A stretch of 64,000 bases of DNA from Botryllus schlosseri (Eukaryota): positions 9,176,001-9,240,000 of the forward strand of contig CM119386.1 of the NCBI GenBank assembly GCA_051294905.1, read 5' to 3'. The notes under the pieces are model-generated. The model searched no databases, had not been told where the DNA came from, and saw only the letters and a program-made list of their open reading frames with translations. The translations under genes and the position numbers were made by a program. Below are positions 1-64,000 of the stretch, piece after piece. The number at the start of each line of letters is the position of its first letter. Within the stretch, counting starts at the first letter, position 1.

Positions 1-1737
1 TCGACCGAATCTTCTATTTAAGACTTCTTGTGAGTACTGAGTAAGTGTCAGACCGTTGGCTATCTACTTCCGCTGGCAATAGTTTTCATGTCTTGGAATC
101 GCTACTTCTGCCTTCGATTGAGTAGGAATTTACGGCGATGCTTGAAATTGTTACGTGTCTTTGGCCTTCCGTGGTTGAGTGGATTTCTTACTCGACATGA
201 AGTCACGTGATGTGCTTTCTTGATGAATCGGATTGTGGTGATGACTTGTTGTAAATTGGGATTCGCAAGCGGTCGTCTGTTCAAAAGTCTAGCTAGACGA
301 CGGTAGACTACACTCATTCGTCCTCTGTGCGATCAGCTGTCGTGCGGCTGAAGTCCGATTTTGGCTTTTTGTGCCCGCAAGCTATTGCATCGCGACGGTG
401 AGAAATGACTCGATTCCGTACATGTTGTATCACGCGCTTGTCTTTATACTAGTCGTGTTGATTTGCTTTCGACAATCCTATATCGAACCCTTGCGGTATT
501 AGACTCCTTGCCGGAAAACACTCGTAGTAATCGAGAGTCACCGGACTGTACAACTGGCTATGATGCAGCTTTTTGCAATCCACGAAACCAGCCCGAAAAT
601 ACATGTATTTTATTATCAAGGCGAGATCTGTCACTTTGAATGGAAGCGATCCGCCATTTCTGACGCAAATTCGTGAATATTATATAAATGACACCGGCGT
701 GCTCGCGGAAATACGATTTCTACCTCCGTAGGTAGCAATTTCCTTTGAAAAGCGCATTATAGAACGTTCCCATTCTCCCCAATCCTGTCTTGCCATTGAT
801 CTTGGCGTTTTGATGCTAAGTTGGGAGCAACCTTTTCCGCGGCGACCGTGATAGCGATCAAATTGGCGTGAAACAACGAACAAACTCCATGCTATTAAAC
901 GTTTAATTACCTTTTCTATAACCTACAACAAACACACACGGCGAAACCTTGTGAGAAACGGCCGCACGCTTCCAGTTTTAATGGTCGGTGGCATGTATTC
1001 TGTGTTGACAGGCGCATTCCGCGGACTTTTTGTGATTTTTTTCAACTGGGATTCCGCAATCGTGCGCCTTCCGATTACTACACAGCCTTGGCGTAGAAAT
1101 CCTTCATTGTTATAGTATACGTGTCGGTTTAATGCGCTGTCAAATGCCCCAGAAATACGAACAACTTTGCCCATGTTTGTACATCGTGCTGAGGTTAAAT
1201 TTCTAGATGTGGACTGAGGCGAACGATAAAGAATTTTCATCGTGAAATAAAAGTAACTACAACATACAATTATAGCTTCAAAAGAATAGACGAACTAGCA
1301 GTTTCGTGCCCCGCATGGTATTCGGTAGCGTATGACTCCCGCATGAATTCGAACATACGTAGCTCATAATGATATGGGCTGATACATGTGATGCGTACAA
1401 TAATTATTGGCCTCACAGATCCATACCATATTTCGTTGTTTATACCGTAGAAAAACCGCGCATGGATTTGTCCATGTACCCTTACATTAATCGGAACGTT
1501 AATTATACCGTGTCGCCCACAAATACATTCCTTCGTAAGAGCGATACATCAAAATGTATACGCACATTGAGAAACGTATTTAAACCACAGCAATGGCAAC
1601 TTGTAGGTTTTCCGGTCGTGTTTATATATACAGCATTGGAAGATATGTCTCCGAGTATTTATACATGGACATTATCTACTAGTGTGCATGTCAATTGTCA
1701 ACCTCGCTATATCCGGTTAGCTTCCAGTATCCAGCTT

Positions 1738-1803
1738 CGTATCAGCAAACACCTACCACCACGATAGCGACGTATCAGCAAACACCTACCACCACGATAG
1801 CGA
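1738..1803 (+). repeat. Perfect 33-bp tandem duplication
   Basis: cgtatcagcaaacacctaccaccacgatagcga x2. Confidence 0.95.
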
Positions 1804-2419
1804 TGGCGGTACTATATGTCCTGTCCAATTGTCCTGGTGTGGGTACTGACAAAGTCGACCATACACGACACCTCGAAATATATGAAGTGCCATCTTTAGA
1901 TAGATTTAGATAGAAACTTGCATGTACGCGATTTCTCGTTGATTACACACAAATCGCCAGCTGCTGTTGAGATGATGTAAAGATCCGGTATGACTTATTA
2001 AGTCAAGTTTTTGCAACTCCTGTAACTTTTTTCACAGCTTCCGGCAGCTTCCTAAATACTCATGTTGTGTAGTATGGCGTTTTAAGCTGGTTAGAGGGAT
2101 CTTATATCGCTACTTTTTTCAACTTTTTCCCCGTTTTTTTCGTGCAACTCTTTGCTACTTTTCTCCGTTTTTTCATGAAACATATTTACAGCTTTTTTCG
2201 ACTTTTCGTGCAGACAACTTTTCACTGAAAATATTTGGCACTATATGTAAATAGTTCGCTTGATTATTCCACTGTCGTTTAAATTTGAGGTCGTCACTGA
2301 TTTGATCTACATTCAGGCTGGACCACCGAAAATTATATTTTCACTGGGTCAGTTTTATCAAGCTGTTTTACCACAGTACCTTGGATACGGGTCGATTAGA
2401 GTATCTCATACCCTAATAA

Positions 2420-2465
2420 TTCCAAGGAACTTGCCCATAAACGTTCCAAGGAACTTGCCCATAAA
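2420..2465 (+). repeat. 24-bp-period tandem duplication
   Basis: ttccaaggaacttgcccataaa at 2420 and 2444. Confidence 0.95.
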
Positions 2466-4856
2466 TGCAACTTTTTAGTGTAACGTTTGTGAAAAATAAA
2501 AGCAGCACTGCAACTTTTGTGAAGAGTAAGTACAACTTTCCACGGATTTGACTGCAGCAGAAACTTGCCCTACTTATTACCGATGCGAGGCTGTTCAGGG
2601 ACACGCACGTCGCACATTCGCACACCTCTAACTCTCTACGTCCGAAAACGTAAACACTAAACACCGTAGGAATGCGAATTTGCATATTTTGCTCACGGTA
2701 TAGTGCTGTAGCATTGTCGCCCGCTAACTTTGCGGTATATTGTAAAACAGTTGAAATGTCGGGAAAGTTGTCCGGTTTTATAATGTCAGTTGTGTCGCGA
2801 GAGTGACGACGTCGTGCATGAACTTCCGGCGCGCCCGCCTGGCGATATTCGTGGGCATTCCGCAATCACAATATATTCTTAGTTTCAATGGGTGTAGTAC
2901 GCGCTTGTGGGGCAGGTTATACATTTCCGTGTCGGCACGATGGTTTTAATTGACATTACACGCATATACGGGTCTCTGTCCGTGGCAAACTCCGGTCGAA
3001 ATATTTGAATGACGACATTGCCGTCTTACAACACGCTCGGTTCTGGCGCGCGTGTCGCTGATTTATGCGGTAATCCGTGAACAAAACCGGTTGTAGAGGC
3101 AGAATGAGCTATTCGCAGAACAGGGCAAGTAGCCAAAAGTTATTTGCGGGCGACAAATGCTAAATAATGAATGTCTTTCACGGCCAGACTGTCAACGTCA
3201 CAACTTTTTTCAATCTCCGGACACGCGATTCCAAAAATAAACCGACCGAACCATTCGAAGAAGCCGTAACCGGCAGTTTTAACGTTGCCTCAAAGTAAAC
3301 AGTTTTTTTTCGGGTGGAGAATTTCAAAGCATATCTAGTGTCGACAGTCGCGTTTCAGTTGGAAATGGTCATCCGTCCAATTTTCGTGAGGGACTTGCTT
3401 TCGGTGGGATAGTCGCGGGCGTGATTGCAATACGTGGTGACGGGCGCGAGGTCAATCTGGGGCCACGCCTGTACTGGTTATTACTAGGATATGAGACGTT
3501 CTATATTTAGCTATGCCTGAACATGGAGCGGTGTAATCTAAACGTCTACTGGACAGTACTTTTATATAATGACGTGTACAGTCACGAATAGCTTGCATGT
3601 ATTTGAAGGTAATCTTTCATTTTCGTGTGCCGCTAACTTGCATACCGCATCCCATCGTTTCTTTTGGATCCTTCCGCGTGGCGTTCTGCATGGCTGGATT
3701 CTAAACGCATGAATTCGAGTCATACATCCAATGTGACGCCACCATGCTCCTGTATATCCAGTTTATCCACACTAGGAGATAGGTGGTCGGAAAATTGCTC
3801 GACGTTATCCCGTTTGCCCATCGCGCCATCACTTCATCGCCCCTGTTATATATAGGCCAGTACCTATACCCCATTCCTATTTTATAATGTCGCCGTTCCA
3901 GCACCGCATCGAATTATTAGAAATATATTTTAACCGGATGGCAGCATGATCAATTGTTCCTTATTCAATGGTCATTGTTCGTTCATGCACCCAGTTTGGC
4001 ACAAGGCTTGTACAGTACAATGTACAATGTACATGGAAGTCCGTAATTATAACGTATGTCTGAATCTGAGTTTAATTTAATATGACACTGCTCACGTTAC
4101 GCTTTACGCTTACGTGTAAAATGCAGTCATTGCAGCAGATGTTTTTGTCACTGTAACACTGCAATCCCCCGTAGCTAGCGCTAAACCGCGCCCTGCGCAC
4201 ACCGCCCATTGGGTTTTTAGCGTTTGAAAATCAATGCAAAATGTCGATGTCGGAACACCCGATCCCTAATCATCGCAATCAAATCCGCGCTGTCGCAGGC
4301 TACATTTATCAGGCCTAAAGACGCTGATATGTGCGTGTTGCCTGGATTAGTCATACCAATGGCTGGGCTAAGTCGAAATCGAGTATCTGGGTGATCCGAT
4401 TTTAAGTCTAGCATCACCTTCAAGTCTCAGTATCCGATTATTCATGACACTTGAAAGGTTCGAATATGTATCTCTTTTACGACGCCACAAGGAACATGAT
4501 GTCAGTTACGCGTCATCCGAAATAATTTTGTTTTTCTGGACCGTGACTATTTCCCAGCGCTTTGTGATTGTGAGGGTCGATCAGTCCTTGGCAGATAAAT
4601 AATGCCGTGAATACCAGTAGCCTTGAACAATATCTTTCAAATTACTGTACTACGGCTAAAGGTTTGGAGTCTCCAACCGTGGAAATTCTGTGTTGAAACT
4701 GTATTTTTCGTTGCAAAAATAGTAATCTCATCTGAAGGCGTTTATTTTCGCGACTCGAATAGTTACAATTGATACTCGAGGGGCCCTAACTTTAACCCTA
4801 GCGTACGCAAGACATGCGTTTTTTTAACTTTGAGTAAATGTTGACTGGTTTGACAG

Positions 4857-4950
4857 TTCAAGCGCATTCTCAACCGGGAGCTGAACCACCTGTCTGAGAC
4901 GAGCAAGTCCGGGAATCAAGTTTCAGAATTCATCTCCTCGTACTATCTCG
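4857..4950 (+). CDS. PDE4: PDE4-family cAMP phosphodiesterase, UCR2 C-terminal exon (94 bp; upstream exons lie outside the window)
   Basis: tttgacag|TTC...CTC G|gtgagt; translates [31 protein letters not shown](D), matching the PDE4 UCR2 motif [27 protein letters not shown]; same 94-bp size as the vertebrate exon. Not in the ORF track. Confidence 0.96.
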
Positions 4951-4999
4951 GTGAGTGCTTTTTCGTATATGTGTCCTGACGTCACTATTGTAGGCCGCG

Positions 5000-5033
5000 G
5001 AGAGAGAGAGAGAGAGACTGACTGACTGTGTGT
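5000..5033 (+). repeat. Compound microsatellite (GA)n(CTGA)n(TG)n
   Basis: Seen directly, 50 bp downstream of the UCR2 exon donor. Confidence 0.9.
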
Positions 5034-6019
5034 ATTTCCGTCGGTTACGTTCACGCAGTGCTTGGAGTGTGCGCTCATGGGCGTTATCCGGGATGGTAAT
5101 ATGGCGACTCGGTTCGGCTATATCGCGCCACCAATCACCATCGCGCATCAGCAATGGATATGCAACACAATACCATGCGACACTTCCGCATGCGGGTTAA
5201 GGTTTTGTTTAGGGTACCTGTATATTTTGAAGCTACTGTTTGAGTAAATTGTGTTGTTATATAGTAACAGGCCCACGTATTCTTGCTAAAGTGTTGCATG
5301 CTCAAATGTCTGGTAACCATTTTCATGTCTATTGTTTTCGGGGCGAGTTCTATCACAGTAAGAGCAAACGTTCTTGAATATCTTTTTTTTTAAATGGGTG
5401 GGCGCGGAGAACAGACTCTTCACTAGGTTAAAATCTACGCCACGAACAGAGCAGGGCTATGAAGGCCTGTTAGCTACGAAAACGACGGTGACGGTGGGGT
5501 TGACTGGTCATTGTTGACTGTCAGACGTGTGCGGAATATGAGTAGGTAGCACAATTCCCTGTCTCAATCTATGCGAGTGTTTTCATTCGTTAACGGGCCA
5601 TGCCGAACCCGTTTTTGCGTGCTTCCGAAATTGAAAATAAGTGCATTTGCGCGCGAGCGTCGCTTATTTGTTTAGCTCTCCACTCCACCGCAAAATCGCT
5701 TAGTAATTAGCCGATGACGTAGAATGAAGCGAGACGAACACCGTGTTTTTGTGGTTGGTAGTACCGATCTCATGATGTCTACTTCAGCCGAACGAAACCT
5801 TATGTTAGCCGTCGTGCGATTGCGCGGCTGCAATTACGATCCGGTTGTGCTACGCTGCCCAAGATGATGTAGCGTTACAATAGCCTACATGCAAATGCCA
5901 GTACTACTTTGCAAAATTTGTTTGCGCGATTTGCTATACTCATGAAGTTCATATTTAGTTAATAGACAGCAAACCTAATCTGGTGTATAGTGGATACTTT
6001 GTTTTGGATTCGCTTATAG

Positions 6020-6731
6020 CAGGGCCGGCCAACCCGTGGCCCGCGGGCCACATGTGGCCCGCGAGAAGGTTTTGAGTGGCCCGCGAGGTAATTTCCGAAA
6101 TTTCTAATATCATCAAAAATGGATTGCACAGATTGTGAACTTGCAAGGCAAACCAAAATTTTGATTAGTCTGGCCGCAACACTTGAGATGTGATGACTAA
6201 AATATCAGTTCCGACGCATTGACAGATCCATCAGCCATTCACATATTGGTATATCTTCGTACACTAAAGCAGGATAATTTGCGATAGATTTATCAAAGGT
6301 AAAAATTTTCTTCAAGCTTGGCGCAACATGTTGTCACTCGATTTCTTGTTTTTAATATTGTTGCCCTTTTGTGAAAATGGAAGAATACCTAATGTATCAG
6401 ATTGAGTCGAACTATATTACGAGACAAAGTGTCGTTCAACATATGCGACATTGCGTTTGCGCTCGCAGTAAGACCGTCGACTATAAAACCTAGGCACGAA
6501 ATGATTGACGCATGTTGGTCGCAGCTTTCGATATCGATATGTCCATGCGCCGAATAGCCCAGTCCTCCCAAACTTAGCCCAGCGATATACAACATGCCTG
6601 CAATATAGTCAAATGACAATATTATTGACCTATGAGCTACAAAAATTTTTCGCGCTTCGCGCGGCTAGTGGCCCGCGTAATAGTTCGTCAATCGAATGTG
6701 GCCCTTTGGCTGAAAAGGTTGGCCAGCCCTG
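6020..6731. mobile_element. Non-autonomous hAT (Buster/Charlie-type) element, 712 bp
   Basis: TIRs CAGGGCCGGCCAACC / GGTTGGCCAGCCCTG (1 mismatch), perfect 8-bp TSD GCTTATAG, subterminal GGCCCGCG repeats. Confidence 0.93.
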
Positions 6732-9700
6732 GCTTATAGCTATTCGCGTTAACGTAATCGACACGCACGCGGCGAGTAGCTGGCGCTGTTGCGCAATATA
6801 TATTACGATACCCACAGTTTGATCGGCGCACCACAGTGTAACGTACAAAATTCGAGGCTATGCTGTACGCCAAGGTAGCGCGTGGGGAATAATGATCACC
6901 TGCAACGCTGGTACCGATAGCGATGATAAGAGCACGACATGTTCGCTTTTTAAAAGCCCCGGAGGCTCATTTTTTGCGTCGCGCGTACCGTGTTTACCGC
7001 GTTGACCGTCAGCTAGCATCTGGTCGGAATAAACGGCTCATATAAGTATGGTACTGCTGTAGGTTTTGAATAATGTATTCATATTGAAATATTATTGCAT
7101 TGTATATTGAATTTCTGTGCCTACAAGAAGCTCCTTTTCAAAAACTTTCGTTGTGGGTTTTGTGTTGTTGGAAAATATTCGTAAAACGAACTAAAGTAAT
7201 CTGTTCAGAAAAGTTAACTAATAATTTCACTATTCCAAAACACCGCTGGATTGCGTTGTAATGAAAAGATCGGAAGGAGTCGAAACTACTTGTTGTTTGT
7301 GGTATTCATGGTGTTTTTCGACTACAATGGTCATATACACCAGGGCGATATTCCGTATCTGCGGACTTGCAGTACGGCCGACTTCCTGGATTTTTTAAAA
7401 ATACCACTCACGCGGAACTACTTGGAGTACTTTTTCAATGGAACACCCACCTTTGCGTGGCACATTAGAATAAGAGGCGTGTATGCTTGTACAATGGAGA
7501 AAGTATCAAATTGATGGACATGTCGTAACGTGGTCCAGTAATATCGCGTGTAGACTAACTAGTACACGTGTAACTGATCAGGGCGTGCATTACTTACCCA
7601 TGCGGTGTAAAACGGCCCGCTTTCCACCAGAACAACTGCTAGGTATTTTATACGTTCGAACAATCCCCGCAACCACGCACGCGCCGTGGGGGACGCCTTT
7701 GCTTTTCTCAGCGGTGTTGAATTACCGGGCTTGTTGGCTTCTAGATTTCCATTACAAACGGCCGTGTGGGTTCCATCTCACTTGTTGTAGTGTAGGCATC
7801 GCGGCTTGCATCTGATACGGCGCGCAAAAAAGGAGACAAAGCGTCGACTAAGCCTTTGACGTCATCGGCCTCACTCCCGCGTTCGTACGCGTAACGTGAA
7901 ACAGCCGCGGTTCGCGAGTTTTTCGTGGCCAGCAGCGCGGTAATCCAAGCGGTCCATCCAGTCTTGTGGATACCCGAGGACACAGTGAAGTGAACTGACA
8001 CGCGATAGATTTTTAAAAATCGCCATATTCACACTGTCACCTGTACGTAGCCCAGGCATTGCTGTCAATTTGATGTGTTAGCTACTGTTATTTAATTTTG
8101 TTTATTAACGTTTTGTTACAACCAGATCATGTATAGACAGTGTACGGTCCTTGTTTGATGCAATCGTGATTAGAATAGTCGACTTCTAGGTCGTGTCGAT
8201 CATTCCAATCCTATATATAATACTGTGTATGCTTTTTTCTGCTGTCTTATCATGCATGGTGCAGAAGTGGGCCTTTTCAAGTTATTTCAAAACTGCTTGA
8301 AGTAAAAGTAGGTTATGGAAATTATGTAAATGAGTAGTTTGAAGAAGTTGATTGAGATTGGGCTTACCATGATTTCGTTACTGAGTTTCCGGTGACAGTT
8401 AACAAACTTGCACTCGAGTGGTTGTTTCGAGAATTCTTCCACGTGATGATTTTAATTTTTAAGGCAAAATTATACCTTGAATAGAATATTTACTTTTTAT
8501 TTTACCTGTGCCTGAGCACCAACGATGTATACTTTGACCACCACTGCCTATGAAGTTGATCCAAATCCATCCAAAATCTACTTTCTGCTTGCCCACCGAT
8601 CCATAATGTCAAGCTTCAGCGGTTTGAATTCAAAACTCATTGACAAACATGCTACCGTATATTAGCCCGGAAAGAACGGAAGTACCATGTTACTCGACAC
8701 CTCAGCCTTTTCTACGCAATATAAATAGCGAACGAAATAAGCTGCATCAGCCCACGTGAACACGGCGTCTTCCGACGAAATCGCAAGTGTCACACGGAGC
8801 TGATGCGGCTCTTTTCGCATACTCCGCGTATGTAAACCACGTGTCGGACATTTCGCGCTGACTCGGGCGCGCTGAAAACAACCTGTCGGTGCGAAAGGTG
8901 AACCGATATCGGTTATATAATTATTCCCACGTGACCGCTTCCGACTGCCGGATCGCGCCGGACTTTGCGGTTCGGATAAAGTACGGTTCGGGTCGTGTGA
9001 CGCGCGGTAGGACGCGTGAATGCGACCCGACCAGGCGGATTTGTGCGTGTTTTTTGGCGGTGACTTTTGGTCTTGTTTTTGGTAAGCCGGCGGATTGTGT
9101 GGAAATCTGGCAATTGGCGGTGTTTCGCACGGTATATTACACTTTTGTCTAAACGTTGAACCGAGCGTGCGTAATGCGTTTTTACGTTTCGTTTGTTTTC
9201 AAAGATTCACAGGCTACTAATTCGCACTTTTGGTAAGTCTTGGCTTCCACGCTGTCGGCATCGATTTTGAAACGTCCGCAAAAATAGGTTATTCCGATAT
9301 ATATCTGGCTAATGCCGGAAGCGATGTTGGTTCGTAACTGTCGAAATCGCTAAAAGTGTCTGTTTTCAACTAGAAAGAAGGGTCACTCCCAAATATGGGG
9401 ATTAGGTACGTGGTCGTAAACTATAGTTAAATATATGGTATCAATTGACAACTTGTCTTCCCAAACTTGCGTGGCGCTCGTAACTCCAGTTAGTCGCGTC
9501 TGCGGAAACTAGCTGTGTTGTCGATTGTGCGTTTTTTTTGTTCCTCTGATCAGGGGCAATTAGCTGACGATTGTTTCACAAGTTTATTCTTACCGAATAT
9601 GTCACGATGATGGATGAGCGTGACATCTCGGTATGTTTATTGCTTGCTCCAACAATGGAACAATCGGGTCGGTGCTAATGGGTATTGGCGGATTAGTGCG

Positions 9701-9945
9701 AAAACGCACGTACGCACGCGAATTTGGGTGGCCCCGCGCGTCGGGAAGAAATTGCGGTTATGACTGAAGCTGGGATTGGTCGAAGGTTAGCAGAAGGTGG
9801 GTACAGTAGACTAAAATCGATACCCTGCCGATTCGAAATTCCTGGTACTGTTCGCGGATTTGTATTGCCCGTTCCTATGGAAATATTGATGCAATCATGT
9901 ACGTTGACCACACAAACGCCGAAGTCCGGGGTGTTTGCTGTAAGA

Positions 9946-10491
9946 CAGGGGCATTAAAATTTTAGATTTATGCCCCTCCCCCTATTTTTATAAACGTTTT
10001 GAAAAATTGATAAACCGTATTTTTATTTAAAAAAAACTGGTTTATCCAGTAGCCGTCACTTTTTATGATTAAATTATACAAATATAACACACTATAAACA
10101 TGATAGTACAGTAATTAGTTATTATTACATACTCAGTTAATGAAAGATTGAGATTGTTTTTGCTCTGACACTGTCTTTATTACTGGTTTGGTGACTGATA
10201 GAGTCAGCCGCATGTCATATTTAATATCAAAGACACAGCGTCGCATTGTCTTCAGAAGTAATCGCAGGCATGACAATTTCATTAAGCTCACTGTAGGCTG
10301 TCCTTAGGTTTGCCCAAAACTATTGTTCACAAAGGTAAATCGGGTTGCCGTCCATTCTTGCAGTTAAATATCCGTATATTTCTTTTCGTTCTAGTGAAAT
10401 CAAGTCGACGTAGAGATGACAGTACTTGAAATTGTCTCATGGCCCTCAGATTGAGACTCCTGGTGTAAGATCACCGGTCCCGCTTGTACAG
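9946..10491 (-). mobile_element. Decayed hAT (Buster/ZBED5-type) remnant with transposase C-terminus
   Basis: Minus strand reads FWANLRTAYSELNEIV and LKTMRRCVFDIKYDMRLTLSVTKPVIKTVSEQKQSQS, resembling the Buster-type C-terminus; CAGGGG end at 9946; interrupted by the foldback at 10492; far end not found. Confidence 0.5.
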
Positions 10492-11107
10492 TAGGGCTGT
10501 TCAAAAATAACTTTTTTTTCCCGATTCAAGCCGGTCACCTCTTAAATCGTCAGGTTGCAGTAGAAAACCTTGCTCACCAAATTTCACTCGATTCCAACCA
10601 GTAAAGGCCTCCGCAGATCCAATTAAAAATTTTAATTTATTATGGAAAATTAAAAAAAAAAATTCCAAATTTTTCTGCCAACCCCATGAAATTGTTGAGC
10701 TGTCTTCAAAGACGTTGCAAAACAAATTTGAGTCAATTCCGACCAGTAGAAGCGGAGTTATGTGAGTTTTTCGTTGATAAATCTCGGATTATCCACCGAT
10801 CAAGGATAATCCGGGAAATATCATCGAAAAACTCACATAACTCCGCTTCTACTGGTCGGATTTGACTCAAATTTGTTTTGCAACGTCTTTGAAGACAGCT
10901 CAACAATTTGATGGGGTTGGCAGAAAAATTTGGAATTTTTTTTTTTTAATTTTCCATAGTAAATTGAAAATTTTAATTGGATCTGCGGAGGCCTTTACTG
11001 GTTGGAATCGAGTGAAATTTGGTGAACAAGGTTTTCTACTGCAACCTGACAATTTAAGAGGTGACCGGCTTGAATCGGGGAAAAAAAATTATTTTTGAAC
11101 AGCCCTA
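10492..11107. mobile_element. Foldback hAT MITE, 616 bp, with ~303-bp near-perfect inverted arms and a 9-nt loop
   Basis: TAGGGCTG...CAGCCCTA ends, perfect TSD TTGTACAG, arms 10492-10794 and 10804-11107. Confidence 0.95.
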
Positions 11108-11744
11108 TTGTACAGTGCACATGTATACACCGAAAGACGAATTATATAGGAATTCCTCGTGGCGCTAGAGCGATCCTATTTTCAAAATATGCCTGCTGTT
11201 ATCCGATGAATAATGTTGGTTGAACTCTTGTGCATGTGAAGTGAACATTGTGAACTTTGCGCGACTTAGCGTGCACTCCACACTTTCGATGCAATTCCGA
11301 CGCGAGGCAATCAATCGTCTTGGCATTCTCCGACGGATTTCTGCCTTGACGTGATATCTGGTTGTAGCGCAAATGCGCACAGGCTGACATATAAAAAGAA
11401 TACCGCTTGTGATCCAGGCAATGTCTGTCGAGCGATTAGTCGAAATGTCGACCTCTCGTAACGTTAAGAGCAGTGTTTGGTATGACGTCATGTTTTAGAC
11501 GAGTTTTACTGTCGCGGTCAGCAAGAGTGCGGATCTTGCGATGGTAACCGTGATTGGCAATTCTATTTTTGGGTCTGGCTGGGATATGATTGAGGCCGTT
11601 TGTATTGTCGGATTTTTTGTTATCTGATTACTGCGGATGAGGTCGATCTGATGAGACCGGTGTTTGGTGGCTTCGTTGTCTGATGTCATTGCGCGCGACA
11701 TCTTAAAATCTCGAAAAAGCACCTTGTATCAAAACCAGATTGGA

Positions 11745-11935
11745 CAACTAGAAAATTTTCAGTCTTTTCCAAATTAGATTAGAATTAGCTACGCATTTTT
11801 CCGAATTTGCCTAGAATTAAAATTATAGTTCGTTTTTTTCAAATTAGATTCGAACTACTGAATTCGCGAAAACTTGGAAATCAGGTTCAGATCATATATC
11901 GTCAAATGCTATTTAGCATCAGAATGGCAAGTGTC
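11745..11935 (+). repeat. Old dispersed repeat, second copy at about 23240-23415
   Basis: Shared colinear blocks gacaact..gaaaattttcagt..ttccaaatta, aaaacttggaaat and agaatggcaa.tg.ctgt. Confidence 0.6.
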
Positions 11936-14900
11936 TGTGCAGGAAGCTTGGTTCGTAGTCTTCATCACCTCTTATTTACTCCTCAAAGCAACCGTTATCC
12001 ACTACTAGTTTCAGTGGTTTCGTTTTTTTCTGTGTATAGACCTGCCGCTTTAACGCGCGTTTGACGGCACATTTGCGCAACGCTATTCGGGACTTGGGCC
12101 GACCGACCGAACGTGTAGCTTCTAATTTCTGTATAATATCTGTGATTACTTCACGGTGCATTATTATAAGGCAAGCATGCGCACGATATTGCGCGCGCGC
12201 CTTGTTTATTCTGCGATTATGACCGTTTGCGGCGGTGTTTCGCCGAAATGTTTGTGCCCTAGGACTTCAACTTCAAGGAAGTATTTATGCCTAGGGATCG
12301 GGAAACGTCACAGGTGCCCGTGTTTTGATATCGCCTAGTATCCTACTTGTCCATCATTGATAAATAAGAATGAATGTATTTATTTTGTATCGCTTTTTAT
12401 CAGGGTGCGCTGAAGGGTCTTTTTTGCGAACTGAATTTAATATAGGCAATCACTGGGAATAAATAGGTTAGAATTAAGCCATGCTGGTATGTTGGGTGTC
12501 TTCTCTTCGGTGACGCGGTATCAGTGTACCGGGACTATCGCAAAAGGATGTGCGGTTATGACTCTCCAGTTCAAGAGCCTATTCGCGTATTGCGGTACGC
12601 CTCTCCGTGGCTGTTTGCGAACAACTTTCTATCCTAATATAAATATTCATTCAGATAAGTCGAATTCAATACATGGTCATGACCATGACCATGACGATTG
12701 ACCTCACAGCCTCGAATTTATAGTTGCAACGGCCGGGGGACATAATTATGAGCATACGTCACACAGTGTCTAAAAAAGTTTTAGAACCACTGGACTAATA
12801 GATGAGACTGCTCCAATTGAGTTAGATGTGTACTCTTCACAGTGCCGTCAGCGGATTGGTTTCTGTCATTTCTATATTCTGCTCCCAATCAGGATCAGCG
12901 TGATAACGCTATCCTTAGTACGGTAATTGCGCGCGCTTGGAGTCAACATCTCGACGTAGCCTCCAGTACGTACCTTCACGCGTAAAATATTACGGTCACA
13001 AATCGAAAAGAATGTCGATGAACCCTGCAATACCGGTGACATATGTCCCCGTCTCTTCTTTCCAACCTTCTGCTCGTTCTATCGAAAACGACCGACCGGG
13101 TCCGAGTCCGCTATTGATTTCCTCGTTGAACGTGTGTTTGTTTGTGGGCGTCTTCGGTACACAATTGTAACGCGCGTGAGAAAAGGCCTGGCGATGATGT
13201 TCGGTTTATGTATGGCGGTTGATAAATGTGTAACGGCGCTACACGGAAATCTAAATCTCCTGGGGTAATAACCGCTTGAGAAAGTCTCTTCGGGGTGACG
13301 CTGTCGAAGGCGGCAGTCGCGTTTCCCGCCTTTTTATGAAGTCGTTTTTGATTCTATTTCGGGGTTCTCCGCTCGCGTCTGCGGGGATTTGTTTGCGTAC
13401 AGGCTTGGAATCTGTCTGGCTGTTGACGGATACGTAACCCCGGCGGTACACCGTAGCCGTGTTATCATTGTCGCGGTGGGGTGCGGTGTGAACAGGCGGC
13501 CTAAGTGACTGTTGATATCTCCCTGCATGCCGCGAAGTGGTGTGTGTGTTTTCGTTAATGCGGAGGCTCCGTATATAAAGCTGCTTTTCTTCGCGTATCA
13601 AACATTGTGATCAGAGAGGTCAAAGCAGTCATCGTTGGTTCTCAAATAGAAATACAAGTAAAAGTACAAGTAGCTGTCTTTAAGTAAAAAAGTAAGTAAT
13701 ATAGGCCGAGTAGAAGTAGTCCAAGATCATAACAACATGCGGAATTAGGGCAAGTAGGCAAAACCGACTTGACTAGCTCGAAAAAGTAGAAGTATTTATT
13801 TACCGGCCGACATCCTATTTACATATTCCCACACTGCGAGCAGTCAATCTTTACCGTGCCGATTGTAGCTTGAACTACATGTCTGTGTGAAGTTTTGTGG
13901 TTTGAAGAATAAAAAAATTTCTCTCGATCTCTCTCTCCATGTGATTAATATCACTGAATTGTCACTGTAACTTTTGATCTGATTTCGTGGGATGGACATC
14001 GGCACGGTATTTAAGTCTCCTTTCTAAACGCTATGGCGGGGTTTAGACGGGAGAATAGCAATTGGATAAAAGAGCGACGTCGCGATTATATCCGAGACAC
14101 TTCGAACTCGACAGGCAATGAATTAGCGAGTTCTAATTCGTGTGGCGACTGTCCCGCGAGACCTGTCTGACTGCTAACGAGTAACACCTGGCTGATGTGA
14201 AGTTCGCCAGAAGTGACTCGGCGTTCATCACAGGTGCGTGGTTGTAATTCCTCAATTCCATATCAGAGGGTGATCCCTCACGATTAACGTGTTTGAGTTG
14301 TGTGTAGGCCTTGTGTACTATGCATGTGTCGGATGAAGCGCACCTGTATGGTTTTGCTAGGGTGTTGATAGGGTTGTCCATAATTTGGAAAATCTTACAA
14401 ATCCTCGGTTGTAATGTCTTATTCGATAGATTATTGATAAAAAACGACACTGAGCCTGAAAGAAGCTCACAGAAAGGCCGTTAAGATTTCGTGCAAAGCG
14501 TTTGAAAGTAGCTGCCGAAGAATGGGCGTGCCACCGACCATAGAACGGCGAGAAGACTAGTAATCAAGAAACCACGGTTCTTGATTGGATAATCGGTTAT
14601 GCTTCAATGACCACGTCAGCAGCAGCTTGCTGATTAGGTGAACAAGGAGTCTGCTACTGGCGGCGATTCTGAAAGCGCATTGTATGTAGGTTGACAGATA
14701 ATGATTTAGGTTTGATTCAAGGTATCTTGAGGTACGAAATACATGATGTACAAACAACAGCTGCTTCACAAAAACGTCTAAAGCATGACCGCTTCATTGT
14801 GAAGGAAACCGCTGTAGCCTATATGCCTTGTTTTCAACGAAGGAAAGCATAGGCCCTTATGCAAGTGGCAATGGATTCCTAGTTTCAGAAATAATATATC

Positions 14901-17900
14901 ATTATTGAATACAAAGATAAAGCTTAACAATGACACTATAAGTTAGGTGATCTTATTGGGCTCAGGTTGCAGTACATAGTTGAAGTTGATCGATTCCGTT
15001 TAAGTGAGAAATTCGCTTTTTCGTATTTCTTTCATGCAAAGAGAAAGTGCGCAAGCAGCCATCGGCATTCGCTGAGTTTTATTTGCTCTTCCCGCCTACT
15101 GACTTTATTTTAGGCATGGTTAGCGGGAAGCGAAGTACGTAATTCCGGATAAACGGTCCAATACGTTAGCTTGTTCGGGTGACATATAGAGGAGGAGGGA
15201 CAGATTACTTTACTTTACTTTACTAACGTGCGTACTTCAGCGAAGTCCGCAGACTGACATCCGGCTCCCTGTCGTATCTATGAGAGCTGCAATGTCAGAT
15301 TCGTCTTCTGTCGAAAACCCAACGTTAAGGTACATAAATGTTAATGGTCTATGTAATCCTTCTGTTTCATGAACCGCAATGTGTCACGCTATTATAAGTT
15401 TGAACTGCACACTCTGGGTATGAAGGCGAATCGTTGTATGTATTTAGTGGCGAGAAGTGGGGAGCATCATAGCTATCCACCGCATGACCGGTCATTAACG
15501 ACAGCGTCATTACCGAGAAAGGCACGACCAATAATGGACATTGCCGAAAATGGTGATGTTCACTCTCCTCGGTAATATTTATTCTCAATAATGTGCATTC
15601 TCAGTAGTTTACATTCTCGGTAATTGAATATTATACTCCTATTGAAATAAACCCGAATATTTTCGGCTGACACTCGTTTGGAGTAATCGTCACCAATTAC
15701 TAGAGAATTAGAAAGAACATTGTATATGAACTTGAACAATCGTTTTCTCGTTCGTGCCATGTATCCCCTATTCCCATTTAAGGGTTTCGTCATTGTGAGG
15801 TAATCAAGAAAGTTAAAATAACTTGATCGCGTCCCGTCTTACCAACTTCATTGATATCGGCGGTACAGCCGATTCGATTAACAATGAATGATTTAATACT
15901 ATTCTGGGAGGGATGACATGTTAGTTATGTAGTATTTCGCTACACAGCAGATTTGTGTCCACACTTCTGGAATTTTATGTACATTATATATTTGTGTTCG
16001 CCAGTCTATTTCTGTAACGCAGTCCGATTGTCTAGTCTCCGTTTTATTTCCCCTTGCTCAACAATATCTTCCCTCTGGTTACATTCACAATAGACGCATA
16101 AGTCGCCACACACTATAGTGTGTGTTATGTAGCCGCGAGGCATGTGTTACGCTCGAGCGGAAGCGCCGATGCGTGAATTTCACAACAATGCAATCCCAGG
16201 CTAGGTGACTCGGGAAGCAGTGACTCTGTTTTCCGCGAGGCTCACCTCCGCCCATCATGAAGAAGCCGTGTAAATATAGCAAATAGGTAATGTCCAGTAT
16301 TCCATATCAAAATACAATGGCGGTTGTTTGTTCGACTTCTTTTGTGACGCACATCCCGTGACTAAAATACCTTGATGTTAAGTAGCAATATAATTTGGAT
16401 GCAGTCCAACATATGTGGCTGTCGCAACGGCCAAATTTCGCATTATGGTCGTGTGTTGTAGAGGGTTGCATTGCACTTGCACAAACTATACTGGATTTTC
16501 AAAATGCGCAACTACAACTGGAACTAAAGACCTTTGAAATCCGCAGCTAATTAAAATACAACTGATGATACGAATTACTGAATTCCAAATGAGCTAAGAA
16601 ATATTGGTGACAGAATCGGCATTACAGAAGTAAGGGATTTCGAGAGTTGCGGGACTTGTGGTTGAAGGTATTTATGAAACATTGCTTAACAAAACTTTAC
16701 CGAATAGGTTGTGTCGTAATCGATCACGTGTGAATTTTTGCGGTGGTACTTTGGAAATTGCGCAAGCGCTAGATAAGCTCGGCATTCCGTTGGTGCTTGG
16801 GCTTGCGTGCGTTGTTCGCGACGTAAGAGGTTTGAGAATTTGATAGTCTTCAAGTGCTAATTGTAATCCTGAATTATGGTGGTATCCTTATCAATCACAT
16901 GCTGTGAAATTTGTGATTGCTTGCTAAATGTTGTTACGGCTTCAGGTGTGGCGCATCCAATCCGGATATGATCGATATATTCGAACGCATACCCGTCTTT
17001 GGTGACACGCTTATGAATTACACTAAGGCCAACAATATAGGCTATTTATTTATGTATGCCGTCATAGTTGGCTAAAGAGGCCAAATCGTTTGTTATTCCG
17101 CGGGAAATTTGTTTACTATCGCGGCCATCGCGATTTCACTACAACTATACTTGGCCGCGTTGCGAATCGACTCATAAAGATACGGAGAAGCGTTGCGTCT
17201 AATCGAACAGGTTACGTCACGTTTGAAATATTTTCATTCGATTTCAAGAAATTTGTATGACTCACGCGATGCGATTGTGAAGAAGATTTGTCTGACGTCA
17301 GTTGATGACGAATCGTGTGACAGGCATCAATTAATTTGTCTGTAAACCACGAGCGATTGTACTGTAATCAATCGTATTTGTTTCAGTTACTTAGACAATG
17401 TCCTATTAAACTTCCTGGGACTGATGAATTCAATACATGCATTGTATACGTATAGTCAATAGTCATTGACTCATATATATAACATTGTAGATACGCGGTT
17501 ACTGTATCTGTATCTGTATCAGTACGTGATTTTGACGGTAACATTGACGGTTTGAATAGTGCCTGAATCGGGGCTTCGTTACATAACCGGCTAGTTGTTG
17601 TTCTTTTGTGGTATTCATGGTCTTTTTCGACGACAGTGGTTATTTGCACCAGGCCGACTAGTTGTTGGGAAATAACTCACGATATCGCGCCGCAGTAATT
17701 ATTGTCATCAGATAATCTCCGAAATGAATTTTGCGGCGTTACGACGGAACGCAAGCCACCACTTCTAACGCGCGCTGGCGCGGAGTGACGTAATCGGACA
17801 CGCGCGCCTCACTTATCGGAAATCAGATGCAACATGCGATCGGATATTGCCGCTCTGCGCAAGGTGATTAGGCGAGAAGGCGATCTGGGGAATTGTGTGT

Positions 17901-20900
17901 TGATGTCAGCGATGGTGGCGCTTGGTACTATGGTACATGCAACGTTTCGAAGCAGATATTGTATCAAATATGCGGAGCGCACGGCGATAGTACCGATAAT
18001 ATCCAACTTACGTCTGGGTAAGGTTGGTTTTTTTTCTTGTGGCGATCCGAAGGTTAATATAAAACATCCATTTGCAATTTTACATGGGTTTATATTTTTT
18101 TGCACAAGGGTCATTATGAAACTTATGATATTGCTCAGACAGTGTTGCAACTAATGCTAGGAAGACACTGTCTGGGGTATGTTCGGGCTGCGTTTCAACT
18201 CGGACAGATTGTCTGGGGTATGTCTGGGTGTGTTCCGACTGTGTTTCGTTACGATAATTAGGTATCATTTCGATCATTGTACGACATAAAGACTTCCGTT
18301 TGCATATGGTTAGGTATTATTGTGAGGATTAACTTTTGAATCGGATTGTTGAGCATGCATTTTGTCAGTCGCTTGAAACATAGGAAGTCATCGCTCATTT
18401 CTGGTCCAGATCGGCGCAGGTCGAATCAGATTGAAGTTTTTCTCACTCCGTCTGATAATTTGCTGTCGGTAGGCCCCAGCGTTCCAACTAGCGTTTAATC
18501 TGCGGAAATGCAACTGATGTGTACGCGCCGGAGACGGGAAACGATCAACAGCTACTCTGTGTAGCGTGACGTCAGTGGTGGGATGTTTTATGCTTTTTGC
18601 CTCGTCCAAAGCGGGTGATTCAGATCTCGGTAAACACCATCGCAAGAGCGAGCTCTGCTGTTGACAGCGTTCGCGCGTAAAGTGACATAGCAGCACTACC
18701 TGATCCGATTCACACTTATTCCCGTATCGCTGTTACTGCGTATGTACTCTACGTGTGCAACTGTGCAGTGTGCATCTACGTACAGCACATATTTTTATCT
18801 GGTTGTCGCATATTTTACCGGTCCTGGCTGCAATGATGACATTATTACAAATCTACGACCATGGAAGCACTATGTACTGGAATTGAAGTGCATCTTCGAT
18901 GCCAACCTTTGCCCATCACAAATAGTTCACACCTAGTCCTTTGAACGTTTAAGTAAATGTAGTTGCTCAAGTCGTTCGTAATCTATTGGGATTTACGACT
19001 CCGCGTTATATGCAGGCGTTGGGCGCTACAAACAATCAGTTTGCAAACAGTAGACTACCATGCAATCTGTTTTTTTCTTCTCAAGCTGTGGCTGTAGCCA
19101 TGTAGCATTCGTACAGATATCTGTTGATAAGTGATCTTTTACCAATACACTTTCGATCTATTCCATAATCAACTTATCTTGGTGGCCGACTTCGCGACCT
19201 TTAGGTCAGATTAGCTCGATAGATTTCGGGGAAATCCTTGTTTATTGCCCATCTCGGGTGTTTGGCTTGCAAATTATGATCAATAGAATATCTGGCTCCA
19301 GCAGATGTCCGCCGATAAACACGTGACCGCCTATTTATGGTATGAACACCGTTCGGAATTCGTGTCTAGGCATAGCAATCCAGCCAAAACACATGTTACC
19401 AGTAACATATATAAACGGGATTTCGTCATGTTCTCACGCCATCGGGGCATCCCATTTACCGTAAAACTCCGCGGACAGCATCTTAGAATTTCTTGTATCT
19501 TGTACGCGGGGTGGCCTGTCATTTCGTCGAAGATGACTCGCCGATTACGGGAATGATGTCGATTCAGTGTTATATAAGTGGTGGACTTCGGAGCAACATG
19601 TCTGAAGTTCGATTTACTTTGTGGCTGTGGGCGATTCTCTCGAAGCCATTGGGGTATATTTGCTTGTAGAATATCCACCGTGATTCACGTATGGATGTTA
19701 ATGGCGAAAGTCACTTGAAGCTCAGCTATTCGCCCTATTGTACATTGTCTGGACCTTTTCATCCTTGATACTTACAGCGTTCTGTTGAATTAACTTGATC
19801 ATACGTATTTGCCAGAGATAATATCGTCAATTCCGAATCCACAGTTTCACCAGACTTGTTAAAAGTTAGAATTACAAACACTTGGAAACTACATACCCAG
19901 CTCCAAATCTTAATACAGCTTGGTAAATTCGTACTCAGCCACTCGACCGATGTCTTTTAATACGTTGTTTAATCCAAATCCATGCCCGACCCTGACATTC
20001 AACCGCAATTATAGGTAGTTGGGTGGTTGGGAAAACAGGCTAACTGTAACAATCACGATTTTAATCACTAATGTTTTCAACGGAGATATTTCCCAAATAT
20101 CAACCTGCCGTTAGCGACACTCCTTCACGCCATCTCGGCAAGCTCTGTACGGTATTTATTTACGTAGTGCGGTTGAAGCAACCTACATTAAAACATGAAT
20201 CACATATACGCATTTCACTCTCAATAAGGTTGTCTGATCAGCAGAATTCGAAAACGTAGCTACGCTAAACGAAACAAACTCGGTGCCCCAATCACGACAC
20301 GTCTTTATAGATTTGAAGGCTTGGGGACATTGCCAACATGGAATTCTTTATTATTTGAATATGATAGCAGTATTTCTCATCATATGGGTAAATCTTTTCG
20401 AGACTATTACGTAATGTCCGTGAGTTTTATTGCATGGGTACGTACATCAAAGAAACCACGTTGACACAGCGGTGTCGAGTAGTTTGTCAAACCCACAAAT
20501 CGCAACTTCTGTAAAACACGATTTACGGGCCAGCGTTGCCGAATGCGCACGGTGACGCATACCATTACGAAATCGTAACTGTTGTGTTGAGTCATGCAAT
20601 ATCTTGCGAAATTTGAGCTCTCATATACATATCATTTCACATATACTCCACAAAACTTGAGGTTCAAAACTTGAAACGGTGTACGGGGTTGGATTGTTTA
20701 GTTTTACGACGAGAAAGTACAACGGCTTTGACGTCATTGGCGATGACTCGCTCGTCTCGTTGAGATAACGCATAGCAACGCCTCGTTGGCGAAATACGGT
20801 TCGTCTGAAAGTTAACGAAGATTAACGGTGTCGGTTTAGGTGGAATTGTAGGAATTTTTTCGAGCTTGGGAAACGCGGCCCTGTGATGTTGTGTGGGTGA

Positions 20901-23900
20901 TTCTCGGCTTTGAAAAATTCACCAATGTGGAAAGTATCCATCGTGGATACTCGAGTAGAAGTAGAATGTAAGATCGAGAATTTGTACTCAAAGTACAAGT
21001 AGAAGTAGTGCTTTGCAAGTAGGTACAACAGTAAGTATTCTAGGCCTGGTTTTGCCAAAGAACTAAACTGACGAACTGTTGAGTGGAGGTGGATGTAGTC
21101 TATAAGCAATTAAGCATAACCACTTTTGAGTTAGTGGTGTAACTAGGCAAATTTACCCGAGGTAGAAATACCTCAGTACTGACCACCTCTGCAATCCATT
21201 AATCGTTGCACAAAGTAATAATAGCCACATGTAATTGATTCCAAACTTATCCGGAAAAATCGTAACTGTGCTTACATCGCGACCAATAGGAAGCCGCGTA
21301 CGGTATTTACGAGGTCGTGAAGGCTATTTGTACTGGAACGCGGCGGCACACTCCCAAAAAAGCAACGCGCGAATATACTACGTGAGTTGGCTGTTTTGCA
21401 TAATACCTGGTAATTATATGGGGAAGCGTCACAAGCAACCGCACGCTTGTGATGCTGTTTTAATTAGTTGTCGCGCTGCCCGATAAGGCCGTTTGCGTTA
21501 CGTAATCTCGTTGCTTCAGACATGTTGCATTTGCATTACGGCTTACCGCAGTCTGCCGTAATTCGGAATGTATGTTGGCTTTTTCGGCTTCCTTTGTTGC
21601 GCTAATCTACGCGATTGCGGTAGTCTTCGCGGGCGGGGAACTCGGGAAAATGTGCTGGCCAAATTCGGCGCTAGGTCGTGACGTAAACAAAGTAATCGCG
21701 CGTTTTGCATTACGAAACCGCCCTAATCTTTGCGATAATTGACTTTTTGTTTCTTTCGTTTGGAGGCTTTTCTTCAATGGCTCATCCGCGCGTGTAGTAC
21801 CGATATCTGCGCACCGAACTCGCGCTATTGGCTGTATAATCCGGCGATAGCTTTCTGTTGCATTTGGCATTCGTTTCCTCGATATGTCCTACTTCGCGGG
21901 ATATTACGCACGGTGACGGTCGAGCAGGCACGAAAACCACGATATTCCGGCGCGCGGTGCGATGTTCGTGAATGGAAAGGTATCAATCTTTCGTTTCGCG
22001 TTGGACGTTTGGTTGGAACCGCACAAAACATGTGCGAAACATGTGTGGCAACGGTGAAGGCGCTGGTATTTGGCGCGAAAATATACGTCACGTGAATGAC
22101 GTGTGCCACGTTTTCTGAAAGTGGATGGAGTATCGAATCGATACATCAGTTTTTGCGTGTGACTTGATGACTATCTTTTTCTCGTTCTCTGTAAAATCCG
22201 CTTCGCTGTAAAATTCGCTTCGTTATACCGTGGAAGACTGCCTTGTCCGGTTTTATCCGAGAAGGGAAACCAGATCCGGCATTTCTAAATTTACCGTGCG
22301 TTGAAAAAAGAGGTGGTCGAAGTCGTCAGCAGCGTTGCGTAGAAGTAGGAGTAACGCCGTAAATTTCTACTCCATTAGATATATACGTAGTGATTTTCAA
22401 GTCTTGCCAAGTGGACGTAAAAAGTAAATGGTCAATAAAGTGTCCTAGTACAGTTGTTCTCAATCTTAAACCCCGCGGACTGGTAAAACTTCAAAACAAA
22501 TGTTGCGGACCGTTCAATGCCCAAAATTTGAGTAGGAAACATCTATGCGACACAAATGTAGCACTGGAAACTCCATTAGATGCCTTTTTGATACGATATA
22601 TTTATACGCGATTCTATTGAAGTTTCTCCACGGTGAAGCTCGCCAAGTCCTGTTAAGGACCACCAACTTGATTGTGATTATTTGGTATCCTTTGAAAGAA
22701 ATGCGACTTTGCTGGTTGCTGTATAGCCTTATTGTATTGTCAAAGTAACGCTTAATTGAACTGTCGGAATTGAATGAACTTTGTTTAAAAGTATCCGTAA
22801 CGAGTTGTTGCTACTTTTGAATAGTTTCTTATAACACTTGCACAATTGTGGTCACCTCTTGTTGAAATGCATGCGGGTCAGTGTTGTCATACAGAATCCC
22901 ACAGTGCCTTGAATACCTTTTGAATAGCAATGTATGCTCACGCTGCTTCAATAAATATATCATACCGACACTTGCGATTGACGTATATCGTCGATGTCGA
23001 AATCCTGTTCCGTCTCGGACGAATGATTCAGAACCGGATATATCGTATCGGGAGTTGGGTTCCGCGGCGACTGTCCATCGCCGTGGGATTTGAAGTGACC
23101 CCTGGCAACGGTGACACGAGGATTCGTATAAGCAGTGACGTCATTCCGCACCACCACTTATCGCCAAAGCGCACTTATCGGCGGCTTACGGCCAGTGGCG
23201 TAACGAACTTGTCATCTAATGGAAAAGTGTCTGAGTCGGAGCTTGACAACTTCGGAAATTTTCAGTTTTCCAAATTATATTAGAATTAAAGAACGCGCAA
23301 AAACTTGGAAATTAAGTTGAATTCGTAATTAAAATAAAATACGATAAAAATCAAGTTCAGTCCATATCAAAACAGATTTCGTTCTCATATAAGCATAAGA
23401 ATGGCAAATGCCTGTACGTACAAGTGTACAGTGTACACGGTACACCAAGCGTGGCTTGCTTCGCGCTATGCCGTCACCGAGTGTATTAACGCGACTTGTG
23501 AAAAACGACATCCGATCCGGCGTGATAGCACGCCTGAATCTCTGTAATTCGCAAAGTTTGGTGGCTAAATATGTAACTGGCTGATTTCCGGGCTGATTTT
23601 ACGGTCCGTCTCCGGCGACAGACCGCGGTAATTAGGCTGGCGAACGCGTTTCTGTTGTTTGCAGGACACTTGTCAAGCGGTGTCGCGCATTTTTTCGCGG
23701 AAAATCTGATATTGTTGACTAACACGCGCTATTACCGGAGCCTTGTGTTGACAAAACGGAGTCGCGGGTATCGGATGGCGAGGTAATCGAGGATTAGGAA
23801 TGCTCTCCCGATCGCGAGCGTAAACGCAATATTTCTGTTGCTAATTGGCAATCGAATTCTCTTCTAGCGTGATAATTACGCGATAATACTCTGGCCCTGT

Positions 23901-26900
23901 TTTTGAATAACAGTCTTCTGCGTATTTCTGGATTTGAAGGATATCTTCGTATGGTAAACTATTGCGTGCAAAGAAATCGATTGGGCGACGTGCTGGTAGT
24001 TTCGGCAGTGTCTTCCAAATAACACTGAAAATGAAAGTCACTCCGACAACACATGGGAGTATGGCGATTGAATTTTTGGTAATTGGGCCCAGTTTGTTAT
24101 ATAACTGGATGACTGTGCTTAAATTAGAAAATTTCAGTGTTTACGTGTGTGGTGTGTCGTTTTCCGAAGGTTTGGTTGCTCGAAGTCTCGGTTCTACTTC
24201 CCACCGTGTTCGATTAATGCGAATTGGTCGTCGTGACTGAGCTGTCCTGTAACGTCCCACATGTTGCCAATTTCATATGAAACTCTGCCTAAAAGGTGAA
24301 CGCTGTTTTGTTTATTGATTTCTCAATTTCTTGAGAAAATGATAGATTTTATGAAAATTATGCCTCCCGACTTGCTTGTCACCCGTATATCTGTTTTGAT
24401 GTTTACTTTTGACTGGTTATCCAAACAATGTTAAAGGAACGTTATGTAGTCTTTATGCGAGCTCTTGAACTTTATGACCCGCCAGTCTGTTAGGTAGGTC
24501 GATCTTTTGACCCTTGACCTTGCGATGACGCATCCGAGGTGTCGGGTATCTAGGAAAGCATAATCCTATCGACGTCGACCGGGAACATGAGGCAACGGTA
24601 AATTGTCGCTAGGCAGAGAACCTAAAGTATAATACGGTGTTGCATGATATCTTCTATTTGCCCCCGGGGGCGACCGAAGTGATTTTTCGTTATCTTTTGC
24701 TTACTTTTGTAAAATTTCTACGTGACACAGGCCATGCATGTTGATATAAACTGACGGAAAATCTTTTTCTAGGTATTACTGATTGTGTCAACGCGACGCG
24801 CTGTTATCCCGTTTAGTTTGGTCGCTGCTTCATGGCAATTAAGTCGATCTGATATGAAGTTGCCTAACATTTCCCGTTAAGGAGATTATGCGGCTATCTG
24901 CGTCAATGTGCCCTTTTGCTAGGGTTGTAACCCTCTCAAATGACTAACCTTCGATTTCAATTTCGACGTTGTGGATTATCCGACTATTTTCGGCTGATTG
25001 TACTGATGCTTAGACTTTCTGCGGTTCAAAATGGTTTGGATATCTATAAAGTTCCTCCATTGCGATTCCTCATTACCTGGAAGCAGTGTGTTCTGGTTTG
25101 AAAGCAACAAGCGTGTTGTACCAGAACAAGATCGTGTTTGCGCAGCAATGTTATATCGTCCACGGTGTTGACACCGCATAATGTTGGGACATGATGTTTA
25201 TGAGCAGTGAGCACAAATAGACCAAGGCGGTGGTCTGTGAGTTTCTGTATATTAATTCGGATTTGTAATTGTATAGTGCTTGAATCAGTGAATCGCATTA
25301 ATCAATTCATCACTCCCAAAGGACTTTTTAGCTATTGTTAGAAAATATCACGTCACTAAGAATCTCGCGAATCCCCACTATGGCTTGCTACACATGCGTT
25401 TACATTTTTTCGCGTCAATAAAGCGACTTGCTAGTACCAATTGTCAAGCTGGACTTTGTTTTCGCGCCTTACCGTTTGCCCGGTAGTATATTTTCTCGTG
25501 ATAGTGAAGGCAAAACAACTCGTTCATTATCGCAATCTGTGCCGTGACGTAAGCGAGCAATAAAGCGGGCCTTCAATGTAAATAATTTCGCGAAAATATA
25601 TTGTGCATATTGGCAAGCGCCTCGGAAATTATAGTCGGTACACTGCTGCGACAGTGCATTATGATGGGCAAGAGCAAATATTTGGCCGTAAAATCTTATC
25701 GAATGTATCGCGTTGTAAAGTATCCCTTTGTCTGAATTCAGTATTCACTCAATGTGTACATAAAATCTGTGACGTCATTACTGGTGGGTTTTAGTATCAC
25801 CGATGACTGGTGTTTGGTATTTTTGCTCGATGTAATCTCACTGTATCGCAGTTGAAATCTCCGAATGGTACTCTATAATGTCTTTATCAATATATGATCA
25901 TTAGATCATGGTAGTTGGTCACAAATTGTAGTCTGTTTGGGGTCGTCGACCGCGTGATGATTACTCAAGCGTGCGTTGTGTGAATTCATTCTTTGTCCCT
26001 GGCAAGGACTCTGATATCCTCCCGTGTTTTCATTATGTAATTGCTGGTGCACTGCACAGTCATTACCGCTGATAAACTGCGGAATAACGCATATGTGTTG
26101 GACATGCGCAGAATTCTGCAAGCGTGGCCTCACAAAGAGCTTGTCGACCTAGTCGAAGGAAGTGTATTTGCAAGATCCGATGTTGTTCCTTTGTGTCTGG
26201 TGTGGTGTCTGCGTTAAAACAATTCGGCGCATTTTCCTGAATATCATTAAATTAATATCGCCCTATTTTTGACCCGCTTTTTAAATATAATAATTATAAT
26301 TATAATCGAAGTCGAAGCTTGCGAAATTTGCATAGACTTGGTTTACCTTATAGCGCCTCGTTAGCGGTTTATTTAAGAAAATATGCAAACATACTTAGCG
26401 GGCACGAAAACCTCTTCCGACACTGTTGTCGGCATCTTGTCGATTCCAGTTTCTCACAAGACATACCAACCTCGCCACTGTAATCCAATTAATCACTGTT
26501 TGCTTATGCCGTGCGGGGTCGTTCTGTTCAAATTTTCGACGCGATTGTGCGCTACCGCTCATCATAGATGCGTTTTGGGTTCGGATTTTTCATCATCCTA
26601 TAATTTCTAAACTCACGTTATAAATTTGAAAGATTCCTTAGATTTTTGGGGTTACAGTGTATAAGGCTTCCATCGCGGTTGATGGTGGTTAGGGAATTAC
26701 ACCCAAAAGGGTGGGATTTACAGCGAAACATCTGAATTGTGGAATCTTGTGGTTTGCGCTAGAACGGGTGGGATCCACTACCTTATAAAGTTATATAACC
26801 TTTTATTCAGCGTGGCATAAATTACGCGTAGACCTTCGAGATTATTTGCAAGCCGTGACAAGGTATTTCAGCGCTTCACTTTAACGGTCACTATCGAAAC

Positions 26901-27780
26901 CCGTATAATTTGGGTTTTATCAAAGGTGGATTTTATGTGCTGGACAGTTTTATAGCGTATCCAGCGCTCTCACGTCAATGTGACCGGAATATCCCTCGGG
27001 CGGGAAAGGAGGTGTGCTACGTGAACTCTGTATTGTTTTCGTGTAGAAGTATAGAGATCTCTATAGTAGAAGAGTATGATACAATTCTAATTATGCATCA
27101 TCTGCTGCTCCATGCTGGTTCTTGTTGTACTAATCAGACCTGCTATGATCGCATAAACGTCGTTATGACGCCATAGACAGGACACTATTCGATACCGTGG
27201 TTAGAGCGTATGTGAATGGTCGAAGTTGCGCTTGGTATAAACAAATTACGGCTGTTGGAAACGATAAGATATTTAGCTTCTTTGCGTTTGGTCTGTAATC
27301 GGTGTTCGTCACGAAGTTGTATAACGACGTAATTGCGGTGGGCTAGTATTCGCTTGTCCGACTTCCGGGCTTCGTGTGGAATAACTGCGAGTGTACTTCG
27401 ATGCCGTTCCGTAGCGATGAATTTCGCTTTTGAACGAGATACGATCTGCTGAGAGCGAAACCGCTGCCTTACTGCAATGACTTTTATTCATATACGTTGC
27501 CGTTTTGTTTGATTGTTGCGTATATATGTAGTTTCGGTTTTGCTTTGCTTTAATGAGGTCGTATCTGGGTCTCGTGTTAGTCAGTGCATTTGTGCATCTC
27601 GGCTTAGTCACCATGTAACTCGCTGCTTACGTTGCCTGGCTGTAATGACTCCACCGGCCAAGACCCCGATGGCCCGAGAGATTTTGATGTATTTCTTGAA
27701 CTATGTACAATGTACATTTCGATCCCGAAGGGAAAGAATCGATATTTTCGCGCAAATAGCATACTTTTCATCGTTTAGAT

Positions 27781-28924
27781 CAGTGGTTCCCAACGTGGGC
27801 GATATCGCCCCCCAGGGGGCGATTTGTCGGTCCAGGGGGGTGAAAATAGCCAAGGGGGCGATAGGGGGGCGAAAATGGACGAAGGGGGCGATAGGGGGGC
27901 GATGGCGCATTGAAAGGCTTTATTGGCGTTCATGACCGTAACTGCCACACCCAACCCCCAATTGGGATGGGGGGCCCGAGCTCGAAGGGGGCTCATAATT
28001 TTTTCGTGAATTAATATTAATTATAGAGTAATATTTTAGAAATTTAGGCAAATTTTTCAAAAAATTCTCGCGCTGCGTGCCATTTCCTGGTCGCTTATTT
28101 CTTGCTTATTGGATACCCTTCCTTCAAGAAATAATACGCATGAGTTATAGAAATGGGCATCTCGGCGTCAGCCATTATCACACTATGACGCACCTAGACA
28201 TATGAAGTTTCAGGCCATGTAACATGCGACTCCGAGAAGAGTGCCAGGACGAGAAAACCTTGGCGGAAACGGACTGCTTTTAGGCTGACCGACTTCGATA
28301 TATATACGATATACAATATACATATATATTTAATCACCCATAGGCGCCTAAATGGCTGGCGCCCAACGTTCCTGTCCTGGCAATCAGAATCCCACAAAAA
28401 AATGCCATCTTGCAGAGAAAAATTAATTGCCAGTGCAAAAATACCAATGTTCCTGTCCTGGCAATCAGAATCCCACAAAAAAAAAGCCATCTTGCAGAGA
28501 AAATTAATTGCCAGTGCAGAAATACCAATTAAACTAACAAACAAACTAAAGAGTTCAACAATTTGTGCTAAGAAGTAGCGGTAAAGAGGTATCGGGGGAG
28601 TTGGGTCTGAGGGGTGCAGAAGTTTGCTTTATCCCCCTATGGAGGGGGGGGTCAAGACCAACGCATTGGCGGGGGGTGACGAAGTTCTGTTACGATCCTT
28701 TTGGAATCAAGTTGGAGAAACCACCTTTTAGTTAGCGAACTCACCAACATTTAGCTGGAAAAGTGTAATTTCGAGGTCGAGCCGAAAAGTTGACCTTTTT
28801 TCTAATTCAAATCGCCGGTGATTTCAGTAAGTATGCCCATTTTTCGGTTCCCAATATTTGGGGGGCGATGATCGGTGTGGAGTTTGAAAAGGGGGCGATG
28901 AGTCGAAAAGGTTGGGAACCACTG
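27781..28924. mobile_element. Non-autonomous hAT (Charlie-type), 1144 bp
   Basis: Perfect 14-bp TIR CAGTGGTTCCCAAC, perfect TSD GTTTAGAT, subterminal GGGGGCGAT repeats at both ends. Confidence 0.95.
28368..28529 (+). repeat. Two copies of an 81-bp tandem unit inside the hAT element
   Basis: gttcctgtcctggcaatcagaatcccac...ataccaat at 28368 and 28449. Confidence 0.9.
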
Positions 28925-31900
28925 GTTTAGATCGAAGCCTGCTTCTGTTTGGTATACAAGTCTCGTAGAGTTCATATGCAAATCATTCTCCCCTGGGCCA
29001 TTCAACATGAACAATATTGATACTCATCCGCCCTACTTGCGATATCAAAGCGCCAGGTAGTTGAAGACAATAAGCTACAATTACACGAATGTTTCAAACG
29101 CTTTATAAAAGCGATTAGCTCCTTTCTCCGATAGCCATCATAGTGTGGGAAAAGGCACAGCTATGCTGGCTTGCTGGCTAGTCTAATCAGCGTCTTGTCC
29201 CAATGTTACGTAAATGGAGGCTACCCGTCAGCCTCTAACATTGTGTAAAGATTGTACAGTACACCTGTGTATGTAGCAATGTGATCATTTGTAATATTGT
29301 AACTGGGAGAAAACCCTGGTCTGCAGCATGTTACAACTTGTATCCGTGTCTAATGACATTTATTGTGGCCCCTGTCGCTTCTTCAGTCGCACTGGTATTT
29401 GTTTGCCACACGCAGCAAACACGGCCATCGTGGTTAATGTCAGGATAATCGCCGTATTTGCGATCTCGATTTTGAGTGCCCGTGACGTATGTACGGTTAC
29501 TGGTAATTATTACGAGTACATCCTTGTGGAATTAAGCTAATTAGCGGAACAGAAGACAACTAGACGGCCGAGAAATAAGCTCTTGCACGCAAGTACCATT
29601 TCGTGTGCTAACCAGGCTACGCCGCGACACTTAATCGCGGTTGGCTCAGCTATTTCTTATGCGCGTAATTGATTTGATTACGAAATTTCTGCGAAATTAT
29701 GTTATTTTGATGGGGATGTCGCTGTTCTTTCATCGTTGTGGTTTTCTTTTGTGTAGTCCCGCGTTCTCACCCGTGGGCGAATTAAAAAGGGGGTAAGTGG
29801 GTTCTTGAGGTCTTCATTCCTTTCGAGTTAGTTTATTCACGTTCCACCTGAAATGTATACTCTTCATTTTTTCTGCACTTCAAAATAATCAAGGTACGCT
29901 ATTTCGACAAACAAATTTTGGATGCCGACCTTTGTGAACCCTGCCGATGACGCACATTCGTGGCGGTGACTTCCCAACCCCTCGCGAACGATATGTTTGT
30001 CGGTACTTTCTAGCGCATGCGCGTTGAGTCGGTGCATATTTCAATGCGCTCTCAGCTGACCATCGTCTTGGAAATGACGAGATTGATTTTTCGCATTGAA
30101 ACGTTGCGTCATTAAATCATTATTCGTTTCGACTATTGTGTTCTTAATCTCCGGATTGTACGAATACCGCAAGGTTTGCGGCACTTATCAATTTTGCTGT
30201 AATAACATCCCCATTAAGCTATAAATTTTTCTCTGGAACGTAGTAGTCACACGGACGCTGTCTCAGCCTATGAATTTTTTCACGTATTGACAAAAAGCTG
30301 ATAAAACCATACAATATCGCGGTCGTGAGTAATTTTCGCAGCTATAGGTTTCGGTGTTGCTAAGCTACTAACTGGGCTGGACTGTGTCAACGATTATCCG
30401 CGCGCGCCAGTCTATGTAGCATGAAAAATCGGTTCGCTTTTCCGTGAAACCTACGTCACAGCGCTATGACAAGCTCGCCGCGCTGCGTTGCCTAAGGAAA
30501 TGTAACTTCGTGTCAGACCAAGTCAGCGCGCGCCTTCGCGGTATGACAAAATTGATTTATTTGGTTGTCACTGGATTGCATTAGGACGCTTGCGATACTC
30601 GCAACTTGCGTAGGACTACATAAACGTAAGATTTCTAGCGTGCGGCGCTGGTGTTGAATTGTCGAAATTTTCGTTTGGCTCTTTTTGCACTCCGAGGATG
30701 TCTTGACGCCGTGACTTTGCGGTATTCTGTTTATCTTGTCGTGTAGAGAAAGGCTGTCCAGATCTTGTTAGTTTCGACACAGATATACGCTGCTGCTTGT
30801 GTATGAGGAGTTTGTGGTCATAAAACACCTTAATTTAGCAACACCTTAATTTAGCCTAATAATGTCTGCGGATTCTCTTCTCTCATTCGGCCCCATAGGT
30901 GACATTGGGCATTGTTTGCCGTTATGGACATGATAAGTGTATTTGGAAAATGCGGTTTACGTGAACTACGTGCCTGAAACGGAATTGATCAGCAGTACGA
31001 TATTTTGACCAATGTCCGCATTATTCCCAGACTTTTTTTCTGCTCGGCAGAGTGAGGTTGCAATCAGTGACGATCGCGTGTAGTTTCAAACAATGCAGGC
31101 TGTTATTAGCGCATTTTCAAATTTTCCTTTGTCAATTGACATTTGCACCAAACCTAAAATTTGGAATTCCATCTCCGGCTGTTACGTTACGCTGCCGAGG
31201 TATTACTTGCGATGTCGCTTCGAGTATGATTGGGCATTATTACAATATATTTCGATATGCTAATAATTCAAATTAGCCGCCTTAATAAGTTTCGAGTGTC
31301 GGGGACGCAGTGGCGAGATATTTCCTGCGCGCTATAATGTGTTTTCGAGCACGTCGTTTATGTTAGGAATGCGGACGATTCGAAATTCCTGTGCCAGCGC
31401 CGATTCCGGCAGTTACAGGCGTTAACCCGTAATCAGATTTCGGCGTAGTTTGCGCGGTGATCGTCTATTTTGAAGTTGAATTTCACTATTTGTGGCAATG
31501 ACTTCTGTTTCGACAAGCTGGTTTCGCGATGAACGGTTGGGAAATTTTCATTGCAAGTAATCCGACTTTCCATGCAGTCTCTGGTTCTGTGAAATTCGCA
31601 AACTTCAACTGCCACACAATGCGCTCGGTCCGGTCAACAAGTTGTCACTATGCGGTCTTTCGTTTCCGTAACTACCCGATGCCATGTGAATTTTAATACG
31701 AAAGTCCACTTGGCTGTGTTTCTTCGCGCTAGTGTTAGAATCATCATTGGTTGATTAGCAATTTAGAATTAGAATCGGGTCCCTTGGTGACTACTTTACA
31801 CCAGAATGAAGTTGGACGATGTTTTCACTTCTCTAGTAACTGCTGACGATTACTTCTGACGAATGCCAGCCGAAAATGTTCGAGACTATTTCAATACGAA

Positions 31901-32261
31901 TATTTTATTCAATTGTATAATGAAGACTCTTGAGCTACAAACTTGGAGTGTGGTTTTCATTACGTACCTCTGTTGGTTTTCAGTTGCTGATAATTAGTAC
32001 AGTTTCAATGTCGATCACCTGCCGAATTCCGATCCGCTGAGAAGCAGTAGTACTGTGTGAGCGTCTGTAGTGCGATATCGCGTTAGTATATCTTGCAGCA
32101 GGCCCAGGTATTTGCTTAGCATCTGCACTACACTGAACGCTTCCTACGTCGCCATCGCTCTTCCTCGCTTTGTCTCGCTCTCTCTGTTGTCTCGCGGCGC
32201 TCACTTTTGACCGCGTCCCGTCTCTTGCCTTTCTCCGCTCGTCCCGAGCGAGAGACTGTTA

Positions 32262-32269
32262 TGACGTCA
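32262..32269. promoter_or_regulatory. Canonical CRE (TGACGTCA) in the candidate intronic promoter of the alternative PDE4 exon
   Basis: Perfect palindrome 437 bp upstream of ATG 32706, next to a CT-rich, CpG-rich tract (about 32150-32250). Function is inferred. Confidence 0.4.
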
Positions 32270-32705
32270 ATGGCTCGATCCTTTTCCGGGTGTATAGCCA
32301 GCTATATGATTACAGCCAGGCCAAGCGACACTTTCATATGCTTAGCGCTCTCGCAAGCGATGGCCGTGTTTTGTGCTAAGGCAGTTAGTGGATATAATAG
32401 GTTTGAATTAGTTTATGGAGGAAACGGAATAATATATTCGTATTGAAAGAACGGCTAACACTCTTCAGGAATAATCTCTACTGGTTGCTGATGAAAATAT
32501 TCGGGTTTATTTCGAAAAGAATATATTATTAAATTGTATTATGAAGTACTGTACCCTTTAAGAGTCTCTTTATCAAGGCGGTACGGTTGATTTAATCAGG
32601 GTTGTATTCCGTTTGAGATACTTTGTCGAGGCAGTGCAGCGGATTTAATCCTACCTCCTTTGCGATTTGGTAGATATTTTCAACGAGTTAAATGTTAGCT
32701 AAGTC

Positions 32706-33345
32706 ATGCAATTTTGCGACATGGTGATAAAATATTTCGCGAGCCTGAAGCGATCGGATACGGACGACCGTTACTTGACGACGGAAGAGTGGGATCGTAT
32801 ATCTCGCGGGAAAACCGCCAAGGACGCGTACCCGGTGCCGGGCAGCTCTAAACGGCCGCGATCCGCGCACAGCTCGAAAAAATCAAAGTCCTCTATGGCT
32901 GTGTGTGTAGCCGGCAGGCGGCATAGTGAACAGTTTACGGCGGCTGCGCTGAAAAGGCGCGTGTCGCAATCCAGAAACTTATCCGCCAGCACGCAGCACA
33001 GGCGGTCGTCGCTACCCACGTCAACGGCGGACGATATTATAAATAACAACGTCTCGTGCTCCAACGGCACGGCCGCTATTTCGCAACAGGACTTGATAGC
33101 GAAGGCGGCGGAATATCACGCGAACAGGATATGCGCACATATATCGGCCATAGCGTCGGCGCTTGACAAAGACACGTACTTTGCCGGGGACAGTATCAAC
33201 GCGTCTTGGAACGCTAAAACGCGGTCGTTTACAGTGCAGTTTTTGAAAGACCCGCGCGCAAACGGGAAAGCGGCGCCCGTACTGGAGGGATGTAAAAACG
33301 GATGTGTTAAGCACTGTTACTGCTACGAACCGAACAATTTACCTA
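32706..33345 (+). CDS. PDE4: Candidate alternative first coding exon of PDE4 (213 codons, phase 1)
   Basis: Long ORF 32706-33494 with in-frame TAA at 32700 just upstream of the ATG; donor CCTA|gtacgt after 33345 gives phase 1, in frame with the 33675 exon; coding-like GC-rich sequence that turns AT-rich after the donor. Confidence 0.68.
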
Positions 33346-33674
33346 GTACGTACACATTTCTTAGAAATTACGCTGCTAATCTACACAGAAGCCGGACTTT
33401 GAGCGCGTTGTCACTAATATTGAATATGTCACAATTTCGAAAATTGAACTCACTTCGGGGTATGCACATGATTTCGAATAAAACGGTAGAGTAGCTGTTT
33501 CTAGACAAAATTGGTTGCTTATTATCTGATAACGGACATCTCCGGAAGCGTCGGGATAGAAATTTAGAATGTTACATCATAATCCGCCCGTAACTCTACA
33601 CTCCAATTTTCCGCGATCCGCGATAAAGCTGTATGTTCATCGGGCGGTGTGGTATAAACCTCTGTTATTTCCAG

Positions 33675-33818
33675 ATCACCATCAAGATGACATGATGAGC
33701 GCTGCCGACGAGCAGAAGCGTTCGTCCTCGCCTAACCACGCGGCCGTGTCGACGCAAAAGCCGAACAAGGACGGATACGTCGTGAAGCCCGAGAGCAGAG
33801 TGATGGGTAACGTAACGG
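33675..33818 (+). CDS. PDE4: PDE4 exon, linker region LR2, part 1 (144 bp, phase 1-1)
   Basis: ttatttccag|AT CAC...ACG G|gtgagt; (D)HHQDDMMSAADEQK...SRVMGNVT(G), end aligns with PDE4 RPMSQISG; frame-compatible with 4857-4950. Confidence 0.85.
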
Positions 33819-33879
33819 GTGAGTTTACTTTGTCATTTGGTTCCGGGCAGACGTGGAATATTGTGAATATATTTGACAG

Positions 33880-33977
33880 GCATCAAAGCGTCGAAGCATA
33901 TCAGAGACGCGGTGAGGAATTTGAAAACGGTTCCCACGTTTGGCGTCACTGTCAGCAACGAAGCCGTGCTGGCCGAG
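33880..33977 (+). CDS. PDE4: PDE4 exon, LR2 part 2 (98 bp)
   Basis: atttgacag|GC ATC...GCC GAG|gtatgt; GIKASKHIRDAVRNLKTVPTFGVTVSNEAVLAE aligns with PDE4 GVKK...IPRFGVKTEQEDVLAK. Confidence 0.92.
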
Positions 33978-34222
33978 GTATGTTTGCGTCTGTTTGATTT
34001 ACGTTATGTATCTCTGTTTTCCTGTTGTTGCACTTTACGTTAGTGCGTGGTTTAATACTTTTAAAACAAAACATTGTTGTTGGTTCGGGGTCAATATGTG
34101 GGAAAAGCTTTATCTCGGCGGCACATGTTTGCTTTGAGATCGGTTCGTGTTTGTACCGGGGATTGTTGATCCTTAGCTTGCGTGTGTCGGAATTGAAAGT
34201 AATTCGTCGCGTTTTATTGCAG

Positions 34223-34324
34223 GAACTCAAGGATATTGACCAGTGGGGCGGCGTGAATCTGTTCAAAGTAGCTGACATCAGCAACGGAAGGCCTTTGGTC
34301 TCTGTGCTGTATCAAATAATGAAA
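34223..34324 (+). CDS. PDE4: PDE4 catalytic domain exon (102 bp)
   Basis: ttattgcag|GAA...ATG AAA|gtaagt; ELKDIDQWGGVNLFKVADISNGRPLVSVLYQIMK. Confidence 0.95.
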
Positions 34325-34550
34325 GTAAGTGTCGGATCATAATTATCGGTCACGTGCTACATGTTCATTATTCATTCTTTCCCTACAACTATGCGCTCCG
34401 TCCTTTATGCATATTTTCATACGAATTATATTTTATTGCCCTTAGCCCTTGTATACAGCGCACAAGAATGATGTATTGTTATATTTGGCGGTCTATAACT
34501 TAATTTTATGTTATCATTATTTGCGATAACCGGGATGTATTGACTCCTAG

Positions 34551-34712
34551 AAACGGGATTTCTTCAACCAGTACCAAATCTCCGCCCAAAAATGTCTCGC
34601 CTATGCCATGACGCTGGAGGACCATTACCGGCACGTGCCCTACCACAACAGCATCCACGCCGCGGACGTGCTACAGTCTGTCCACGTCCTGCTGTCGTCT
34701 GCCGCGCTGGAT
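34551..34712 (+). CDS. PDE4: PDE4 catalytic exon with YHNxxH motif (162 bp)
   Basis: ctcctag|AAA CGG...CTG GAT|gtaagt; KRDFFNQYQISAQKCLAYAMTLEDHYRHVPYHNSIHAADVLQSVHVLLSSAALD. Confidence 0.97.
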
Positions 34713-34880
34713 GTAAGTTATTTTCTTTGTTGATTGCTATCGATCTATCGATTGGTCGTTCTGATACGTGCCGGGACATATCACGATTGTGAACCGCAAT
34801 TGCTGTGACATGAGTAGATAGCTGTTGCGTCATGCGTCTCGCGTACTCGTGCCTAACCGCCTCTGATGTGTTTTTGACAG

Positions 34881-34980
34881 AACGTGTTTACTGACATCGA
34901 GATCTTGGCGGCACTTTTTGCAAGCGCTATGCACGACGTTGACCACCCGGGTCTCAACAACCAGTTTCATTGTGCTATAA
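34881..34980 (+). CDS. PDE4: PDE4 catalytic exon with HDxDHPG signature (100 bp)
   Basis: tttttgacag|AAC GTG...ATA A|gtaagt; [33 protein letters not shown]. Confidence 0.97.
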
Positions 34981-35124
34981 GTAAGTTTGTTCGGTGATCA
35001 TTTATTAGTCGCGTTATGTGAGCTTTGACCTTCATCTCGGTTTTTACTGATCCTGTTGGGTTTGGAATTGCGAATCCGCTGATAAATCAGTTGACGTGGT
35101 CGAGGTAACATCGTAAATCTGTAC

Positions 35125-35305
35125 TCAATTACAAGTAAGAAGTAGAGAATTCCTATTGTAAGGGAAATTGTAAGTAGTCAAGGTCTGTTTTCGTCCTAAC
35201 ACGGAAAACTGTCGAGTAGAAGTAGCATTAGCGTCGTCTATTTGTACTTAACTGCAAGTAGAAGTAGATATTTTCAAGCAGTAATTAAAAGATCAAGTAT
35301 TCAAG
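35125..35305 (+). repeat. AAGTAG-rich degenerate repeat, probably MITE-derived; similar tracts at about 13652-13795, 20950-21045, 36100-36510 and 37130-37196
   Basis: Clusters of CAAGTA/GAAGTAG/CGAGTAGAAGTA motifs; termini and TSDs not resolvable. Confidence 0.55.
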
Positions 35306-35630
35306 GGTGGAAAAATAAGAATTAGTTCGTTACCAACCGCATCTGCAAACCAGTGCTGTCTGTGACACGAAACCGTGGATCTGGACTGGTATCTAGATAG
35401 AGTTGCGTCTGCCGCGAAGTCTGCCTATCCGTGTAAATTGCGGCAGATTCTATTTTGCGACGTTATGTAACGGTCTGTCATGAATAATTGATGCACAAGC
35501 GTGTAAATCCCGCAACTTAGCGCTGAGTAGTATTTCGTGACGGCCGTCATGATTCAACGAAAAGCACCGCGTTCAGACTTGTTTTGCTTCGTTTCCTGGC
35601 CATTACATTCACAGCCGCCTTTGCTTTCAG

Positions 35631-35785
35631 GGAGCGAACTAGCAATCATGTACAACGACGAATCAGTGCTCGAGAACCACCATCTCGCCGTCGGCTTCAA
35701 GCTGATGCAGCTGCCCGACTGCGACCTGTTCGAGAACCTGACCAAAAAGCAATGGCAGAGCTTCAGGAAGACTGTCATCGACATG
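35631..35785 (+). CDS. PDE4: PDE4 catalytic exon (155 bp)
   Basis: gctttcag|GG AGC...GAC ATG|gtgaga; (R)[51 protein letters not shown]. Confidence 0.97.
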
Positions 35786-36541
35786 GTGAGATTGCTGAGA
35801 TAGCCTTCGGGGCCGTCGCGGTCCGATGGTCTTTTGACGTCAATCGGTATCTTCATGGGATTTTCGAGCTGCCTTTGCGGCGCGCGGCATCGCGATAATC
35901 CCGGCCGTACGCAAATTAGATGATATTTAGATTGTTTTCCGAGTGCGCTGGGGATTTATCTTTTAAATAATGATGCACGCGCCGGTAATCTGTTTATCGG
36001 GTTTGCCGACGCGGAATCAATACTACCGGACGGGTTGAAATAGGTACGCTCGAGAATATCTTTCGCGGTTCAAACGGGTTCGTTTCGCCTTCCAAACTCA
36101 AATAGTCAAAGTAGCCGAGTAGAAGTAATGTCAATTCCTATTCGAATATATGTATCGATTTCCACGACATTCCCAAATTGCTTCAATTAGAAGTAGGAAT
36201 GAAAGGACTGGCAAGTAATCAAGTGAGCACGTGGTCGCGTCATTCGTTAGGAAATCGAAAACGAATGCTTTCGAAAATGCAAGCTGTAACTACTGCGAGC
36301 GATTTTCGAAAATATGTTCTGCTAAGACGATGCAGTGGCTATTTCGACCAGTTGGCAGTTGCTATGATAATTCCGCTCGCGAAAGTGATAAAATCCAATC
36401 CTGAAGCTATTTTCTACTAACAATATCACAAGTCTAACTTGTGAAGTAGAAGTGAAAACGGTCTAAAAACAGTCACTTAAGGCAAGTAATCCTCGAAAAA
36501 CGTAGTTAAGTACTTTTTTACTGACCGCCTCTTGTTTCCAG

Positions 36542-36847
36542 GTCCTCGCGACGGACATGTCGAAGCACATGCAGCTGCTGGCCAACCTGAAGACCATGGT
36601 CGAGACGAAGAAGGTGGCCACGTCCGGCGTGCTCATGCTGGACAACTACACGGACCGCATCCAGGTGCTGCAGAATATGATCCACTGCGCCGACCTCAGC
36701 AACCCCACCAAGCCGCTCGACTTGTACCGCGGCTGGAATCAGCGCGTGATGAACGAGTACTGGCTTCAAGGCGATGTGGAACGCGAACGCGGCATCGAGA
36801 TAAGCCCGATGTGCGACAGACACACGGCTTCAGTTGAAAGATCTCAG
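36542..36847 (+). CDS. PDE4: PDE4 catalytic exon (306 bp, equal to two vertebrate exons fused)
   Basis: tgtttccag|GTC CTC...TCT CAG|gtgtgt; VLATDMSKH...[39 protein letters not shown]...[16 protein letters not shown]. Confidence 0.97.
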
Positions 36848-36949
36848 GTGTGTGTTGATGACTTTATATTCCGGCGTGTGACGACGCTTTGGATTTGAGT
36901 CTTTTGAGTTTTGATCGACTCGGAGGTAATGTGAGTTTATTGCTTGCAG

Positions 36950-37080
36950 GTTATTTTCATCGATTATATTGCCTACCCGTTGTGGGAGACTTGGGCCGAC
37001 CTTGTGAACCCGTGCGCGCAGGACATTGTCGAACAACTCGTGCAGAACAGAGAATGGTACAGTCTGCAACTACCTGACAG
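36950..37080 (+). CDS. PDE4: PDE4 catalytic domain C-terminal exon (131 bp)
   Basis: tgcttgcag|GTT ATT...GAC AG|gtacgt; [43 protein letters not shown](S). Confidence 0.96.
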
Positions 37081-37395
37081 GTACGTATCAATACTAGTGC
37101 GAGGATTGAGTGAAAAAAACTGAAAACTAAAATAGAAGTAGGCTGAACTTAGTTTAGTGGTCCGAAAAAGTAGAAGTACTTCGTTACCGACCACTTCGGG
37201 TTCGAGAACTCGAATCATTGTAACCAGCCGCACCTGGTCGTGACGTATTTGAGATATGTGTGGTCACGGTTTCCTAAATTTTGGATTCGAAGTAGTTGCC
37301 CAGACGCTTTTGAATCAAAGACATTACGAGTAAACTTGATACAACCAAATACTTCAATGTTCGATCATCCGTGACGCTGTTCCTTCGCTTTGCAG

Positions 37396-37606
37396 CCCGT
37401 CGCCGGTGCCCGAAGACGTCAACGACAGCGACACGCCTGAGGCTAGCCCCGAGTCCAACCTCACCCCGCAGCCGCGCGACCCTGACTCCAAGTTCCAGTT
37501 TCCCATGGACGAGGAGGCGCCAGATCGCGGTGCAGTGCCGAGCATCACCACCGAGGACACGGACCACGGCCAGACCCAGGTCCGAGAAGCTGTGTCAGGA
37601 CGATGA
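37396..37606 (+). CDS. PDE4: PDE4 last coding exon with stop codon
   Basis: cgctttgcag|C CCG TCG...CGA TGA; (S)PSPVPEDVND...DSKFQFPMDEE...SGR*. The PDSP ERK-type site and FQF docking motif match the PDE4 C-terminus. Confidence 0.93.
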
Positions 37607-38803
37607 AAGGGGCCCTCGGATTTTTTTAAAGAGTTTGAAACGGAATTGGCCGAGGCGAACAGGGCCGCGGACTTGCAGGGAACTGGGCGCGGGGCGCGAA
37701 AGAGGCACCTCTGGTCGCGCCTGTGGGCGTATTCGTGATGTACTTTTCCGCCGCGGACTCTGTATATTTAAGCGACGGCGGAGCGAAAATCGCATCTATC
37801 TCGGGGTTGAAGATGTTCGCGCGTGTGCGTATCAATTTCCTTGACTTTGCACGTTACGTGTCGCCGCGGTGTTCGCTGAAAAAGCTCCGTTAATTCCCGA
37901 CGAGGGCCGGCGCGTGTCCGGCGTTATCTTTGGTTTTGTATACAGGTACGCGTCGTTGCTAATTTTGTATGGATCAACCTATTTTCGACTCGGAATCGCT
38001 CGGATAAAACTTGCGGCCCCGCGCGGGTGCGCGTGCGATCGTTACTTGACGACTGTACAATGAACACTGTTGATGTATTTTCGTTTGATGGCAATACTAT
38101 TCAGAGTGGGAGACTCGCCGTCTCCCGTTTTCGCGGTCGATGTCATTGTTCTAATATCTATTATATTATTAATATTAATATTATTATTATAACTATCGTA
38201 TTTGTCTACTATAATATCTCGTAAATCCCACTGTTTTCAAAGATTTTCGCGGACGTGTCGTGATTTTCCTTTTTCGTTGTTATTCCGTTTGCGTTCAGCT
38301 GAGATGTGTTTTTCCCCACCTAATGTCATACGCGGAGAGGTTGTGCCGGGTCGTGTTGCCGGGAGCGGCCCGCGGCTGTGTTGTCTACGATATAAAGCGA
38401 CTATTTCAGTTTCCTTTGCGTTTCTATTCTTTGTTATGCAGTTATTGACATGATCTTCATCGGAAATCGAATTTCAGCATCGAACGACTTTGTGTTGCGC
38501 GGTGGACAGGTCTTAGTAGTGTCTGGAGTTGGCGCAGGATAGTCACTTTTTTTACTTAGCCTTGTGGAGTAAGACGAACAGTGGCCAGGATCCGTGTTGT
38601 GGAAGAGCTCTGTTCATGTTCAAGAATCGCCGCGCGTATATTGCTGACGCGCAGTCCGCGCTTAGCTCCGATTGATATCTGAATGATGACAAGTGACACA
38701 TTGAGCTTTTATGCGACTTCTCAAGTTTACTAGAGGATAGCTACTGGTTATTAGCATCCGGAGACATCGCAAAGAAAAGGCGACTTTAATCGTCTATAAC
38801 TGA

Positions 38804-38809
38804 AATAAA
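38804..38809 (+). terminator. Possible PDE4 polyadenylation signal AATAAA
   Basis: First clear AATAAA I noticed after the stop codon, following an AU-rich stretch at about 38150-38215; no transcript support. Confidence 0.3.
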
Positions 38810-40356
38810 AGACGGGAAAGTATCGCAAAGATTATATTTCATTAGAGCTCGTGAAGCTACGAAGTTTCTTCGGAGCAGTGTCTCTTCAACTGGAGGGCGT
38901 GAAGATTATGATCTGATTATTATCTAGGGCAAAATGCATTCTCGGAATGAGTTTGAGTTGTTTTGAAGGTTCAAAGTGTTCCACAACGGCAAGGTATTCC
39001 TTATGATAATTCGATTTTCTCGACCATTGCGTAGTACCACTAATACACCGATGCTCGATGTTGACTGATACGAGATCTCGGATCTACCTAGGGTTGCATT
39101 TGAAACAAAAATCAATTTAAAACAAACATGTTTGAAACGAAACCCTAATTTAAAACATATTTTTTTAAAGTCACGTAGTGGATTGACGTTGACAATTGAA
39201 AATATAGGGTAAAAATAGCTCCTTTGACGAAATAAATATTAGGGTGGAGTGAAAAATGAAAATTTTTGAATTTCAAAAAAGGGTCTTGATATGTGGTGCC
39301 AAATAGCAAATAAATAAATGCCATCATAATTTTGGGTTGCTGCACCCTCTAGTGGTCGTGCAATTCTACCGAACGAGCCGAAAATAGCTGATTTCGCCAT
39401 ATCTTGATAATCACTTACACTAGAAAGTCAGTTTTGGGCTTAAAAGATGCAAAAGCAACATGTTTCTATCTCACTTTCATAGAACTTACTCTTGAAAATG
39501 AACAGAAAAAACAGTTACTTGCAAATTACTGATTTTATAGGTAAAATTGAGCACTTAAGCAGTGGGTAGGATGTCAAAATTGTGTAGTGATAGATCTTAT
39601 GACTGAGCAACATACCCTATCAATTAGAACTACTTTTCAAAACTTGCTCTAACAAATGAAACCCCCTCCAAGTATGAATAGGGCTCGGGCATGCAATAGT
39701 GACTGCTAAAACTGTATTTTAAACGGCGTCTATCGGTAGTGCGGCCTCGCGATATTGTTAAGTTCATAACAATGACTGTCATTAGATTTCTTACCAACAT
39801 GCTGTTGTAGGGTTTGTATCATATTTATCACAAAGCTCCTGAATGAAAACACGAAAATTGGAAATCCACATTCAAAACACGAACATCAACTCTATGCTGG
39901 AAACAGAAAAAAATTGTAGCAGTATCACATGAGTATCAGAGTGCACAAACATTAAAATCATGTTTGGTATTGAAAGATTTCATCTGCTTTCAAGACTTCA
40001 GTTTTTGTCAAATGAGGCCACCTCTACGTTTAAATCTTGAAACAGATACTTATGTCATCACTTTTACATGCCTTTTCACTGCTTGGTTGTGACAAGGATA
40101 ACTGAGCCTTAATGGGGATGATCTTAGGTTTTCCAGCTCGTGATCAGACAAGGTCTTGTTTGTGATGCAGGCGGCTGTTCAATATTTTTGAGGTTTAAGT
40201 TGACAATTTGGTGGAAAGATTAGGCCTTGATGTTGATAACTGGAATTTGAAAGAATCTGATGCTGGTGTCAATGTTGCTGTTTCTGGGTTTGGTTTCATT
40301 TATATATCCTCCTTCAAAGTCGTCAATTGGAACCAGATCCGCAATATTTAGGGGCT

Positions 40357-41124
40357 GGGCCGATCGTTCATTCAATATGGTTGACCCTCGCTTGCCAAAT
40401 TTTGAGGTAGCCTACTATGTGTGCAGAATCATCCATCGAGAAATCTGAACTGTCCTGCTAAATTCTGCATGGAGGTCTATTTTCCGTCATGGTTTGAAAT
40501 AAAAATGCACAATTCCATTGATGATGGTGCTAAAAATTTCCACAATATAGTTTTCCGTGTCACAAAGCTGACTGATACCTGAATTCACTCCCTCGCCCCA
40601 TCTTTGCTACAAAAAAATGCTTATTTTGAACACCCGGAAAATGTTTTTCTGGGAATGCTTTGGTGACGAGGAGGAAAATGTCCGAAGATTTGCAGTTAAC
40701 AAGATTACAGCTATGCGCAGGTCAACCAAACCATACAAAAATTCCAATTATGACTTTGAAGGAGGATATATAAATGACACCAAACCTAAAAACAGCAACA
40801 TTGACACCAGCATCAGTGTCTTCCAAATTCCAGTTATCAACATCGAAGCTAAATCTGTCCACACCAAATTGTCAACTTAAACCTCGAAGATATTGAACAG
40901 CCACCTGCATTCAAGACCTTGTCAGATGTTGAGGTGGAAAACCAAAGATCATCACCATTAAGGCACAGTCATCCTTACCACAACCAGGCAGTGGAAAGAC
41001 ATGTAAAAGTGGTCACTGAAGCATCTGCCCAGGTTTCAGAATTTGAACGTAGAGATGGCGTCATCAGACAAAAACCGAAGTCTTGAAAGCAGATGAAATC
41101 TTTCAATACTAAACATGATTTTAA
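40357..41124 (+). pseudogene. Disrupted hATm-type transposase, C-terminal part
   Basis: GPIVHSIWLTLACQILR*, AKFCMEVYFPSWFEIK, DGAKNF, QKNAYFEHPENVFLGML, HPYHNQAVERHVKVVTEASAQVSEFERRDGVIRQK; has stops and frameshifts. hATm assignment is from recalled family motifs. Confidence 0.8.
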
Positions 41125-41675
41125 TGATTGTGCACAATGATACTCATGTGATACTGCTACAAAAATTTTTTGTTTCCAGTATAGAATTGACGTTTGTGTT
41201 TTGAATGTGGATTTCCAATTTTTGTGTTTTCATTCAGGAGTCTTGTGATAAATATGATACAAACCCTACAACAGCATGTTGGTAAGAAATCTAATGACAG
41301 TCATTGTTATGAACTTAACAATATCGCGAGGCCGCACTACCGATAGACGCCGTTTAAAATACAGTTTTAGCAGTCACTATTGCATGCCCGAGCCCTATTT
41401 ATACTTGGAGGGGGTTTCATTTGTTTGAACAAGTTTTGAAAAGTAGTTCAAATTGTTAGGGTATGTTTCTCAGTCTTAAGATCAATCACTACACGCTTTT
41501 GACATCCTACACACTGCTTCAGTGCTTAATTTAACCTATAAAATCAGTAATTTGCTTGTAACTTTTTTCTGTTCATTTTTAAGAGTAAGTTCTATAGAAG
41601 TGAGATAGAAACATGTTGCTTCTGCATCTTTTAAGCCTAAAACTGACTTTCCAATGTAAACGGTTATCAAGATAT

Positions 41676-41750
41676 GGCGAAATCAGCTATATAGCTATAA
41701 ATCAGCTATATAGCTATATAGCTATATAGCTCAGTGGGCGAAATCAGCTA
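41676..41750. repeat. Palindromic micro-repeat insertion in the right arm only
   Basis: GGCGAAATCAGCTA repeated at 41676 and 41737 around (TATAGCTA)n filler; the left arm has a single copy. Confidence 0.85.
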
Positions 41751-42530
41751 TTTTCGGCTCGTTCGGTGAAATTGCACAGCCACTAGAGGGCGTAGCAACC
41801 TAAAATTATGATAGAATTTATTTATTTGCTATTTGGCACCACATATCAAGACCCTTTTTTGAAATTCAAAAATTTTCATTTTTCACTCCACCCTAATATA
41901 TATATGTACGATTGCTGTTGAACCGACTATTTTGAGGATTCCAACCATCCCATGTCGATATACGTCGGCTTCATCGGGTGGTAATTGTCCGTAGGCTCAT
42001 ACAACAAGTTTTATTGACACAAGTATGGCATAATTTTACAGCTTGAAAAAACACAATTTTGGTTATTTTAAAAAGGCCTTTTTTAAAACACTGTTAACAC
42101 ATGTTTTAAACAAAGTGTTTTAAAACACCGTTCGTTTTAAAGGCAACCCTAGATCTACCACTATAACCACTAACAGCTGTAGCCTATCCATTCACCGGAG
42201 TCCATAGTGAGGCGCAAAATAATAATTATAGCCTGATAAGGTCACGTCGTATACAATGCAAATGAGTTTTGCAAGTCTAAGCAAAGCCTTAAGTTGAGTA
42301 CTGTACAAAAATGTGTGCAACGTGTGGTCTGCTAGGAAGTGCCAATAAAGAATAATTTGCGACCCGTGAGATGCTCTTAAATTCTGCTTAGTTAAGTGGT
42401 TCTCAACCGCAGGTGCCGGTCCGTCAGAGATAATAAAACTTTATACTAGGGATGGTGTCAACGTACTTTATACTAAGGATGGTGTGAACGGAGGTTCGCG
42501 TTCGCAAACAAACCTTGGTTGGTTCTACAC

Positions 42531-45091
42531 CAGGGGTGGGCATTATTTTTCTCGGTGGGTCACACGAGAAGCAGAAAACACGTTCGCGGGGCGAGTCAAT
42601 AATTTCAGGTATAATCCGAGGCGTAATAATTTAAATTTTAAACTGAAAGCACTGAATTGCATTGTTAATAAATGCTGCTCACTGAATGTGTTGACATTAG
42701 GTAATCGTAATGAGAGAGTGACGGTTGAATAACAAAAAAATATTTATTTGCCGTCATAATTCGAACCAATGTTAAACCTGATACATTTTAAACTCTCTTT
42801 AAACCCTAATCCACGTTTTTCTATTAAGACATTAACATATATTTGTGATACTACAAAGCTTATTGTCTTGGTCGCTGCCTTCCGACTAGTGTGCAGCTTG
42901 GTGAAATAGCCTTGTTGATGAGCGAACCTTGCAGTTCTTCGGAAATTCGCCCCCCCCTCCCCTTGACCGAGTGTCTGTCTTCGTGTTTTTGTCATTAGCA
43001 TTAGACCTACTTAAATTATACTCCTTGAACACTCTGACATGCTTGGCAAAAACTAATATGACGGGTTTATCCCTGAGATGGGACAAAACAGTAGCCTACT
43101 TCGTCAGCCCCCGCAAACGTTGGTCTTGGGACCCCGTAAGGTCATAAATCAAACTCGTGGGGGCTTCACCCCCAGACCCCCTTCATTATGGGACTTTTTG
43201 TCACTACCAGTAGTCGCACCACGCGCGAAAAAAATTCATATTCAGGAAAGTTGGCTATAATATGCATAATTGCATATATTACTATTGATTTTTCATCCTC
43301 TCTCAGTCCACGTTATCAGATTTACTAGTAGGGCTGAGGAAGGTGGTGACTTCAGATAGCAAGGGCAGGACTATTACGCTCCTATGGACAATAGACAATC
43401 GGCAATATATATATTTATGGTTTCGGCCAACATGCGGTGGTCTTTTCGGCTAAGGTTTTATTAGGTAATATACTTCGCGAAGTAACATGTTGGCCGGAAC
43501 TTCAGAAATCTTGATGTGTCTTGGAGCGGTAATGGCTGGAGCTGAAATGTCCATTTCTTTTTATAAATGATGCGTAAGTGTTTATTGCGGCTCTGGGGGT
43601 ACCCATATTAAACACTAGCTAGATATTTAATTACACGAAATTGCGACATGCAGAAAGAAAATTTTGAAAGTTTTAGGAAATCTCCCACAAAATACTTTGT
43701 AAATTATGTTGATTTGCGAAATAATTTTGGGCCCCCTTCCTACTCGGCCCCCCTCTAATTGGGGGTGTTGGTGAAGAGCGGCAATTACGGCCCTGTGCCT
43801 GACTCCAACCTTCTTTAAATTTCAGCTTTCGACTTATTTTTTTGACCTGCCCGTTCATCCTTTATGGGTGATGATGACTCATAGCAATCATGAGCATTGA
43901 TTGACCTGTTTTACGAATTACACTGGTAAACACAATTTTGTTGACTTTGATCAGAAAATTGATTTCGACTAACTTTTGGGCGCTGAATTCAAAAATGACT
44001 TCGGTTTTTTTATCACGTCAAGTTTTGGGGTAGGCACCCACCCCATTATCTCATAACCCACATGAAAGTACTACTTTTAATATTTTTTGTTTATTGTTTC
44101 AAAACCCAAAAGCAGTCGACTGTAAATCAATAAAATCCAAATAAACATCTGCACTGCTTTATTTGGTTGATTTAACTGATATTGCTTCTGCAGGACAAGT
44201 AAAGTGCGAGTTTCAGGGTCCAAATTTACGCTAATAACTCATATCTCTGTGGGTTGTCACGTTTGATACTCGAGCAATAGTCAGCTAGCATATGTAAGCT
44301 CCAATCTACTCTGGTATCGTACCCTCTTCCTCTTCATTTATTGGAGGATGCTTACTCCTTGCCCATCGTGACTATGCCATGTCTTTCCGGGAAATTATTT
44401 AGATGTATAAGCTTTTTTGAATGTTTGCCGTCCGACATAAACATATGGCATTGGTGCATGTATATCAGGGTTACATGTGCACCCTTATTGTCCGACCACT
44501 AAGAAAACACAATATTTCAAAGCTGAGACATATGATCCAATCCCAATCGTGCTGGTGATATTGCAGCAATTCAATTTTTCTGTATTATTCTCAATGTGTC
44601 TGTATTTTTCACGAAGACTAACTGAGTGGGCAACTGTTGCTGCACATAAGACGTTGCCATTTTGGAGAATGTCACACTTTAGGGTAGTGGTTCTCAATTT
44701 TTCGTTCGAAATTGTTGCCCAGTGTTAGAGATTTGGAAACGTATCACGTAACAATTTGAAGCACAGGCGGAACGTGTATTGCGTAATTTGACAATAGCAA
44801 CAAAGAACGATTGAACTAAACTATACAGAAACAGCGATTTGTTGTGACTGTAATTGTTGCGGCATACTTTATTTTGAATCCAGATTGCACATGCGAGGTA
44901 CGTAGGCTGCGCAATCGCAACATACTACTGAAAAGGCTTCAAAGTAAACTAATTTCTGGCTCAGCTTATACAAACTATGGTTTTAGTCCACACAGCAACA
45001 TTCCAAAGTAGGTTTTAGGTTCTGAATTCCAAGCAACTTTTCGCTAACCGCTCAGAATAGTTATACGCGGGCCGTACTTGGCCCAGGTCTG
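42531..45091. mobile_element. Buster-type hAT inserted in the TAGGGATGG copy
   Basis: Ends CAGGGGTGGGC / GCCCAGGTCTG with CGCGGGCCG subterminal motif; host sequence resumes after it; TSD TTCTACAC is degenerate on the right. Confidence 0.65.
43921..44724 (-). mobile_element. Internally deleted Chapaev3-like (CMC superfamily) transposon with transposase remnants
   Basis: CACTGG...CCAGTG ends, TTA on both flanks; minus strand gives LQNGNVL..VAHSVSLREKY, HLNNFPERHG, RYQSR and LHMLADYCSSIKRD. Family name is from recalled motifs. Confidence 0.65.
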
Positions 45092-46273
45092 ATCTACCTA
45101 TACACTGTGAGCCTTTTTCATGCATTACAATTCCCACGTCATTTTAACGTGTTTGCTTGAAACTCTTTGCATTTCCACTTCGGACCTCTCTCCGCATGCC
45201 GCTGGCAGCATGAAAAGAATTTCACCTCTACACGAACATGAATCTTAACAATTTCAAAAATTGTTTGCCCGAAAGTTTGCTCGGAATATTCAGCTTTCCG
45301 TTTGTGACTCTCTGACCTGAGCTTTGCCCGCAATCACACAATACCAAGATAGGAACATACTACATGAAGGAAGTCAGCGAATTGTGCTTAGTCAACCTAC
45401 CAATTGTTTACTTTACATCAACGAAATTTATCTAAAGAATGCATCGATGTCTGCTGTAAAAATCCATCAGGATACGGGATCTATCTTGATATGATAACCT
45501 TATTATATCATAACAACCAAAACCGTCAGATTGGGGTGCTGGCTACTGTATAACATGTTTTTGAGATAATATAATTGTATTCGTAGTGCGTCTTGTGATC
45601 ATGGATGATGGCAATTTTACCTCGACTCTGCAGACACATAACAGTAAAATTACACGAATATCATCATGAACATATTTAAGTACGAAGGAAACCCTCAAAA
45701 TATCGCTCTTTAGTGCCATACTTGGACAACGACGGTCGCATAGTTTACATTTTGACTAGAGTTCAATTTTTGAAGGTCCACTGGTCCGCCAAATGTGTTT
45801 AAAATTTGACCGGTTAGCGAGCTAAAGAAGGTTGATAACCACTTGCTTAATCTGAAACGTATGAGCTTAGATCAGATGCAATGCTGTCCGCTCTTTTTCT
45901 CTTGAGCTACTCTCTCGTTTCGCCAGACAGCATTGTTGCGTCCCAATGCCAATCTCCATAACAATGAAAAATTCGAGGCTGATTGTCTGGGTTCCAGGGC
46001 CGCGAGCGGAATAAAATTTATATTTTCGTAATCAGTGCAGAGTCAGCTTTCGATTGATACCCGTTTTACCAAATTTAATGCTCGGCAAGCCGGTCAAAAA
46101 TGACCGTCAAATTGCCTGTAGCCAAATGGAAATTGCGACGTGAATCAATTTCACTGAGCCGTGAGATTTGCTTGTGTCGACACCATATAGGACACTATGG
46201 TGAAATAATGATAATAATAATAACTTGGGTTTTGCCAGCAGTGTATACCCTGTACATGGGCTTCTGTATTATG

Positions 46274-47366
46274 TAGGGTTGCCATATACGTCCGAAATTT
46301 CTCTGTAAAAACTGCGTACTGGAGGAAATTCCAAAATACGCCTAAATGTCCGGAATTTTGAAGGCTTGAAGTAGGCTCAATTTTTTTTCGCCAATCAACA
46401 TAAATAATATTATTTTCAAGCAGATTTGTACTATTTGAAAATTTTCTTCGCGCCAGGCGCGATTTCATATATCGTATATCGATATTGTTATGGGGAGCAC
46501 GCACCACCCTCGCAAAAAATGCAATCAAAATAAATGAAAATAACCATCATTTACCGAAATCAGTGTAATTGTAATCGCAATGATAAGATAACGGTATATT
46601 CCTAGAGTTGGTTAAGGCCGTTTTAATGCTTTAGTTTAGTCAAAGACAGTTGTTAAACCTGGGGGTCGTTTGCCTTTATTCTGGGGATCGCGAAGATGTT
46701 GGACGTCATCAGCTTCCAAAACAGGCCGTGAGTAAGTCTGGGCAAGCTGACTTTTTTATAATCAGCCTATCATTTTTTGATCTAGACCGTGGAACATTTT
46801 CAAATTGGAAATGAGCTCATGGCTATTAAAGGTTGGACACCACCGAATGTGCAATCTATTGGTGTATTTTATAGTAATATATGGAAGAACCAATATCATT
46901 GACAGACTTCATTCACAAATTTTTACAAGCATATGCATATAGTAAGCCCGCAAGAAGTTGCATCGATTAGCCTATGGTGGGCCCAAGATCAGTGCTTTTT
47001 GGGCGGAAGTGGGCTGAGAAAATGTTGCTCCGGGCCTCGATACAACACACAACCAGATAACCGCACCAACCTAACAGTAGAGCAGTGCTGTCAAACACAC
47101 ACCCGGTGGACCGTATGAGGTCTACCAGACGATTTCATCCGGCCCGCGAAGAAATCTGTTGCAGATCCAAGCAATCACCAAAGTTCACATTAGAGAGGGC
47201 CGAATTCAAAACCTGTGTTTCACTCCACTCCTGCATACAGTCGATAGACGAACTTTTGTTAGTGTGACGTCATATTGACTGACAATGTGTCCGTGCCTCA
47301 TTGTAAAATCCGATGTGGGCGCTAAAGAATGTCCGCAATTTGATCCACAAAAATATGGTAACCCTA
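46274..47366. mobile_element. hAT MITE, TAGGGTT(G/A)CCATA family, copy 1
   Basis: TAGGGTTGCCATA / TATGGTAACCCTA, TSD GTATTATG/GTATAATG (7/8), TCCGGA subterminal repeats; homologous in inverted orientation to 52140-54206. Confidence 0.85.
47083..47230 (+). mobile_element. Truncated hAT left-end fragment
   Basis: CAGTGCTGTCAAAC...ATCCGGCCCGCG interrupting the 46274 element; no right end found, so the end coordinate is approximate. Confidence 0.5.
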
Positions 47367-50300
47367 GTATAATGCAACTGTTCTATTGCAAACATGCGAT
47401 TTCTCTTTTCAAAGCTTTTTGATTCAGCTACAAAGGGAACGGGGCGTGAAAAAGTGGAAGAACCACAGTCCACTTCTTCAGAGTATAGGCCCATATTCGG
47501 TGCAAGGACTTCAAACTGTCTGTAACATTTAGTGGTGAACAATTGCTCAAAGTTGTGTAGACACATGTGGGTTATACTAAACAGATAAAAAAAAATACGT
47601 TTCTTTCCCTCTAACATTTCAGTTGTGACTTTTGAGTACATAGTATCACATGAGGGGCATCTAGCTGCGTCAGTTACGACGACGCGGAAGTACACAGGGA
47701 AATTGAAATCGTCACCCAGGCATTTTTGTGTGTGACGCAATTGATGTTATCGCGTTCCTGGTAGCATTGCAAATGATGTGCATAGTACAGTGCACATTGC
47801 ACATCCTGATATCGCGGGACTGCCCCTTGTGGACGTCGACCTAAAAAGAATCATCTGTTTCGCTGATCACATGCGTCAGGCCTGAAGGGGTATTGGTTGA
47901 TATCGGCTGATTAACTATATGTCCAAAGAACTGCATGACGTCTTACCGCCTCGTGCTCGTTACCTATTGCCTCATCACAACATAAATTTGGCTACAGGGG
48001 AACTGATTAGTAACCTTATTACGCATATTTCACAATGAATTCATAAGAAAGCGAACTGGGGGTGTCTTATTTATAATAGATATCATATTACATGCAAGCA
48101 GGTGAATTAAGAGTTCATAACGCCTCATCCTATTCATGCAGTTAATTGTTTGCGTGGTACTTACTTACATTTCTCACTGATACAGGCCTAAAAGTTTGGT
48201 GATCGTTTTTTCAAAATAGTGTTACCAGCTCCTTCCATCACCACGACGCCTGCATGATCGCACAAAATGAGTACGATGTGGATGTGGACATGAATCGATG
48301 AAAATTTAACAAACATTACACGTGAAATCGTATTGGACTAATTTTAGCGAAAGCGATGTAGCCTACGTCAAAGATTCTATGCATCTGTATGTAACCTCAT
48401 GTTAGGGACAGAAAGGTTGTGGTTATTGTTATGTCACCTCCGTGTATGGTGATTGTAGACGCGAACCGCAACCGCACCATTATATTTCTCAAAATGCATT
48501 TACTGACTGTCCTGCCAACGAACTGGAAGCTTGATACTGGGAGTTGACAGAAAACTGATGAAATACTGGATAAGTGTACTATATGCGAATCTCACCAATA
48601 TGCGTATGCAACAATTCTAAGATCGGCACATTTGCATGATCATTGATCAAGCCCTATCGTCGCAACCACTTTTCTATGCGTGCCTCGCTTATTCGACATA
48701 TAGTACGCACCAGTGACTCTGGACAGTGGACATGCACACTTGCACATGCACAACAATTCCAAATGCGATGTCGCGGAGCACGAAGCAACTTTATTGTTGC
48801 AAGAAATTTAGCAAATATTGCACACATATCAAAAAATCTCTCGGTTTCCGTCGCGACCCAAATTTATTCCCGTCGCGACCTATACGTTAAGAACCCCAGC
48901 CTTGTAAGATAATCCTTAGGTTAAAGATGGCCCCCGATCTCGGTCTATAGAGACTCAAACCGCGTTGAATTCCTATATATTAGGCTTTGATGTAGAAACT
49001 TCAAACTATTCAGTCATGGTATTCATCATCCATCATCCGTATTGATCAAGAATTGGGCCAAAGGCAAGATTGCAAATGCAGCCTCATAAAGGCATATCAA
49101 ATCAAACAGCGTGCTAAGTAGAGGAATTCTTGTTTTGTTAGTTTGCCTTTTGCGTATAGTTGGAGACAATGCGTGTTGAGCACAGCACGTGACAATTAGG
49201 TGGCAGCAACATCGCCACATCAGAATAAAGGAAATAAATTTAGGGATATAGAGTTTTTTTGTGGAATTGCATTGAGGCTGCAATGATTGTTATTTTTCTC
49301 ATTATTCAACAGAAATACGTAGAATGTAGATGATTCAGCTTATTTGGGCTGGTTCGCAACTGCACGTTTTTGACGCGATCAAATTCTGTTGGATAGTATT
49401 GGTGCAGCAAAAGCTGTGTATACAGTCTACCTTCTTGCCCATCACTACATCACCGATTGCTGCAAATTGCGGCCAAGGTTTTGCAGTCCTTCGGTATGAT
49501 TATTGGAAACACGAAGCTATTACGTCCGAATCCAACTTTTCCCTCAAAGGCATTTACACATAACAGCAATGAAATGACTTGGTTGTTACGATCGTGCTGT
49601 ATACATTATGAAATATCTTGCAGGCTATCTCTCGAAATGATCGTATTCAGTCACCCAACAATCAAACCATCATTTCGAAATGTAGCGAGGTGGACAAAGT
49701 ACTTCATTGATTATATTCCTAGTAGCCCAAGGCGGACCGCGGTGCGAATGCGAACTTTCTCGGTGCCGAATCCGGACCTTATCTGTCTCAAGAATTACTT
49801 TGATTTTTAATAAAACCAAATCCATTAGACTATAGTCGATTTGCCAAACCAAAGTACAGTGGTTTACTCTTGCTGTTCAGCTCTAGACCAACAATATAAA
49901 ACAGCCTTGGTCAGAGACCTTGGTCAGAGACTTTGGGATCTCCGGTTGTCATTTTAAATTTTTAAAGAGCTAGCAAGAAATTAAAAAATGCCAATTATCC
50001 AACTAGCTATGACAAAAATCAATATATCTCGCTTTTGCTAATACTAATTTACGGGACTTTCCAAATAATTGCATCGTATTACGTTTGTATCACTGCAGAT
50101 TTTTTCATGGCAGTTATAACGGACGTAAGCAAATTTTAAACTTTTGTAGCTGGACCTTCGCTAATATATATAAGTACTGTAACTCTTTATATTAGATTAA
50201 GTACAAGGTGTTTAATATTGCTTTCCGGATGAATCATAATAAATTTCATTCGAAATTGCGTCAAATCATTAGGTTCAAGTAGTAGTTACGGGTTGTTTGG

Positions 50301-50775
50301 TTTTCCATAGGGGACCTGCGATCTGAAAATGCATACTTTAGCTGGGTTCCAATAATTTTCAATTCAATTCAATTCATTCCTAAAAATTTCATCATTTCAA
50401 TACACCGCAAGACTGCGATACAATGAAAGATAGGAAGGTGTCGAAACGACTTGGAGTAGTCTTCGATATCAGATACCCACCTGGCCTTGGCGATGTAGAA
50501 AAGGAGGCATGCACACTGAATGGAAATTAAAAGAAGATAATATAAAAGAACAGGTGACAAATAAGGTGGCAAGTGTCGGAAGACGAGATCGATATGACAT
50601 GTCGTGACCCGATAAACTAGAGCGCCAACTATACTCATTATATTCTAGAGTTCTTAGTCCCTGTTTCGACTTACATGATAACGAGCCGACGGATATGCAC
50701 TCTTAATGAAAAGTGTGTGTATTTCCACACGTGTACTATCCCTGATATACGGGTATGAATATGCATCATATAGAT

Positions 50776-51397
50776 CAGGGGTGGGCCACATGCAATCGGC
50801 CAAAGGGCCACATGCAATTTACGAACCGTTGCGCGGGCCACTATCCGCGCGACGCGCGAAATTGTTTCGATGTTTATACATGGATAATATTATTACTTGA
50901 GTATATTGTGGGTCTGCTGTATATCACGGGGCCCAGTTTGCAAGGACTGGACTATTCGGGACCTGGACACATCGACATCGAAAGCTTCGACCAATATGCG
51001 TCAATCATTTTCTGCCTAGGTTTCATCGTCGACGGTCTTTCAGCGAGCGAGACGTTATTTCATTTTCAGAAAGGGTTAACACTATTGAAAGCAAGAAATC
51101 GAGTGACAACATATTGCGCGAAGCGTGAATTTTGTTTTTACTTTGGATAAATCTATCGCAAATTATTCTGCTTTATCGTAATGTACGAAGATCTACCAAA
51201 ATGTGACTGGCTCATGAATCCGCCAATGCTTCAGAACTGATATTTTAATCATCATATCTTAAGTGTTGGCCGTGCAAGTTCACAATCCGTGCAATCCATT
51301 TTTGATAATATTACTAATTTCGGAAATTACCTCGCGGGCCACTCAAAACCTTCTCGCGGCCACATGTGGCCCACTGGCCACGGATTGGCTGGCCTTG
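50776..51397. mobile_element. Diverged inverted copy of the 6020-6731 hAT family, 622 bp
   Basis: CAGGGGTGGGCCAC / TTGGCTGGCCTTG ends, perfect TSD ATATAGAT, interior colinear with the reverse complement of 6020-6731. Confidence 0.9.
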
Positions 51398-52500
51398 ATA
51401 TAGATACACCCAAGGCACACGAAACCTGAACCTACCTCAGACTTATCCCGCGGTATGAATCGAGTACAACATCTTGATCCAAATTATGCATGCACGTAGG
51501 AACGTAGGAAGGTATGCACTGGAGCACCTCACTATAAGGACACTTTTCGGAAAATGGACATTGGACAATTTGGACATTTTTCAGCAAGCAAGTAGAGTAA
51601 ACTGAATTTTCTAACATTTCCTTAACGGGAAAGTGTGCGATTAAGCTATTGATCTTGTCTTTGTTCACATTTTAAGTGTTTACTGCATCATTACAATTGA
51701 CAGCCTGGGAAAAGCAGAATGATGCTCCGCTCGCTGACACATGCAGCATTCATTTTTGTCGCTAACTTTTATGTTATCCTTTTTTTATCCAGTGTGCATA
51801 TGTACGAATTTTGCATGCCTCTTATTCACATGCAGTAATCAAGGGGCCGCCAACTCAAAACGGGTCGTGGACCACTTTTCAAATTTCGAAGAGGGCGCGG
51901 GTCGCATGAATTCGTAGTGAGATAAAATAGGCCACAAACTTTAAGAGTCACGTTTTTAAAACTTTACGTCAGACAACGCTATACTCTATCTATAACATGG
52001 GCTACGGGTGTCGGGCATATATCATAAATTAAATAAAGCTTTATTAAAGAAATACAAATACAACAAAAACATCACGATCATCACATTCATTCTATTTTGA
52101 ACTATCAGCAGCGCGCGATACCTGAGGCCATGGCTAGACTAGGGTTACCATATTTCAGTAACCCAAATTCCGGACACTCTTAGCGCCCACTAGTGGATTT
52201 CTAAATGAGTCATGACGTCACACTATCAAAGCTTTGTTCATAGACCAGAGGTGATCACGATCCGGTTCCGGAGTATGAGGTTGTGTGTTGTGTAACCGGG
52301 ACCAAAAGCACATGTTTTCAGCCCCCTCCCGTCAACACATAAACAAATATTTTGAGCGCACACTATAGGGTAATCGATGCAACTTCTGGGATTGTGCTTG
52401 CTTTATGAATCTGGTTTCCATATGCATCTGGTCGTTAGATTATTTGAATGAATCCCGTCAATGATATTGCTCGTTTAATATATTACTATATAGATACTAC

Positions 52501-53482
52501 TAGGGATGGTGTGAACCTCTGAAAGGTTCAGGTTCGTGTGAACGCGAAACTTTTTGAAAGGTTCTGTAAGAACGCGAACGTGAACCTCATGACGTCCCGT
52601 GACGTCATATTGCTAATACCAACCCTACATTTCAGTGGTAAATTAATGTACACGTTTTCTAGCGATGACTCAAGCCATATTATGCCACAATGCTGAAGTA
52701 CGTACATACTGACTTTTTAGACGTCGCCAAATGTATCAACTGGGGCAATCAAATGATATAATAATCCCATAAAATCAAAATCTTCAGTCGCTTTGCCAAC
52801 AATTTCCACGAGGACTTGCAAGAGAATATAACCTTACGCATTAACGGTCTATGTCAGACCAGACAATGTATTCGATGTCTGACTATTACTACGTTACTAC
52901 GTATTGCTACGTTGATATTGATCAGAGTGTAAAAACGGGTTTCCATACTCGCTACCGATATTACACCAGTAAAAAATTATACAGCACTACAGCAGTAGCC
53001 AACATCCCAATCGCACGGATTTGGTTTTTATAAAGCAATAAGAATGTCAAATAAAGATGGATCTCGTACGCCTCTAGATTTTTCACATTAGACAGCTTTA
53101 TCAATTTCAAGCATTATTCACCGACTAACTACATGTTGCGTATTCCGCTCTTGATGATGTGTGATTGCGGTTCACATTTACAAACGGAAAGCTGGATATT
53201 TGGAGCAAACTTTTGTAACAAAGCAAGTATTTTTTCGATTGTCAAGGTGCATGCTCGTTTAGTATTGATTTTTTTATGCTGCCAACGCCATGCAGAGAGT
53301 GACCCGCAGCTGAAATGCAATAAATTTCAACCAAAGATGTTATAAGGACGTGATAAATTGTAATATATGAAAAAGGTTCACAGTCCAGAACCTACCATGC
53401 TTCGTTTGTGAACGTGAATCTCTTAATTTCCGAGGTTCACGCACAGAACGCGAACGTGAACCTCACGTTCACACCATCCCTA
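52501..53482. mobile_element. Non-autonomous hAT, 982 bp, nested in 52140-54206
   Basis: Perfect 16-bp TIR TAGGGATGGTGTGAAC, perfect TSD GATACTAC, GTGAAC/GTTCAC subterminal repeats. Confidence 0.95.
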
Positions 53483-53647
53483 GATACTACTCTCCGCCCC
53501 AATGATCAGAGTTAGCGGTAGAGCTGATGGAGGATGATGAGTTCGAAAATACAGGGAGCGTAATTGCACATCGTTAAGTCATGTTCATGTCCTACCGATA
53601 AGATTGTTGCCGGTGCGCACCACATAGCTTTATAAACACCCCTCTTC

Positions 53648-53820
53648 CAGTGGTTTCCAACCTGGTTCCGTGGGCCAGATCAAAATTTGACGAGCTGAAT
53701 ACTAAATGAAGTCAGCACCTTTGCCCAGACTTACTCACGGGCTATTTTGAAAGCTGATTACGTTCAACATGTTCGCAAACCCTAAAATAAAAGCCAACTA
53801 CCCCCTGTTTGGAACCACTA
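53648..53820. mobile_element. Small old CAGTGG-type MITE; a homologous copy starts near 46650
   Basis: CAGTGGTTTCCAAC / TTTGGAACCACTA ends; no TSD left. Confidence 0.6.
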
Positions 53821-54575
53821 TCGTTGAATAAAGCATATAAACAGCCTTAACGATATCTAGGAATAAACCGTTCTCCTATAATTTGGATTACAATGAGGCT
53901 TATTCCACTAAATGAAAGTTGTTTTTATTTATATTTCATTGCAGTTTTTTCGAGGGTGGTAATCTCCATATTAAAATCAATAAATGTGACAGTAAATCGC
54001 GCGCAGCGCAAAAAAAAATATCATGCGTCAGCATAAATATTCCCAAAAAATATTGTTTTTATGCTGATTTACGAAAAATTTATGAGCCTACGTCAAGTCT
54101 TTAAAATTCCGGACATTTGGCCTATTTTAGAAATTCCTCCCGGACGCTAGTTCGAACAGTGAAATTCCGGACATGTCCGGGAAATTCCGGACGTATGGCA
54201 ACCCTAGGCTCGACACGGTAATTGTTGGAAAACTATATCTCCTCGTAAAGCTTGACCTATTGGGGAAGCCCCAATTCGTTTTCTAAGCGTCTTGGCACTG
54301 TATGGGTCATTGTACGTCAAGGCTATATGCCCAAGCCCATTCATTTCAACTAATTATTTCGCCATGGAATGCTATTACCATCGCCTAAGCCTTATCAACT
54401 AGTGAGGAATAGTGGTGTTGGCGCTGGATAATAGCTCATTTATAATAACAAAAACAATACTTTCAAATTTAAATCAATTTCAACTTCAGCATGGTTTGAT
54501 ATTGATTTTGATAAAAGTTTTAATAGAATTATGATCATGACACAGTCCAGCGAAACTGCCGAACTCAATGACTAC

Positions 54576-56169
54576 CAGGGCTTTGGAGCAATCGTAAATT
54601 TAAACTGCTCCGGCTCCGGCTCGGGAGCTCTCTTCTGAGATGAATTAGCTCCGGAGTTCATTAATACCACTGCTCCGGCACCGGCAAATACGGTTCGGTC
54701 GTAGCCTTCGCAAGGAACTATCATTTAGTGGGGGTATACAAAGTCCTGTGACGTGATAATTACTTCGTGTCGTCTGTCGATGACGTCATATCGGCACGAG
54801 AACGCAATTTACTCCTAGCCATTGCATGTACATTATACACATGATACAGTATCACAACAGTGACGTGATGTTTTAATACCGATACTGCGTTCGGTAATAT
54901 CAAGCCATACAGTCCAATTTAATCTTCAAATGGTGCGATTTGCTCATATGTATAACTGCAGAAATGAGCGCATACCGCGACTTTATCAGCAGAAATCCAC
55001 TTTTTACCAAATATACCCAATGGCTTCAAATTTGATATTTGTGCGCTCGTTAACAGTCCGTCCGTCGTCGATCAAGTTTATTGGAGTAAAGAAGGTTCTC
55101 CTTCGAACGAATCAAATAAACTCAAAATAATTGCCACTGACAATCTGGTGCTGCATCAATATTTGAGAACTTAATTGAACGTCGTGCACTGTAGAAGTCA
55201 GTAACCAATTATAATGCAAGCTCGCAATTGACATTGCAAGACAATTCAAGAGGACGAGTGTATCAAGCAGACAATAATGAATACACAAAATTTATGATTA
55301 GAAATTGGAAAGCGGAAAGCGCGCATCCAATCACTAATTGCCCTCTTATATTCATTACCAGGGCAGGGTTCGGACACCGCATTGAGTAGCTCGCATCGCG
55401 GCAATTGTAGGCTATGCGGACTATAACAGCGATCTGGGCTGCTTCGATGTATTTCCCTATTTACGTTTGCAAATCGATACTGGAGTAAACGATCGTGCGC
55501 TTGAATGAATTTCAATTCATAGGCAAAAACGATAACACACCACAGTGTTCTAAGAACACCGTGAAACACTATAACACACTATCCAATTTGGCGCTACGAT
55601 TAAAAAACTATCAACGATACGTGCATTTGGTCGTCCAGTCCAGAAAAGGCGTGCGGCATGCGCGGCTCTAAATCAACATGTGCAGCAAGGTCATGGTTAT
55701 ATCTTATGACGTTGCATATATATTCGTCTCATTACTAATTAGGTATATTGCTCATCTCACAAGCATCACTCCCATTTTGTGACAGGCATGCTTTTCATTA
55801 TTTTTCTAACCACACAATTGCCTATCGGTGTTGTGCTGATTACGAATTTGATGGTGTACCTATAATACAGTAATTACGGAGTAAGCGTGGCAAATCCAGC
55901 CTATCCAGGTTTGGAACCTGTGCATAAACAGGGTTACTGGTTGGTTAGAAAAGGTGGTGCCAACGAGGCAACAATTCTTACTTTTTTGAATGATTATCGT
56001 AAAAGTATGGGAATTCAGCCATCAGTAAAAGCATACCATCTTATGAAATACGTCGGAGCCGGAGCTAGAATTCATAGAACCGGCTGTAGCTCCGGATCCG
56101 GCTCCTCTTCAATTTTATGTAGAGCTCCGACTCCAGCTCCGGCTCCAGGGCTCCGGCTCCAAAGCCCTG
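54576..56169. mobile_element. Non-autonomous hAT (Ac-type target), 1594 bp
   Basis: Perfect 14-bp TIR CAGGGCTTTGGAGC, perfect TSD ATGACTAC, GCTCCG subterminal arrays at both ends. Confidence 0.95.
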
Positions 56170-56617
56170 ATGACTACAACCCGTCCCTTTGGTTTATGAA
56201 TAAAATACTACTCCAAGTCGTTTCGCCACCCTCCTATCTCTTCAATATTTCGCAATCGTGTGGTGTATTGATTTTATAAAATTTTTATTAAAATTTTGAT
56301 GATGAGACAGTCCAACGTAAACTGCCGAACTTAATGACCACAACCCGCGTAGATTTATCGATTGCTACGCATTCACCACGTTGTGTCTGACTTTGTTATT
56401 CAACGTCGTGAGTTTATGGAGGAGAGGAAGAGCACTATACATAGTATAGGCCTGCTAGGTATATGCAAAATGGACGTACATCTACAACACCGGTCGCCTG
56501 GGGCAGTAACACGCAGGAATGGTTACTCGGACTCCCCTATCGCTAGATGTCAACCGAGAATAAACAGTGGAAAGCAAGGATGCTTACAATTTCCAGTTAT
56601 CCCCAGTTACGCTATAG

Positions 56618-57961
56618 CAGGGGTTCTCAACCTGGGGGGCGAGGGAAGCTCTCGGGGGGTGGGGGGCGCGAGAAATGGACCACGTCTGTATGAATTCTGA
56701 CTGAAAATGTGCTTCACAGTCATTCTGAGAAGACGATTGTTAAAGATGAAACTTATTTCGTATTCAAGAAATCCCGCCTAATTCTAACTCCAGCGGTCGC
56801 GCTCAACCGAGTATATAGGCTGATTTCAACTTCATTCCAGCAAATATTTGATATTCTTTGAAAATTTGGAGCAATTCCCACGTGTAAGTAGCAGTAAGTA
56901 GTAGCATAAAGTTCGGTGCGCTGGGTAGCTGTTGTTAATAAATGGCGAACTGCACTGACAGATTTAGATACAATATAAGCTGCCCGGTTTCGCCCTCAGT
57001 TAATTGGAATGCGGATTCAAACTTGGCGTAAGACATACCATATGTAATTATGTATATTATTAGATCACGGAAGGGCAACCTGTTGCCACTGTAGATGGGA
57101 ATTTGTGCGGCCGTCGACAACTAATTCAATTGGTATGTGTTGGCATCCGTCGACATGCAAATTGAAATTACGAATTCACTCCCAAATTTTTGAGAGATTT
57201 TAATTAATCTTGAAATTTTCTTCACACCCCGCGCAATTCAACATAACCTAATTTTTCGATATTAATAGTAGCGTCCTTCTCCCTCTGAGCCGGAATCGGA
57301 ATCGTGTGCTCCTCACGAAAGAAATTTGTTTATGGTACATTTGAGCGATTTTAATGTATTTCCACTACCGATACAATCGACAATCCTGATCGGGGGTCAA
57401 GAAATAACAGCATGCAACCAAGTGACTTAAAACATTTGGCTCACCCAAGGATGCATTATCCTTTATAACTTGCCCAAAATTTTCAAAAGCTCTTCCTCAA
57501 TGAACCCTACCGGTGTATCTGATCACATGGGCTAAGAGAGGATAAATATTTGTTAATAATATGTGATACTGCTACTATTAATTACGGAATTCATTATTGA
57601 ATCTGAAAAATCCCAGCATCTAATCATAACATTGCGACTCGCGATTTCGGTACGTACAAAAGGCTTTTGTTAAAAGTATAATAGTCCGGACTCCAGAGTT
57701 CACCGGCAATGGATATGGACAGAATAACATAGGTATTTCGCGTCCAGTTAGTTCATTACGGCTATGCCCTGGAATGCGGCCTTAGGCTACATAAGTAATC
57801 GTAATGGGCCGTGCTTAGCAAAAAGGTTGCCTACCTCTGTGTTAGATGATGTGCTCTTTTTGACATGACGAAAAGTGTAGGGGGGGTCAGGGGGGTCAGG
57901 GGCGCAATATTTTCGACCATTCCCAAGGGGGGTGCATGTCCAAAAAGGTTGAGAACCGCTG
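56618..57961. mobile_element. Charlie-type hAT, 1344 bp
   Basis: CAG-GGTTCTCAACC / GGTTGAGAACCGCTG; flanks CGCTATAG / CGGCTATAG (1-bp indel); G-rich subterminal motifs. Confidence 0.85.
57066..57839. mobile_element. hAT nested in 56618-57961, 774 bp
   Basis: Degenerate left end CACGGAAGGGCAACC, right end GGTTGCCTACCTCTG, TSD TATTAGAT/TGTTAGAT (7/8). Confidence 0.7.
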
Positions 57962-58323
57962 CGGCTATAGTTATGCTATAGTTACGCGACAAACGATACA
58001 TTCAACCCCAGCACCAGCATATATGTTCGAACTGGTCAAGCGAAATGTCTTACAAAGTTACAATACTAGTAAATTCGAGTCATTCGCGGTATATTTCACG
58101 TTACAATGGCAACAATTTCCAAGCCAATTTGACGACCATTTTTTACAGCCAGACTGTATAGAGTCAAGTATACCTGTTTGATCTGGTGTGATCAGACTAT
58201 AGTCTACCTCCACGGTTGTATCAATTATTCCTATCTGATACCGAATAATGTGCATGCATATTTTCTGTACCACCATCATTGCCGTCTGTTTTTTTATGTA
58301 TTTTGATTGAATGAAAATAAAGA

Positions 58324-58346
58324 CTCTCTCTCTCTCTATCTCTCTC
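58324..58346 (+). repeat. (CT)n microsatellite
   Basis: Seen directly; one interruption. Confidence 0.85.
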
Positions 58347-59812
58347 GAAGCCCATAGCGTATCGCCGTAACCGTGGATTGTGCATTTAACGGCATGGGAT
58401 TCCTGAGCATTACCGTTCCTTACTCGATCCGCCGGTGTCGGAAAAAAAAGAAGGTCTGACCGCACCGGCGCTCATATACAAAGCCACGAGCCTCTTTTGA
58501 TATTTATTAGGCGTATAAATTTCAGAGTTTGATAGGCAAGCCTCACACATGTGACATGTTTCATAAATATCGAGATTCAGTACGTCATCATATAATCCAC
58601 TATGCACAACTGTCTGTTTCCGGTGCGGGTAGGCTACTTTTTACATCCTGACTTCATTTCAAAACAGGGTCAATATCCACATCTGTCGACCAAATAACTC
58701 TCTATTATTTTGTGCTCCTCATAGTCGACGTCAACGCAGTTAGGCTACGTCGTTGAACCCCTCCAACCAAGGAAAGGCGTTAGGATGGCCCAACGGTTGG
58801 AATTACATTTGCCTCCTACGCCTAGCACATCTAATTAGAATTCGGGCATCATAAGTTAAACCATTTTCACGCCATATAGCATACCCATGCAGCTCAAAGA
58901 TAAACTTCAATATCTGATTTCATTTGTGGGCAACTTGAAAAGTATAAACAACGTAATTTCATGATATTTGCACACCAATTCCGGTTAGATATGAATCATC
59001 TTCATCAATGGCTGGGTTCTTGGCTGATCGCGGTAATGGCAACTATAATGGTTCAGAGTTAGTCAACTGAATATAGTGCGTCAATATTCGTCTATAACTT
59101 GCGCCTATCAAGTGTCGTAGATTATATGGTTAAGTGTGACCACTGACCAGGATAGCCGGGATCATGAATGACTTTGTCGTTTTCGTCCTCTGATATCAGT
59201 TAGGCACCAGAATCTGTAGTAGTAAACTGAGATGTTGATTTTTTCTCGGTGCAAATATCCGCTGACCAACATTCTCAAGGCCTTATTTCGTCCCGTCTTT
59301 GTGCATGTGTTGACTCAGGAAGGTGTAAGCAGTGGCGTAGCAGTCACTTGGCGGTTCTGGCTCTGCGCCAGGGGCGGCAGGCTCCAAGGGGGCGGCAGAA
59401 TGAGGCTATACACAGTGCACAATGTACATATGCAGCCGGATAAAAGTAGCGTAAGTGGTAGTCCATAGCTTGCGTCCCGTGAGCTAAAATTTATTCAGAC
59501 TGGTCTCAATGGAAATCTAGTGTCGCGCTGATTTCGAATATGTTAACATGACAATGGAACCACTCCACTTGCTCCTAACAATCGCGGAGCGCCGCAACAC
59601 AATGACCAACCGACCATGCTAATGGAAATTATATCGAGCGATTATTCGGGAAATTGCCGATTTTCAGACCAGCATTTAAATTGTATTTCCGGAATCAGGC
59701 TAACGATAGCTTTCGATTAAGATCTGTATTGTTAAATTTAACCGCACGGAGGGGCCTGGCCAACTATAGGATGACCATGACCTATTATGCTGCTTTTACC
59801 TGTCTCGTCAGT

Positions 59813-60251
59813 GGTTCTATACCAATACCGAGAAAACCATTACCGAGAATGGACGTTACCGAGAATGCCATTACCGAGAATGGACATTACCGAGAACGGA
59901 CATTACCGAGAATGGTCATTACCGAGAATGGACACCGCCGAGAATGGACATTACCGAGAATGGCCAATGTCAAGAATATAGCTTACTGGGACTGACGTTG
60001 CCGAGGAATGTATACCTGAGCATCGATACCCAATGTGGCAACGCCGTGATGCACTCCCACGACCTGTGCATATGCATAACATGCCTGCATTGCATATATT
60101 GCATTCTCGGTAATGTCCATTCTCGGTGGTGTCCATTCTCGGTAATGTCCATTCTCTGTGGTGTCCATTCTCGGTAATGTCAATTCTCGTTGGTGTCCAT
60201 TCTCGGTAATGGCATTCTCGGTAATGGTTTTATCGGTATTGTCCGGACACC
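59813..60251. mobile_element. MULE-like MITE with inverted arrays of a 16-bp subrepeat
   Basis: Perfect 9-bp TSD CTCGTCAGT, GGT termini, about 9 copies of CATTACCGAGAATGGA on the left and about 8 inverted copies on the right. Confidence 0.85.
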
Positions 60252-60345
60252 CTCGTCAGTAGTGTCTGGGTAGTGGGTATTCAAGTGTGACAACTAAGTT
60301 GCCCATCCATCCGTAGGTTAGTGATCTATAACTCTGGGTTACGAT

Positions 60346-60827
60346 TACGGCTGGGCAAAATCGAGTACCTGAGTGATTCGATTCTGAATCACTTATTATG
60401 CTTCGAGTCGAGTAGAGTCGTGTATTCGTGTATCACTCATTAACAAAACAGAATGTCATATGTCGCAGTTCAATTATGTACCTTTTATGCCACCACAAAT
60501 GATATAATGCCTGTTATACATCACATTGAAGATAATTTGGTATTTTTTCGACCATACTGATTTCATTGCATTTTGTGACAATGTTGAGGGATGATCATGA
60601 CTTCTGAAAATGTGGTATTTCCAGTAAACTTTAGAACTTTGCACTACATGTTTTTTATGCTGCGATACGGCCAATCAATGTTTCAAGGCTTCCACAGTGA
60701 AAAATAGTATCGAAACATCAATGGCGAGGAGCGTATAATTTCAGTACTCGAAAAAAATCGTATTTTACTACTCGACTTGAATCATCAGATTGGAGTAGGC
60801 CTACTCGAATCATCGTGCCCAGCCCTA
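60346..60827. mobile_element. hAT MITE, TAGGGCTGGGC type, 482 bp
   Basis: TACGGCTGGGCA / TGCCCAGCCCTA; GTTACGAT on both sides (extra TA on the right); TCGAGTA/TACTCGA repeats. Confidence 0.8.
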
Positions 60828-61549
60828 TAGTTACGATATGGTACACCAGACCGAGATAGCTGTGAAGGTAAACCAGTCCTAGGAGCTGTATAAGTTGGTA
60901 ATAATTGTGAGATTGGCAGATTGTGCTTAAATTTATACAAGTGTTAATTAAGACTCGAAAATGAAATACAGTCGTGCGCTATTTCTTGTCTTTATTATTT
61001 TTGGCCTTATTAACGTTAAGACGGTGAGGCTGAGACGCGGCATTATTTGAAATAATTTTTTATTGAAAAGATTGCTTGAACATGAATCTTTGTCGAAATT
61101 TGCTTCGGTCTACTTAGGGGGCGGCATTTTTTAGCGAGAGCCAGGGACGGCAGCACATGCTGCTACGCCAGTGGGTGTAAGGTGCACCACTATACGAGTA
61201 TGATAAATCCGGGCGACCGCACATAAAGCCGCGCGTTTCCTGGTACTGTGATTTTTCTGTTTGAGCTCGTAGTTACCTCCACTGTGTTGTAACGAAGAAT
61301 GATATAGTCAAATCGTCTATTCCTATATTGACCGTCATACATATTCCACCGTCTATCGACTTGACAAGAAAAGGCGTTTTATTATTCGTTCACGGTGAAG
61401 CATTCTCTCACTTATAACAAAAAGCTACTCACTACGCTCGCTTCCCATTCACGATCTGTTCCGGTCGGTGTTCTGCAAACAGGTTAGATAAGGGTTGGGT
61501 ACAGGTAGTTTACGTATGAACCGCTTATCATGATATAAGTGTAGTGAGG

Positions 61550-63144
61550 ATGCTACAATTATGTGTATGGTTTATTGTGATGACTGTAATTGTGCGAGGT
61601 GACAAAAGCAATGATGAGAATGCCGCTGATGCTCGCCCGATGCTTTATTTCTCTAAAGACGACTTGCTCCGTTTACGGGCCAAAGCTGATTTCAGCCATC
61701 ACAAAATCTCCGAGGGTATTTACGAAGCTGCACACGCATTAACCAGTGACCAATGGAAATATTTGCCACCTAAAGATTACAAGAAGTTCGTGTCCGACTG
61801 GAATGAGCAGTATGGGAATAACTTGTGCGCGTTTTCGTTTTATTGTGCACTGCGCCCGGAGGATAGCAAAACTTTCGAACTCGTCAGAACATATCTAGAC
61901 AGAATGGAAAGCTACAAAGATTGGTACGTGGGTGGAAATAACGGTGTCGACGTTGGTCCTATAGCGCATACCTTGACAGGATTTGCCACAGCCTACGACT
62001 TCCTGTATCACAAATTAGACCCGAAAAGACGTCAGCTGTATTTCAGTAAAATAAAATCGGTCACAGCCGACCTTTACAAAATATTCGATCGACAGAAATT
62101 TAATTTCATGATGCAGTACACACATAGTCAATCGGTGGCTAACAGCGTGGGTTTCTTCATAGGCGCTTTGGTTGTATCAGTGCAAGAGCCTGAAGTAGCT
62201 GCTCCATGGATCCAGAAAGCACGCGACAGCCTTGACTTCACGTTGGAATTGTTATCGTACGTGGTGGACGGATCATCCAGCGAGGGCGTTTCGTACGGTA
62301 GCTACACGTCTCAATTTTTGACGCAATACGTCTATCTCGCCAAGCGGCATCACAATATGGATTATGCACGTAACCAGTGGCTTCTGAATCATTTTTGGTT
62401 TTATTACCACACTATACTGCCGGGTTTTCAACGTACCGTAGGGATTGCGGACGGTAATTATAATTGGTTGTACGGTCCCGAAAGTCAGATATTGTTCCTA
62501 GACAGTCAGGTCATGAATTCAGGCTACGGAAATTGGCTTGTCGACCGAATTCAAGCCGCGAGGGTAAGTTACAGACCAATAGCACCCTCTACAACTCAAA
62601 TCTGGAGCAGCCATCACACCGAATTCATTTTCTACAACTCATCCCTACCGTCTGTGCAACCAAGCCCAAACACAACGTCACAATTGCATGTTTTCTCAGA
62701 CTGGGGCGTAGTGACTTACGGCGGCGGCCAAGAAGCCAAAATGGGAAATACTTATTTTTCCTTCAAATGCGGTACGCCCGGGGGAGAAGCAGTGCGATAT
62801 CTTCTACACAGTGGGAGGTACAGCAACCGCATCGACGGCTGGGACAATTTTAAACCAGGTCACGAACATCCAGATCAAAACTCTTTTGTATTTGTGCCAA
62901 ACGGAAGATATGTAGTATCGGAGGCCTTGCATGGACCGAAGTATACATACCTAGACAACACAATCTCTTTTGCGCCATCACCAACTTCACTGTGTAACAA
63001 ACCGTGGGAAGGCCAACTTGGCGAATGTGAAAGGTGGCTGAAATATGACCAATACACTCACGAAGACGTGCGAGGGGAAATATTGACTGCTGTATCTTCG
63101 GGACCCATGTCATTTGTGGCTGGCGAAGCTCTCGGAATGTACTC
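61550..63144 (+). CDS. DSEL: Dermatan-sulfate epimerase family protein (DSE/DSEL-like), first coding exon; gene continues beyond the identified sequence
   Basis: Signal peptide MLQLCVWFIVMTVIVRG, then PMLYF, WNEQYGNNL, TGFATAYDFLY, DGSSSEGVSYGSY, HFWFYYHTILPGFQRTVGIADGNYNWLYGPESQ, WGVVTYG, PGHEHPDQNSF, CNKPWEGQLGEC (closer to DSEL than DSE). True ATG is 61550; the ORF-track stop lies inside the donor TAC TC|gtaagt at 63145. Confidence 0.93.
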
Positions 63145-64000
63145 GTAAGTGCTGTAAAATAGTTTATTTTCACATATGAATTAGGGAGTAATTTGGACAT
63201 GAGCTGGAATTCATGATGATAAATTGATCATTTGATCCAGATTGTTCGACACCAAATCGATGTGAAATATATTTATATCATCTTCTACAAGGTTGGCGAT
63301 TTCCTTAATATTCAAGCAAAGTTCAGTCGCTTCCCTCTGGGATCAATGTTATCTATACTTTTGGTTGTCCTCGTTAAACGTGGCACCTTATAGCGGCCTA
63401 CATTTTGTCTTGCGCATGAGGGTTGTGACTACGACGGCGTGACGCTAATGTTTGTTTTCGATACACGGTGTTCAAGGCCCCGCCTTCCAAACAATGGCAA
63501 TTAAAGCTGGTGTTCTATTGACATGTCGTCTTACTATGGCATTTTAGGAGTACGATTACGTCAATCTGAGGATATCTCCATGTTTAAGGTACTAAAGGAG
63601 CATTTTACGATGTGTCACATCATTATATGCAAACCGGATATTTTAGTGATATAAAACTACAACCCGACAGTTAAATTTCGTTAATGGTTCTACGGCTGAT
63701 GTAAACTCGTTCTAGAAACGATTTACTGTAACGATCCATAAAAACTGATTTGATATCGAGCTACCAGAAATCGACTCGACTTACGAACTTTGGTCCAAAT
63801 CACTTTCTCTCTTAGACTCTACGTTTGCGATTCATGTACATGAAATCCCATATGCAATCGCAGCAGTACAAAATGTTTAAGATGGCAACATAGCAGAAAG
63901 TAAGCTGTAGTGTAGGTATTGTAAGTGCATTTAGCTACCGCCCTTTAGCGTGCGAGTACAGTACACGCACGTCGAACAGGTAATTTCGATATTTCCAAAA

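What the first reader, a model, noticed from the sequence alone, without database searches (positions are those of the whole stretch)
32150..33675. Candidate PDE4 isoform lacking both UCR1 and UCR2, with its own 213-aa regulatory N-terminus
Seen: exon 32706-33345 lies downstream of the last UCR2 exon and splices in frame to LR2 and the catalytic domain. It encodes three RR-x-S motifs (RRHS, RRVS, RRSS), a basic cluster (KRPRSAHSSKKSK) and a terminal CxxxCxxHCxC motif (CKNGCVKHCYC); a CRE lies 437 bp upstream. Known: vertebrate long, short and super-short PDE4 forms keep at least the C-terminal part of UCR2, which caps the active site, and PKA activation acts through RRES in UCR1; RRxS is the PKA consensus. 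Inference: a UCR-free, cAMP-inducible PDE4 with a replacement PKA-responsive, possibly metal-binding or palmitoylated, targeting module. I do not recognise it from described PDE4 classes.
Basis: partly seen in the sequence, partly recalled or inferred. Interest (0 to 1): 0.72.

Follow-up and report, generated by a model that had tools for sequence, protein, structure and literature searches.

The report
UCR-free PDE4 isoform in sea squirts
A sea-squirt cAMP phosphodiesterase (PDE4) gene really makes an abundant transcript that starts inside the gene, skips both standard regulatory regions (UCR1, UCR2) and replaces them with a conserved 213-residue N-terminus of unknown fold; no published PDE4 isoform class fits it.

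Summary
The ORF 32706-33345 is a single-copy, transcribed exon of the genome's only UCR-bearing PDE4 gene. It lies 27.7 kb downstream of the last UCR2 exon (4857-4950). The splice 33345>33675 (GT..AG) appears in RNA-derived contigs from three independent studies, and none of those contigs has an upstream splice. The exon is in frame with nine further exons and gives a 682-aa protein with a complete catalytic domain and no UCR1 or UCR2.

The module is conserved. It is 79%, 57% and about 30% identical in three other species. One is the Styela clava RefSeq model "PDE4D-like isoform X12", so the window comes from a tunicate (inferred). In the two species with genomic contigs the exon sits directly upstream of the LR2 exon. 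dN/dS is 0.085. An RRxSxP site, two helix histidines and an HCYCY.P motif are invariant. The upstream CRE lies in a noncoding block that is also conserved.

By contig depth the form is about as abundant as all UCR2-containing forms together.

cAMP induction, PKA or 14-3-3 control and metal binding remain inferences. The fold prediction was poor. This is a new variant of a known kind. It is present in RefSeq as an automatic model but I found no description of it in the literature.

The parts
4857..4950 (+). Last UCR2 exon (UCR2c; [31 protein letters not shown] plus G, phase 1). It is spliced directly to 33675 in the UCR-containing forms.
   Evidence: Pfam PDE4_UCR positions 85-118. AG/GT borders read. 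Its last 30 nt appear as the loose end in front of 33675 in contigs of X1 and X3.
32153..32424 (+). Conserved noncoding block upstream of the exon, a candidate promoter or enhancer. It contains CRE TGACGTCA 32262-32269, TTCCGGGTGTA 32284-32294 (ETS-like core), GCTATATGATTAC 32301-32313 and ATATAAT 32393-32399.
   Evidence: It aligns at 60-65% with L004 81-385, while the rest of the flank does not align. The CRE is exact in both species. A low-depth X4 contig covers 32149-32371. Promoter function is inferred.
32672..32705 (+). Minimal transcribed 5' UTR. Contigs start at 32672 (X3) and 32691 (X4). The true start is not mapped.
   Evidence: table 8. There are no loose letters or upstream joints at these contig ends. 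The 18 nt before the ATG are conserved with L004.
32706..33345 (+). Coding part of the alternative first exon: a 213-aa N-terminal module plus 1 nt. It has an N-terminal helix, a basic Ser-rich stretch predicted disordered with RRHS, RRVS and RRSSLP, then a helix plus strands with invariant His and Cys.
   Evidence: transcribed and spliced; homologues; dN/dS 0.085; invariant columns; fold model.
33346..33674 (+). 329-nt GT..AG intron removed between the alternative first exon and the LR2 exon.
   Evidence: Joint 33345>33675 in X1, X3 and X4. The equivalent intron is about 580 nt in L004 and 226 nt in L005.
33675..33818 (+). First common exon (LR2: HHQDDMMSAADEQKRSS...). It accepts either the UCR2c exon or the alternative first exon, both in phase 1.
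33880..37606 (+). Remaining common exons, giving the complete catalytic domain and C-terminus with stop TGA at 37604-37606: 33880-33977, 34223-34324, 34551-34712, 34881-34980, 35631-35785, 36542-36847, 36950-37080, 37396-37606.
   Evidence: Joints 33818>33880 and 33977>34223 are seen in RNA contigs. The other borders are GT/AG sites chosen by colinearity with Styela isoform X12.

Best explanation
Shown: an internal transcription start in the intron between the last UCR2 exon and the LR2 exon of a tunicate's single PDE4 gene produces an mRNA. Its first exon (coding 32706-33345) is spliced to the common exons at 33675. The product is a 682-aa PDE4 with a full catalytic domain, LR2 and C-terminus, but no UCR1 and no UCR2.

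What the absences imply (inferred from vertebrate PDE4 biochemistry):
- The UCR1 PKA site is missing.
- The UCR1/UCR2 dimerisation module is missing.
- The UCR2 helix that caps the active site is missing.
- The enzyme should therefore be monomeric, uncapped and not activated in the classical way.

What replaces them: a conserved 213-aa module.
- A short N-terminal hydrophobic helix.
- About 110 residues of basic, Ser-rich sequence predicted disordered. It carries three RRxS sites, and the third is an invariant RRxSxP, which fits both a PKA/AGC-kinase site and a 14-3-3 site.
- An about 80-residue helix-plus-sheet part with invariant His and Cys (H138, H145, H203, C204, C206).

Most likely role of the module (inferred): an isoform-specific targeting and phospho-switch region, as N-termini are in other PDE4 isoforms. 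The conserved CRE-containing block upstream may give cAMP-dependent feedback expression, like the intronic promoters of vertebrate short forms.
For: - Splice 33345>33675 in contigs of three runs from three studies. Those contigs end 15-34 nt before the ATG with no upstream joint.
- UCR2c maps to 4857-4950 and is joined directly to 33675 in the other form.
- Colinear mapping of the 717-aa Styela clava isoform X12 gives ten GT-AG exons and 682 aa. Identity is 56% in the module, 45% in LR2, 87.5% in the catalytic domain and 39% in the C-terminus.
- Styela X12 has PDEase_I positions 1-238 of 238 and no UCR match.
- Only three true homologues were found in 1.84 billion representatives. Each is a PDE4 N-terminus or sits just before an LR2 exon.
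- dN/dS is 0.085 with saturated dS, and nucleotide similarity stops at the exon borders.
- Invariant columns are listed. RRxS is enriched.
- The CRE block is conserved.
- Contig depths for novel exon versus the UCR2c-to-LR2 contig are 12.4 versus 14.2 (X3) and 74.4 versus 48 (X4).
- The exon is single copy.
- Vertebrate isoform classes: PMC2929239, PMC11820465, PMC10707411.
Against: - The transcription start is not mapped. The raw-read run gave only 7 reads, and the X1 contig runs unspliced back to 31968, which may be pre-mRNA.
- Contigs cannot phase the first exon to the 3' end and they drop rare variants.
- The runs are only guessed to be RNA, although spliced joints argue for cDNA.
- Contig depths are a poor measure of expression.
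- There is no protein-level evidence.
- The module has no Pfam, PDB or Atlas relative. Its AlphaFold model is poor (mean pLDDT 38.7, best stretch 50-60), so the claims of disorder, a fold and zinc binding are weak.
- Only one of the three RRxS sites is conserved in the most distant homologue.
- CREs are frequent genome-wide.
Confidence: 0.82

Rival explanations
1. The module is a functional replacement for UCR2. It folds back on the catalytic domain in cis and gates the active site, and phosphorylation of the RRxS cluster relieves or enforces the block. This is the reader's 'replacement PKA-responsive regulatory module' in its strong form.
For: The module is more conserved than LR2 or the C-terminus. 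It has a long conserved amphipathic helix at 127-152 with invariant residues. The clustered RRxS sites lie just upstream of that helix.
Against: There is no sequence similarity to UCR2 and no structural evidence. The fold model has low confidence. N-termini of known PDE4 isoforms mostly act in targeting (PMC2929239).
Confidence: 0.15
2. The exon is also, or mainly, a cassette inserted between UCR2c and LR2 in UCR-containing forms. An acceptor AG at 32702-32703 would give a 642-nt exon that stays in frame (...YYL-V-MQFCD...).
For: The sequence shows that the frame is preserved, because both UCR2c and the exon end in phase 1. The AG is also present in L004.
Against: Contigs in X3 and X4 run colinear with the genome across 32704 back to 32672 and 32691, with no branch or loose end. 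The acceptor has no pyrimidine tract. An in-frame TAA precedes the ATG. The Styela model starts at the same Met. Contigs can miss rare variants, so minor use is not excluded.
Confidence: 0.05
3. The transcript is a by-product of an intronic promoter or enhancer with no protein function.
For: No protein-level data exist. The start site is unmapped.
Against: dN/dS is 0.085 over 212 codons while the flanks have diverged beyond alignment. The ORF, the donor and the position next to LR2 are kept in four species down to about 30% identity. Contig depth is comparable to the UCR-containing forms.
Confidence: 0.02

Closest known systems
Styela clava XP_039273346 '3',5'-cyclic-AMP phosphodiesterase 4D-like isoform X12' (automatic RefSeq model, 717 aa)
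   Same: It is the orthologous isoform. It starts with the same Met-Gln-Phe-Cys-Asp, has the module at 57% identity joined directly to N-HQDDMM (LR2), has a full PDEase_I domain and has no UCR.
   Different: It comes from another species and is a computed model without a published description. It has small insertions in the basic and Cys regions.
[quoted passage not shown]
   Same: They also use an internal start, have a unique N-terminus, lack UCR1 and have a complete catalytic domain.
   Different: Their 5' exons lie between UCR2a and UCR2b, or they start inside UCR2b, so they keep the C-terminal part of UCR2 (PMC2929239). Here the 5' exon lies after UCR2c and no UCR2 residue upstream of LR2 is kept. 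The unique N-terminus is 213 aa. From memory, the vertebrate ones are about 15-25 aa.
Dead-short PDE4A7
   Same: It lacks both UCR1 and UCR2 (PMC11820465, PMC10707411).
   Different: Dead-short forms have a truncated catalytic unit, are inactive and are known only as mRNA (PMC10707411). Here all catalytic exons and metal-binding motifs are present.
cAMP-induced intronic promoter of vertebrate PDE4D1/PDE4D2 short forms
   Same: An intronic promoter drives a non-long form. Prolonged cAMP elevation induces PDE4D1 and PDE4D2 (PMC10707411). A conserved full CRE lies upstream here.
   Different: Induction has not been tested here. The promoter sits at a different domain junction. CREs are common in this genome.

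Membership tests
PDE4 (cAMP-specific class I phosphodiesterase) | Complete PDEase_I catalytic domain with the His/Asp metal-binding motifs | tested here: met
   PF00233 matches on exons at window 34875-36904. The motifs YHNSIHAADV, HDVDHPG and DMSKH are present. The assembled isoform is 87.5% identical to the Styela catalytic domain, which matches PF00233 positions 1-238 of 238.
PDE4 (cAMP-specific class I phosphodiesterase) | The gene carries UCR1/UCR2 (PDE4_UCR), the family signature | tested here: met
   PF18100 matches only at this locus in the genome, at window 4848-4949 and about 4 kb before the window. The gene is a PDE4. The isoform itself lacks the UCRs.
PDE4 super-short class | Retains the C-terminal part of UCR2 (UCR2b/c, including the ...[10 protein letters not shown]... 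helix) | tested here: not met
   The first exon lies 27.7 kb downstream of UCR2c and splices to the LR2 exon. The Styela orthologue has no PDE4_UCR match.
PDE4 dead-short class (PDE4A7) | Lacks UCR1 and UCR2 | tested here: met
PDE4 dead-short class (PDE4A7) | Truncated, inactive catalytic unit | tested here: not met
   All catalytic exons are colinear with a full-length orthologue and the reading frame is open to the stop at 37604. Enzymatic activity itself cannot be tested with these tools.
PKA-regulated PDE4 (long-form type) | PKA phosphorylation of an RRxS site changes activity | not testable with these tools
   The module has three RRxS sites, and RRxSxP at 99-104 is invariant in four species. 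This is a motif only. UCR1 with its own site is absent from the isoform.
Zinc-binding Cys/His mini-domain | Four conserved ligands in a folded unit | tested here: inconclusive
   H138, H145, H203, C204 and C206 are invariant. C196 and C200 are not conserved in P0003. The AlphaFold model has pLDDT 50-60 at best. There is no Pfam or PDB match.

The most novel reading that the evidence does not exclude
Ascidians have evolved a fifth PDE4 isoform class. It is a catalytically complete enzyme that has discarded the whole UCR1/UCR2 control system. It is governed instead by a lineage-specific module: a Cys/His (possibly zinc) mini-domain plus a PKA/14-3-3 phospho-switch. That module sets activity or location, and a conserved CRE promoter closes a cAMP feedback loop. 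This would show that the UCR system is not obligatory for regulated PDE4 function in chordates.
Probability: 0.25. Interest if true: 0.65.

Novelty: new variant of a known kind. Interest (0 to 1): 0.52.

Why it matters
PDE4 regulation and PDE4 drug design are built on the UCR1/UCR2 module, through dimerisation, active-site capping, PKA activation and allosteric inhibitors. The accepted isoform classes all keep part of UCR2 or are inactive.

This is an abundant, conserved, UCR-free but complete PDE4 in the sister group of vertebrates. It offers a natural experiment on what the catalytic unit does without UCRs, and a new N-terminal module whose partners are unknown.

It also shows that non-long PDE4 forms are not confined to tetrapods. 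An earlier survey found only long forms in Ciona (PMC2929239).

Tried and rejected
- Transposon or repeat origin: rejected. There is one copy in 495 Mb by DNA search and by protein profile.
- Family assignment of the module: no hit in Pfam, PDB sequences at E up to 10 or the ESM Atlas.
- More homologues: a profile search and a length-matched search with the Styela N-terminus added nothing beyond the three. The fourth hit (P0004) is a repetitive bacterial protein and is spurious.
- AlphaFold on the 4-sequence alignment: mean pLDDT 38.7. I ran no fold search because the matches would be meaningless.
- Complex prediction of the Styela module (128-224) against its catalytic domain (285-650): no verdict, and no evidence either way.
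- Raw-read RNA run X23: only 7 reads laid, which says nothing about starts.
- Styela genomic locus: not on record in the look-up of encoding contigs.
- The Logan runs behind L004 and L005 could not be tied to species names.
- Read laying stretch: I kept it to 31400-34400 so as not to send the most conserved catalytic exons.
- Drosophila dunce isoform classes (Ruppert et al. 2017) could not be read in the library. I therefore did not check whether insects have a comparable UCR-free form.

Full report
WHAT IS THERE

The window is G000:C16:9176001-9240000 of a 495.5-Mb animal genome. A PDE4 gene runs along the + strand.

- UCR exons. Pfam PDE4_UCR matches only this locus in the whole genome. One match is about 4 kb before the window and one is at window 4848-4949. 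Reading the sequence, the second match is an exon at 4857-4950 with AG and GT borders. It encodes [31 protein letters not shown] plus one G, so it ends in phase 1. This corresponds to the vertebrate UCR2c exon, the last UCR2 exon in the scheme of PMC2929239.
- Catalytic exons. They lie at 34.5-37.1 kb (PDEase_I matches; motifs HAADV, HDVDHPG and DMSKH).
- The candidate exon. The ORF starts at ATG 32706, two codons after an in-frame TAA, and is open through 33345. That is 213 codons plus 1 nt. It is followed by GTACGT. At 33673-33674 an AG precedes the LR2 exon.
- Motifs. Three RRxS in 213 residues compares with 0.14 expected from composition, P about 1.5e-4. They are the only RRxS motifs in the whole 682-aa product.

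IS IT EXPRESSED AND SPLICED AS CLAIMED?

Twenty runs of the same organism hold part of 32150-34000, many with a share of words that fits exons only. I laid three contig runs from three studies and one raw-read RNA run on 31400-34400.

- The joint 33345>33675 (GT..AG, skipping 329 nt) is present in one contig each of X1, X3 and X4.
- The same runs carry the joints 33818>33880 and 33977>34223 of the common exons, so these contigs come from cDNA.
- The contigs carrying the new exon begin at 32672 (X3) and 32691 (X4). They have no extra letters and no upstream joint.
- The X1 contig runs colinear with the genome back to 31968. X1 also has intron-level background of 4-5x, so that contig may merge pre-mRNA with the exon.
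- A second kind of contig ends at 33675 preceded by the last 30 nt of the UCR2c exon, so both forms exist.
- Contig depths, new exon versus UCR2c-to-LR2 contig, are 12.4 versus 14.2 in X3 and 74.4 versus 48 in X4. These are crude numbers, but the UCR-free form is not a rare by-product.
- The raw-read run gave only seven reads and no start-site information.

IS IT A CONSERVED CODING EXON?

- Homologues. HMMER read all 1.84 billion representative proteins and found three true homologues.
  - P0001: 79% identity, on Logan contig L004.
  - P0002: 57% identity, 717 aa.
  - P0003: about 30% identity, on Logan contig L005.
- The named homologue. P0002 is Styela clava XP_039273346, "3',5'-cyclic-AMP phosphodiesterase 4D-like isoform X12". 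It has a complete PDEase_I domain at 370-610 and no UCR match. Its module is joined directly to N-HQDDMM, the start of LR2. I infer from this that the window comes from a tunicate, probably a stolidobranch ascidian. The organism name is coded in the tools.
- Gene architecture. L004 and L005 are genomic or unspliced contigs. In L004 the exon is followed by an intron of about 580 nt and then the LR2 exon. In L005 the exon ends A|GTACGTAT and, 226 nt later, an AG precedes ACCACCAAGATGATATGATG, again the LR2 exon. The exon, its donor, its phase and its place next to LR2 are therefore kept in the window species and both contigs. Styela has the same module-to-LR2 join at protein level.
- Selection. 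Between the window and L004, nucleotide similarity starts 18 nt before the ATG and stops 6 nt after the donor. dN/dS is 0.085 with dS saturated at about 1.7.
- Copy number. The exon is single copy by DNA and by profile search.

THE PRODUCT

Mapping Styela X12 on the window gives ten GT-AG exons and a 682-aa protein ending at TGA 37604-37606.

| Region | Identity to Styela X12 |
|---|---|
| N-terminal module | 56% |
| LR2 region | 45% |
| Catalytic domain | 87.5% |
| C-terminus | 39% |

The isoform has LR2, the full catalytic unit and the C-terminal FQF and SP region. It has no UCR1 and no UCR2 residue upstream of the Asp/Asn codon that spans the junction.

ANATOMY OF THE MODULE

Invariant residues in the four sequences are:
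- M6 and W29;
- R84-R85;
- R99-R100-x-S102-x-P104;
- an Asn run;
- Y137, H138, I142 and H145;
- W168 and T176-V177-Q178;
- H203-C204-Y-C206-Y-x-P209.

RRHS and RRVS are kept in the three closer species only. C196 and C200 are not kept in P0003, which instead has further Cys and His residues after the motif.

AlphaFold with this thin alignment gives mean pLDDT 38.7. It predicts a short N-terminal helix (2-12), no confident structure for 12-125, and a helix (127-152) plus four strands at pLDDT 50-60. Pfam, PDB sequences and the ESM Atlas give nothing.

My reading is inference:
- a targeting and phospho-switch region;
- RRxSxP fits both a PKA/AGC-kinase site and a 14-3-3 site;
- KRPR...KKSK looks like a bipartite nuclear signal;
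- the invariant His and Cys could bind zinc.

UPSTREAM REGION

- TGACGTCA at 32262-32269 is real, but the motif is frequent. There are 14 in the window against 0.93 in shuffles, and about 5.1 per 64 kb in 200 kb of arbitrary loci of this genome. Position alone has roughly a 1-in-10 chance.
- L004 also has an exact TGACGTCA, 360 nt before its homologous ATG.
- Window 32153-32424 aligns with L004 81-385, with near-identical TGACGTCAAT, TTCCGGGTGTA and GCTATATGATTAC and a second ATATAAT element. The rest of the flank does not align. That pattern is what a constrained regulatory block looks like.
- Whether this block is the promoter is open. The X3 and X4 contigs start 350-400 nt downstream of it. 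A separate low-depth X4 contig covers 32149-32371.

COMPARISON WITH WHAT IS KNOWN

- Super-short 5' exons lie between UCR2a and UCR2b, truncated super-short forms start inside UCR2b, and only long forms were found in Ciona (PMC2929239).
- Dead-short forms lack both UCRs, but they have a truncated, inactive catalytic unit and are known only as mRNA (PMC10707411, PMC11820465).
- The present form fits none of these. It has no UCR2 at all and a complete catalytic unit.
- A search for PDE4 and UCR2 together with "ascidian" found no paper. A looser search for phosphodiesterase 4 with tunicate genus names listed only general tunicate papers among its ten listed results.
- The sequence is not unknown to databases, because RefSeq predicts it for Styela.
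- I could not check insect or nematode isoform catalogues.

VERDICT

It is a new variant of a known kind. The functional claims for the module and the CRE are reasonable hypotheses that remain to be tested.

Noticed in passing
window 4977-35842, and the whole window: The full palindromic CRE TGACGTCA occurs 14 times in 64 kb against 0.93 expected from shuffles. Ten of these lie inside the PDE4 gene and eight lie in the UCR2c-LR2 intron. Arbitrary loci of the genome give about 5 per 64 kb, so the motif is over-represented genome-wide and about 2.7-fold more so here. One site sits 27 nt after the UCR2c donor (4977-4984).
   Followed up: partly
window 32702-32704: An AG at 32702-32703 would allow in-frame cassette inclusion (642 nt) of the exon between UCR2c and LR2. 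The contigs laid show no sign of this, and the acceptor has no pyrimidine tract.
   Followed up: partly
window 31905-32512 (run X1): Low-depth X1 contigs have loose ends at 31919, 31925, 32493 and 32512. There is also a backward joint 32510>31905 with 14 inserted letters. These may reflect a haplotype structural variant or a chimeric contig upstream of the exon.
   Followed up: no
window 32149-32371 (run X4): A separate contig at depth 5 covers exactly the conserved CRE/ETS/TATA-like block, although X4 shows no intron background elsewhere. It may be an upstream start or a promoter-associated RNA.
   Followed up: no
window 36950-37606: The C-terminal exons keep an FQF motif (KFQFPM) and an SP pair (LPDSPSP) where vertebrate PDE4s have the ERK docking and phosphorylation sites (the vertebrate comparison is from memory). 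The catalytic domain reads QVIFIDY where vertebrates have QVGFIDY, and Styela shares this.
   Followed up: no
G000 C4:22869001, C13:152065, C2:40282974, C16:3201438 and others: Other PDEase_I loci, meaning other PDE families, exist in the genome. PDE4_UCR matches only the locus of this window, so there is a single PDE4 gene.
   Followed up: partly
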